A stretch of DNA of 36,821 nt, from the IMG/VR virus record IMGVR_UViG_3300013426_000020. One strand, 5' to 3'. Shown piece by piece: positions 1-36,821 of the stretch. The notes under the pieces were generated by a model. It did not search any database. It was not told where the DNA came from and saw nothing but the letters and a program-made list of their open reading frames with translations. A program made the translations under genes and the position numbers. Positions within the stretch are counted from its first letter, which is position 1, and every line of letters starts with the position of its first letter. This DNA comes from a virus. Taxonomy: Duplodnaviria > Heunggongvirae > Uroviricota > Caudoviricetes.

Positions 1-74
1 TGATTTATGTATTCATAAATCAAACTTCTATCTTCCTGATTTTCAAGACAATATTTTATCTTCAGGGTTGTCAT
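1..74 (-). mobile_element. 5' end of a second TnpB-like gene running off the window (partial)
   Basis: Reverse strand from ATG at 74 reads MTTLKIKYCLENQEDRSLIYEYINQ, resembling the N-terminus MQTIKLKYKVSEEDKDLLFEYIRQ of the TnpB-like ORF at 20697. Confidence 0.55.
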
Positions 75-96
75 TGATTTTTTTTTTTTGAAATAT

Positions 97-399
97 CTAT
101 ATAAAGTATTTATGAAAAATATTTTTATTATTTTTTAGATAAATTTTATTGTTTTTATTGATTTGGATACAATATTCACCTTGATCATCATCTTTCATCA
201 TATCACTTTTAAATATGTAAAGATATTTACTATTTTCTTTAAGATAAAAATTTGTTTTTAAATTTGAAGTATTGTAATGAGATGTTAAATAATCATATAA
301 AGTTTCAAGATTTTCATCTTCTCTTTTTTCATTTCCCATAAGGTCTCTCTTTGCAATATCACCGAGAATTCCTTCAGTTATTTCACTTAATTTCTTCAT
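97..399 (-). CDS. Hypothetical protein, MKKLSEITE-GILGDIA leader family (putative virion-internal protein)
   Basis: Shares a ~30-aa N-terminal leader with 1277..1738 and 14812..15759. Confidence 0.75.
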   Translation of the reverse strand: MKKLSEITEGILGDIAKRDLMGNEKREDENLETLYDYLTSHYNTSNLKTNFYLKENSKYLYIFKSDMMKDDDQGEYCIQINKNNKIYLKNNKNIFHKYFI

Positions 400-403
400 A
401 TTT

Positions 404-1258
404 CTAACAAGTCAATATATACCATGGTGCAGACATATCCTTCAATTCCTGTATAATATTTTCCTTTTCAGTATTGCCTTCATTTGCAATAGCTTCGGCA
501 TTGATAGAAATATTTCCTGGAAGTTGATAGGAAAATGAATTCAAAATACGACCCATCTGCGACTTCGTGTCCGCCATAACATATCTACGGAACATATCAT
601 CATTATACAAATCACAATCGGATACCCTTACCAATACATCAAGTACCACATCTCCCTTTGGAAGTTCCCCCAGAAACCGGATGTTATTTGAAAGTCTGTT
701 ATATCTGTATGAAATCATATGATTGAACAACTGTCTTGACATATCAAGAAATGCTTCCGTACAAACATAATACATAGTATTGTCAGCACTCACTGCAAGA
801 GTTCTGTCATATACTGACTGATATACCATCCTTTGAAGACTTATGTCTCCGGAATTCTTACCGAGAAGACCTGTGTTCCAACCAGCTTCTCCGCTGAATT
901 GATTGTCATAAACTCCCACTACCGACACAACACCCTCCGGCAACATAAATGTTCCACGTCTGTCATCAAGAACAGAACTGTCCTTCTCTGTCTTCATATG
1001 TGCGATACCTTTCATAAAACTTTTCTTCTCTATTTCAGTATGGGGTATTGCAATGAACATTTCTTCTGTTGCATCTTCATACATCTTATAGAACATAGTT
1101 TTCGCATTCTTCACAAGCTGGGCAATGGATTCTGCGGGAATTGTAAACGGAATTGAACCATTCACTGTAAGTTCATTCTGTATACTTTCCACAAAATCAT
1201 TCAGACATTCTACTTCATCAAGATTTGAACAATTTACAAGACTGCTGACCTTTGACAT
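404..1258 (-). CDS. Putative neck/head-tail adaptor protein (T4 gp13-like)
   Basis: 284 aa; C-terminal RYVMADTKSQMGRIL..FSYQLPGNISINAEAIANEG resembles the gp13 family pattern. Confidence 0.55.
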   Translation of the reverse strand: MSKVSSLVNCSNLDEVECLNDFVESIQNELTVNGSIPFTIPAESIAQLVKNAKTMFYKMYEDATEEMFIAIPHTEIEKKSFMKGIAHMKTEKDSSVLDDRRGTFMLPEGVVSVVGVYDNQFSGEAGWNTGLLGKNSGDISLQRMVYQSVYDRTLAVSADNTMYYVCTEAFLDMSRQLFNHMISYRYNRLSNNIRFLGELPKGDVVLDVLVRVSDCDLYNDDMFRRYVMADTKSQMGRILNSFSYQLPGNISINAEAIANEGNTEKENIIQELKDMSAPWYILTC

Positions 1259-1276
1259 AATAAAACAATTATATAG

Positions 1277-1738
1277 TTATTTATGATAAATTATCATTTT
1301 CTTATCCAGATGATCAATCAAATCATATATGAAATTCATCACATCACCCTGTCTTCTTATTTTTATTTTCATAATCTTTGAACCATATGTGGAGTTATTT
1401 ATCATATTGCCATCATATTGTTTTTCAAAATATGGATAAAGTTCAGGAATTATATTTTTATTTCCTACAAAAACTGAAATTTCAATGTCATAAACATTAT
1501 TTGGTTTTATTATGGTCATTGAGTATAAAATTCCTTCGTATGTTCCCATATTGCTGAACAAAATCTCATCATCAATCATCATAAGTGTGGATAATTTATC
1601 ATTTTCAACTTTGCAATGTGCAATTATATCTTTAAACAAATTTTCAAGACTTTCATCTTCTTTCTTCTTGTTTCCTGCAAGATCTCTTCTTGCAATATCT
1701 CCGAGAATTCCTTCTGTTATCTTGCTCAATTTTTTCAT
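1277..1738 (-). CDS. Hypothetical protein, GILGDIA leader family
   Basis: MKKLSKITEGILGDIARRDLAG leader; TATAAATA on the minus strand just upstream. Confidence 0.8.
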   Translation of the reverse strand: MKKLSKITEGILGDIARRDLAGNKKKEDESLENLFKDIIAHCKVENDKLSTLMMIDDEILFSNMGTYEGILYSMTIIKPNNVYDIEISVFVGNKNIIPELYPYFEKQYDGNMINNSTYGSKIMKIKIRRQGDVMNFIYDLIDHLDKKMIIYHK

Positions 1739-1757
1739 ATAAACATTTCCATATAGT

Positions 1758-1776
1758 TATTTATAAATCATAAATA
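1758..1776. promoter_or_regulatory. Divergent T4-late-like promoters (TATAAATA on -, CATAAATA on +)
   Basis: tatttata at 1758-1765 and cataaata at 1769-1776 between divergent genes. Confidence 0.5.
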
Positions 1777-1799
1777 ATTATATAAGTTTTTGAGACTAT

Positions 1800-3221
1800 A
1801 TGACAAACTATTATTCCACAAGATATTTTCAACTGACTCCAGAAATCCTTATAGAATACAGATATACTGACTTGAACATAACTGTAGAACAGGACGGGGA
1901 TGTCAGTGACTACATTGTGGATTTGGGAGACAATCCTGCATCAATCATAAACAGTTCATATGATGCAAGCAACAACTTTGTATTGAACAGTTCATTATCA
2001 AGCTTTGTATTACCTACAAACAGATCTGAGTCAAAGTTCATACAATGTTCTTACAAATCAGGGACATCAACAAAATATATATGGAACATATTGTCAAACA
2101 ATATGTCAAACAAGTCTCTGGATGTTCCCACAGAAAATGACAAGGATATCATATTTGACAATTTCAGAGTTCATTTTACAAGTAGGAATGTATTTGGAGA
2201 TTATGATGGGATAATCTTGAAAGGAATAGTTTATGACACAAACAAGAACAAGATGTGTCTTCTGTCTCACTGCATAAAAAAGACCGACAATGTGGTGATA
2301 AACCATAGTCCTATGCTCATAAACCAGAAACTTTATACAACATATCTTGATTTCAGAATACCTAGTGTGGGTGCATTGTTGAATATGACAGAATTTGGTG
2401 GTGAATCAAACCTGTTGAAGAGCATATTTCCTGTTTATGGAATTATGAGCAATACTCCACTTGTAATGTCCATATATGGTATAAAATCAATTGCTGACTA
2501 CAACAATTTTGAATACTATAACACAGAAAGAATCAACTCCATCTCAATACCTTCAGAAGACTCTTACAGTAGTTTGAGTATAAAGTTGAAGGAAGCCGAT
2601 GACGGGGATTATTTTGAAATATATCCAGTGGTAGATGATGGATCCACTTCATTTTCAGACTATATATACAAGATATCCGGTGAGAGACCTGACACCATCA
2701 TAGTCTTGCATGAATTATCATTGACTGAATATTATACGGACAATCTCAATCAGGTGAGATCAGAAACCACACACAGGGAACATTATATAGTAAATGCCGG
2801 TCAGACTGATGACGGAACAGAAATAAATGAAGATGATCTTGAGAAGATTATGACATACAGACCCATAGTTTCTCATGGCGGTAAAATTGTAAGTTTCACC
2901 ATAGAAGATCAGATGAAGATAGTCAATACTCTTGACAACACTACAATAGTGAAGACAGGAACATTGAAATATGGTTATGACAATGGCAAGAACCCAAGTA
3001 AATACGGAAAAAGAATGAACAAGATTTATCTGGGGGAAATACCTGCACAGGTAAATGTGTATAACAAAAAACCAGACATTGACACAGACAATGTAAAGAT
3101 AACAAATTCAGGTGCAAATGTAAAGATTGAAAACCATCAACACTCGATAGTGGGATTTATAGAATGTGCAAATGTGGGTGTTTCAATAGAACAGATTCCA
3201 ACGACATCATTTGACAGATAA
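1800..3221 (+). CDS. Hypothetical protein, possibly structural
   Basis: 473-aa ORF with the genome's codon usage, late-like promoter upstream, terminator downstream. Confidence 0.8.
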   Translation: MTNYYSTRYFQLTPEILIEYRYTDLNITVEQDGDVSDYIVDLGDNPASIINSSYDASNNFVLNSSLSSFVLPTNRSESKFIQCSYKSGTSTKYIWNILSNNMSNKSLDVPTENDKDIIFDNFRVHFTSRNVFGDYDGIILKGIVYDTNKNKMCLLSHCIKKTDNVVINHSPMLINQKLYTTYLDFRIPSVGALLNMTEFGGESNLLKSIFPVYGIMSNTPLVMSIYGIKSIADYNNFEYYNTERINSISIPSEDSYSSLSIKLKEADDGDYFEIYPVVDDGSTSFSDYIYKISGERPDTIIVLHELSLTEYYTDNLNQVRSETTHREHYIVNAGQTDDGTEINEDDLEKIMTYRPIVSHGGKIVSFTIEDQMKIVNTLDNTTIVKTGTLKYGYDNGKNPSKYGKRMNKIYLGEIPAQVNVYNKKPDIDTDNVKITNSGANVKIENHQHSIVGFIECANVGVSIEQIPTTSFDR

Positions 3222-3223
3222 AC

Positions 3224-3252
3224 AAAATGGAGAGTAATAACTCTCCATTTTT
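3224..3252. terminator. Bidirectional intrinsic terminator
   Basis: aaaatggagag-taataa-ctctccattttt between convergent genes. Confidence 0.8.
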
Positions 3253-3959
3253 TATATCCACTCATCATGAACAAATGTTCCATCAACTTCTGTAGACAGG
3301 ACAAATTTCAAAGGTTTCATTGTGATTTTCTTCCTGAACTTCTCATTGACATATTTCTTACCCATTCCAGGTTTCAAATATGCTATCGTTATATGAGGTT
3401 TATAATCAGGATAATCGTTCTTGTATTCACAATTCTTCCTTATCTTTTCATTTGTCTTGTATAGATTGTCATTATGTGCAGTCATTTTGAGTACATCAAA
3501 CTTCTCATTCTCAAACAGACTTGAACCATAGCAGACAGTTTCATATTCCTTCAAAGGAAGAACAAGTTCTTTGAGATCATCAACAGTAACATCATCTCTC
3601 AAACCGTACAATATGGTTGTGTGTTGTTCCATTTCAAGACTTTTGTAATCATCATCTGACAAGTCATCTTTCCTTATTTCCTTCTGTATTTCAATTATTT
3701 CATCTGATGGCTCATAATAAACCATAAGACACTTGTTGAACTTATGTTCATCATTGCTTTCATCTACTTTGACTATATCAAAAGATTTGTTCAGTTCATC
3801 ATTTTTCTTTCTTATACTGTCAATATCAATATTTGAACTGGACTTACTTTCATTTTCTTTCTCCTTCCAGAATGTCTCAAAATCCTTTATACTTCCCTGA
3901 TAGTATCTTATCCTTTTGAGTATAGGATTTTCCTGATTTTCTCTGTTATCTTTCTTCAT
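3252..3959 (-). CDS. 2H phosphoesterase (Acb1/2'-5' RNA ligase-like)
   Basis: Two HxT motifs, QHTTILYG and PHITIAY, with typical spacing. Confidence 0.75.
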   Translation of the reverse strand: MKKDNRENQENPILKRIRYYQGSIKDFETFWKEKENESKSSSNIDIDSIRKKNDELNKSFDIVKVDESNDEHKFNKCLMVYYEPSDEIIEIQKEIRKDDLSDDDYKSLEMEQHTTILYGLRDDVTVDDLKELVLPLKEYETVCYGSSLFENEKFDVLKMTAHNDNLYKTNEKIRKNCEYKNDYPDYKPHITIAYLKPGMGKKYVNEKFRKKITMKPLKFVLSTEVDGTFVHDEWI

Positions 3960-3980
3960 AAAACAATATCTATAAATTAT

Positions 3981-4607
3981 TTATGAAAGAATTGTCCACA
4001 ATTCCTTGAAACTTGATGTGTCTTCATAAGAAAGCAGAACATATCCATGATCAGCATATCCCGTCCCCCATGAATTCCTGATTATGTATCCCTTTTCATC
4101 CCATCCAACTATTGTGATTGAATGCCATCCTTCTGGTTTCATTTTTGTCTTTTTCCAAAAAGTTTGAGACTCTGAATCATAAACAGGAAGAGCTCCGAAA
4201 CATGGACCATTTGCAAGCAAGGCTGCCTTCAGCAACATATGACTTGATATAAATCCAGCATCCTTTATTTTTACTATTCCAGAATCAGTCTTCACTCCTT
4301 TTTTCTTCAAAGTATCAAATGCCTCCTGATATGTCATACCTTCCCCAAACATACTTTTCTTACCTTTATAGATATCCTCATATCTTATATGATTATCAAT
4401 GGTAAGTCCTTTCTTTGTATTCATCTTCCAATTCAACCATGTCGCAATGGAATGTGGAATACAGTATGGATTACATCCCTGATCTGTAATGGGGGAAAGA
4501 AATGGTCTATAAGAAAACTTCACAGGGATGTTCATAGTCTTCGGTGCCTGATACTTGACAGTCTTATCAGTAATCAAAGTAGGAATAAAACCATAATTTC
4601 TTTTCAT
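3981..4607 (-). CDS. Papain-like (C1 family) cysteine peptidase
   Basis: DQGCNPYC (Gln/Cys), WHSITIVGW (His), IRNSWG (Asn). Confidence 0.85.
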   Translation of the reverse strand: MKRNYGFIPTLITDKTVKYQAPKTMNIPVKFSYRPFLSPITDQGCNPYCIPHSIATWLNWKMNTKKGLTIDNHIRYEDIYKGKKSMFGEGMTYQEAFDTLKKKGVKTDSGIVKIKDAGFISSHMLLKAALLANGPCFGALPVYDSESQTFWKKTKMKPEGWHSITIVGWDEKGYIIRNSWGTGYADHGYVLLSYEDTSSFKELWTILS

Positions 4608-4942
4608 TGTTCAATAACTTTTTTATTTATAATAAACAGACTGTCCTGATATGTATATAATGTATATATAACACCTGTTGAGTCTGTCAAATTCTTGATA
4701 TATACATATTTATATGCAATATATTTACCAAGAGTATCATCAATTATAGAAGAAGACTGTATCCAATCATGTTCAATATCAAATGACAATGTATCCATGA
4801 TAAACACTGAATCAACCTGTTTTCTTGAAAGGGTGTCTTCATAAGTTATCATCTTCAAATCCTGTAATTTGTGATTAACTTTTCTTTGACATGTTGAAAC
4901 TGAAAGAAACAATGTCAATAAAATGATAATAAACTTTGACAT
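4604..4942 (-). CDS. Putative lipoprotein
   Basis: MSKFIIILLTLFLSVSTC: hydrophobic signal ending in a lipobox-like Cys. Confidence 0.6.
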   Translation of the reverse strand: MSKFIIILLTLFLSVSTCQRKVNHKLQDLKMITYEDTLSRKQVDSVFIMDTLSFDIEHDWIQSSSIIDDTLGKYIAYKYVYIKNLTDSTGVIYTLYTYQDSLFIINKKVIEQ

Positions 4943-4994
4943 ATAATGTTGTTATTTTTATTGTTGATTTATTTATGAACTATAAATAATTATA

Positions 4995-5771
4995 ATGGAA
5001 AAAAATTACTATGATATTCTTGGTGTGAGTAAGAATGCCACACAGGATGAAATAAAAAAAGCATTTAGAACTTTGTCAAAAAAATATCACCCAGATAAAA
5101 ATGGTGGAGATGACACAAAATTCAAGGAGATAAATGAGGCTTACTCCACATTGAGTGATGAACAAAAAAGAAGACAGTATGATAATCCCAATCCATTTAC
5201 AGAAGGATTTGGAAATGGATTCAATCCATGGTCAAATTTTTCAGGTTTCAGAAAAATGGCATCGGATGTTCAGGTTCAAATCATAATAGATATTGAAGAA
5301 GCTCACACAGGATGCACACACATAATCAATATAGGGAATAAAACCCTTTCTATTGATATACCAAAAGGAACACTGAACAACAAAATAATAAAGATACCAG
5401 GTATGGGTCAGAGTGGATATAACATATACGGACAGGAGACCACTGGTGATCTCATAGTGACCGTCAAGGTAAAAAATACAGACAAACTATGGTTAAATGA
5501 CAATGGTCTTCTTGAAACAATGTGTGGAGTCGAGTGGATTGATGCTATACTGGGAGGTGAAGGAACAGTTGAAATATTTGGTAATCAAGTAAAATACAGA
5601 ATACCAAAATACACCCAGAATGGAGGGTTCACCATTGTAGGTGGAAAGGGATTTCACAAATTCAAATCTGATGACTGTGGAAACCTGAAAGTGAATTTCA
5701 TTGTGAAGATGCCAAAGAAACTGACTGATGAACAGATAAATCTCCTGAAAAAAATAAAAGAAGGGTTATAA
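4995..5771 (+). CDS. dnaJ: DnaJ/CbpA-type co-chaperone
   Basis: J domain with HPD (YHPDKNGG), G/F-rich linker, C-terminal DnaJ domains, no zinc finger; TATAAATA at 4981. Confidence 0.9.
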
Positions 5772-5784
5772 ACCTTCTTTTTTT
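5757..5784. terminator. Intrinsic terminator
   Basis: aaaagaagggtt-ata-aaccttcttttttt. Confidence 0.7.
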
Positions 5785-5877
5785 ATATATTGATGTGGAC
5801 CGTTTGTATATATTATATAATATATTAGGATTAAACTATGTTTTCTAAAAATTCTATAATAATTTATTTATAGAATT

Positions 5878-6423
5878 CTAGAAAACAAAATCTATTATAT
5901 TATTTACATTATTTACATCACAAAGAAAGTCTATATTCACCTTTGTTTCATATTTGTTTCCTGATATTTCTCTTGATGTAAGACCTTTATCCTTATAATA
6001 TCCTTTGAATGCCTTTACTACAACTGTTATTGTATCAAGGTCTGTAGCTTTTGTGAGATCTGAATAATTTGTTCTTCCTATATATAGTTTTCCTGGTTTT
6101 TCTACAACAACATTAGGAAGTATCTTGTTTATAAGATGTGATTTTATCTGTTCAACAGATTTTGAAGAATCAAGAATATATCCACCAAATGACTGTCCAT
6201 TGATGGATTCATTCATAAGATAACCAAGTTTTGTATATTGTTGCATTTCACCTCCTGTCCCATAACAGTCAAACCAGAATGGTACCCTTTCTTCAATCAG
6301 TTTGCATAGAATTGTTTCAAAGGTATTTTTGAAATTGTTGTATGTAAGTTTCTGTCCTTCCCTTTCACTTCTGTAATTTGTTAAAGCGCCTTCATTGAGG
6401 AACTGTTTCCAAGTTATCATCAT
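5878..6423 (-). CDS. Hypothetical protein with capsid-targeting-like N-terminus
   Basis: MMITWKQFLNE|G; CATAAATA upstream on the minus strand. Confidence 0.75.
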   Translation of the reverse strand: MMITWKQFLNEGALTNYRSEREGQKLTYNNFKNTFETILCKLIEERVPFWFDCYGTGGEMQQYTKLGYLMNESINGQSFGGYILDSSKSVEQIKSHLINKILPNVVVEKPGKLYIGRTNYSDLTKATDLDTITVVVKAFKGYYKDKGLTSREISGNKYETKVNIDFLCDVNNVNNIIDFVF

Positions 6424-6494
6424 AATGATTATTATTCAAAATCTTTATAAGATATTTATGCAAGATCATAAATAACTATATAATGATTTTTATT

Positions 6495-6800
6495 ATGGAT
6501 ATAAAGAAGATACTGACAGATATTGTGGAGAATGCAAACAATAGTCCTGCATGTAAGGACTGTACTTCATATAAAAATGGGGGGTGTTCATTCGGATGTT
6601 TGAATGAGAAAGTAAAAATTACTTCACCGAATTATTCTTGCAATAATTTCAAAAGCAAATATGAATATGATGAAAGTACTGTTGCCGTTCTTACAGATCT
6701 TTTCAATGATGTGAAGAGAGTTGATGAAGGACTGAAGAATTTTGAACTCCTTATTGATGGAAAGATAACTGAGAAGGATTTTGTTGATATTGAAAAATAA
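6495..6800 (+). CDS. Hypothetical Cys-rich protein
   Basis: CxxCxxxxxxxC...C cluster; start adjusted to MDIKK. Confidence 0.65.
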   Translation: MDIKKILTDIVENANNSPACKDCTSYKNGGCSFGCLNEKVKITSPNYSCNNFKSKYEYDESTVAVLTDLFNDVKRVDEGLKNFELLIDGKITEKDFVDIEK

Positions 6801-6807
6801 ATAAATT

Positions 6808-7260
6808 ATGATAAAGACATTTGAAGATTTTTTGAATGAAGATTTGAATTTCACCATATCAGATACAGGAGATTGCAGACTGTCTGCAAGATGGTTTTAT
6901 TATAATCCCGATGATGACATAATATATGGAAGTGATGAAAAACCCATAGGTGATAATGTGTTGTTTTCTTTCAATCCTGTTTCCTGTATATTCATTATGA
7001 ATGGTGAAGAGAAGAATTATGATGTGAATGATCCCATTCTTCTTGTGAAGTATGATATGAAAAAAGATGAAGTTGTGGTATATACTACAAATGCTCTGGA
7101 ATATCTCAAGTCAATAGGTCTTTCAGGAAATGACTTGAATTCAAGGAAATCAAGTATTGAACTCAATGACATATTTGAGGAATATGATGATATCAAGCAT
7201 CTTCTTCTGTATGGAGATAAAATGATTGCATCGACATTTGATGTAATTGAGGAAAATTGA
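6808..7260 (+). CDS. Hypothetical protein with capsid-targeting-like N-terminus
   Basis: MIKTFEDFLNE|D. Confidence 0.75.
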   Translation: MIKTFEDFLNEDLNFTISDTGDCRLSARWFYYNPDDDIIYGSDEKPIGDNVLFSFNPVSCIFIMNGEEKNYDVNDPILLVKYDMKKDEVVVYTTNALEYLKSIGLSGNDLNSRKSSIELNDIFEEYDDIKHLLLYGDKMIASTFDVIEEN

Positions 7261-7277
7261 TATGAAAATTATATATG

Positions 7278-7313
7278 AAAAATGACTGGAAATGACCAGT
7301 CATTTTTTTTTTT
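7278..7313 (+). terminator. Intrinsic terminator
   Basis: aatgactgg-aaatga-ccagtcatt followed by a long T run. Confidence 0.85.
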
Positions 7314-7390
7314 GTTGTTGTCTTGAGTGTCGAACATATCCCTGACTACCGCATTTGATAACAACTTTATATATTTATTTATAAAATATT

Positions 7391-7421
7391 TTTGCAGTTT
7401 CATTTATTTTTGTTATCTTTG
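7391..7421 (+). promoter_or_regulatory. Bacteroidota sigma-70-type promoter
   Basis: TTTG (7391-94), 19-nt spacer, TATCTTTG (7414-21). Confidence 0.7.
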
Positions 7422-7444
7422 CATGTGAAAAGAAGTAAAACATT

Positions 7445-7669
7445 ATGACTGACAAATGCAGACAATGTAAATACTGTAAGGAAAGTATGGATACATGGAC
7501 TTATATGCCATTTCATTATTGTTTCTTGAACAAGAAATCAAGGAAGGAGATTGATGAATGTGAGAGATATAAGGACAAATATACCATTGCTGACTATTTT
7601 TCTGAAACTGCATTCGGATGGTTCATAGTTTTGATAATCATTATAATAAACATAATTTTACATATATGA
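7445..7669 (+). CDS. Small Cys-rich membrane-anchored hypothetical protein
   Basis: CxxCxxC N-terminus, hydrophobic C-terminus. Confidence 0.65.
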   Translation: MTDKCRQCKYCKESMDTWTYMPFHYCFLNKKSRKEIDECERYKDKYTIADYFSETAFGWFIVLIIIIINIILHI

Positions 7670-8058
7670 AGCATCAGAAACCAAAATTTTATGCCTTCTA
7701 TAAGGACTTCAATAATGGAACATTGAAGACAGTTGATGTGCTTTCCGGATTTTTCAATGAAAATCTTACAGAAAAGGGAACATTGAGTAAGAAGAAGTTT
7801 ACAGTTTTTGATGAAAAGACATCAAAATATGTTCCCATCACTTCAAAGGAACAGCTTGCGGAACATTTGAGAGGTTATTTCATCTATCATTACTGGTCAA
7901 AGTGTGAATGGGAATATATCATTGTTGACTGGCCTTATAAGGACAGGGTTGAAGAATCAAGACCACATAAGATTGATGTGTATGAACAGATAAGTCTGAA
8001 TATGGAACTTATTATTGATCTTGTCTGGAATTATGTTGAACTGAAAATAAAGAAATAA
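7666..8058 (+). CDS. Hypothetical protein
   Basis: Start adjusted to MKHQK; overlaps the previous stop. Confidence 0.75.
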   Translation: MKHQKPKFYAFYKDFNNGTLKTVDVLSGFFNENLTEKGTLSKKKFTVFDEKTSKYVPITSKEQLAEHLRGYFIYHYWSKCEWEYIIVDWPYKDRVEESRPHKIDVYEQISLNMELIIDLVWNYVELKIKK

Positions 8059-8059
8059 T

Positions 8060-8539
8060 ATGAACAGTCTTTTTCTTGATGATCTTCTTGAAAATCTTGA
8101 AGAAATTGTTCCTGATGTATGGACTACCAGAAGTCAGGAAAGTTTGAAATACAAGCTTGATGAAGGATACTGGAATTTTCCTATGATATGTTTTGAGAAA
8201 ACAGATGATAGTTCCTTTGAAGTGTCTATGGATGAAAGTAAGTTTCTCAATGATTCTTCACATAAAGGTTTGTGGATTGTAGGACATGATGATGACTTAA
8301 TGTATTTCATACTGAACTTGAAGGAAAATAATGGTTCTCTTGAGATTGACACAATTGAAGTCAATGAAAATATGAGGGGAGAAGGTATTGGTGGTAATAT
8401 TGTGGCAACTATTGAAAATGCTGCGGAAGATTATTATGACAGAATAGTTGTAAGTCCATTTGATACATCTGCAATGAATTTCTGGGAACATATGGAATAT
8501 AAAGAATTCTGGAATGGATATTGGATAAAGGAACTATAA
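8060..8539 (+). CDS. GNAT-family acetyltransferase
   Basis: IDTIEVNENMRGEGIGGNIV (acetyl-CoA motif A) and AMNFWEHMEY. Confidence 0.75.
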   Translation: MNSLFLDDLLENLEEIVPDVWTTRSQESLKYKLDEGYWNFPMICFEKTDDSSFEVSMDESKFLNDSSHKGLWIVGHDDDLMYFILNLKENNGSLEIDTIEVNENMRGEGIGGNIVATIENAAEDYYDRIVVSPFDTSAMNFWEHMEYKEFWNGYWIKEL

Positions 8540-8541
8540 TT

Positions 8542-8793
8542 ATGGATAAGGAAATTGAATTTGATTTGAACTTGAACTGGTATGGTTTTGCGATAGGTGC
8601 ATCAGTTCTGCTTATATTGTTGAAGGTGTTCGGTGTTATAGAATGCAGTATCTGGCTTGCACTTGCTCCTGTGCTTATTCTTGTGGGATTGACTGTGTTC
8701 ATTGTCTTTATTGTGGGTGTCATAACCTGCTATCTTATGTTTTCTGGAAAGGTTTCGGATGACAAGAATGATGATGAAGTTGATTTAGAATAA
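8542..8793 (+). CDS. Small membrane protein (two TM helices)
   Basis: Two long hydrophobic stretches. Confidence 0.7.
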   Translation: MDKEIEFDLNLNWYGFAIGASVLLILLKVFGVIECSIWLALAPVLILVGLTVFIVFIVGVITCYLMFSGKVSDDKNDDEVDLE

Positions 8794-8804
8794 ATGATGT
8801 AATT

Positions 8805-9392
8805 ATGAAGAAGTTGATAAACAGATACAGATATGAGAGAACCTTTGATGAGAAGGTTGATGAGAATGGCAAGATAACATATCCTTATCATGATGGAAAT
8901 TTGTATGCATGTTATGAAAGCAGGGATTATAAGACAAAGATGCACAAGGAGAATCTTCCTGAATACTACTGCAATGTGTGGAGATATTCAGGAAACTGGG
9001 ATGTCATCTCAGCGAAGGGTATAAAGGGTCTGTATTACAAGTGGGTCAAGGAAAATCACTTTATGAAGGACAGTCTGCTTTATGTGTCATATACGAATGA
9101 GATTGAACCTTACTATGAGACTTATACATATGAGGGAAAGGAAATAAAGAGCATATTTCCATCATACAGGAATGCGGAGCAGATGATATTCGGACACAGT
9201 ATATTCAAGTTTCTTGCATATGCCCATAAATATTCAGGTTATGACCTTTCCGTAATCAGGAATGAGGTAAAGGAGCAGTGTGAATGGTTGAATGAACATG
9301 AACCTTTCCATGTTCCTGATCTTGAAGACTGTAATGATTATGGGGAATGGTTTGATCAGAAGATAAAAAAAGCGTTTGAAGATGATAATTAG
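8805..9392 (+). CDS. Hypothetical protein
   Basis: 195-aa ORF in operon. Confidence 0.75.
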   Translation: MKKLINRYRYERTFDEKVDENGKITYPYHDGNLYACYESRDYKTKMHKENLPEYYCNVWRYSGNWDVISAKGIKGLYYKWVKENHFMKDSLLYVSYTNEIEPYYETYTYEGKEIKSIFPSYRNAEQMIFGHSIFKFLAYAHKYSGYDLSVIRNEVKEQCEWLNEHEPFHVPDLEDCNDYGEWFDQKIKKAFEDDN

Positions 9393-9603
9393 GGATATAA
9401 TTGCTGGACTTGAAAATGATAAAAAAGTTCTTGTTGATGAAAACAAGAAATTGAAGGATAAAATTGAAGTTCTTGAAAGGGAGAAATCCCGTGTAGAGAA
9501 TGAACTTGATTCATTGAAGAAACTTCTGGAAGTGAAAGATGAACAGAAGACAGATGAAACAAAGAAAAGAAAGAAATCAAAAGTTGATAATTTTGAAGAG
9601 TAA
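9376..9603 (+). CDS. Hypothetical coiled-coil protein
   Basis: Charged heptad-like pattern; fills the gap between flanking genes. Confidence 0.65.
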   Translation: MKMIIRDIIAGLENDKKVLVDENKKLKDKIEVLEREKSRVENELDSLKKLLEVKDEQKTDETKKRKKSKVDNFEE

Positions 9604-10436
9604 TGAGTGATATTTTGAATCTTGCCCTCAAGAAGGATGTATATGAGGGTATAAATAATGGAACCACAGACAAGATTGTAATAGAGTGGTCAAACTGGTG
9701 GAACAAGAGACTGAAGGACATTGATACCGGAAAGTTCAAGGATTTTGTGGCAGTCAGGATTTCCTGCGGAAGTGCAGTAAAATTTGACTATCCTATTGTG
9801 AGTATTGAGCAGATAAACAGGGATTTTATCATCACTGTCGATAATCAAGGTTCTGAAACATATGATGCGGATGTTATTTTGGCAGATGCAATGAAAACTA
9901 CAGAAATGGATACAACTGAAATTGAGACCATTGAAAAGGAGAATGTAATGGAATCCGTGATTGAACAGAAAAAGGATGAATATGTAAGTCCTGAACTTGA
10001 AATAGTGGATGAATGTACTGATAAAGGAGTTGATACAAAAGAACTTACAGATGACTATACATATGAAGTGAACTTGAAGGATTCTGTAAATATAATGCTT
10101 GATAATTTCTGCAAGTTTGATAATGTATATAATATAAATGCACCTGTCATAAGTATTCTTCCTTCTGGAAAAATCATAGGTTCATCAAAAAGACTTGTTG
10201 TTGATAAAGATTGTGAAACAAGAATTCCTTTTGAAAATGTAGAGGCTGTGAAATATAAGTCAATGACTAATAATGAATTTCTTGATATACTCAATCTCAA
10301 ACTTACTGAATACTTGACAGGAAAATATTACATATTTATCAACAGGAAGGCCTGCGGGTTTACAAAAAGGGCAAGCGGGGAGGATGTGCTTGTATTGAGA
10401 ATGACTGTCAGGAAGTCTTATCTTATAGGAAGATAA
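9603..10436 (+). CDS. Hypothetical protein (N-terminus possibly ASCH/PUA-like)
   Basis: 277 aa; LNLALKKDVYEGINNGT..KIVIEWSNWWNKRL resembles ASCH N-termini (tentative). Confidence 0.7.
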   Translation: MSDILNLALKKDVYEGINNGTTDKIVIEWSNWWNKRLKDIDTGKFKDFVAVRISCGSAVKFDYPIVSIEQINRDFIITVDNQGSETYDADVILADAMKTTEMDTTEIETIEKENVMESVIEQKKDEYVSPELEIVDECTDKGVDTKELTDDYTYEVNLKDSVNIMLDNFCKFDNVYNINAPVISILPSGKIIGSSKRLVVDKDCETRIPFENVEAVKYKSMTNNEFLDILNLKLTEYLTGKYYIFINRKACGFTKRASGEDVLVLRMTVRKSYLIGR

Positions 10437-10438
10437 TT

Positions 10439-11149
10439 ATGAAGGTCTGTGTCATAGGAGATATTCATGGAACAGATAAATGGCATGAATGTTATCGAAA
10501 AATAAGAGAAAATGACAATGACTGTCAAAGAATAATCGTCTGTGGAGACTGGTTTGATCCATATGATGATATTCCATTTGAAATGATGATGGAACATTAT
10601 AATGAATTTCTCAATGATTTGAAGAATGATAATAGGATAATATCCCTTCTGGGTAATCATGATCTTGATGGTTATATAATATCCAGTGAGACAAACAGAA
10701 CTTGCAGGATAAGAAATATATATAAGCAAATAACTGATGCATTGACTTCAAATCTGTTGAATTCTTATCTTGTATATAGAATAGGAAACTGGTTGTTTTC
10801 ACATGCTGGTGTCAGTCAGGACTGGATTGATGACAATATTGAATACAAGGATATGATATTGTCAAATAAAAAAGGATGGACTATTGATGAACTTGAAGAA
10901 TTATGTGCATACAGTCCATATGACTGGTCTGGATATGGAAACAATGCAAGACAGGGATGCACATGGATAAGACCACAGGCTCTTGTAAAAAGTCATATTG
11001 AAGGATATAATCAGGTGGTGGGTCATACAAGGGTTGAAAGAATGTTCAACTTGAAGGATGAGATTGAAAACTTTGATACAAATATCTGGATTGTAGACAA
11101 TTGTGGAAAACCTGAATATTTGACTCTTGAAATTGAAGATTGCGAATGA
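10439..11149 (+). CDS. Calcineurin-like metallophosphoesterase
   Basis: GDIHG, GDWFD, GNHD, SHAG, GHT motifs. Confidence 0.9.
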   Translation: MKVCVIGDIHGTDKWHECYRKIRENDNDCQRIIVCGDWFDPYDDIPFEMMMEHYNEFLNDLKNDNRIISLLGNHDLDGYIISSETNRTCRIRNIYKQITDALTSNLLNSYLVYRIGNWLFSHAGVSQDWIDDNIEYKDMILSNKKGWTIDELEELCAYSPYDWSGYGNNARQGCTWIRPQALVKSHIEGYNQVVGHTRVERMFNLKDEIENFDTNIWIVDNCGKPEYLTLEIEDCE

Positions 11150-11164
11150 TTTCGCAATCTTTTT
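11136..11164 (+). terminator. Intrinsic terminator
   Basis: aagattgcgaa-tgat-ttcgcaatctttt. Confidence 0.75.
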
Positions 11165-11203
11165 GTTATCTTTATTATAGATTGTTTTATAAAATCATTA
11201 TAG

Positions 11204-11869
11204 ATGAAAGATTTTGAAAAGTTTGCAAGATGCAATGGTAATGTGTCTTCAACAACACTGGGTAAATATTCAAATGTGATTACAAATGGGTGGGTGAGTC
11301 CCACCATACTGGAGGAACGAAAATTAAATGTTACCCAGATGGATGTTTTTTCCAGACTTATGCAGGAAAGAATTATTTTTCTTGGAACTGATATTGATGC
11401 AGATGTGGCAAATATCATAACTGCACAGTTATTGTATCTGGAGAGTGTTGGAAATGATGACATCACATTGTATATAAATTCACCCGGTGGTGAGATTATA
11501 TCTGGAATGAGTATAGTTGATACTATGAACTACATATCTTCGGACATTTCCACTGTTACCACAGGAATGGCGGCATCTATGGCATCAATTATAGGTTCAT
11601 CCGGAACAAAGGGAAAGAGGTTCATACTTCCACATGGAAGATATCTTCTCCATCAACCACTGGGTGGTGTAAGAGGTCAGGCATCTGAAATAGAAATTGA
11701 ATACAAAGAAATTCAAAAACATAAGGAAATGTTATATAAGATTCTTTCAGATAATACTGGACAACCTTATGAAAAAATTTGGAAGGATGCTGACAGAGAC
11801 TTCTGGCTTGATGCTCAAGAGAGTCTTGAATATGGACTGGTTGATCAAATTGTTGTTAAAAAGAAATAG
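11204..11869 (+). CDS. clpP: ATP-dependent Clp protease proteolytic subunit
   Basis: RIIFLG, YINSPGG, GMAASM (catalytic Ser), HQP (His); Bacteroidota-type ILEERKLNVTQMDVFSRL N-terminus. Confidence 0.95.
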   Translation: MKDFEKFARCNGNVSSTTLGKYSNVITNGWVSPTILEERKLNVTQMDVFSRLMQERIIFLGTDIDADVANIITAQLLYLESVGNDDITLYINSPGGEIISGMSIVDTMNYISSDISTVTTGMAASMASIIGSSGTKGKRFILPHGRYLLHQPLGGVRGQASEIEIEYKEIQKHKEMLYKILSDNTGQPYEKIWKDADRDFWLDAQESLEYGLVDQIVVKKK

Positions 11870-11870
11870 T

Positions 11871-12143
11871 ATGGAATACACATTGAATAGTAAGAATGTA
11901 TCATCAACTATGGGTTGTATGAACAATGAATGTCCTAATAGGAATCTGGAATTTGAAATAAATCCTGATTGGAAATTGAATGATTATAAAGATAATTTCA
12001 CAGTTAATGAACTTCTTCAAACTCTTTATGTCGTGAATGAGTTTAAGAAGAAGTTTCCAAATGATGAAATCATCACAGATTTTGAAAAAATTGTCAGAGA
12101 AGAAATCTGTAATATGTTTGGTGGGACGATATTTAATATGTAA
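11871..12143 (+). CDS. Hypothetical protein
   Basis: Start adjusted to MEYTL directly after the clpP stop. Confidence 0.65.
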   Translation: MEYTLNSKNVSSTMGCMNNECPNRNLEFEINPDWKLNDYKDNFTVNELLQTLYVVNEFKKKFPNDEIITDFEKIVREEICNMFGGTIFNM

Positions 12144-12145
12144 TT

Positions 12146-12667
12146 ATGGGTGTAAGTGTTGTGATAGCACCAGAACATAAGGTTGCAAAATTTGGTGCAT
12201 TAAAAATTTTTCTTGCTGGTGGAATAACAAACTGTATTGACTGGCAGAAGATGATCATTGACAATTTTAAAAAGACAGATAATTATAATGTCTGTCTTTT
12301 CAGTCCCAGAAGAAAGAACTTTGATATAAAGAAAGATTCAGCAGAAGAACAGATTGTGTGGGAATTTAATGCCATTGAGAAATGTGATTTGTTCACTATG
12401 TATTTTGATGGTGGGGTTTCTGATCAACCCATCTGTCTTTATGAACTTGGAAGGAATATAGAGAGAATGAAACAGAAGTTTCCTGATGACTGGACAGACA
12501 GAATCGTGATAACCTGTGATGTTGGATATAAAAGAGTTGAGGATGTCATCATCCAGACAAGACTTGCCACTGATGATAAGGTGAAGGTCAGTGTTGTTGA
12601 TGATGCAGACAAATCAGTGAAGACACATTATAACAACATTTGTAAGGCAATTGAAAAATTTGAGTAA
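12146..12667 (+). CDS. Nucleoside 2-deoxyribosyltransferase-like protein
   Basis: KIFLAGGI..WQ, FSPRR, EQIVWE, LYELG motifs. Confidence 0.75.
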   Translation: MGVSVVIAPEHKVAKFGALKIFLAGGITNCIDWQKMIIDNFKKTDNYNVCLFSPRRKNFDIKKDSAEEQIVWEFNAIEKCDLFTMYFDGGVSDQPICLYELGRNIERMKQKFPDDWTDRIVITCDVGYKRVEDVIIQTRLATDDKVKVSVVDDADKSVKTHYNNICKAIEKFE

Positions 12668-12669
12668 TT

Positions 12670-12972
12670 ATGGAATTTGAGAAGTTCAAGAAATTCATAG
12701 ACGCTGCAAGAAGCATTGATGTGGATAATGACAGTCTTTATAAACTTGGATTTGATATATCAAGTTCAAATATTCTGGACAACATCTGGTCAATAGAACT
12801 TGTATTGTTTTCAGAAATCTATGGAGATGATGGTTATGATCTTCTGTTATGGTATCTTTATGAAATGCCGAAAGACAATGAACCTCATATGTGGGACAGT
12901 GATAAGAATGTAATTGATGTATCAACGGATGAGAAGTTATGGGAACTTCTGGAAAAAGACTATAAAAAATAA
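12670..12972 (+). CDS. Hypothetical protein
   Basis: 100-aa ORF in operon. Confidence 0.75.
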   Translation: MEFEKFKKFIDAARSIDVDNDSLYKLGFDISSSNILDNIWSIELVLFSEIYGDDGYDLLLWYLYEMPKDNEPHMWDSDKNVIDVSTDEKLWELLEKDYKK

Positions 12973-12974
12973 AT

Positions 12975-14000
12975 ATGAGCAAGAATGTAATCAGTATGGG
13001 AATTGAATGTCCCATTGTAAGAGAATGTGATGATATTGTAAATATTGTTGTTAATAATGTCCTGAAACACCAGATTGATGACTATGATGTCATAGGAATT
13101 ACTGAAAGTGTGGTGGCAAGAGCAAATGGACTTTATGTTTCTGTGGATGAAATTGCAGAAGATATTGTGAAGAAGTTCGGTAAAGATCAAACAATAACAC
13201 TTGTCTGTCCCATTTACAGTAGGAACAGGTTTTCAATGATTTTGAAGGGTATCGCACGGGCATCAAAGAAAATTGTATGTATCATGCCTGAATGTGATGA
13301 AGTTGGGAATCCGAAAGGTGTGAATCCCTTTACAGGAGTGAATGTCGAGAAATATTATAAAGAAATCTGTGAAACAGAAAATTGTGAGTTTTTTGTACAA
13401 GAATCTTTGTCATTTACATCAGACTGGAAGGATGGCAATTGGATAGACTGTCATCTTCATAACTATACAAGACATACTGGAGAAAACAAACATTATTGCC
13501 TTGCTGACATATGTGCAGACAAGAATCCAGATTTCGGTCTTCTGGGAACAAACAAGGCTACAGAAGAAAGGCTCAAACTCTTTCCTACAAGAGAACTTGC
13601 TGACAGGGTGTGTGATGAAGTCAAGAAAATAGTGAAGAAAAGAACAGGAAAGAATGTGATTGTGATGATTTATGGGGATGGATCATACAAGGATATTGAT
13701 GCTGGAATCTGGGAAATGGCTGATCCTGTGAGTGCTCCGGGATATACTGACAAAGGTCTTCTTGACAGGACTCCTTATGAAATCAAGCTCAAATATTTTG
13801 CAGATCTGGGATACACTGACAAGGAAATACAAGAAGAAATATTCAAGAAAGACCTTATGAGTGATCTTGGTAAGAACAAGATGCAGACACAGGGAACAAC
13901 ACCGAGAAGATATGTGAATCTTCTTGCATCTTTGATGGACTTGACCACTGGATCAGGAGAAAGGGCAACACCGGTGGTTCTGGTGAAAAATTATTTCTAA
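12975..14000 (+). CDS. Coenzyme F420-0:gamma-glutamyl ligase (CofE)-like protein
   Basis: GIECPIVRECDDIV, DVIGITESVVARA, DLTTGSGERATPVVLV. Confidence 0.75.
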   Translation: MSKNVISMGIECPIVRECDDIVNIVVNNVLKHQIDDYDVIGITESVVARANGLYVSVDEIAEDIVKKFGKDQTITLVCPIYSRNRFSMILKGIARASKKIVCIMPECDEVGNPKGVNPFTGVNVEKYYKEICETENCEFFVQESLSFTSDWKDGNWIDCHLHNYTRHTGENKHYCLADICADKNPDFGLLGTNKATEERLKLFPTRELADRVCDEVKKIVKKRTGKNVIVMIYGDGSYKDIDAGIWEMADPVSAPGYTDKGLLDRTPYEIKLKYFADLGYTDKEIQEEIFKKDLMSDLGKNKMQTQGTTPRRYVNLLASLMDLTTGSGERATPVVLVKNYF

Positions 14001-14007
14001 AAAAAGT

Positions 14008-14039
14008 TGAAGGACAGTGTAAATCACTGTCCTTCATTT
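14008..14039. terminator. Bidirectional terminator
   Basis: tgaaggacagtg-taaat-cactgtccttca between convergent genes. Confidence 0.85.
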
Positions 14040-14041
14040 GA

Positions 14042-14815
14042 TTACCATTGAAGTAATCGCGGTGTATATGTATATCCCACCGTCACACCCACACCTATTG
14101 TGGGGATGAACTTCTGGGAAGAAAAGTCATAACCCATACCTATATTTGGACCGACAGCAATACCTATACCGTTCTTCTTTCTGTTTGATCTTTCATATGT
14201 CTTTCCATTTTCTGCAACCACACCCATACCCGAATTGAATACAAGGTCAGGATAATCAGATCTCAAATGTATGTATGTCTCGTTTGTCTTTGTGTTTCTT
14301 TCAAGCCATCCTTCTATGAAAATGTTCTGTTCAATACCTATTTCTGCTTTATCAGTGTATAATTTATTGTCTTTCACTTCATATGGTATCTTTCCTGATA
14401 TTGACCTGCTTGACTTTCCATAATTGTCTTTTCTTGCAAAGGATATTGTGTCATTGTCATTTACACCCACTTCCCTGATTATGACAGTTTCAATCTTTAC
14501 TGTATCCTTTATGTTCATACTCGAATTGATATAAGACAGATATTCCATATTCTTCTTTTTGAGAAGACCTATGCTGTCCCGGAGTTCCTGTTGTGTGAGC
14601 TGATATGCATGTTTCTCCGCATTTATTCTTCCTATTTCATCTTTATATGATACAAGTTGTTCAGTGAGAACCTTTCTGTTATTTTCCTGTCTGTCAATCT
14701 CATTGTCAAGATTGTCTATCTTTGAACACTGTCCTGAAATGGTTATACCCATCACAATCAATATGATGATATAAATCAAGTCCCTGTATTTCTTTATGAA
14801 TTCAAAAACTTTCAT
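14042..14815 (-). CDS. Membrane-anchored coiled-coil protein with Gly-rich beta C-terminus (possible spanin-like)
   Basis: N-terminal TM, coiled coil, GIGIAVGPNIGMGY..IGVGVTVGYTY; pattern typical of Bacteroidota phages. Confidence 0.6.
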   Translation of the reverse strand: MKVFEFIKKYRDLIYIIILIVMGITISGQCSKIDNLDNEIDRQENNRKVLTEQLVSYKDEIGRINAEKHAYQLTQQELRDSIGLLKKKNMEYLSYINSSMNIKDTVKIETVIIREVGVNDNDTISFARKDNYGKSSRSISGKIPYEVKDNKLYTDKAEIGIEQNIFIEGWLERNTKTNETYIHLRSDYPDLVFNSGMGVVAENGKTYERSNRKKNGIGIAVGPNIGMGYDFSSQKFIPTIGVGVTVGYTYTPRLLQW

Positions 14816-15759
14816 TTTTTCTTTATATATAAATTGTTTATATTGTCTATGATGGTGTCAATTACATCAATTACAAGATCATTTGAGACTTTTCCTGACT
14901 TTGATGTAATAAATGTTTCACGATATTTATTTGTTTCTACTTTGAAACCTTTATCAATCAACATATTTATAATTGGTTCTGATGGTGTGAATGGAATCAA
15001 TTTCAGTTCTTCTATTCTCATAAAGTCTGTTGTGAAGTCTGTTGTGAAACCTATTTTGAGAACAGGGGGGTTGATGTCATCATCTGAAGAATTCAATTTT
15101 ACACAAAATTGATCTGTGTGGGTTTTATAAAATGGTTTTGATGAATCTGTTCTTTTATATCTGTCATTAAGATAATCCATAAACTCTTTCATATCAAGAC
15201 TGTTAACATATCCTGTTTCTTCCTTTCTTTTGTTTCCAGATAAGTCTCTTTTTGCAATATCACCGAGAATACCTTCTGTTATCTTATCATTTCTTTTTAT
15301 GTATAAATCATCAACATTGTTTATAAACAAATCCATTATCTTTATAACCATATCATTTGAAACTTTATTTTCTTTTGATGTGATGATATATATATAAGAT
15401 GATAAACTTACATCAAATCCATTTTTATCAAGTATGTCAGCAAACGGTTTTGATGGTGTTACTGGAACAAGCAAGATTTTATGAAGTTTCAGTCCATTTG
15501 ATGAAAACTTCAAATGCATATATGACATATTTTCTCGTGATAAAGATGTTTTTAATCCTACTACTATCTCAAATGTTGTTGTGTTAAAAAAAACATCATC
15601 ATTAACATAATCAGTTCTCCTGTATAATTTGTTCAAATAATCTTTAAACTCATTCATGTCAAGATTATTGATGTCATCTTCTTTTTTTTCTTTTCCAGTA
15701 AGATCTCTTCTTGCAATGTCTCCAAGAATCCCTTCTGATAATGTACTCAATTTTTTCAT
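14812..15759 (-). CDS. GILGDIA leader family protein with internal tandem duplication
   Basis: Leader motif at the N-terminus and again mid-protein; the two halves are similar. Confidence 0.85.
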   Translation of the reverse strand: MKKLSTLSEGILGDIARRDLTGKEKKEDDINNLDMNEFKDYLNKLYRRTDYVNDDVFFNTTTFEIVVGLKTSLSRENMSYMHLKFSSNGLKLHKILLVPVTPSKPFADILDKNGFDVSLSSYIYIITSKENKVSNDMVIKIMDLFINNVDDLYIKRNDKITEGILGDIAKRDLSGNKRKEETGYVNSLDMKEFMDYLNDRYKRTDSSKPFYKTHTDQFCVKLNSSDDDINPPVLKIGFTTDFTTDFMRIEELKLIPFTPSEPIINMLIDKGFKVETNKYRETFITSKSGKVSNDLVIDVIDTIIDNINNLYIKKK

Positions 15760-15814
15760 AAAATAGTTTATAATTTACAAAATAATTTGTTATTTTTGTA
15801 GTGATAAATTATTT

Positions 15815-16285
15815 ATGGGTATGAAAATTATAATTCCAATAGGTATTTCAGGTTCTGGAAAATCAAGATTATATGATATGGAGTATCAGGATTATGTGAA
15901 GGTATGTCCAGATGATATTCGTAGGGAATTGACAGGAAATATAAGTGATCAGTCAAGAAACAGGGAAGTGTTTGAACTTGCACAAAAAATGATTGATGAC
16001 TGCATTGCAAATGACAGAGATGTGTTTTATGATGCAACTAATATTAATAGCGAATACAGGAAGAAGTTTGTGAACAAATATAAAGGAACAGATGTGAAAA
16101 TCGTTTATGTGATACTCCCTGCCGATGTGAATGTATCAAATGAAAGGATAAAGAATGATTTGAATACTGGTGTTGATAGGTCAAATGTTTCATATCAGGT
16201 ATTGTTGAGACAGTATGAGATGTATAAGGAGACATTAAATTCACAGTTCAAGGATGAGAATGTAGATGAAATAATTTATTTGTGA
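15815..16285 (+). CDS. Polynucleotide kinase-like P-loop kinase (AAA_33 type)
   Basis: GISGSGKS Walker A, CPDDIRREL, FYDATN. Confidence 0.8.
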   Translation: MGMKIIIPIGISGSGKSRLYDMEYQDYVKVCPDDIRRELTGNISDQSRNREVFELAQKMIDDCIANDRDVFYDATNINSEYRKKFVNKYKGTDVKIVYVILPADVNVSNERIKNDLNTGVDRSNVSYQVLLRQYEMYKETLNSQFKDENVDEIIYL

Positions 16286-16346
16286 TTATGTAATTATTTT
16301 ATAAATGATATACACATAAATACATTATAAAATAAGTTTATAATGT

Positions 16347-17252
16347 ATGTGTGAATATGTAAAATACTGTTCAATTTGTGGTTCTCCTATGATATATAGT
16401 TCATTGGATAGTTTTAGAGCAAATAAAAAACATATAATATGTAGAAGTTGTGCCAGAAAGGATATGTTTAAAAGAATATATCCTAACAAAATAGAGAAAT
16501 TATTATTAGATACACCAGAAACTTATTATTGGATTGGATATCTGTTATCTGATGGACATATAGATAAGAATTGTAGAATCAAATTTACACAAAATGGGAC
16601 TGATAAAATTTCTGTTGAAAAATTTAGACTATATTTAGAAGGTAAATGTGATATAAAATATAGTAAAAATGTAGATCAAGCAAGTTTTTCAATTATGAAT
16701 AAAGATATTATTTCACAAATTGCAAAAAAATTTGATATAAAATCAAATAAAACATATAATCCACCTAAAAAAGAAATATTTGAACAAATGGATATAGATT
16801 TACTTGCATATCTATTTATTGGTTTTGTTGATGGTGATGGACATATTGCAAATTTATACAAAAGAACAGATTTTCAATTGAGTATACGAGTTCATTCATC
16901 TTGGTATGATATTATCAATGTATTTGCTGAAAGACTCTTTGGATTATATAAATATGTTAAAATTACCAAAGATGGATATTGTATGTTTGCGATAGGTAAT
17001 ACAAAATTATTAAAAGATTTTAAAAGAAAATATTTGACAAATATATCATTTGAACCTTTAAAGAGAAAGTGGGATGTAATTGATTTAAATTATATTGGTA
17101 AATATGAAAAATCGGAAATAAATTTCAAAAATGTAAAAGAATTATATTTAAAACATTATGATATAAAAACAATTTGTAAATTATTGAATCTTAAAGAAGG
17201 TTGTGTTTACAAAAAAATTAGAGAATTAAAAAATGAAATGTTTAACAATTAA
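16347..17252 (+). mobile_element. Free-standing LAGLIDADG homing endonuclease
   Basis: Two motifs, YWIGYLLSDGHI and LFIGFVDGDGHI; more AT-rich than its neighbours. Confidence 0.85.
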
Positions 17253-17270
17253 TATATTTAAGTCCGAAGT

Positions 17271-17887
17271 ATGTATACACTAAAAATAGAAGATCTAAGT
17301 AAGGTATACTTTACTTCGGACACCTAACTCACTTTTCGCATTTCCGAATTTGTCAGTATTGCAATAGACCTTTTGAGTCAAGGAGTGATATGGACAGAAC
17401 ACTTATTGAGAACTGGAATTCAGTTGTTCCGGAAGATGGAATAGTAATCTGTTGCGGAGACTTTATGCTTCCACATGATACAGGACTCAAGGAGTATGCA
17501 AAATATATGAAGCAACTCAATGGGACTATCTATATGACATCTGGAAACCATGATAGAATTGATGTGGGTGAATATTGTATTGAAGATGAAATCAAACCCA
17601 AACTGATTGTCAATGATATGATGTTTGTCAATGTCGATAGTAAGAAGATATTTGCACAGCATTATCCATGTATTGCTTTCAATGGGGATTATCAAGTGTA
17701 TGGTCATGTCCATACACTGTCTGATGGAACAGTGAATGGTGAGGATAGTGATGTTGTGTGGAAGACAAGGTGGAATCAGTATGATGTGGGAGTTGACCAG
17801 AATGGATATAAGCCTGTGTCATATAAGGAACTTATGAAGATTTTTGACAAAAGAAGAAAGAAAAATGAAGAACATAAAGAGTTTTGA
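17271..17887 (+). CDS. Calcineurin-like phosphoesterase interrupted by an in-frame TAA and a 5-nt frame offset
   Basis: MYTLKIEDLSKVYFTSDT* (17271-17327), then HFSH..CNRPF..MDRTLIENWN, GDF, GNHD, HYP, GHVH from 17330 in another frame. Confidence 0.75.
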
Positions 17888-18836
17888 AGATTTTACAAAG
17901 GATAACAATAAAGTTATGAATGCCATATTGAACAATGATGTTGATTTCATTTTCAATTTCTTCAAGAATGGCATAATAAAATATGAAAAGGAAAATGAAG
18001 AATCATTTCAGGAATGTAGAAATAAAGGTATCAATTATTTTGACAAGATAAATGAAGGTCTTGTTATAGATAAGATAAAGCATTTGATATATCTTGATGA
18101 TTCAAATGATAATGAAGTTATCACTGATGTTTCAAAATTACCTGTTTGTGATAAAACATCAATAGATGGTGTTGATATTTATTCTATATTCAAGAGAGGT
18201 AGGGATAAAAATGGTAATAAAAGTTTTACTGATGGAAATGCATTTAACAAGGCATTCAAAGAAGAAGTGTGGAGATTTGCAGATGGAGAAAAAGAAAAGA
18301 TAATTACAAGAATTATACAGGTGTTGAAAAAATATCTGCTGTCTCATAGACATGATATTTGTGTAGTTGTTCCAAGTACATCTGGTTTCAATGATACATT
18401 TGCACAATTGATTCATGATGCCTGTGGTGCTGAAATAGTAGATAAGATGCTCGTAAAGTTAACAACACAAGAAGCATATGAATTATATGATGAAAAACTT
18501 GATTTTTTTCACAGATATTATCCTAAAATAAAGGACAGGGAAAATGCAATAAAAAACTTTGAAATTTATTTGAACAGAATGGATGAAGAAAAGAATGGAA
18601 TGTTTTGTATTCATTATATTGATGATATTGAGATGAGAAACAATATGGAATATGTATTAAAAATGGACAATACATATAAAACAATACTTGCAAATGAAAA
18701 TAAATTATATGAAAAGGATGTTTTGATTATTGATGATTTGATGTCAAGAGGAACAAGTATCAAGAATGCAATCAAATATGTCAAAGAATATTCTCCAAAA
18801 TCTATAACGGTGTTAACACTGATGTCAAAAAATTAA
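17865..18836 (+). CDS. Phosphoribosyltransferase-fold protein (paralog 1)
   Basis: VVVPST and VLIIDDLMSRGTSI PRPP loop; MKNIKSFEDF N-terminus; start adjusted. Confidence 0.8.
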   Translation: MKNIKSFEDFTKDNNKVMNAILNNDVDFIFNFFKNGIIKYEKENEESFQECRNKGINYFDKINEGLVIDKIKHLIYLDDSNDNEVITDVSKLPVCDKTSIDGVDIYSIFKRGRDKNGNKSFTDGNAFNKAFKEEVWRFADGEKEKIITRIIQVLKKYLLSHRHDICVVVPSTSGFNDTFAQLIHDACGAEIVDKMLVKLTTQEAYELYDEKLDFFHRYYPKIKDRENAIKNFEIYLNRMDEEKNGMFCIHYIDDIEMRNNMEYVLKMDNTYKTILANENKLYEKDVLIIDDLMSRGTSIKNAIKYVKEYSPKSITVLTLMSKN

Positions 18837-18840
18837 ACAT

Positions 18841-19197
18841 ATGATTATAAAAGTGAAAGATAACTGCACACAACTTCCTGATGATGAAACTGCAAAAGGA
18901 AATTATGAACTTGAAGTCAGTGATGATGTTGTGATTGATGCAATGACTACAAAGAATCCATCTTACTGGTATGTTTTGATTGATGGAAAGGTGTTCAAAT
19001 CGGAACAACAGAAAGGTTTGAAATCAATGTTGTTTTCTTCAAGGGAGAAAGCCGAAAATGCAGTAAAAGATGGACTATATTGGAAACATAAGATTATTCC
19101 ACATATCGGTTGCAACTGCGGTTATGATGAAAATGATTTTTATGATAAATTGAAGTTATTATATAAAGTAGAAATAAAGGAATTCAAATTTTTATAA
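18841..19197 (+). CDS. Hypothetical protein
   Basis: 118-aa ORF in operon. Confidence 0.7.
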   Translation: MIIKVKDNCTQLPDDETAKGNYELEVSDDVVIDAMTTKNPSYWYVLIDGKVFKSEQQKGLKSMLFSSREKAENAVKDGLYWKHKIIPHIGCNCGYDENDFYDKLKLLYKVEIKEFKFL

Positions 19198-19200
19198 ATT

Positions 19201-20598
19201 ATGAATAATATCAAAATAAGCAAAAGCAAGGGGTTCAAGGATGAATATTGTGCAACTTGTGTAAGAATAGGAGAAATTTTTCCTATTGAAGGTAAGGATA
19301 GGATTGTTAAGACAATGGTGAATGGTCTTTCCATTGTGATAGGAAAGGATGAGTTCAAGACTGGTGATGTTGCGGTTTATTGTGCAAATGAAACAATGAT
19401 ACACGAACTGTATCTACATCTCAACTCTATGTATGATGACCCGTTTCTCAATCTTGACAATACAAAGAAGGGGTATATCAACAAGCATGGAAGAATTCGT
19501 ATCGTCAAGCTTGGTGGTGTTCCGTCATATGGACTTCTTCTCAATCCTGAAAGTCTTGCTGTGTTTCTCAATATTTCAAAGGATGAGGTTGTGGAATTTC
19601 TTGAATCACATGTGGGGGAAGATTTTGATGAGATCAATGGAGAAAAGTTTATACAGGTTTATATACCACCTGTGAGAAACAATAGACAGAATATGTCAAA
19701 GTCTGACAGAAGACAGAAGAAACTTGACAGGTTCAAGATGCTCATTGAGGGAACTTTCAGGTTTCATTATGATACGGAAGGATTGCAGAAGCATATGAAT
19801 GAGATAAATCCGGATGATGAGGTATATATTTCAGTCAAGGCACATGGTACATCATCGATATTCGCTAATGTTCTCACAAATGTTCCAACTCCCTGGTATA
19901 AAAGGTTTTGGAGAAAATATGTGAAACATATAAATGAGTATGATCAGAAATATAATCTGGTATATTCTTCAAGGACTGTCATCAAGAATGAGTATATCAA
20001 CAAGAACCAGAAACCAGGTGGATATTATTCTGATGATGTATGGGGATACTGGGCAAAGAAACTTGAAGGTCTTGTCCCGAAGGACTGTGAGATATTTGCA
20101 GAGATTGTAGGTTATACACCAAATGGAACAGCGATACAGAAAGGTTATGACTATGGATGCAAACCATTTGATGAAGAAAAGTCGAAATTGATGGTATATC
20201 GTATGACAGACAAGGGCAAGGAACTTGAAATTCCTGATGTAATGAGATATGGAAAGTATCTTCATGATAAACTGGGAGACGTTATCATTGAATTTCCGTT
20301 ATTGTATCAGGGATTGATGAAAGACTTGTATCCTGATGTTTCAACTACAGAACATTGGCATGAGAACGTGCTTGAACTTTTGAAGAACGAAAAGAGATTT
20401 CTGATGGAAAAAAATGAACCTATGTGCAAAAACAAGGTTCCGAGGGAAGGATTTGTTTTGAGAAAGGCAAATGATCCTATACCGGAAGCATGGAAGTTGA
20501 AATGTTACCATTTTCTCTCACATGAAAGTGCTGCAATTGATGCAGGTGAAGTTGACTGCGAAATGCAGGAAGGATATGGAGATGAACAAAATTTATAA
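19201..20598 (+). CDS. ATP-dependent RNA ligase (Rnl2/DRB0094-like)
   Basis: N-terminal OB-like domain, SVKAHGTS (motif I), FAEIVG, REGFVLR, WKLK. Confidence 0.85.
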   Translation: MNNIKISKSKGFKDEYCATCVRIGEIFPIEGKDRIVKTMVNGLSIVIGKDEFKTGDVAVYCANETMIHELYLHLNSMYDDPFLNLDNTKKGYINKHGRIRIVKLGGVPSYGLLLNPESLAVFLNISKDEVVEFLESHVGEDFDEINGEKFIQVYIPPVRNNRQNMSKSDRRQKKLDRFKMLIEGTFRFHYDTEGLQKHMNEINPDDEVYISVKAHGTSSIFANVLTNVPTPWYKRFWRKYVKHINEYDQKYNLVYSSRTVIKNEYINKNQKPGGYYSDDVWGYWAKKLEGLVPKDCEIFAEIVGYTPNGTAIQKGYDYGCKPFDEEKSKLMVYRMTDKGKELEIPDVMRYGKYLHDKLGDVIIEFPLLYQGLMKDLYPDVSTTEHWHENVLELLKNEKRFLMEKNEPMCKNKVPREGFVLRKANDPIPEAWKLKCYHFLSHESAAIDAGEVDCEMQEGYGDEQNL

Positions 20599-20603
20599 TA
20601 AAA

Positions 20604-20629
20604 TGGGAGAAAATATTTCTCCCGCTTTC
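20604..20629 (+). terminator. Probable terminator
   Basis: gggagaaa-at-atttctccc hairpin after the ligase gene. Confidence 0.55.
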
Positions 20630-20696
20630 ACATAAATGAATATTTTAATATTTTTTCAACTTTACATAAATATACTATATTGTTATAATAACATAA

Positions 20697-22088
20697 ATGC
20701 AGACAATAAAGCTGAAATACAAAGTAAGTGAAGAAGACAAGGACTTGTTGTTTGAATATATTAGACAATACAATTCCTGTCTGCATTTTATGTATAACAG
20801 GTTGATTGACAATTCAGACATCACAGAAAAGGAGATGAGAAGTCTGACAATCAATAATATACCACTGTTGAATTATTATCTCATACAATGCTCCATAAAG
20901 GAGTCATTCCAGATAAAAGCATCCACAGATGAAGACAAGAGAATAATCTTTGGTGGGAAGGACAACTTCATCAAGAGATGTCAGGGAAAGATTTCAAAGG
21001 AAGAATTCTTGAAGAAAAGGACAAGACCACTCTATTCAATAGGAGATAAGGAACATACAAATAGATTGTTTGCTTTTGATGACATAAACACTATTGTGTT
21101 CAAACCCAACAGAAAAACACATATAAGACTTGATGTTTCTTGTAATTTTCATAAGGGATATAGAAAGATAATCAATAAACTATTTGATTGTCAATTACAT
21201 AAGACTATAGGTCTGACCTTCAAGGTTGACTTGAACTATATTTATATCTCATTTGATGAGACAATTCTCAAAGAACATGAAAGCAAGAAGATGGAGAACA
21301 GGGTGTTCTCAATAGATTTGAACCCCAACTATGTAGGATGGTCAGTTGTTGACTGGAAGTCTTCAAGTGAATTCAGTGTTGTCTCTTCTGGTGTGATATC
21401 AATCAAAGAACTGAATGACAAACACTTTGCTTTGAAGAAATCAAAGAAGAACCCAGATGGTCTTTCATCAGACCATCCAAAGAGAATCCATCTCAACAAC
21501 AAAAGAGAACATGAAGTCTATGAAATCTCCAAGAACCTGATAGACAAGGCATTATATTACAGATGTTCTTTGTTTGCAGTGGAAGACTTGACCATAAAAC
21601 CATCAGACAAGAAGAAAGGTTCAAAATACAATTCTCTCTGCAACAACCTGTGGAACAGAGACAAGATGGTGAACAATCTCAAGAAAAGATGCATTATCTA
21701 TGGACTGAAATTGTTTGAAGTTCAACCAAATTACTCAAGTTTCATAGGGAACTTTTTATTCAGGGACTTGAATCTCCCTGACATGGTTCTTGCTTCAATT
21801 GAAATCTCAAGAAGATGCTATGAATTTTATAATCAATATGTTATAAAGATAAAACCACAAAGAAAGAATATAATACAGCCTGAAATCAATGAGTTCTATG
21901 ACAGGTACATCAAGTCATTGGAAGAATTTGATGTACATGGAGAATTCAAGGATTTCAAGGATGTTTATTCTTTCTTCAAAAGCTCTAAAATGATGTATAG
22001 GGTTTCTCTGGATTCTTTGAATCCAAAGTTTTTCAGCTTGAATACAAGAAAATCCTACGTAGGACAGTGTTACTTTTGTTATTTTTAA
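20697..22088 (+). mobile_element. tnpB: TnpB-like RNA-guided nuclease (IS200/IS605-IS607 type), no tnpA nearby
   Basis: RuvC motifs FSIDLNPN, FAVEDL, VQPNYSS..PDMVLASIEISRR. Confidence 0.75.
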
Positions 22089-22122
22089 TAAAAACTTTTG
22101 TTATTTTTAATAAAAAAAAGTA

Positions 22123-22377
22123 ATGCTTAAAAATTATTCAAATACATCAAAAATAAATGAGTTTGCAAAAAATTATGCCGACAGACATCAACTCGCAGAA
22201 ATGGAGTTGAGGGGGTTGAGTGGTGTTTATTCTTATTCAAGAATTTATAATGCTGAAATGACAGCATATGAACATGGTGCAGGTGATGTAATTGACAAAC
22301 TTGAAAGGTGCTATAATGCTGATAAAGGGATGAATATCAAGGATTTTATAAATTATATGAGGACTGGAAGATTATGA
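22123..22377 (+). CDS. Hypothetical protein
   Basis: 84-aa ORF starting an operon. Confidence 0.65.
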   Translation: MLKNYSNTSKINEFAKNYADRHQLAEMELRGLSGVYSYSRIYNAEMTAYEHGAGDVIDKLERCYNADKGMNIKDFINYMRTGRL

Positions 22378-22694
22378 AAGAGATACATTTTTTCACAAAT
22401 TTGTCAAACATTGAGCAGACAAGTGAGTGGGATCTTGACACTATGTGTGTTGATTATGCAACAACACAATTTATGATAGACAATCCAGAAATTGAAAGAG
22501 TAAAGACAACCCAGTTGTCATTTCTTATAAACACTTGGGATTATATGGACAAAGGGTATAAAGTGTATATTCATAATAATGTAGAAGTGTTTGAAATAAG
22601 GGAACATATGATTACACATACAGGAAAGGACATAAGAAAGGGTCATAATGTATTGAAACTTCTTCTTGGTGGGGAATTCGGAAAAATTGAGTAA
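22374..22694 (+). CDS. Hypothetical protein
   Basis: 106-aa ORF coupled to the previous gene. Confidence 0.75.
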   Translation: MKEIHFFTNLSNIEQTSEWDLDTMCVDYATTQFMIDNPEIERVKTTQLSFLINTWDYMDKGYKVYIHNNVEVFEIREHMITHTGKDIRKGHNVLKLLLGGEFGKIE

Positions 22695-22696
22695 TT

Positions 22697-22915
22697 ATGG
22701 AAAATAAGGAAATACCATGGACTTTATGTAAGGACAGTCTTCCTGATCATGACTGCCAGTGTCTTGTATTGATGCCTGAACCATATTCTTTCTTTGAGAT
22801 ATGTTCTTATTCAAAGAAAAGAAAAAAGTTTATATATTGGGATCATTATAATGATGGTGAAGGACATTATAAAAATACAGATGTGAAGGCATGGGTTGAA
22901 CTGAAAAAGTTTTGA
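22697..22915 (+). CDS. Small protein, DUF551-like
   Basis: W..CKDSLP...CLVL..., V.AW.EL pattern. Confidence 0.55.
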   Translation: MENKEIPWTLCKDSLPDHDCQCLVLMPEPYSFFEICSYSKKRKKFIYWDHYNDGEGHYKNTDVKAWVELKKF

Positions 22916-22918
22916 GTT

Positions 22919-24346
22919 ATGACAAGAGAAAAATTCAATAACATTGTTGACTATATAAGAGATATAATTACAGGAACTGAATTCTATAATCATATATATG
23001 TGGTAGGTGGTGCCTGTAGAAATTTGTATATGGGAAGGGAGATAAAGGACATTGATATCGTGATTGATCTTCCAGATGGGGGTGTGAAGTTTGCAAACTG
23101 GTGCAAGGAGAAAGGATATACAAAGACTGTGGTCATATATGAAACATATGGGACGGCAATGTTCAAACTGCATGAGTTTCCTGATGATGAGATTGAATGT
23201 GTAATGACACGGGGTGAGAAATATCTTGATAATGGATCAAGAAATCCTGTTGTTGAATTCTGTTCATTACAGGAAGATGCGATAAGAAGGGACTTCACAA
23301 TAAATGCACTTTATTATAATGTCTCCACTGGTGAAATGGTGGATATGGTGAATGGAAGGAATGATATTGATGATTGTATTATCAGGACAACAAATCCCAA
23401 TCCGGATTTCATATTTCAGGAAGACCCATTGCGGATTCTCCGTGCGGTAAGGTTTTCATGTGTATATGGTTTTTCAATTTCACAAGATACATATGATGCT
23501 ATGAAAAGAAATGCAGACAGACTGGAAATCATTACAAAGGAAAGAATACAGTCTGAACTGAATAAAATACTTATGTCAAATGATGCATCAAGAGGTATAA
23601 ATATTCTTCATGACATAGGAACCATGAAATATATTGTTCCTGACTTTGACAAGTGTTATGGTCTGGAGCAGAATGAGTATCATTTTGGTGATGTTGCTGA
23701 ACATACTCTTGCTGTTCTTGAACATCATTGTGATGTATTTGAACCGAATCTTCCGGAAAGACTTGCATGTTTTCTTCATGACATAGGAAAGGTATATACG
23801 AAATCCGTCAAGAATGGGAAGATACACTTTTATGATCATGAACATATGGGTGCGGAATTGAGTGTTGACATTTTGAGAAAACTCAAATATGATACAAATA
23901 CAATAAAGGAAGTGTGGTTTCTCATAAAAAATCATATGAGAACAAAGCAGGCAGGTATAGGAGGAAGACTTATGAAGGACAAGTCATTGAACAAACTTCT
24001 TTATGAATGCAAGACAAATGAACGATTTATGTCATTGATGAGGGTGATAGAGTGTGACAATATGTCTCATAAAAAAGAACACAATATACAGGGACAGTTT
24101 GCTGAACTTATCACAAGAGTTGAACATAGTCCGCAACATATGAAGATGTTCGGTTATAGACTTCCAGTTGACGGAAATGATATAATGGAGATATTGAAGA
24201 TTGAACCGGGTGAAATCATAAGTGAGATAAACAGAAGGCTTCTCAACCATGCTTTTATAAATCCAGATATCACCAGAGATGAATGTATCAAAATTCTACC
24301 GGGAATAAAAAGGGAAGCAGAAACATATATAATGAAAAATAAATGA
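22919..24346 (+). CDS. cca: CCA-adding tRNA nucleotidyltransferase with HD domain
   Basis: YVVGGACR..KDIDI, RRDFTINAL, EDPLRILRAVRF, H..GDV..HT, LHDIGK. Confidence 0.92.
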   Translation: MTREKFNNIVDYIRDIITGTEFYNHIYVVGGACRNLYMGREIKDIDIVIDLPDGGVKFANWCKEKGYTKTVVIYETYGTAMFKLHEFPDDEIECVMTRGEKYLDNGSRNPVVEFCSLQEDAIRRDFTINALYYNVSTGEMVDMVNGRNDIDDCIIRTTNPNPDFIFQEDPLRILRAVRFSCVYGFSISQDTYDAMKRNADRLEIITKERIQSELNKILMSNDASRGINILHDIGTMKYIVPDFDKCYGLEQNEYHFGDVAEHTLAVLEHHCDVFEPNLPERLACFLHDIGKVYTKSVKNGKIHFYDHEHMGAELSVDILRKLKYDTNTIKEVWFLIKNHMRTKQAGIGGRLMKDKSLNKLLYECKTNERFMSLMRVIECDNMSHKKEHNIQGQFAELITRVEHSPQHMKMFGYRLPVDGNDIMEILKIEPGEIISEINRRLLNHAFINPDITRDECIKILPGIKREAETYIMKNK

Positions 24347-24645
24347 AAGTTTTTATTGTGAACAAGGTTGATGATCATTTCATCATCACTAACGAGGACT
24401 TGACAGTCAGTTCTCCCAGATTTCAGTGGCTGAAGAAAAACTGTCTGGTTTTTATGAGCGAAGATGCTGCGAATGAGTATGTGATGTCAAGGATTGAGGA
24501 AAAGACAGAGAACAGATTTGAGAAACTTGCAGAAGACTATGACAGAATTGAATCAAAGGAAGACTTCGAGAAACTGTTTGATGTGAAACTTGATGAGGGT
24601 AGTTATGAAAGACTCAAAGGTTTCATTGATTATTTGAGAAAATGA
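24343..24645 (+). CDS. Hypothetical protein
   Basis: 100-aa ORF overlapping the cca stop. Confidence 0.7.
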   Translation: MKVFIVNKVDDHFIITNEDLTVSSPRFQWLKKNCLVFMSEDAANEYVMSRIEEKTENRFEKLAEDYDRIESKEDFEKLFDVKLDEGSYERLKGFIDYLRK

Positions 24646-24678
24646 GAATGTTGAGGAAACAGTCCTCATTTTTTTTTT
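24640..24678 (+). terminator. Probable terminator
   Basis: tgagga-aacag-tcctca hairpin followed by a T run. Confidence 0.65.
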
Positions 24679-24709
24679 GATTTTTGTTGGAAAATAAAAA
24701 TATTTGTCA

Positions 24710-24733
24710 TATCTTTGCATCAACAAATAAAAA
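24710..24733 (+). promoter_or_regulatory. Bacteroidota-type -7 box within a 24-bp exact repeat (copy at 29260-29283)
   Basis: tatctttgcatcaacaaataaaaa occurs at both sites. Confidence 0.7.
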
Positions 24734-24743
24734 TGACAACATT

Positions 24744-25355
24744 ATGGACAGACTTGTAAATTACATTGAATACAGATGGAAAAAATATGGAGAGATAGAG
24801 AGGACTACAGCATTGTCATCCATGTATTATAGTTTCGGGAACATAAAGGTAAGGATTTCTGATCATATGAAATACAGTGAGGATGAAGTGCGAAAGATTG
24901 ACTATTTCTTTATAATTCAGCCAAATGATACATATGTCTTTATGTCAAGTCCGAAATACAACAATGATGGAAAGTTGTATATGAAGATTGTGTCATATAA
25001 TGAGGCAAAGGAATTCATAAAGACTCTTCATAATTACAGTATGAAACTTGTTCCTATGATGAAATGGTATTCTCCAGAAGGGTGGAATGACACGCAAAAT
25101 TATGATAATAAAGTCAATGCAGTGAAGAATAACACAGAGAGAATGACATGGGGAGATTTCTATAAGAGATATTTTGATATGAAGGATGACACATATCAAA
25201 AGAAAGTTGCACAAAGAATTGAGACACTTGTTTATGGAAGCATAGGAAAGGGAACAGTAGGAGGAAAAATGGATAGGATAAGAAATGCATATATGAAGAT
25301 GAGTTCATCTCAATATGATATACTGATGAAGAAATTTATGGAAGCAAATTTATAA
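24744..25355 (+). CDS. Hypothetical protein
   Basis: Start adjusted to MDRLV downstream of the promoter. Confidence 0.75.
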   Translation: MDRLVNYIEYRWKKYGEIERTTALSSMYYSFGNIKVRISDHMKYSEDEVRKIDYFFIIQPNDTYVFMSSPKYNNDGKLYMKIVSYNEAKEFIKTLHNYSMKLVPMMKWYSPEGWNDTQNYDNKVNAVKNNTERMTWGDFYKRYFDMKDDTYQKKVAQRIETLVYGSIGKGTVGGKMDRIRNAYMKMSSSQYDILMKKFMEANL

Positions 25356-25374
25356 ACATTTTATATTTTGAATT

Positions 25375-27225
25375 ATGGACAAGAAGGAACTATATGATAA
25401 AGCAAAGGAAGCCTATTATAATGGTGAAGAAATAATGTCGGATCTTGAATTCGATGAACTTGAAAATGAACTCGGTCTGGAAAATAAAGGTTATGTGGGA
25501 ACACATCACCAAAAGTCCTATACCATAAAACATCCTTTCATTATGGGATCTCTTTCAAAAGTCCAGATAAAGGAAGATAAGAATCACCAGATTGACTGGA
25601 AAGGATTTGAAAATAAGGTGATGTCTTATCTTGACAAGTCAAGGAAAGGAAATGAATCTGGATGGTATTTTGAATGTACACCAAAATTTGACGGATGTTC
25701 ATTTGAAACAGTCATTGACAACAATGGAAATCTTGTATCTGTTTCCACACGTGGAGATGGGGAATATGGTAAAGATATAAAAGTTTGGTTTGAAGATGAA
25801 TGGAATAAAAGATTTGAACCAAAGATAAAAAGATTTGTAGAGTCAATTACTGATTCTTTCAAATATTTTGTGGTAAGGGGAGAATGTCTTGTAAGAAAGT
25901 CAGTGTTTGAGAAGAAATATGTGAAAGATTTTACGCTTCCACGGAGTTTCGTTGCGGGAGTTCTCGGCCAGGACTGGGAAGGAACAGACAGACAGAAAGA
26001 AATGAGATCAGATTTGTATTGGGTGTGTTATGATTATAGGATTATATATGACAGTGGGACAATAGAAGAATTTGATTATGCAAAACATAAGGATATATGT
26101 CCTGGTATATTTTCCATTTCATCATCATATGAAAATCTTGACTTGAATCATTTATATGAAAAATATGATGATTTCAGGAAGAATGTATGTGATGTTGCAC
26201 TTGACGGATTTGTTATCAAACCTGGTGTTCAATACAGACTTCAGGATGGCAGTCGTGCAAGACAGGAAGACTGTGTTGCAATAAAATTTCTTCCTGAAAT
26301 TGTAAATGCAGTTCTCAAGGATGTTGAGTGGAATGTTGGCAAGAATCATGAGTATTATCCTACAGGAATTCTTGAAGATGTCATACTTGGTGGAAAGAAG
26401 GTGAATAGAGTCAGTCTTGCAAATTATGGAAACATAGTCCAGAAAGGTATTGGAATAGGATCTGAACTCGAAATATCTTTGGCTGGAGACATCATACCGT
26501 ACGTTCTGTCCGTCAAATCTTCGGGGGCAGAACTCCCGGTACCAGAAGATTCTTATGTCAATGGTGTTCATTTGATGAAAGTAATGTCTCCTGAAGATAT
26601 GAATTATATAAGTTTCATCAATTCTGTCAATGTCATCAAACCTGACGGGATAGGTGAAAAGGTGGCAGATGCATTATATTATATATATGGTGGAACTAAC
26701 AATATCCTCAATCTTATGGTCAATACAGAATGGCAGTCAAAACTTGATGATAACAAGTCTTCACAGAATATCATAAATGCATTGATTGAAAGAAAAAAGA
26801 CACTTACATTACCTGATGTGATACAGTCTTTTGGTATTAAAAATTGTGGAGAGAAGAATAGTCTCTGGCTTGCAAAAAAGGTGTCTGGACTGGAACCTGA
26901 TGAAAAAGGAATTCCTCAAGAAATAATGGATGTGTTTTATGAACAATATTTTAAGGAAGGTGTAAAATATTTTATGGAACACTTGAGCATAAAGCCATTG
27001 CAAGAAGAGAAGTCCGACAAGATGTATGTAATCCTCACTGGAAGTCCGAAAGAGTGTGGTTATACCACCAAAGGAGAATTTCTTGCAAAACATCCGGAGT
27101 TTATGGAAACCACAAAATGGGATCAGTGTCAGTATTTGATTACAGACAGTCTTGACTCTACAAGTTCAAAAATGGACAAGGCAAAGAAAAAGAATATCCC
27201 CATCAGAACATATCTTGATTTTTGA
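25375..27225 (+). CDS. ligA: NAD-dependent DNA ligase
   Basis: MGSLSK, TPKFDGCS, STRGDGEYG, LDGFVIK, AIKF, OB fold, C-terminal BRCT. Confidence 0.92.
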   Translation: MDKKELYDKAKEAYYNGEEIMSDLEFDELENELGLENKGYVGTHHQKSYTIKHPFIMGSLSKVQIKEDKNHQIDWKGFENKVMSYLDKSRKGNESGWYFECTPKFDGCSFETVIDNNGNLVSVSTRGDGEYGKDIKVWFEDEWNKRFEPKIKRFVESITDSFKYFVVRGECLVRKSVFEKKYVKDFTLPRSFVAGVLGQDWEGTDRQKEMRSDLYWVCYDYRIIYDSGTIEEFDYAKHKDICPGIFSISSSYENLDLNHLYEKYDDFRKNVCDVALDGFVIKPGVQYRLQDGSRARQEDCVAIKFLPEIVNAVLKDVEWNVGKNHEYYPTGILEDVILGGKKVNRVSLANYGNIVQKGIGIGSELEISLAGDIIPYVLSVKSSGAELPVPEDSYVNGVHLMKVMSPEDMNYISFINSVNVIKPDGIGEKVADALYYIYGGTNNILNLMVNTEWQSKLDDNKSSQNIINALIERKKTLTLPDVIQSFGIKNCGEKNSLWLAKKVSGLEPDEKGIPQEIMDVFYEQYFKEGVKYFMEHLSIKPLQEEKSDKMYVILTGSPKECGYTTKGEFLAKHPEFMETTKWDQCQYLITDSLDSTSSKMDKAKKKNIPIRTYLDF

Positions 27226-27650
27226 TTATGAGTTATACTGATTATATATCTGTTGATTTATTGAAGGAACTTCTTGATTTTAAGTTTCCAGCATATAAAT
27301 ATCCAGAAAATGGATATGATGGAAAACCAGTATACTACACCAAGGATGAAAATGATCCAGACTGGATGAACTGTGATGCATATAGAATACCTACATATGC
27401 AGAAGTTCTTGACTGGTTTACATCAAAGGGAATAGTTATAACACTGGAACCGTTCTTCACATTTTCATTTCAGAACAGAATAGGTTATAATTGGGAGATT
27501 TCATATATTGCAAAAAATTGTGAAATGAAAACAATAACAGAGCTTGATATGTTGAAGACAAATGATGGATATGGTGGATCTTTCAAGAGAATTATGAATG
27601 ATGCCATTGAATTTGCATTATATAATGTTTTGAACTATGATAGACAATAA
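27222..27650 (+). CDS. Hypothetical protein
   Basis: 142-aa ORF in operon. Confidence 0.75.
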   Translation: MIMSYTDYISVDLLKELLDFKFPAYKYPENGYDGKPVYYTKDENDPDWMNCDAYRIPTYAEVLDWFTSKGIVITLEPFFTFSFQNRIGYNWEISYIAKNCEMKTITELDMLKTNDGYGGSFKRIMNDAIEFALYNVLNYDRQ

Positions 27651-27900
27651 AATAAAGAAACTTGATATTGAGAAACATATCAGGAAGTTTCTGGGAAAGG
27701 AAGGAATTGACTTTCTCAAGGAGTGCAAGAAGAATGACAGGTTTTATTCAGGTTATAATTCTTGGCTTGGAGGAGGAATTGGAACACAGGTGAGAAATCA
27801 TATAAGAGAGAAGTTTCCTGTGATTGATGAGTTTATGACTTATCAGGAGTATGAAGATTATACGACAGAAATTGTAATAAAAATAATTGAAGATGAATAA
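27637..27900 (+). CDS. Hypothetical protein
   Basis: 87-aa ORF in operon. Confidence 0.7.
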   Translation: MIDNKIKKLDIEKHIRKFLGKEGIDFLKECKKNDRFYSGYNSWLGGGIGTQVRNHIREKFPVIDEFMTYQEYEDYTTEIVIKIIEDE

Positions 27901-28387
27901 GATTGAAAGTTTCAAGGTAAATCATCTGGACTTGCATCCAGGAATTTATATTTCAAGACAAGATATTGTTGGTGAAGAACCTGTAATCACATATGATATA
28001 AGAATGACATATGTCAATCATGAACCCACCATTGATCCAGCAGCTATGCATACGATTGAACACATAGGTGCCACGATGCTGCGGAACGGTAGTTTGAAAG
28101 ATGATGTCATATATTTCGGACCTATGGGTTGCTGCACGGGATTTTATCTTATTATGAAGGGGGAACATCCTATTGTCGAAATAAAACAGATTATTCTTGG
28201 GATGATGTCATTGATTGCAAACTGGAAGGATGATGAAAAGATACCAGGTTATTCACCAAAAGAATGTGGAAATTATAAGTTTCACAATCTTGATGGTGCA
28301 AGGAACATAGCAAAGAAATATATGACGAGACTTGTTGCGGATTTCCATTGCGAATATCCGAAAGATGATTTTGAAAATGATAAATAA
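27893..28387 (+). CDS. luxS: S-ribosylhomocysteine lyase (AI-2 synthase)
   Basis: KIESFKVNH, TYDIRM, HTIEH, GPMGCCTGFY, ECGNY. Confidence 0.92.
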   Translation: MNKIESFKVNHLDLHPGIYISRQDIVGEEPVITYDIRMTYVNHEPTIDPAAMHTIEHIGATMLRNGSLKDDVIYFGPMGCCTGFYLIMKGEHPIVEIKQIILGMMSLIANWKDDEKIPGYSPKECGNYKFHNLDGARNIAKKYMTRLVADFHCEYPKDDFENDK

Positions 28388-28400
28388 ATCATTATATTTG
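28370..28400 (+). promoter_or_regulatory. Bacteroidota-type promoter
   Basis: TTTG, 19-nt spacer, TATATTTG. Confidence 0.65.
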
Positions 28401-28414
28401 CATAAAAAATAATT

Positions 28415-29254
28415 ATGATTAAGACATTTGAGGAATATACACAGAATTGTGAACTTCTTGATGAAGGAATTATACCGAACTATATTGACAAAACTGTGAA
28501 ACTGACTATGGACAATGATGATGGAATTGATTTCTCTGAAAACAAATATATCAAATATAGGGATTATAAAAGTGGTTTGACAGTATTTTCAATTTTCAGG
28601 AGAACCCCATTACCGGATCCATATTTTGATAAGGATATGGATGGTAATCCTTTCATTTATGCATTGAAAGATATAAATGGATGGACATTTGACATTACTG
28701 ATGTAGAAGCAAAACAATATATACGAAAGTTTTTATCAATATGCCAGTCCATTGAACAAAAATATGATGTGATAGTGATGGCACCAAGCAACAATGGACT
28801 CAACAGGAGATTTATGTCCATCATCTATAAAATTGTCAATGCAAAGATAAAAATTGAAGATTATTTCTTCAAGTTGAAGACAAGTGATGTCCTTATGAAT
28901 CTTGATTCCGATTTATTGAAAAAAGATTTTCCTGATTCATATAAAAGAGAAAATATACAAAAGGAGATAAAAAAATCTCTGATGTCTATGGGAAATGACT
29001 TTGAGTCAAAGAAATTTCCAAAGGAATATTTGAAATATATCAAGAGTGTTGTTGATATGAATAATCAGTATGACTATCAGGATTCTTTTGACTTGTTCAA
29101 CAGTAAGAATGTTCTTGTTCTTGATGATGTATTTTCAAGTGGAAAGACTGTATCGGACTGTGTGAAGATGATAAGGGAATTTGAACCAAGCAAAATTGAT
29201 GTGATTACATTATTATCAAAAAAGATGAAGAAAAAGTTGCAGATGAGAAAATAA
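28415..29254 (+). CDS. Phosphoribosyltransferase-fold protein (paralog 2)
   Basis: IVMAPS and VLVLDDVFSSGKTV; shares FSIFxR..DGNxF..AxK with paralog 1; MIKTFEEY N-terminus. Confidence 0.8.
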   Translation: MIKTFEEYTQNCELLDEGIIPNYIDKTVKLTMDNDDGIDFSENKYIKYRDYKSGLTVFSIFRRTPLPDPYFDKDMDGNPFIYALKDINGWTFDITDVEAKQYIRKFLSICQSIEQKYDVIVMAPSNNGLNRRFMSIIYKIVNAKIKIEDYFFKLKTSDVLMNLDSDLLKKDFPDSYKRENIQKEIKKSLMSMGNDFESKKFPKEYLKYIKSVVDMNNQYDYQDSFDLFNSKNVLVLDDVFSSGKTVSDCVKMIREFEPSKIDVITLLSKKMKKKLQMRK

Positions 29255-29288
29255 TGTTGTATCTTTGCATCAACAAATAAAAAGAGAC

Positions 29289-29780
29289 ATGATAAACAAA
29301 CTTGAAATAAATGATGATGTCATCATTACAAACTGGATCAATGAACAGGACAGGAATGATGTGAGAGAAAAACTCAATACCCTTGTTGAGGAATTCAATA
29401 TACCAGTATATTTCAAGGGAAGTGAACATTTTCTTTATTGTTTTGATGGATATGAGCATATAACTTCCACACCTTTATCTATAGATTACGGATATGGACT
29501 TACTTTCAAGTCATTGGAAAAATATCTCAAGGATAAGTATGGTGATGGAAATAAAGGTAAATATTTCATTGTTGCATATACTATGTCTATGGACTATGAG
29601 AAATACTACAAGAATGGAACATTTGTTGATTTGAATGGTAAGAATACAGGAGAAGATTTCTGGTATCAGAAAAATACAGATGATCTTGCAAAGAAGGCTG
29701 ATATTGAGAATTACTGGATTGCATATTGTGTTTATGATTTGACTCCATTGAAAACATTGAAAAAAATTGCACATTCATAA
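29289..29780 (+). CDS. Hypothetical protein
   Basis: Start adjusted to MINKL downstream of the promoter. Confidence 0.75.
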   Translation: MINKLEINDDVIITNWINEQDRNDVREKLNTLVEEFNIPVYFKGSEHFLYCFDGYEHITSTPLSIDYGYGLTFKSLEKYLKDKYGDGNKGKYFIVAYTMSMDYEKYYKNGTFVDLNGKNTGEDFWYQKNTDDLAKKADIENYWIAYCVYDLTPLKTLKKIAHS

Positions 29781-29789
29781 AAAGTTTGT

Positions 29790-29797
29790 TATATTTG
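29790..29797 (+). promoter_or_regulatory. Bacteroidota-type -7 box heading the first RNA cluster
   Basis: TATATTTG. Confidence 0.6.
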
Positions 29798-29941
29798 TAA
29801 TGTAAAAAATCCAGAACATATAAATATTGTAAGGATTTATGATAATGAAGTTTCTGGTATAAAATCCACAATGGCAAGTTGCAACAGTTCCAGAGTGGTT
29901 GAGAAGAATTTCAGCTTACAAAAATGGTTCTTCAATATGGA

Positions 29942-30013
29942 AGTCTTGTGGTGTAATGGTAGCATAAACCACCTGAAAGTGGAAAGATGAAGGTTCAACT
30001 CCTTTCAAGACTA
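29942..30013 (+). tRNA. Atypical tRNA-like gene (Phe GAA-like, 6-nt anticodon loop)
   Basis: AGTCTTG/CAAGACT acceptor, normal D and T arms, ccac-CTGAAA-gtgg anticodon arm. Confidence 0.6.
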
Positions 30014-30034
30014 CAAAAAGTTCTTTGAAAAACT

Positions 30035-30171
30035 AATGACAGACAGTTTCATAACTGAAAAGAGACAGAATAGTTCAAAACTTATGGATGAACAGAACAA
30101 TGAGTAGGTTATGAAAGATAGTGAAGTCTGGACTGATAAGCCAGGTGCTTCCCACATCAATGTCTGTCATT
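30035..30171 (+). ncRNA. Structured ncRNA, possibly the catalytic-domain piece of an RNase-P-like RNA
   Basis: 11-bp closing helix aatgacagaca/tgtctgtcatt, inner tttcataac/gttatgaaa helix, GAAGTCTGGA and ACATCAAT motifs. Confidence 0.5.
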
Positions 30172-30175
30172 TGAT

Positions 30176-30260
30176 GGTTCAATGGGGGAACTGGTAGACC
30201 CGACACACTTAAACTGTGTTATTCCGAAGGAATGTGCAGGTTCAAATCCTGCTTGAACCA
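30176..30260 (+). tRNA. tRNA-Leu(TAA)
   Basis: GGTTCAA/TTGAACC acceptor, CT-TAA-AC loop, long variable arm, TTCAAAT T-loop. Confidence 0.93.
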
Positions 30261-30267
30261 CAAAGAT

Positions 30268-30341
30268 TGAAGTATGGTGTAAACAGGTTAACACACAACA
30301 CTTTGGATGTTGCATTTCAGGTTCGAATCCTGATACTTCAA
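30268..30341 (+). tRNA. tRNA-Gln(TTG)
   Basis: TGAAGTA/TACTTCA acceptor, caaca-CTTTGGA-tgttg. Confidence 0.92.
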
Positions 30342-30347
30342 CATAAT

Positions 30348-30426
30348 ATGGGTGTATCGTCACTGTCTTATACACAGTCATTAACAGCGTAATTGGTGTA
30401 TGTGGGTTCGAATCCCACCACCCATA
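30348..30426 (+). tRNA. Non-canonical tRNA-like gene, TAT anticodon, no D arm, long variable region
   Basis: ATGGGTG/CACCCAT acceptor, 7-nt linker, actgt-CTTATAC-acagt, gtggg-TTCGAAT-cccac. Confidence 0.65.
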
Positions 30427-30459
30427 CAATTTATTGGACATAAAATTCAATAGGGCTTC

Positions 30460-30942
30460 ACAACGTCAGTGGAGGAGTACTAGGGAGGGTGATTATATAT
30501 TTTGGATTTGCCGAAAATTAATGAAAGTAGGATAATCCACATCGAAAAACCCTTATACAATCCTAGTTGAGTCAAACGGGGAAGGATATAGGATATGGAA
30601 ACAAGTATTCTGTGTAGAAGTGAAATTGAATGACATCTTGGTGGAATGACATACCATCAATGATGATATTATCAAACATTGTCAAAACAGAGACTGGAGA
30701 ACAGGAAAACAGACAAATGGTTAGTCCTTTTTATAGATTCTGTTCTTGTCATTTCAGTATGAAAGTTATCTGTAGTGCTACGGAAATGAACAGTCTTTGT
30801 TTTTTTATAAAAAATCATAGGGGAGAACAACCTGATGGTAACAGGGAGGGTGTTACGGTTGCCATGTGCTGAATGCGGCCGGATAGTTTATGTTCTATGA
30901 GACAAGTCAAATAAGCACCTGTATCAAAAGGATTTGTCTGTT
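30460..30942 (+). ncRNA. Large structured ncRNA region; the 3' half has RNase P specificity-domain-like motifs
   Basis: No credible ORF; helices actagg/cctagt, agggt/accct, aacagacaaat/atttgtctgtt, cttgtc/gacaag, cggttgc/gcggccg; AGTGCTACGGAAA and GACAAGTCAAATAAG. Confidence 0.55.
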
Positions 30943-31008
30943 GTCTTGATGTTTATATAATGGGAACTGATGGGAAACACATCACAGGTTCAACTCCTGA
31001 TCAAGATA
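30943..31008 (+). tRNA. Degenerate tRNA-like element
   Basis: GTCTTGA/TCAAGAT acceptor, cagg-TTCAACT-cctg T arm, non-canonical interior. Confidence 0.45.
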
Positions 31009-31022
31009 CTATATTTGTAATT

Positions 31023-31593
31023 ATGCATATTCCATTTTTCAAGGATTTTTATCCGGAACATAATCTGGATACTACAACAGGGCTTGTCAATAGATGTATT
31101 GATGAGTCCTGTCATATTGTGAATGAAATTGAATATGCTTCAACAGACATATGTTCTTTGATTTGGAGAAGAAAATTATTTTATAATTTATTCATTATAT
31201 TCCTGTGATATTGAAGAAATTGATGCATTTACACAAAGTGCATATGAAGATGTAAAAGACAGTAAGTCAATAAGTATTGTAAAGTCAAGAATGAAGGATA
31301 CTGATTTATGGTATATACTGGAACTCTTCAAGGAAATGATTGATAAGTTCGGGGATGATTTCAAGTCAAGATATGATAAATTCAATACAGAAATATGTAA
31401 TAATAATCTTCCGGCATATAAGACATACAAGAATCTCATAGAAAGAAGATACAAGACAATATGTAGAAATTTAGGAATTATTCAGATGATGTTGATTGAC
31501 GAGTGCGAAGAAAATATGATTGTTGAAAAATATGACTATTATAGTGTATCTGTGAAAGGTTTATATGTGGATAATAGAAAATACTACATATAA
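31023..31593 (+). CDS. Hypothetical protein(s), possibly one gene with a frameshift near 31160
   Basis: MHIPFF.. frame overlaps an open frame from 31162 that leads into MKDTDLW.. Confidence 0.5.
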
Positions 31594-31623
31594 TTTGTTA
31601 TTTTTATTGAAAATGATTTTTTT

Positions 31624-32076
31624 ATGAATACAATAGAAAATAAAATTCAGATTGATCTTGTCAAGTCTATGAAGGACAAGAATTCTTCAAGGGTCTCCGC
31701 TTTGAGATCTGTAAAGACTGCAATTATGGAAACAAAGACTGCTGCAAATGGAAAGAAGGAACTTGAAGATGCCGATGTTGTCAAGATTATCCAGAAACTT
31801 GCAAAGCAGCGAAACGAATCCGCAGAAATTTATGAACAGAATGGAAGACCTGAACTTGCAGAAAATGAAAGAAGGGAACTTGATGTCATGAATGAATATC
31901 TTCCGAAGATGCTTACCGAGCAGGAAATTGAGAATGTGGTTGCAAAAACCATTGCCGATTTGAATGCCTCTTCAATGAAGGATATGGGTAGAGTGATGGG
32001 ATACATCAACAAGACATATGCTGGACAGGTTGATGGATCAGTTGTTTCAAGAATTGTAAAATCAAGACTATCATGA
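31624..32076 (+). CDS. yqeY: GatB/YqeY domain protein
   Basis: KSMKDK..RVSALRSVK, KLAKQRNESAEIY..GRPELAENE..EL..MNEYLPK, SMKDMGRVM. Confidence 0.9.
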   Translation: MNTIENKIQIDLVKSMKDKNSSRVSALRSVKTAIMETKTAANGKKELEDADVVKIIQKLAKQRNESAEIYEQNGRPELAENERRELDVMNEYLPKMLTEQEIENVVAKTIADLNASSMKDMGRVMGYINKTYAGQVDGSVVSRIVKSRLS

Positions 32077-32282
32077 TTACAATAATTTATCTTATAGGGT
32101 GTCTGTTCTCATTTATTCTTACTTGTCTGTGGTATAGAAGATATAGAAAGACTTTCACAAATGATGAAAGGACATTGACTGTATGTCTGTGGTTTCCATT
32201 TATGACCATTGCTTCATGGTGTGGGGTTATGCTTATGTGTTACTGTCAGGTTGCTAATTTCAATGATTTGAATAATGAGTAA
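32073..32282 (+). CDS. Small membrane protein
   Basis: Two hydrophobic segments. Confidence 0.6.
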   Translation: MITIIYLIGCLFSFILTCLWYRRYRKTFTNDERTLTVCLWFPFMTIASWCGVMLMCYCQVANFNDLNNE

Positions 32283-32457
32283 GTTTGTAGTTTATTCACA
32301 TGACAGGTCGGACATTGAATCGACTATGTTCAAAATTTGCACTTGTGATAGTAGACATAGTGCAAAATATGTAATTGATGCCTTGAAATATAGGGACACT
32401 GGTGGAAAGGATAATCAGTCTGGACTTTATGAGTATTACATTATTGAGGAGAAATAG
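32275..32457 (+). CDS. Hypothetical protein
   Basis: 60-aa ORF in operon. Confidence 0.6.
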   Translation: MSKFVVYSHDRSDIESTMFKICTCDSRHSAKYVIDALKYRDTGGKDNQSGLYEYYIIEEK

Positions 32458-32459
32458 TT

Positions 32460-32852
32460 ATGGGAATTATCATTATCAGTTTTATAGTGGGACTTGCAGG
32501 AATTCTTTATTCAAAGTATAAAGATTTTGACAGTGATTTGGGACAATGGATGTTCATCATAGGTTTTACTGTATTCGGATTTTCCGGAATTTCTGCACTT
32601 GTTGGAATAGATGTTGATGAATTTGATAGAGATTATAGTAAGATAAAATATGAGACTCTTGTTTATAGAAATTCAACAACTCCAGAAGATTATAATTATC
32701 TTCACACACTGGATTATGAAATGAATTCAATGAACAACAGAATTGAAAGAAACAAAAAGTATTCAAACAATTTCTGGATAGGGTGTTTCTATGATGAAAG
32801 AATAAGTGAATATGAGAAGTTTGATATAAAGAAAGAATTGGAGAGGAAATAA
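32460..32852 (+). CDS. Membrane protein
   Basis: Two N-terminal TM segments. Confidence 0.7.
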   Translation: MGIIIISFIVGLAGILYSKYKDFDSDLGQWMFIIGFTVFGFSGISALVGIDVDEFDRDYSKIKYETLVYRNSTTPEDYNYLHTLDYEMNSMNNRIERNKKYSNNFWIGCFYDERISEYEKFDIKKELERK

Positions 32853-32853
32853 G

Positions 32854-32904
32854 ATGAATATAGCATTGGTTGCACATGATGCCAGAAAACAAGAACTTCT
32901 CTAA
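32854..32904 (+). pseudogene. mgsA: Methylglyoxal synthase N-terminal stub (16 codons)
   Basis: MNIALVAHDARKQELL* matches the MgsA IALxAHD motif; not in the ORF track. Confidence 0.65.
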
Positions 32905-32911
32905 CATTAAA

Positions 32912-34102
32912 TTATAAAAATTTTATAATATCCACTATATTTGAAAAATTAGTAGTATGTTTATATAATTCTATATTATATTTCTCATAATTATTTATAG
33001 GAATATAGTATAGAATTTTTATATTATGTTGCTTACACAAGTTATACTTTTTAATGTCATTTTTGATTCCTTTATTAAAATGTTGTTCTCCACCAAAGCA
33101 AGGTAATGAATAAAAATGTTGTTCTCCTTGACATTCTATAGCAATATTATAATCTGGAAGAAAAAAATCTAAACTTAATAAGCCCATCCAATTGAATCTT
33201 TTATATTGTTCATATTTAATATTGTTATTCTCTAAAAATACTCTAACTATTCTTTCATAATTACTTTCTTGACATTTTGGACACCCAACACCAGACAAAT
33301 GTGAATTTGCAATCAAAGTGAACACACCATGTTCATATCCAGATTCATTTGTATTATGACACATTACAGAAATATTATTTCTATATGAAACATATGTAGT
33401 ATTTGTATAATCATATTTATCTCCATGTATTTTAATGGCCCTTTCTATAAATTCATCTTGAGTTAATGTTTTTGATTCTATTCGTTGTTTTGCACCACAT
33501 TTAGGGCAACCTCTATGTCTTAAATGATTCATAGGAGTACATAAAAAATCACCATGTTCTGGACAAGTTATAATAACTTTATCTGTCCTAGATTTATATA
33601 TAACTTTATCATAATTATATTTATTTTTGTATAATTTCTTTGATTTATTTATAAAATCTAATGCAAATTGATTTTTTCTTTCTTCTTTTTTATCCATCTT
33701 TAATATTTTATTGCATTCTGGACATATATGATTAGTTAAATGATAATGTGGTGTCATCCAAAATTCACCATGTTCTGGACAAATAATACATACAGGTGTT
33801 TCTGTATTAATGTATTTTACCATATTATAATTATACTTATTTCCATAAAGATTTTCTGCTTTTTTTATAAAACTTTCTTTAGTATCTTTAATTCCACCAT
33901 TACATATTGGACAACCACAATGATTATATTTAGATATATGATTATGTGGTGTCATCCAAAATTCACCATGTTCTGGACAAATAATACATACTTTAGTTGA
34001 TGCATCCACATAATCAACTTTAGAATAATCATATTTATCACCATGTATTAATTTGGCTTTCTTAATAAAGTCTATTGTTTTCATTATTATAATTTTTTTC
34101 AT
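32912..34102 (-). mobile_element. Putative homing-type endonuclease: four Zn-finger-like repeats plus a C-terminal DUF559/Vsr-like nuclease
   Basis: Repeated F..KA...G.KY.Y..V.Y......V.I.CPEHGEF; C-terminal SNYE..V..LDFFLPDYNIAIECQGEQH..D.KK. Confidence 0.75.
33746..33991. repeat. 48-nt exact direct repeat within the endonuclease gene (33746-33793 and 33944-33991)
   Basis: atgtggtgtcatccaaaattcaccatgttctggacaaataatacatac twice. Confidence 0.9.
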
Positions 34103-34180
34103 ATAAATATTTATGATAATTTTATTTTACAGGGTCATCATTTTTTTTTGTTATCTTTAATCAAAGAAGAAACTGTAATT

Positions 34181-34339
34181 ATGGACAGACACTGTTTTGA
34201 ATGCAAACATTACTGTCAGCTTGTGAATCAGGGTATCTGGTGGTGCAGATTGCAAAAGGATATGGAACATCCTGACTTATGTGATAATTATGAGTTTGAG
34301 AATCATACAGGAATTATAACCACAACATCAATAGAGTAA
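34181..34339 (+). CDS. Small Cys-rich hypothetical protein
   Basis: CxxCxxxC..C..C; start adjusted to MDRHC. Confidence 0.6.
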   Translation: MDRHCFECKHYCQLVNQGIWWCRLQKDMEHPDLCDNYEFENHTGIITTTSIE

Positions 34340-34341
34340 TT

Positions 34342-35175
34342 ATGCAGCCTGTAATAAAATGGACTGGAAGCAAGAGAAGTCAGGCAAATGAACTGATAAA
34401 GTTATTTCCGGGAGAAATGAAGACATATTATGAACCTTTCTGTGGAGGGGCATCTGTTTTGAGAACTCTTCTTGACAATATACAAGAATACACCATAGAA
34501 AGGTTTGTCTGTTGTGATATTGACAAAAATCTCATCAATCTCTGGAATGCCATAAAGAATACTCCGGAGAAGATTATTGATGACTACAGGATTATGTGGT
34601 CAGAACTCAATTCGGCAGGGACAATAGAAAGAAGATGGAAGATATGGGGAGACATAAGGACGAGACTGAATCTTCAACATAATCCGTCAGACTTTATGTT
34701 CATAACGAGAACTGCAACGAATGGGATGACGAGATATAATGCGAAAGGTGAATTCAACAATTCATTTCATATCACAAGGGTTGGAATGAATCCGGAAACA
34801 CTGAAGAAGATTGTCTTTGACTGGTCAAGTATATTGAACAGATACAATGTCAATTTTGAGTTGAAAAGTTATTTGACCCTGAACCCAGAAGAAGGTGATT
34901 TCTGCTATCTTGATCCTCCTTATTATAACACGAAGGCAATATATCAGGGAGGTTTTGACAGTAATAAACTTTTTGAATGGATAAGAAACCTGAAATGTGG
35001 ATATGTGTGGTCTTATGATGGTATTTCTGGAGATAAGGACAATACAGCTTTAGTCCCTGAAGATTTATATGACAGACATATATACCTGAAGTCCGGTAAT
35101 TCATCCTTCAAGAGAACGACAGGAAAGGACAAAAATGCTATGGTTTATGAATCAGTTTATATAAAGTCCAGATAA
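34342..35175 (+). CDS. dam: DNA adenine methyltransferase (Dam/D12 class)
   Basis: IKWTGSK, YYEPFCGGASV, YLDPPY. Confidence 0.9.
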   Translation: MQPVIKWTGSKRSQANELIKLFPGEMKTYYEPFCGGASVLRTLLDNIQEYTIERFVCCDIDKNLINLWNAIKNTPEKIIDDYRIMWSELNSAGTIERRWKIWGDIRTRLNLQHNPSDFMFITRTATNGMTRYNAKGEFNNSFHITRVGMNPETLKKIVFDWSSILNRYNVNFELKSYLTLNPEEGDFCYLDPPYYNTKAIYQGGFDSNKLFEWIRNLKCGYVWSYDGISGDKDNTALVPEDLYDRHIYLKSGNSSFKRTTGKDKNAMVYESVYIKSR

Positions 35176-35289
35176 TTTGTTATATTTATAATGTTGATGA
35201 AATAAAAGTTCATAAATATATGAAGATTTCTCAAATCTTTGTTATATTTATAATGTAAGTTCTTTGAAAGACACACATATGTTTCTGTA

Positions 35290-35356
35290 AAGATTCAGAC
35301 CGCAAAAATTATTTTATAATGATGCACCATTTTTTTCGCATAGACAACAGAATCTT
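35290..35356 (+). ncRNA. Repeated stem element with ACCGCAA motif, copy A
   Basis: aagattc/gaatctt stem enclosing agaccgcaaaaattatttta. Confidence 0.55.
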
Positions 35357-35377
35357 GTTTTGAAACATTTGAGATAT

Positions 35378-35665
35378 ATAGGTCTTGTTGATACTTTCGG
35401 GAAAGACTGTAGGACGAGAGTTCGAATCTCTCCAGATCCACAAAGATTATTTATAAATGGGTCTGACTTGGTTTTTGACTGCTTTTGAGTATGGGAAGAG
35501 GAGAGGTCTATCGCCAATTAGATGGCAACAATGTTTACTCTGTAAACTTCGGTGCTCCTGCACAGCAGACACAGAAGACTATGGTGGCCTTTGCCTAAAT
35601 AGTTTTGGTCATCCCCGAGGTTGGGATCACCCAGAGGGTTCTTTCCGTCTTTCCATAAAGACGGT
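35378..35665 (+). ncRNA. ssrA: Circularly permuted (two-piece) tmRNA
   Basis: GGAC + gagag-TTCGAAT-ctctc + CAGATCC-A (35412-35440) lies upstream of GGGTCTGACTTGGTTTTTGAC (35459-); G3:U70 pair; tag frame 35524-35598 ends in VAFA-stop. Confidence 0.85.
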
Positions 35666-35669
35666 CAAT

Positions 35670-35743
35670 GGCCTGATAGCGTAATTGGTTAGCGCATCTG
35701 ACTGTTAATCAGGGGGTTATAGGTTCAAGTCCTATTCAGGCCG
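35670..35743 (+). tRNA. tRNA-Asn(GTT)
   Basis: GGCCTGA/TCAGGCC acceptor, CT-GTT-AA loop, G73. Confidence 0.95.
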
Positions 35744-35864
35744 CGAAAAGTTCATAAATATATAAAGATTTTTCAAATCTTTGTTATTGATAAATGCAAG
35801 ATTTCTCAAATCTTTGTTATATTTATAATGTAAGTTCTTTGAAAGACACACATATGTTTCTGTA

Positions 35865-35932
35865 AAGATTCAGACCGCAAAATTATTTTATGGATAATAC
35901 TTGTAAGATTACTTTCATCAAAAAAGAATCTT
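35865..35932 (+). ncRNA. Repeated stem element with ACCGCAA motif, copy B
   Basis: aagattc/gaatctt stem, agaccgcaaaattatttta. Confidence 0.55.
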
Positions 35933-35954
35933 GTTCGAAACATTTGAGATACAT

Positions 35955-36029
35955 TGCGGGGTAGAGCAGTTTGGTCAGCTCACTGGGCTCATAACCCAGA
36001 GGTCGATGGTTCAAATCCATCCCCCGTTA
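35955..36029 (+). tRNA. Initiator tRNA-fMet(CAT)
   Basis: Unpaired 1:72 (T:T), three G-C pairs in the anticodon stem, CT-CAT-AA loop. Confidence 0.93.
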
Positions 36030-36035
36030 CTATAT

Positions 36036-36109
36036 GGTGAATTAGTGAAGTGGTTATCATGCCGGCTTGTCACGCCGTGCGCTCATCAGTTCGAATCTGA
36101 TATTCACCG
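36036..36109 (+). tRNA. tRNA-Asp(GTC)
   Basis: GGTGAAT/ATTCACC acceptor, TT-GTC-AC loop, G73. Confidence 0.9.
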
Positions 36110-36115
36110 CTTGTA

Positions 36116-36177
36116 AAGATCCTTACCGCAAAATTATTTTATGATGCAATTTTTTGGTATTACATTTTCTGGATCTT
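36116..36177 (+). ncRNA. Repeated stem element with ACCGCAA motif, copy C
   Basis: aagatcc/ggatctt stem (compensatory change versus A and B), ttaccgcaaaattatttta. Confidence 0.55.
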
Positions 36178-36271
36178 GTTTATTTTCTTTGTTTTGAAAA
36201 ACAAAGTGGTGGAGATGCAATAATTTGCAATTTTCAAGTGAGTTGCAATCTCACATAAATAACTTGCAGAT

Positions 36272-36327
36272 TGTCTTGCCACAAATGGGTGGAAATATTT
36301 TTATGGGTTCGAGTCCTATCAAGATGA
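36272..36327 (+). tRNA. Truncated tRNA-like element (acceptor, small hairpin, T arm)
   Basis: TGTCTTG/CAAGATG, ccac-aaatgg-gtgg, atggg-TTCGAGT-cctat. Confidence 0.45.
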
Positions 36328-36490
36328 CAAAAGTTTACATAAATAGTTTACATAAATACATTATGAAAACAAATTTCACATATTCTTCATTGTTTGAACC
36401 ACATTATTCTGGTTATTTTACACCAGAATGTGAAGTGTGAGATTTGTCATATAATGATATAGAAGAATAAAAAAGTTTCATATATATCTG

Positions 36491-36529
36491 ATCTCACACA
36501 AACAGAAATGATTGTGTGAGATTTTTTTA
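36491..36529 (+). terminator. Probable terminator
   Basis: atctcacaca/tgtgtgagat stem followed by a T run. Confidence 0.6.
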
Positions 36530-36530
36530 T

Positions 36531-36601
36531 CGGGATATAGTTTAACGGTAGAATGTGCGGTTAGGGACCGTATGATGATGTTTCGACTACATCTATCCCG
36601 A
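36531..36601 (+). tRNA. tRNA-Pro(AGG)
   Basis: C1:G72 and A73 Pro identity elements, tgcgg-TTAGGGA-ccgta. Confidence 0.8.
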
Positions 36602-36610
36602 CTTGAAAAT

Positions 36611-36685
36611 GGAACCCGCGGATGGCTGGTGCCTGTCCGCCGGACTGAAAATCCGGAGGTCGTTGTTCGATTCAACGGGGTTCCA
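36611..36685 (+). tRNA. tRNA-Phe(GAA)
   Basis: GGAACCC/GGGTTCC acceptor, ccgga-CTGAAAA-tccgg. Confidence 0.9.
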
Positions 36686-36693
36686 CAAATTAT

Positions 36694-36767
36694 GGTGAGA
36701 TTAGAACAACCGGTAGTTCATCAGATTGTGGTTCTGAATGTTGTGGGTTCAAATCCCACATCTCACC
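36694..36767 (+). tRNA. tRNA-His(GTG)
   Basis: G-1:C73 extra pair, tcaga-TTGTGGT-tctga. Confidence 0.92.
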
Positions 36768-36821
36768 CAAAAAGTTCTTTGAAATAATCATAAATAAGTT
36801 TCAGATTTCTCAAATCTTTGT

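Follow-up and report, generated by a model that had tools for sequence, protein, structure and literature searches.

Can an enzyme be made from a gene that stops after 18 codons, in the middle of its own metal-binding motif? The question is raised by a metallophosphoesterase gene in the 36,821-nt stretch of Caudoviricetes phage DNA analyzed here, which we call the window throughout. We describe the interrupted gene and its natural variants and then weigh the ways in which such a gene could be expressed, or not expressed at all.

An interrupted metallophosphoesterase gene

The gene consists of three parts:

17271-17324, plus strand: first coding segment, 18 codons ending in Asp17-Thr18, with the take-off codon ACC at 17322-17324
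17325-17329, plus strand: coding gap of 5 nt, in which the stop TAA (17325-17327) overlaps the landing codon ACT (17327-17329)
17330-17887, plus strand: second coding segment, the metallophosphoesterase body (PF00149), 185 codons from His19

The frame opens at ATG 17271 and runs through Asp17 (GAC, 17319-17321) and Thr18 into the stop. The landing codon shares the last A of this stop and is followed directly by His19 (CAC, 17330-17332), from which the frame is open to 17887. A first-pass annotation had proposed exactly this layout, with a take-off Thr codon ACC, a stop, a second Thr codon 5 nt on, and a continuation from 17330, and had argued that bypassing the insert restores the active-site motif. 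Both points hold. With the 5 nt skipped, 18 + 185 codons join into 203, the length of the intact relatives P0128 and P0001 (203 aa each), and the Asp-x-His spacing is regained. Across the gap site, P0128 reads FTSDTHFSHFRICQYCNRPF; this relative matches phrog_547 (E = 8e-40) and PDB 1XM7 (E = 6e-7). Asp17 and His19 are invariant among 39 homologues, and both align with the SDTHF motif of PDB 1XM7. The calcineurin-like motif set (DxH, GD, GNH, H, and GHxH) is complete only if the gap, which splits DxH, is skipped. The GD, GNHD, HYP, and GHVH motifs that had been called intact are indeed whole in the window's frame, as is DVG.

Ahead of His19, in its own frame, no standard start codon is present. 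The first Met of the second segment is ATG 17390, and the 165-aa frame that begins there is what gene callers report; eight of nine members of the cluster to which this product belongs begin, truncated, at the same Met. Gene callers truncate gapped enzymes, which are then at risk of being misread as pseudogenes. P0018 (162 aa) was also considered as a truncated enzyme and was rejected, being an intact gene with a miscalled start.

The gap recurs in diverged alleles

The window's 165-aa downstream product is present on 17 contigs and a sister allele on 59, and the same gap was found in all 21 loci read that encode such downstream products. Related loci come from gut and bovine metagenomes. Because the gap recurs in many independent assemblies and in about 17 diverged alleles, with lengths of 5, 6, 7, and 8 nt and with TAA, TGA, and TAG all in use, the assembly error initially considered is excluded. 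In the comparison with relatives that the annotation had recommended, the gap, the stop, and the usually matched Thr codons recur among gap alleles, and uninterrupted relatives also exist.

Homologue searches that did not filter on the gap returned the alleles ACC-TA-ACT (window, L009 type, and L039), ACT-TA-ACT (L020 and L038), ACT-TG-ACT (L034), ACC-TAAAG-ACT (L032 and L117), ACC-TAAAG-ACC (L118), ACA-TGAGA-ACG (L161), and ACT-TAGG-GCT (L163). A 7-nt gap, ACC-TAAG-ACT, was found in L116 at a single contig end; the case is weak and could reflect a homopolymer error. Further alleles from pattern scans were ACC-TA-ACT (L165 and L166), ACT-TA-ACT (L169), ACG-TA-ACG (L167), ACT-TGA-ACT (L168), and ACG-TAG-ACC (L182). 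The pattern behind L165 to L169 required Thr-stop-Thr, and these loci are therefore no evidence for conservation of the stop. In every interrupted allele from the protein and endonuclease searches, where the gap was unfiltered, a stop immediately follows Thr18.

In 14 of the 16 distinct alleles, take-off and landing use codons of a single Y or R box, the imperfect landing codons being those of L182 (ACG to ACC) and L163 (ACT to GCT). Counted over Thr/Thr alleles, the boxes are Y/Y in 12, R/R in 2, and R/Y in 1, so that 14 of 15 stay in the same box (Fisher P = 0.03, on alleles that are not independent and with kinship uncorrected).

These variants bear on whether a change of frame or a recoded stop could join the two segments. 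A -1 (or +2) frameshift in the window allele would give D-T-L-T-H or D-T-T-H, and the commonest gaps, 5 and 8 nt, fit the -1 frame alike, a frame that has no stop across the gap. We nevertheless consider this very unlikely, as a slippery site is absent, tRNA-Thr cannot re-pair at the -1 triplet CAC, the added residues would break the invariant Asp-x-His spacing, and alleles with 6- and 7-nt gaps exist. Gaps of 5 to 8 nt place the resume codon in all three frames, and a fixed frameshift or readthrough therefore cannot serve. Stop-codon recoding or readthrough was also rejected because 19 of 30 long ORFs in the window end in TAA, more than in any other stop, and the frame would stay wrong.

Broader searches returned little. 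An exact 17-mer scan gave only two unrelated chance matches (L001 and L002), and a pattern scan of genome contigs gave two chance matches, both in unrelated genes. Among INPHARED phages there was no match to the cassette DNA or to the endonuclease described below, only distant phosphoesterases, and a single-protein search of viral contigs returned nothing.

A covarying hairpin ends at the take-off codon

The DNA just upstream of the gap encodes a strong predicted RNA structure:

17262-17321, plus strand: 5' hairpin, in which the 5' leader and codons 1-3 pair with codons 12-17, up to the last base before the take-off codon

The hairpin has a predicted energy of -22.4 kcal/mol (z = -6.4). It buries the start codon of the phosphoesterase, its 3' end is the Asp17 codon, and in the predicted fold, where the stem ends at 17321, the take-off codon and the gap are unpaired. 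Across 11 alleles, 97.6% of cells are paired and three pairs have changed on both sides. This amounts to 10 doubly changed cells, a number reached in none of 500 shuffles and compared with at most 1 in slid controls, although kinship among the alleles inflates these counts. RNAalifold recovers the same stem. The mean hairpin z-score is -4.4 in 15 gap alleles versus +0.15 in 36 intact alleles. When loci were scanned for the codons of YFTSDT, with no stop required, a strong hairpin was accompanied by the stop and gap at all four phosphoesterase loci that had one, and three to four without it were uninterrupted; L167 has the gap with a short stem only. Distant gap alleles have a short-loop stem with a different 5' arm, and its 3' arm still stops at or beside the Asp codon before take-off. 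A structure closing behind a ribosome that has paused at Thr18 would be expected to have such a fixed 3' end. The first-pass annotation was right about the gap and about a mobile element, and it overlooked both this covarying hairpin and the link to an endonuclease.

In L039 (2420-2520) and L161 (1040-1130), the start codon within the hairpin is ATA or TTG and an in-frame ATG lies 13-14 codons upstream; initiation may therefore have moved in these two loci.

A hairpin at a fixed position relative to the gap could instead be the signal for removing the 5-8 nt at the RNA level, either by cutting and sealing the mRNA or through skipping by RNA polymerase. The genes on either side of the phosphoesterase fit the former, since the three together could heal and seal RNA:

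15815-16285, plus strand: Pnk-like P-loop kinase (AAA_33), the resident upstream gene (PF13671, E = 3e-15; phrog_505, polynucleotide kinase)
19201-20598, plus strand: RNA ligase of a putative RNA-repair cluster (phrog_968, E = 7e-46; TIGR02306, weak)

We judge RNA-level removal to be unlikely all the same. Wobble-matched Thr codons and an in-frame stop, which may be any of the three, point to decoding, there is no Rfam intron match around the endonuclease and gap, and polymerase realignment or slippage is implausible given that take-off and landing contexts match at only 2 of 9 nt.

The frame is under selection on both sides of the gap

In the 11 long-hairpin alleles, the cassette-borne codons 1-18 retain their consensus at pS = 0.46, with pN/pS = 0.39 and no stops or frameshifts. 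In the 20 codons that separate the gap from the first Met, pN/pS is 0.19 in the resume frame versus 1.6 and 2.2 in the other two. Codons 19-38 would be untranslated without a hop, yet they are under purifying selection in the resume frame. All 15 full-length gap alleles retain the GD, GNH, HYP/HFP, and GHxH motifs, and their 3' frames are free of any second lesion. Selection on the 3' part may be inherited from intact alleles recently invaded by the cassette; thus, the cassette-borne codons are the cleaner evidence.

This inheritance would also suit a cassette that kills the gene and spreads by homing while the enzyme is dispensable. Homing can spread harmful alleles, and the window has a second metallophosphoesterase gene (10439-11149), uninterrupted and of another subfamily (ApaH/YfcE-like, on weak matches), which could make the gapped one dispensable. 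We assign a pseudogene, an option already raised in the annotation, a very low probability. Codons 1-18, the stop, the landing codon, and the hairpin are kept across endonucleases that are just 58-67% identical, and the lack of any second 3' lesion extends to the full-length alleles that have lost the endonuclease.

The data could also describe a split gene, in which an 18-aa peptide and a separately initiated downstream protein (e.g. from ATG 17390) assemble in trans, or in which the 165-aa product has a role of its own. Assembling halves do occur beside phage homing endonucleases (MobE in nrdA), and the 165-aa frame is the one that gene callers report. This seems extremely unlikely, however, as codons 19-38, including His19, precede the first Met and are nonetheless constrained, no standard start precedes His19 in frame, and the landing codon would be useless.

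A homing cassette carries the gap

The region between the kinase and the phosphoesterase contains the following features:

16288-16293, plus strand: ATG then TAA, the leftover original phosphoesterase start and approximate left edge of the cassette, from comparison with L005
16305-16362, plus strand: hairpin burying the endonuclease start codon (-15.8 kcal/mol, z = -3.8)
16347-17252, plus strand: free-standing, two-motif LAGLIDADG homing endonuclease, 301 aa (PF14528; phrog_4645)

The endonuclease has the LAGLIDADG-like helices GYLLSDG and GFVDGDG, scores 26 bits against PF14528 (cut-off 22.5), and has about 45 homologues at 48-69% identity. In the endonuclease-free locus L005, the intact phosphoesterase starts 2 nt past the kinase stop, at the same position as the window's stopped ATG 16288; the cassette must therefore have inserted where the gene begins and supplied a start of its own. 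The hairpin at 16305-16362 is presumably regulatory for the endonuclease gene; it resembles the hairpins that control translation of homing endonucleases in T-even phages.

An adjacent endonuclease or its remnant accompanies the gap in the window, L009, L020, L032, L034, L038, L039, L116-118, L161, L163, L165, and L169. The gap occurs without an adjacent endonuclease in the distant alleles L166, L167, L168, and L182, and in L160 (2001-3518) a related endonuclease (60%) precedes a phosphoesterase with no interruption, in which the codons around the motif have diverged and the hairpin is absent. The link between endonuclease and gap is therefore not absolute. L160 possibly gained immunity by substitution rather than by a gap.

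A tree built from the 3' part of the enzyme requires 11 changes to explain the gap, of which strong branches force at least nine, and gap alleles are often neighbours of near-identical intact sisters; the gap has therefore spread laterally. Over codons 1-18, the window shares 96-98% identity with L009 and L020 and 56-65% with the intact L005 and L019, and the 3' parts mix. The L009-type and L020-type alleles lost the endonuclease by different deletions, each keeping about 100 nt of its end, and retained the hairpin, the gap, and the open frame. By these sequence comparisons, the endonuclease travels from one gene background to another as a unit with the new gene start, the hairpin, and the gap. 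The mobile element that the annotation had listed as one option is thus a homing-endonuclease cassette to which the gap belongs. Judging from its position and linkage, the gap probably stops the endonuclease from cutting its own allele.

The intron listed as another option is excluded. Rfam is blank for group I and II introns, and the mere 61 nt before the endonuclease ORF and 18 nt after it leave no room for a catalytic core. Alleles with about 100 nt of endonuclease remnant that keep the gap also contradict it.

A putative mechanism of programmed short bypassing

The reading that best accounts for these observations is, very probably, a programmed short translational bypass carried by the homing cassette. 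It was among the first proposals for this locus and is now the best supported; the hop itself, and any efficiency ascribed to it, we infer from the natural variants, the hairpin, and the selection on the frame. Relatives share the design with gaps of 5 to 8 nt, and therefore ribosomes most likely hop.

The cassette would comprise the LAGLIDADG endonuclease, a new 5' leader, codons 1-18, and the short gap. Inserting at the start of the phosphoesterase gene, it would replace the 5' end and place the gap inside the DNA for the conserved Asp-x-His metal-binding motif, probably spoiling the endonuclease's recognition site. During translation, a ribosome would pause at Thr18 with UAA in the A site, the peptidyl-tRNA-Thr would release ACC, and the ribosome would slide 5 nt forward. 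The tRNA would re-pair at ACU, and decoding would restart at His19, giving the junction peptide VYFTSDTHFSHFR. A single tRNA-Thr(GGU) reads both ACC and ACU. The slide would most likely be driven by the hairpin re-forming behind the ribosome, and the hairpin may also hold trailing ribosomes off by burying the start codon. We discounted a different 5-nt hop, on the TACTT-TACTT repeat, since it would delete Asp17.

Comparison with known bypass systems

The parallel with T4 gene 60 drawn in the annotation is borne out in several respects. As in gene 60 and mobA (10.1101/2022.08.31.505936; PMC11194080), the codons for take-off and landing match with wobble latitude and a stop lies right after take-off; an Asp codon directly precedes take-off, and a 5' stem-loop lies behind the ribosome. 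In both systems, the insert sits in a conserved metal-binding region and is linked to an upstream endonuclease, outlasting its loss. P-site re-pairing in gene 60 is described as tolerant (10.1101/2022.08.31.505936; PMC11194080), and its insert protects against MobA by spoiling the recognition site (10.1101/2022.08.31.505936).

The two systems also differ. The phosphoesterase gap is 5-8 nt, a tenth of the approximately 50 nt in T4 gene 60, it uses Thr codons rather than Gly and Asp, the LAGLIDADG endonuclease is unrelated to MobA, and the host gene is a phosphoesterase rather than a topoisomerase. The nascent chain before take-off is just 18 aa and, unlike that of gene 60, has no KKYK-like motif. 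The take-off stem-loop and mini-SD of gene 60 are absent from the phosphoesterase gap, whereas the 5' stem-loop, which is poorly conserved among gene 60 homologues, is conserved here and buries the start codon. The phosphoesterase gap is thus not a member of the gene 60/mobA element.

Synthetic stop-hops of +5 and +6, made as laboratory constructs (Weiss et al. 1987, as cited in PMC5009743), are similar in that matched codons flank or overlap a stop and 8 or 9 nt yield one amino acid; the phosphoesterase design differs in being natural and conserved, with a dedicated hairpin. According to that 2016 review, no natural case of in-frame stop hopping was known, and gene 60 was long expected to have short counterparts (PMC5009743). 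Other natural or proposed bypasses are the Magnusiomyces mitochondrial byps (27-55 nt), the Streptomyces phage Hau3 terminase, and a 29-nt hop in a Prevotella loescheii adhesin. All three share the skipping of a noncoding block with downstream resumption, but their gaps are longer, and in byps and Hau3 the pause occurs at a sense codon that is rare or unassigned; a free-standing homing endonuclease is not described for any of the three in the text covered. Compared with phosphoesterases of the aq_1665 (PDB 1XM7)/phrog_547 type, the joined product has all motifs, and the order of kinase, phosphoesterase, and ligase is the same, whereas known members are uninterrupted.

Natural programmed bypassing is established in very few genes, and in the open-access literature we found no published report of a short phosphoesterase bypass, nor are short counterparts of gene 60 reported there. 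We consider it reasonably likely that minimal programmed bypasses of 5-8 nt make up a natural family that is widespread, and that a single hairpin upstream suffices in them to pass a stop with no take-off stem-loop, mini-SD, or long nascent peptide. Such cassettes would represent a third way, besides introns and inteins, for homing endonucleases to disrupt their target in a conserved motif while keeping the gene alive. The role of mRNA pairing behind the ribosome is an open question in the gene 60 field (10.1101/2024.12.09.627546), and the 60-nt signal is small enough to test whether such pairing alone drives forward sliding. Nature already supplies a set of mutants in gap length, stop, and codon pair.

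Genome context and further observations

A Pnk-like kinase precedes the phosphoesterase, an RNA ligase follows it, and a CCA-type enzyme lies beyond; a role in RNA end-healing is therefore likely. The window appears to come from a large phage genome: it has an NAD-dependent DNA ligase, a methyltransferase, tRNAs, and tmRNA-like genes, and contigs of the sister allele reach 265 kb.

A second interrupted family, with an enzyme about 38% identical, was found in other gut phages (L096 2300-2620, L105 2300-2620, and L141-L159). Its break lies one codon later, with Asp-Thr-His followed by TAG and 4 nt (7 nt in total). It has its own hairpin, which spans the His codon, only a near-cognate landing triplet (TAC), and an intact sister, L040.

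Two overlapping tmRNA calls (34999-35441 and 35349-35689), one of them permuted with a tag ending in VAFA, are both below the Rfam threshold; if the phage has a tmRNA, it could be relevant to ribosomes that stall at the gap. A tRNA gene at 29942-30014, kept in L005 (12254-12326), has a 6-nt anticodon loop, CTGAAA, and no anticodon assignment from ARAGORN. The RNA ligase is followed by a TnpB-related gene (20697-22088), in place of which L011-L013, L016, and L017 have a resolvase and TnpB pair at about 13419-15271. The CCA/HD nucleotidyltransferase is whole in the window (22919-24346) and short or in pieces in several relatives (L005 10742-11207; L009 15508-15861).

What the first reader, a model, noticed from the sequence alone, without database searches (positions are those of the whole stretch)
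35378..35665. Circularly permuted two-piece tmRNA in a Bacteroidota jumbo phage
Seen: the tmRNA 3' end (GGAC, gagag/ctctc T arm with TTCGAAT, CAGATCC plus discriminator A at 35440) comes before an 18-nt spacer and then the tmRNA 5' end GGGTCTG (35459). The two pair as an acceptor stem with the G3:U70 alanine determinant. Further cross-piece pairing (gagtat/atactt, cttt/aaag) mimics P2. A UAG-AU-GGC resume context opens a tag frame. Established: permuted ssrA is known from alphaproteobacteria, some cyanobacteria and some betaproteobacteria, whereas Bacteroidota tmRNAs are, as far as I know, one-piece. Inference: an independent permutation in a phage; a standard one-piece model would miss it, and the ORF track instead shows spurious ORFs here.
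Basis: partly seen in the sequence, partly recalled or inferred. Interest (0 to 1): 0.85.

Follow-up and report, generated by a model that had tools for sequence, protein, structure and literature searches.

The report
Phage-borne compact two-piece tmRNA gene
A large, uncultured phage related to megaphages of gut Bacteroidota carries a rearranged ("two-piece") gene for tmRNA, the RNA that frees stalled ribosomes. Phages are already known to carry such genes, but this one belongs to a stripped-down version, found only in viral DNA in the collections I searched, that I did not find described.

Summary
The tmRNA 3' half lies at 35378-35440, with a T arm, the acceptor 3' strand and discriminator A. 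An 18-nt spacer follows, then the 5' half and a tag frame at 35459-35664. G3:U70 is present.

- **Detection:** ARAGORN calls a permuted tmRNA. Rfam RF04321 matches at 39.1 bits, below its cut-off of 47. Two relatives about 80% identical score 48.9 and 49.5. A family model built without this lineage scores the window at 85 bits (E 8e-15).
- **Selection:** Relatives show compensatory changes in the T stem, acceptor stem and 3' hairpin. Tag-frame indels are multiples of three, and four of the last five codons (MVAFA) differ only synonymously.
- **Family:** It is a compact class with a short spacer, no encoded CCA, no room for pseudoknot 1 and a Gly resume codon. I found the class in viral and metagenome contigs. 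A pattern scan of 185,579 species genomes and a model search of 151 Bacteroidota genomes found no genuine copy.
- **Context:** The closest phage relative also encodes SmpB.

The permutation is family-wide, not specific to this phage. An origin independent of the alpha, beta and cyano lineages, from a Bacteroidia-type tmRNA, is suggested but unproven. This scan noted the same family before on other DNA. Expression could not be tested.

The parts
35204..35379 (+). Repeated upstream module (promoter-like TTTG...TTTG element plus leader) that ends in GAGATATAT just before the acceptor piece
   Evidence: The direct repeats recur at 35746-35954 directly before tRNA-Met and in part at 36112 and 36772. 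The leader ends at 35379, by analogy with the tRNA-Met copy that ends at 35954. A promoter role is inferred: neither promoter scan was enriched over shuffles.
35378..35440 (+). Acceptor piece: P2c' 35378-85, P2b' 35391-96, P2a' 35401-07, GGAC 35412-15, T arm 35416-32, acceptor 3' strand 35433-39, discriminator A 35440; CCA is not encoded
   Evidence: Alone it matches the 3' end of RF00023 (E 4e-7) and RF04321 positions 1-61. Sequence conservation with L146/L207 begins at about 35374.
35441..35458 (+). 18-nt AT-rich spacer, removed during maturation (inferred)
   Evidence: It differs in sequence and length (20-21 nt) in L146/L207 while both flanks are conserved. Compact-family spacers are mostly 16-21 nt.
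35459..35523 (+). Coding piece, 5' part: acceptor 5' strand 35459-65, D-loop analogue ending in GAC 35466-79, P2a 35481-86, P2b 35487-92, P2c 35504-11, and a 12-nt A-rich run ending in TAGAT before the resume codon
   Evidence: This stretch is nearly identical in L146/L207. The three-part P2 covaries in the GEQ-tag subgroup.
35524..35598 (+). Tag reading frame: resume GGC, 24 codons GNNVYSVNFGAPAQQTQKTMVAFA, stop TAA 35596-98
   Evidence: ARAGORN call. Against L146/L207, indels are +3, -3 and +6 nt, there are 6-7 codons with synonymous-only changes, and MVAFA is kept through 4 synonymous changes.
35599..35669 (+). Coding piece 3' domain: variable hairpin 35607-31, conserved CCCAGAGGGTT 35630-40, terminal hairpin 35645-52/35657-64, then 5 nt before the tRNA
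   Evidence: Fold. In L146/L207 the terminal hairpin keeps pairing through a G:C to A:U double change and the 11-mer is conserved.
35670..35744 (+). tRNA-Asn(GTT) directly downstream; RNase P cleavage at its 5' end would set the 3' end of the coding piece (inferred)
   Evidence: 71.3 bits. L207 also has a tRNA right after its terminal hairpin.
22919..24346 (+). Phage CCA-adding enzyme (tRNA nucleotidyltransferase), a likely helper for the tmRNA and tRNA 3' ends
   Evidence: PHROG 2244 E 2e-71; Pfam PolyA_pol, PolyA_pol_RNAbd and HD. None of the nine window tRNAs, nor the tmRNA, encodes CCA.

Best explanation
This is a functional, circularly permuted ssrA gene of a large phage. It makes a two-piece tmRNA.

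Shown here:
- The gene order is acceptor piece (about 63 nt), an 18-nt spacer, then the coding piece (about 207 nt).
- The tRNA-like domain is intact: a 7-bp acceptor stem with G3:U70, discriminator A and a T arm.
- The tag frame is under protein-level constraint.
- The gene sits in a phage tRNA cluster.
- It belongs to a compact family that I found in viral and metagenome contigs but not in the cellular genomes searched.
- The closest relative carries SmpB.

Inferred from what is established for two-piece tmRNAs (Caulobacter, Keiler et al. 2000, as cited in PMC9004378):
1. The region is transcribed with the neighbouring tRNAs from the repeated upstream module.
2. RNase P cuts 5' of G35459 and 5' of tRNA-Asn (35670).
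3. The acceptor piece is trimmed back to A35440.
4. CCA is added by the host or by the phage's own CCA-adding enzyme.
5. The two pieces are held together by the acceptor stem and a three-part P2 helix (about 20 bp).
6. Alanyl-tRNA synthetase charges the RNA through G3:U70.
7. With SmpB it enters stalled ribosomes. Translation resumes at GGC 35524, adds a tag ending in MVAFA, and stops at UAA.

The likely benefit is keeping ribosomes free during infection, when mRNA is being cut. The unusual tag end (FA rather than AA) may change what happens to tagged proteins; that part is speculation.
For: - **Detectors:** ARAGORN calls a permuted tmRNA at 35349-35689. RF04321 gives 39.1 bits, E 3.5e-6, and RF01850 a partial 34.5 bits. 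The acceptor piece alone matches the RF00023 3' end.
- **Leave-out model:** Model R1, built from 16 family members without this lineage, scores the window at 85.0 bits over its full length. It scores L207 at 84.9, L146 at 83.3 and L121 at 53.3.
- **Relatives above the Rfam cut-off of 47:** L146 48.9 and L207 49.5; L121, L001 and L013 score 60-63.
- **tRNA-like domain pairing:** Across 19 family members 100% of cells pair, 5 of 12 pairs change on both sides, and G3:U70 is present in 19 of 19.
- **Window against L146:** T stem A:U becomes G:C. Acceptor position 4 goes from U:A to C:G. The terminal hairpin goes from G:C to A:U.
- **Tag frame:** Indels are in threes and the MVAFA codons differ only synonymously. 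The two L146-versus-L207 differences are both synonymous.
- **P2 helices:** The three parts covary in the GEQ-tag subgroup, with 95.4% of cells paired against about 52% when partners are slid, and 12 of 31 pairs changed on both sides.
- **Partner and helpers:** SmpB is present in the relative's record, E 6e-53. The window has a CCA-adding enzyme and no encoded CCA on any tRNA or on the tmRNA.
- **Independent copies:** Near-identical DNA occurs in a separate assembly (L218, 99.5%), and the window's CCA-adding enzyme is found unchanged on at least 22 contigs of other assemblies.
Against:
- The window's own copy is below Rfam's gathering score.
- Its P2 duplex energy is no better than shuffles (z = -0.25). 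P2a has a C-A mismatch or a shifted register compared with relatives.
- There is no room for pseudoknot 1, and no clear pseudoknot lies downstream.
- The tag ends in FA, not the usual AA.
- The resume codon is a prediction. ARAGORN picks a later in-frame Ala codon in L146.
- I could not check SmpB in this phage's own genome.
Confidence: 0.88

Rival explanations
1. It is a tmRNA-derived RNA that no longer tags proteins. It could be a decaying copy, or a tRNA-like decoy that binds SmpB or AlaRS and interferes with host trans-translation. The CDS-less tmRNA-like gene of mycobacteriophage DS6A was reported to act that way.
For: The Rfam score is below threshold. P2 is energetically weak in this copy. 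Pseudoknots are missing and the tag end is non-canonical. The DS6A precedent is quoted in PMC11915505.
Against: The tag frame is kept open, with indels only in threes and mostly synonymous change at its C-terminus. Stems keep pairing through compensatory changes. The leave-out family model scores 85 bits over its full length. The relative carries SmpB, which fits use rather than blockade.
Confidence: 0.07
2. It is not a permuted gene but two unrelated fragments that lie side by side. One would be a leftover tmRNA or tRNA 3' end, such as an integration-site duplicate. The other would be the 5' part of a one-piece tmRNA whose own 3' end is elsewhere or lost.
For: Duplicated tmRNA 3' ends next to mobile elements are common. 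ARAGORN also offers a one-piece call at 34999-35441 that uses the same 3' end.
Against: No second tmRNA 3' end follows the coding piece; tRNA-Asn does. The two acceptor strands co-vary between relatives: U4:A69 becomes C:G in L146/L207. The same order with a short spacer recurs in many unrelated viral contigs. The one-piece call starts inside the Dam methylase ORF 34342-35175 and its tag is AT-rich noise.
Confidence: 0.02
3. The region encodes small proteins (the ORFs at 35457-35684 + and 35314-35517 -), and the RNA features are incidental.
For: Both ORFs appear in a mechanical ORF list.
Against: Neither frame stays open in L146 or L207, where open frames are shorter and in other phases. Conservation instead follows RNA helices and the short tag frame.
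Confidence: 0.01

Closest known systems
Phage-encoded two-piece tmRNAs of aquatic myophages (OM43 phage Melnitz, pelagimyophages; PMC9004378)
   Same: Both are phage-borne, circularly permuted ssrA genes called by ARAGORN. The gene order is the same (acceptor piece, spacer, coding piece), and both lie among translation-related genes.
   Different: Melnitz's ssrA is reported as alphaproteobacterial in type (PMC9004378). Most permuted loci I pulled from IMG/VR have Ala-resume AND-type tags and a UUCGAC loop. The window's gene has a Gly (GGC) resume codon, a UUUUGAC loop, no encoded CCA, an 18-nt spacer and no room for pseudoknot 1. It sits in a phage akin to Bacteroidota megaphages.
Two-piece tmRNAs of Alphaproteobacteria, some Betaproteobacteria and Cyanobacteria (Rfam RF01849, RF01850, RF01851; merged model RF04321, PMC11915505)
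   Same: The permuted gene form is the same, as is the tRNA-like domain with G3:U70. RF04321 recognises the family: relatives score 49-63 bits.
   Different: The window scores 39.1, below the cut-off of 47. RF01850 matches only positions 82-161 at 34.5 bits against a cut-off of 84. These are cellular lineages, and the compact family turned up in no cellular genome searched: a pattern scan of 185,579 species genomes gave only false hits and model R1 found none in 151 Bacteroidota genomes.
One-piece tmRNAs of Bacteroidota with Gly tags (GENNYALAA, GNNSYALAA in an Alistipes MAG, GNTQLAMAA)
   Same: Both use a GGC resume codon after an A-rich ...AAAU/AGAU context. The tag openings are similar (GNN.Y, GNT). 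Both have a GAC-UGG-UUUUGAC-(A/U)GC 5' region and a P2a helix next to GGAC. They group together in the tRNA-like-domain tree (SH-like support 0.81).
   Different: Those are one-piece RNAs of 370-405 nt matching the full RF00023 model at 105-197 bits. This gene is permuted, about 270 nt in total, and its tag is 24 residues ending in VAFA.
One-piece tmRNA of Prevotella megaphage Lak-C1 (MK250029.1), and tmRNA plus SmpB reported in huge phages (PMC7162821)
   Same: The phage kind is related: the CCA-adding enzyme is 35-37% identical. Both are phage-owned ribosome-rescue parts.
   Different: Lak-C1's gene is a standard one-piece form (RF00023 49.4 bits, tag DDEIDFRMAA) and has no RF04321 match.

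Membership tests
tmRNA (ssrA) | tRNA-like domain: 7-bp acceptor stem with G3:U70, T arm with a GTTCRANYC-type loop, discriminator A | tested here: met
   Across 19 family members all 12 pairs form, with covariation, and G3:U70 is present in 19 of 19.
tmRNA (ssrA) | 3' CCA end available for alanylation | tested here: inconclusive
   CCA is not encoded; A35440 is followed by CAA. The same holds for all nine tRNAs of the window, and the phage encodes a CCA-adding enzyme. Addition is inferred.
tmRNA (ssrA) | Short tag reading frame with a resume codon after an A-rich context, a hydrophobic Ala-rich C-terminus and a stop | tested here: met
   Frame 35524-35598. Its conservation pattern is that of a coding sequence. 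The C-terminus VAFA departs from the usual ...AA.
tmRNA (ssrA) | P2 helix joining the tRNA-like and mRNA-like domains | tested here: inconclusive
   Complementary strands are present in the window, and the helices covary in a subgroup. The window's own duplex energy equals that of shuffles, and its lineage shows almost no variation in P2.
tmRNA (ssrA) | Pseudoknot 1 before the resume codon and pseudoknots 2-4 after the tag (canonical one-piece architecture) | tested here: not met
   Only 12 nt separate P2c (ends 35511) from the resume codon (35524). Downstream folding gives two plain hairpins. Reduced pseudoknot sets are known in two-piece forms, so this does not exclude function.
tmRNA (ssrA) | SmpB partner available | tested here: inconclusive
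SmpB is found in the closest relative's record. Bacteroidota hosts have SmpB (control).
tmRNA (ssrA) | Alanylation, RNase P processing and tagging activity | not testable with these tools
   These need bench work or RNA reads.
Permuted (two-piece) tmRNA gene form, Rfam RF04321 | Acceptor piece upstream of the coding piece in one transcription unit | tested here: met
   The order is the same in L146, L207, L013, L001 and L121.
Permuted (two-piece) tmRNA gene form, Rfam RF04321 | Score at or above the curated gathering threshold (47 bits) | tested here: not met
   The window scores 39.1 bits. Relatives pass: 48.9 and 49.5, and 60.5-63.4.
Alpha, beta or cyano permuted lineages (RF01849, RF01850, RF01851) | Full-length match to a lineage model; Ala resume codon as in most permuted loci sampled | tested here: not met
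   The best match is RF01850, covering positions 82-161 only, at 34.5 bits against a cut-off of 84. The resume codon is GGC (Gly).
   85.0 bits, E 8e-15, model positions 1-179. The listed features are read.

The most novel reading that the evidence does not exclude
The compact tmRNAs would represent a further, independent circular permutation of ssrA. On this reading it arose from a Bacteroidia-type one-piece tmRNA and is maintained only in phages. In this jumbo-phage lineage it would work with a phage-encoded SmpB and a phage CCA-adding enzyme as a phage-owned trans-translation system. Its pseudoknot-free RNA and altered tag (...VAFA) would redirect the fate of tagged host or phage proteins.
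Probability: 0.3. Interest if true: 0.7.

Novelty: new variant of a known kind. Interest (0 to 1): 0.5.

Why it matters
Two-piece tmRNA has been treated as a trait of three bacterial lineages (plus organelles), with phage copies seen as loans from those lineages. This gene points to a separate compact form, found only in viral DNA in the collections I searched, whose features resemble Bacteroidia one-piece tmRNAs. That form would be a natural minimal tmRNA, with no pseudoknot 1 and about 270 nt in two pieces. It could be used to test which parts of tmRNA are really needed. Together with a phage SmpB and CCA-adding enzyme, it would show how far large gut phages take over host translation quality control. 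There is also a practical point: the copy in this window falls below Rfam's threshold, so Rfam-based annotation would leave it out.

Tried and rejected
- **Rfam at gathering scores:** no tmRNA family matched in the window.
- **Coding piece alone:** no RF00023 match, as expected for half-helices.
- **GenBank phages:** blastn with the locus gave only tRNA hits, and megablast with 22 kb gave nothing.
- **Whole genome:** none is held for this window.
- **Dam methylase as a synteny probe:** no IMG/VR relative found.
- **Genome contigs pattern scan:** five hits, all false. They were the end of a one-piece tmRNA or a tRNA-Ala followed by a chance motif.
- **Metagenome pattern scan:** mostly chance hits; 3 of 119 were genuine.
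- **Bacteroidota promoter motif TTTG-N17-21-TAnnTTTG:** not enriched in the window, 3 found against 2.1 expected.
- **LuxS atlas look-up:** gave Bacillota and Actinomycetota clusters and said nothing about the host.
- **MFE cofolding of the two pieces:** gave an implausible structure.
- **ARAGORN's one-piece call 34999-35441:** rejected because it lies in the methylase ORF.
- **SmpB in the window's own contig:** the records found through the look-up of encoding contigs are not searchable.
- **RNase P RNA search in the window, 29.5-32.6 kb:** nothing at E <= 0.01.
- **Complex prediction and structure prediction:** not used, as they do not bear on an RNA gene.

Full report
**1. The observation**

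| Element | Coordinates |
|---|---|
| GGAC | 35412-15 |
| T arm GAGAG / TTCGAAT / CTCTC | 35416-32 |
| Acceptor 3' strand CAGATCC | 35433-39 |
| Discriminator A | 35440 |
| Spacer (18 nt) | 35441-58 |
| Acceptor 5' strand GGGTCTG | 35459-65 |

- The two acceptor strands form seven pairs with G3:U70.
- The 5' side continues with a tmRNA-style D-loop analogue that ends in GAC at 35479.
- The context TAG-AT-GGC opens a 24-codon frame at 35524, closed by TAA at 35596-98.

**2. Detectors**

- ARAGORN reports a permuted tmRNA at 35349-35689 with tag GNNVYSVNFGAPAQQTQKTMVAFA.
- At Rfam gathering thresholds nothing but tRNAs is found.
- With an E-value threshold on a 901-nt stretch, RF04321 (tmRNA_permuted) matches 35384-35565 at 39.1 bits against a cut-off of 47, E 3.5e-6. 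RF01850 matches the tRNA-like core at 34.5 bits.
- The acceptor piece alone matches the 3' end of the one-piece model RF00023, E 4e-7. The coding piece alone does not, which is expected because it holds only half-helices.

**3. Relatives**

- A pattern scan of IMG/VR for the permuted core found over 120 loci.
- ARAGORN run on these loci splits them by tag. A majority have Ala-resume AND-type tags. A compact class has 16-21-nt spacers, no encoded CCA, low G+C and Gly-resume tags such as GEQVELAMAA, GENSYEMKMAA and GNNVNFFDYTLKVA.
- The window's CCA-adding enzyme (22919-24346) led to the closest phage relative. This is a 194-kb contig (L121, 54% amino-acid identity). It carries a permuted tmRNA in its tRNA cluster with tag GNFNNNTNEMVMLAAA.
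- RF04321 scores the genes of L121, L001 and L013 at 63.0, 63.4 and 60.5 bits, above the cut-off.
- A metagenome scan with a motif from the coding piece gave two contigs about 80% identical over 35371-35598 (L146, L207). It also gave a 99.5% identical copy from another assembly (L218). L146 and L207 pass the Rfam cut-off at 48.9 and 49.5 bits.

**4. Evidence of selection**

*Stems.* Between the window and L146/L207:
- One T-stem pair changes from A:U to G:C.
- Acceptor pair 4 changes from U:A to C:G, and pair 5 from C:G to U-G.
- One pair of the terminal hairpin (35645-64) changes from G:C to A:U. Its stem is 8 bp in the window and 7 bp in the relatives.
- The spacer and the sequence upstream of about 35374 are not conserved.

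*Tag frame.*
- It differs by indels of +3, -3 and +6 nt.
- 6-7 codons differ only synonymously.
- The last five codons (MVAFA) carry four synonymous changes and no replacement.
- The two differences between L146 and L207 are both synonymous.
- The SVNFG block upstream also shows synonymous change. Translation therefore starts early in the frame, consistent with the GGC resume codon, although ARAGORN chooses a later in-frame Ala codon in L146.

*Family level.*
- On an alignment of 19 compact-family members the 12 pairs of the tRNA-like domain form in every sequence. Five pairs change on both sides, and G3:U70 is invariant. The search pattern left these positions free.

**5. Architecture**

- RNAduplex on 25 family members shows the same three-part intermolecular P2. 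P2a lies next to GAC/GGAC, P2b follows, and P2c joins an AGGTC-type strand of the coding piece to the 5' end of the acceptor piece.
- In the GEQ-tag subgroup these helices covary. 95.4% of cells pair, against about 52% when partners are slid, and 12 of 31 pairs change on both sides.
- In the window the strands are as follows.

| Helix | Coding piece | Acceptor piece | Note |
|---|---|---|---|
| P2a | 35481-86 | 35401-07 | one C-A mismatch, which L146 repairs to C-G |
| P2b | 35487-92 | 35391-96 | |
| P2c | 35504-11 | 35378-85 | 8 bp, two G-U pairs |

- The window's duplex energy is no better than shuffles (z = -0.25; family mean -1.57). P2 here therefore rests on homology.
- Only 12 nt separate P2c from the resume codon, so pseudoknot 1 is absent.
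- After the tag come a variable hairpin, a conserved CCCAGAGGGTT (35630-40) and a terminal hairpin. tRNA-Asn follows 5 nt later.
- A covariance model built from 16 family members, without the window, L146, L207 or L121, scores the window at 85.0 bits over all 179 positions (E 8e-15).

**6. Context**

- The gene lies in a tRNA cluster. It is preceded by a repeated module that recurs before tRNA-Met.
- None of the nine tRNAs, nor the tmRNA, encodes CCA. Each has its discriminator followed by C and then A or T.
- The window encodes a CCA-adding enzyme and an RNA ligase.
- The relative's record (G001) encodes SmpB, E 6e-53.
I could not check that.
- The ORFs listed over the locus are not conserved.

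**7. Host and kin**

- The CCA-adding enzyme matches a 735-kb uncultured phage best. Next come the Prevotella Lak megaphages.
- Al-Shayeb et al. predict Bacteroidetes hosts for their phages above 634 kb (PMC7162821).
- The named homologues of the relative's SmpB are all Bacteroidota. One is a 76%-identical protein on a 391-kb contig filed under Prevotella.
- A Bacteroidota promoter motif is not enriched, and a LuxS look-up was uninformative.
- A Bacteroidota host is therefore likely but indirect.
- Lak-C1 itself carries a one-piece tmRNA and no permuted one.

**8. Origin**

- A pattern scan of one genome for each of 185,579 prokaryote species gave only false hits.
- Model R1 found nothing genuine in 151 Bacteroidota genomes.
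- Bacteroidota one-piece tmRNAs with Gly tags (GENNYALAA, GNNSYALAA, GNTQLAMAA) share three features with the window's lineage: the GGC resume codon, the tag opening and the UUUUGAC loop. Ala- and Asp-tag members of the phylum, and most Ala-tag permuted viral genes, have UUCGAC.
- A 61-column tree of the tRNA-like domain groups the window's lineage and L001 with those Gly-tag one-piece tmRNAs at 0.81 local support. Raw identity does not separate the groups.
- This suggests, but does not prove, a permutation event separate from the three known lineages.
- The event is older than this phage, because the gene form is shared across many contigs.

**9. What is already known**

- Two-piece tmRNAs in phages are published: 53 by ARAGORN among 18,146 phage genomes, mostly aquatic (PMC9004378).
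- tmRNA plus SmpB in huge phages is published (PMC7162821).
- The 2025 tmRNA database lists a few dozen permuted genes in Bacteroidota assemblies (18 alpha, 23 beta, 7 cyano). It says nothing about them in the text I read.
- I found no paper describing a compact, Gly-resume, pseudoknot-1-free phage family, or a permuted tmRNA in gut jumbo phages.
- This scan has noted the same family on other DNA before.

**10. Verdict**

This is a real permuted tmRNA gene, very probably functional (0.88). It is a divergent member of an undescribed compact family, found only in viral DNA in the collections I searched. The kind of thing (a phage two-piece tmRNA) is known. The variant and its likely Bacteroidia-type ancestry are new as far as I could search. 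Expression and processing remain untested.

Noticed in passing
window 35204-35379, 35746-35954, 36112-36143, 36772-36821: A repeated module sits in front of each RNA gene group. It holds an AGATTT-CTC-AAATCT hairpin, TTTG-N-TTTG promoter-like boxes and an ACCGCAAAA core, and ends in GAGATA(T/C)AT. It looks like a reused promoter-plus-leader cassette for the tRNA/tmRNA units.
   Followed up: partly
window tRNA 3' ends (30014, 30261, 30342, 35744, 36030, 36110, 36602, 36686, 36768) and 22919-24346, 19201-20598: None of the nine phage tRNAs encodes CCA; each discriminator is followed by C and then A or T. The window carries its own CCA-adding enzyme and an RNA ligase, which suggests a phage-run tRNA end-repair and maturation set.
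   Followed up: partly
window 29942-30014: ARAGORN reports a tRNA of undetermined identity (tRNA-???, anticodon given as 'ga'). Rfam's tRNA model scores it at only 46 bits. It may be a tRNA-like gene with an odd anticodon loop.
   Followed up: no
L146 1812-1971 (-) and L207 3934-4093 (-): Both close relatives have a sub-threshold match to archaeal-type RNase P RNA (RF00373, 42 bits against a cut-off of 84, E about 2e-9) a little over 1 kb from the tmRNA. No such match appeared in window 29500-32600 at E <= 0.01.
   Followed up: partly
L314 1272-1503 and 1501-1844 (LR756501.1, 735-kb uncultured phage): A strong group I intron match (96 bits) abuts a weak one-piece tmRNA match (21 bits). This may be an intron-bearing or degenerate tmRNA gene in the largest published phage genome.
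   Followed up: no
L311 1501-1897 (Prevotella phage Lak-C1, MK250029.1 182229-182625): Lak-C1 carries a standard one-piece tmRNA (RF00023 49.4 bits) with the predicted tag DDEIDFRMAA. The record has no annotation, and ARAGORN did not call the gene.
   Followed up: partly
L121 15903-15974: In the closest phage relative the spacer between the two tmRNA pieces is 72 nt and CCA is encoded. The window has an 18-nt spacer and no encoded CCA, so both traits vary within this jumbo-phage lineage.
   Followed up: no
window 35630-35640: An 11-nt element CCCAGAGGGTT downstream of the tag is identical in the relatives L146 and L207, although the hairpin before it is completely different. CCCAGAG also recurs after the tag in most of the distant GEQ-tag subgroup. 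Its partner or role is unknown.
   Followed up: partly
L218 1-66 versus window 34495-34560 and 35190-35787: A 99.5% identical strain variant lacks about 630 bp (34561-35189, the end of the Dam methylase gene) just upstream of the tmRNA module. This points to indel polymorphism at that junction.
   Followed up: no
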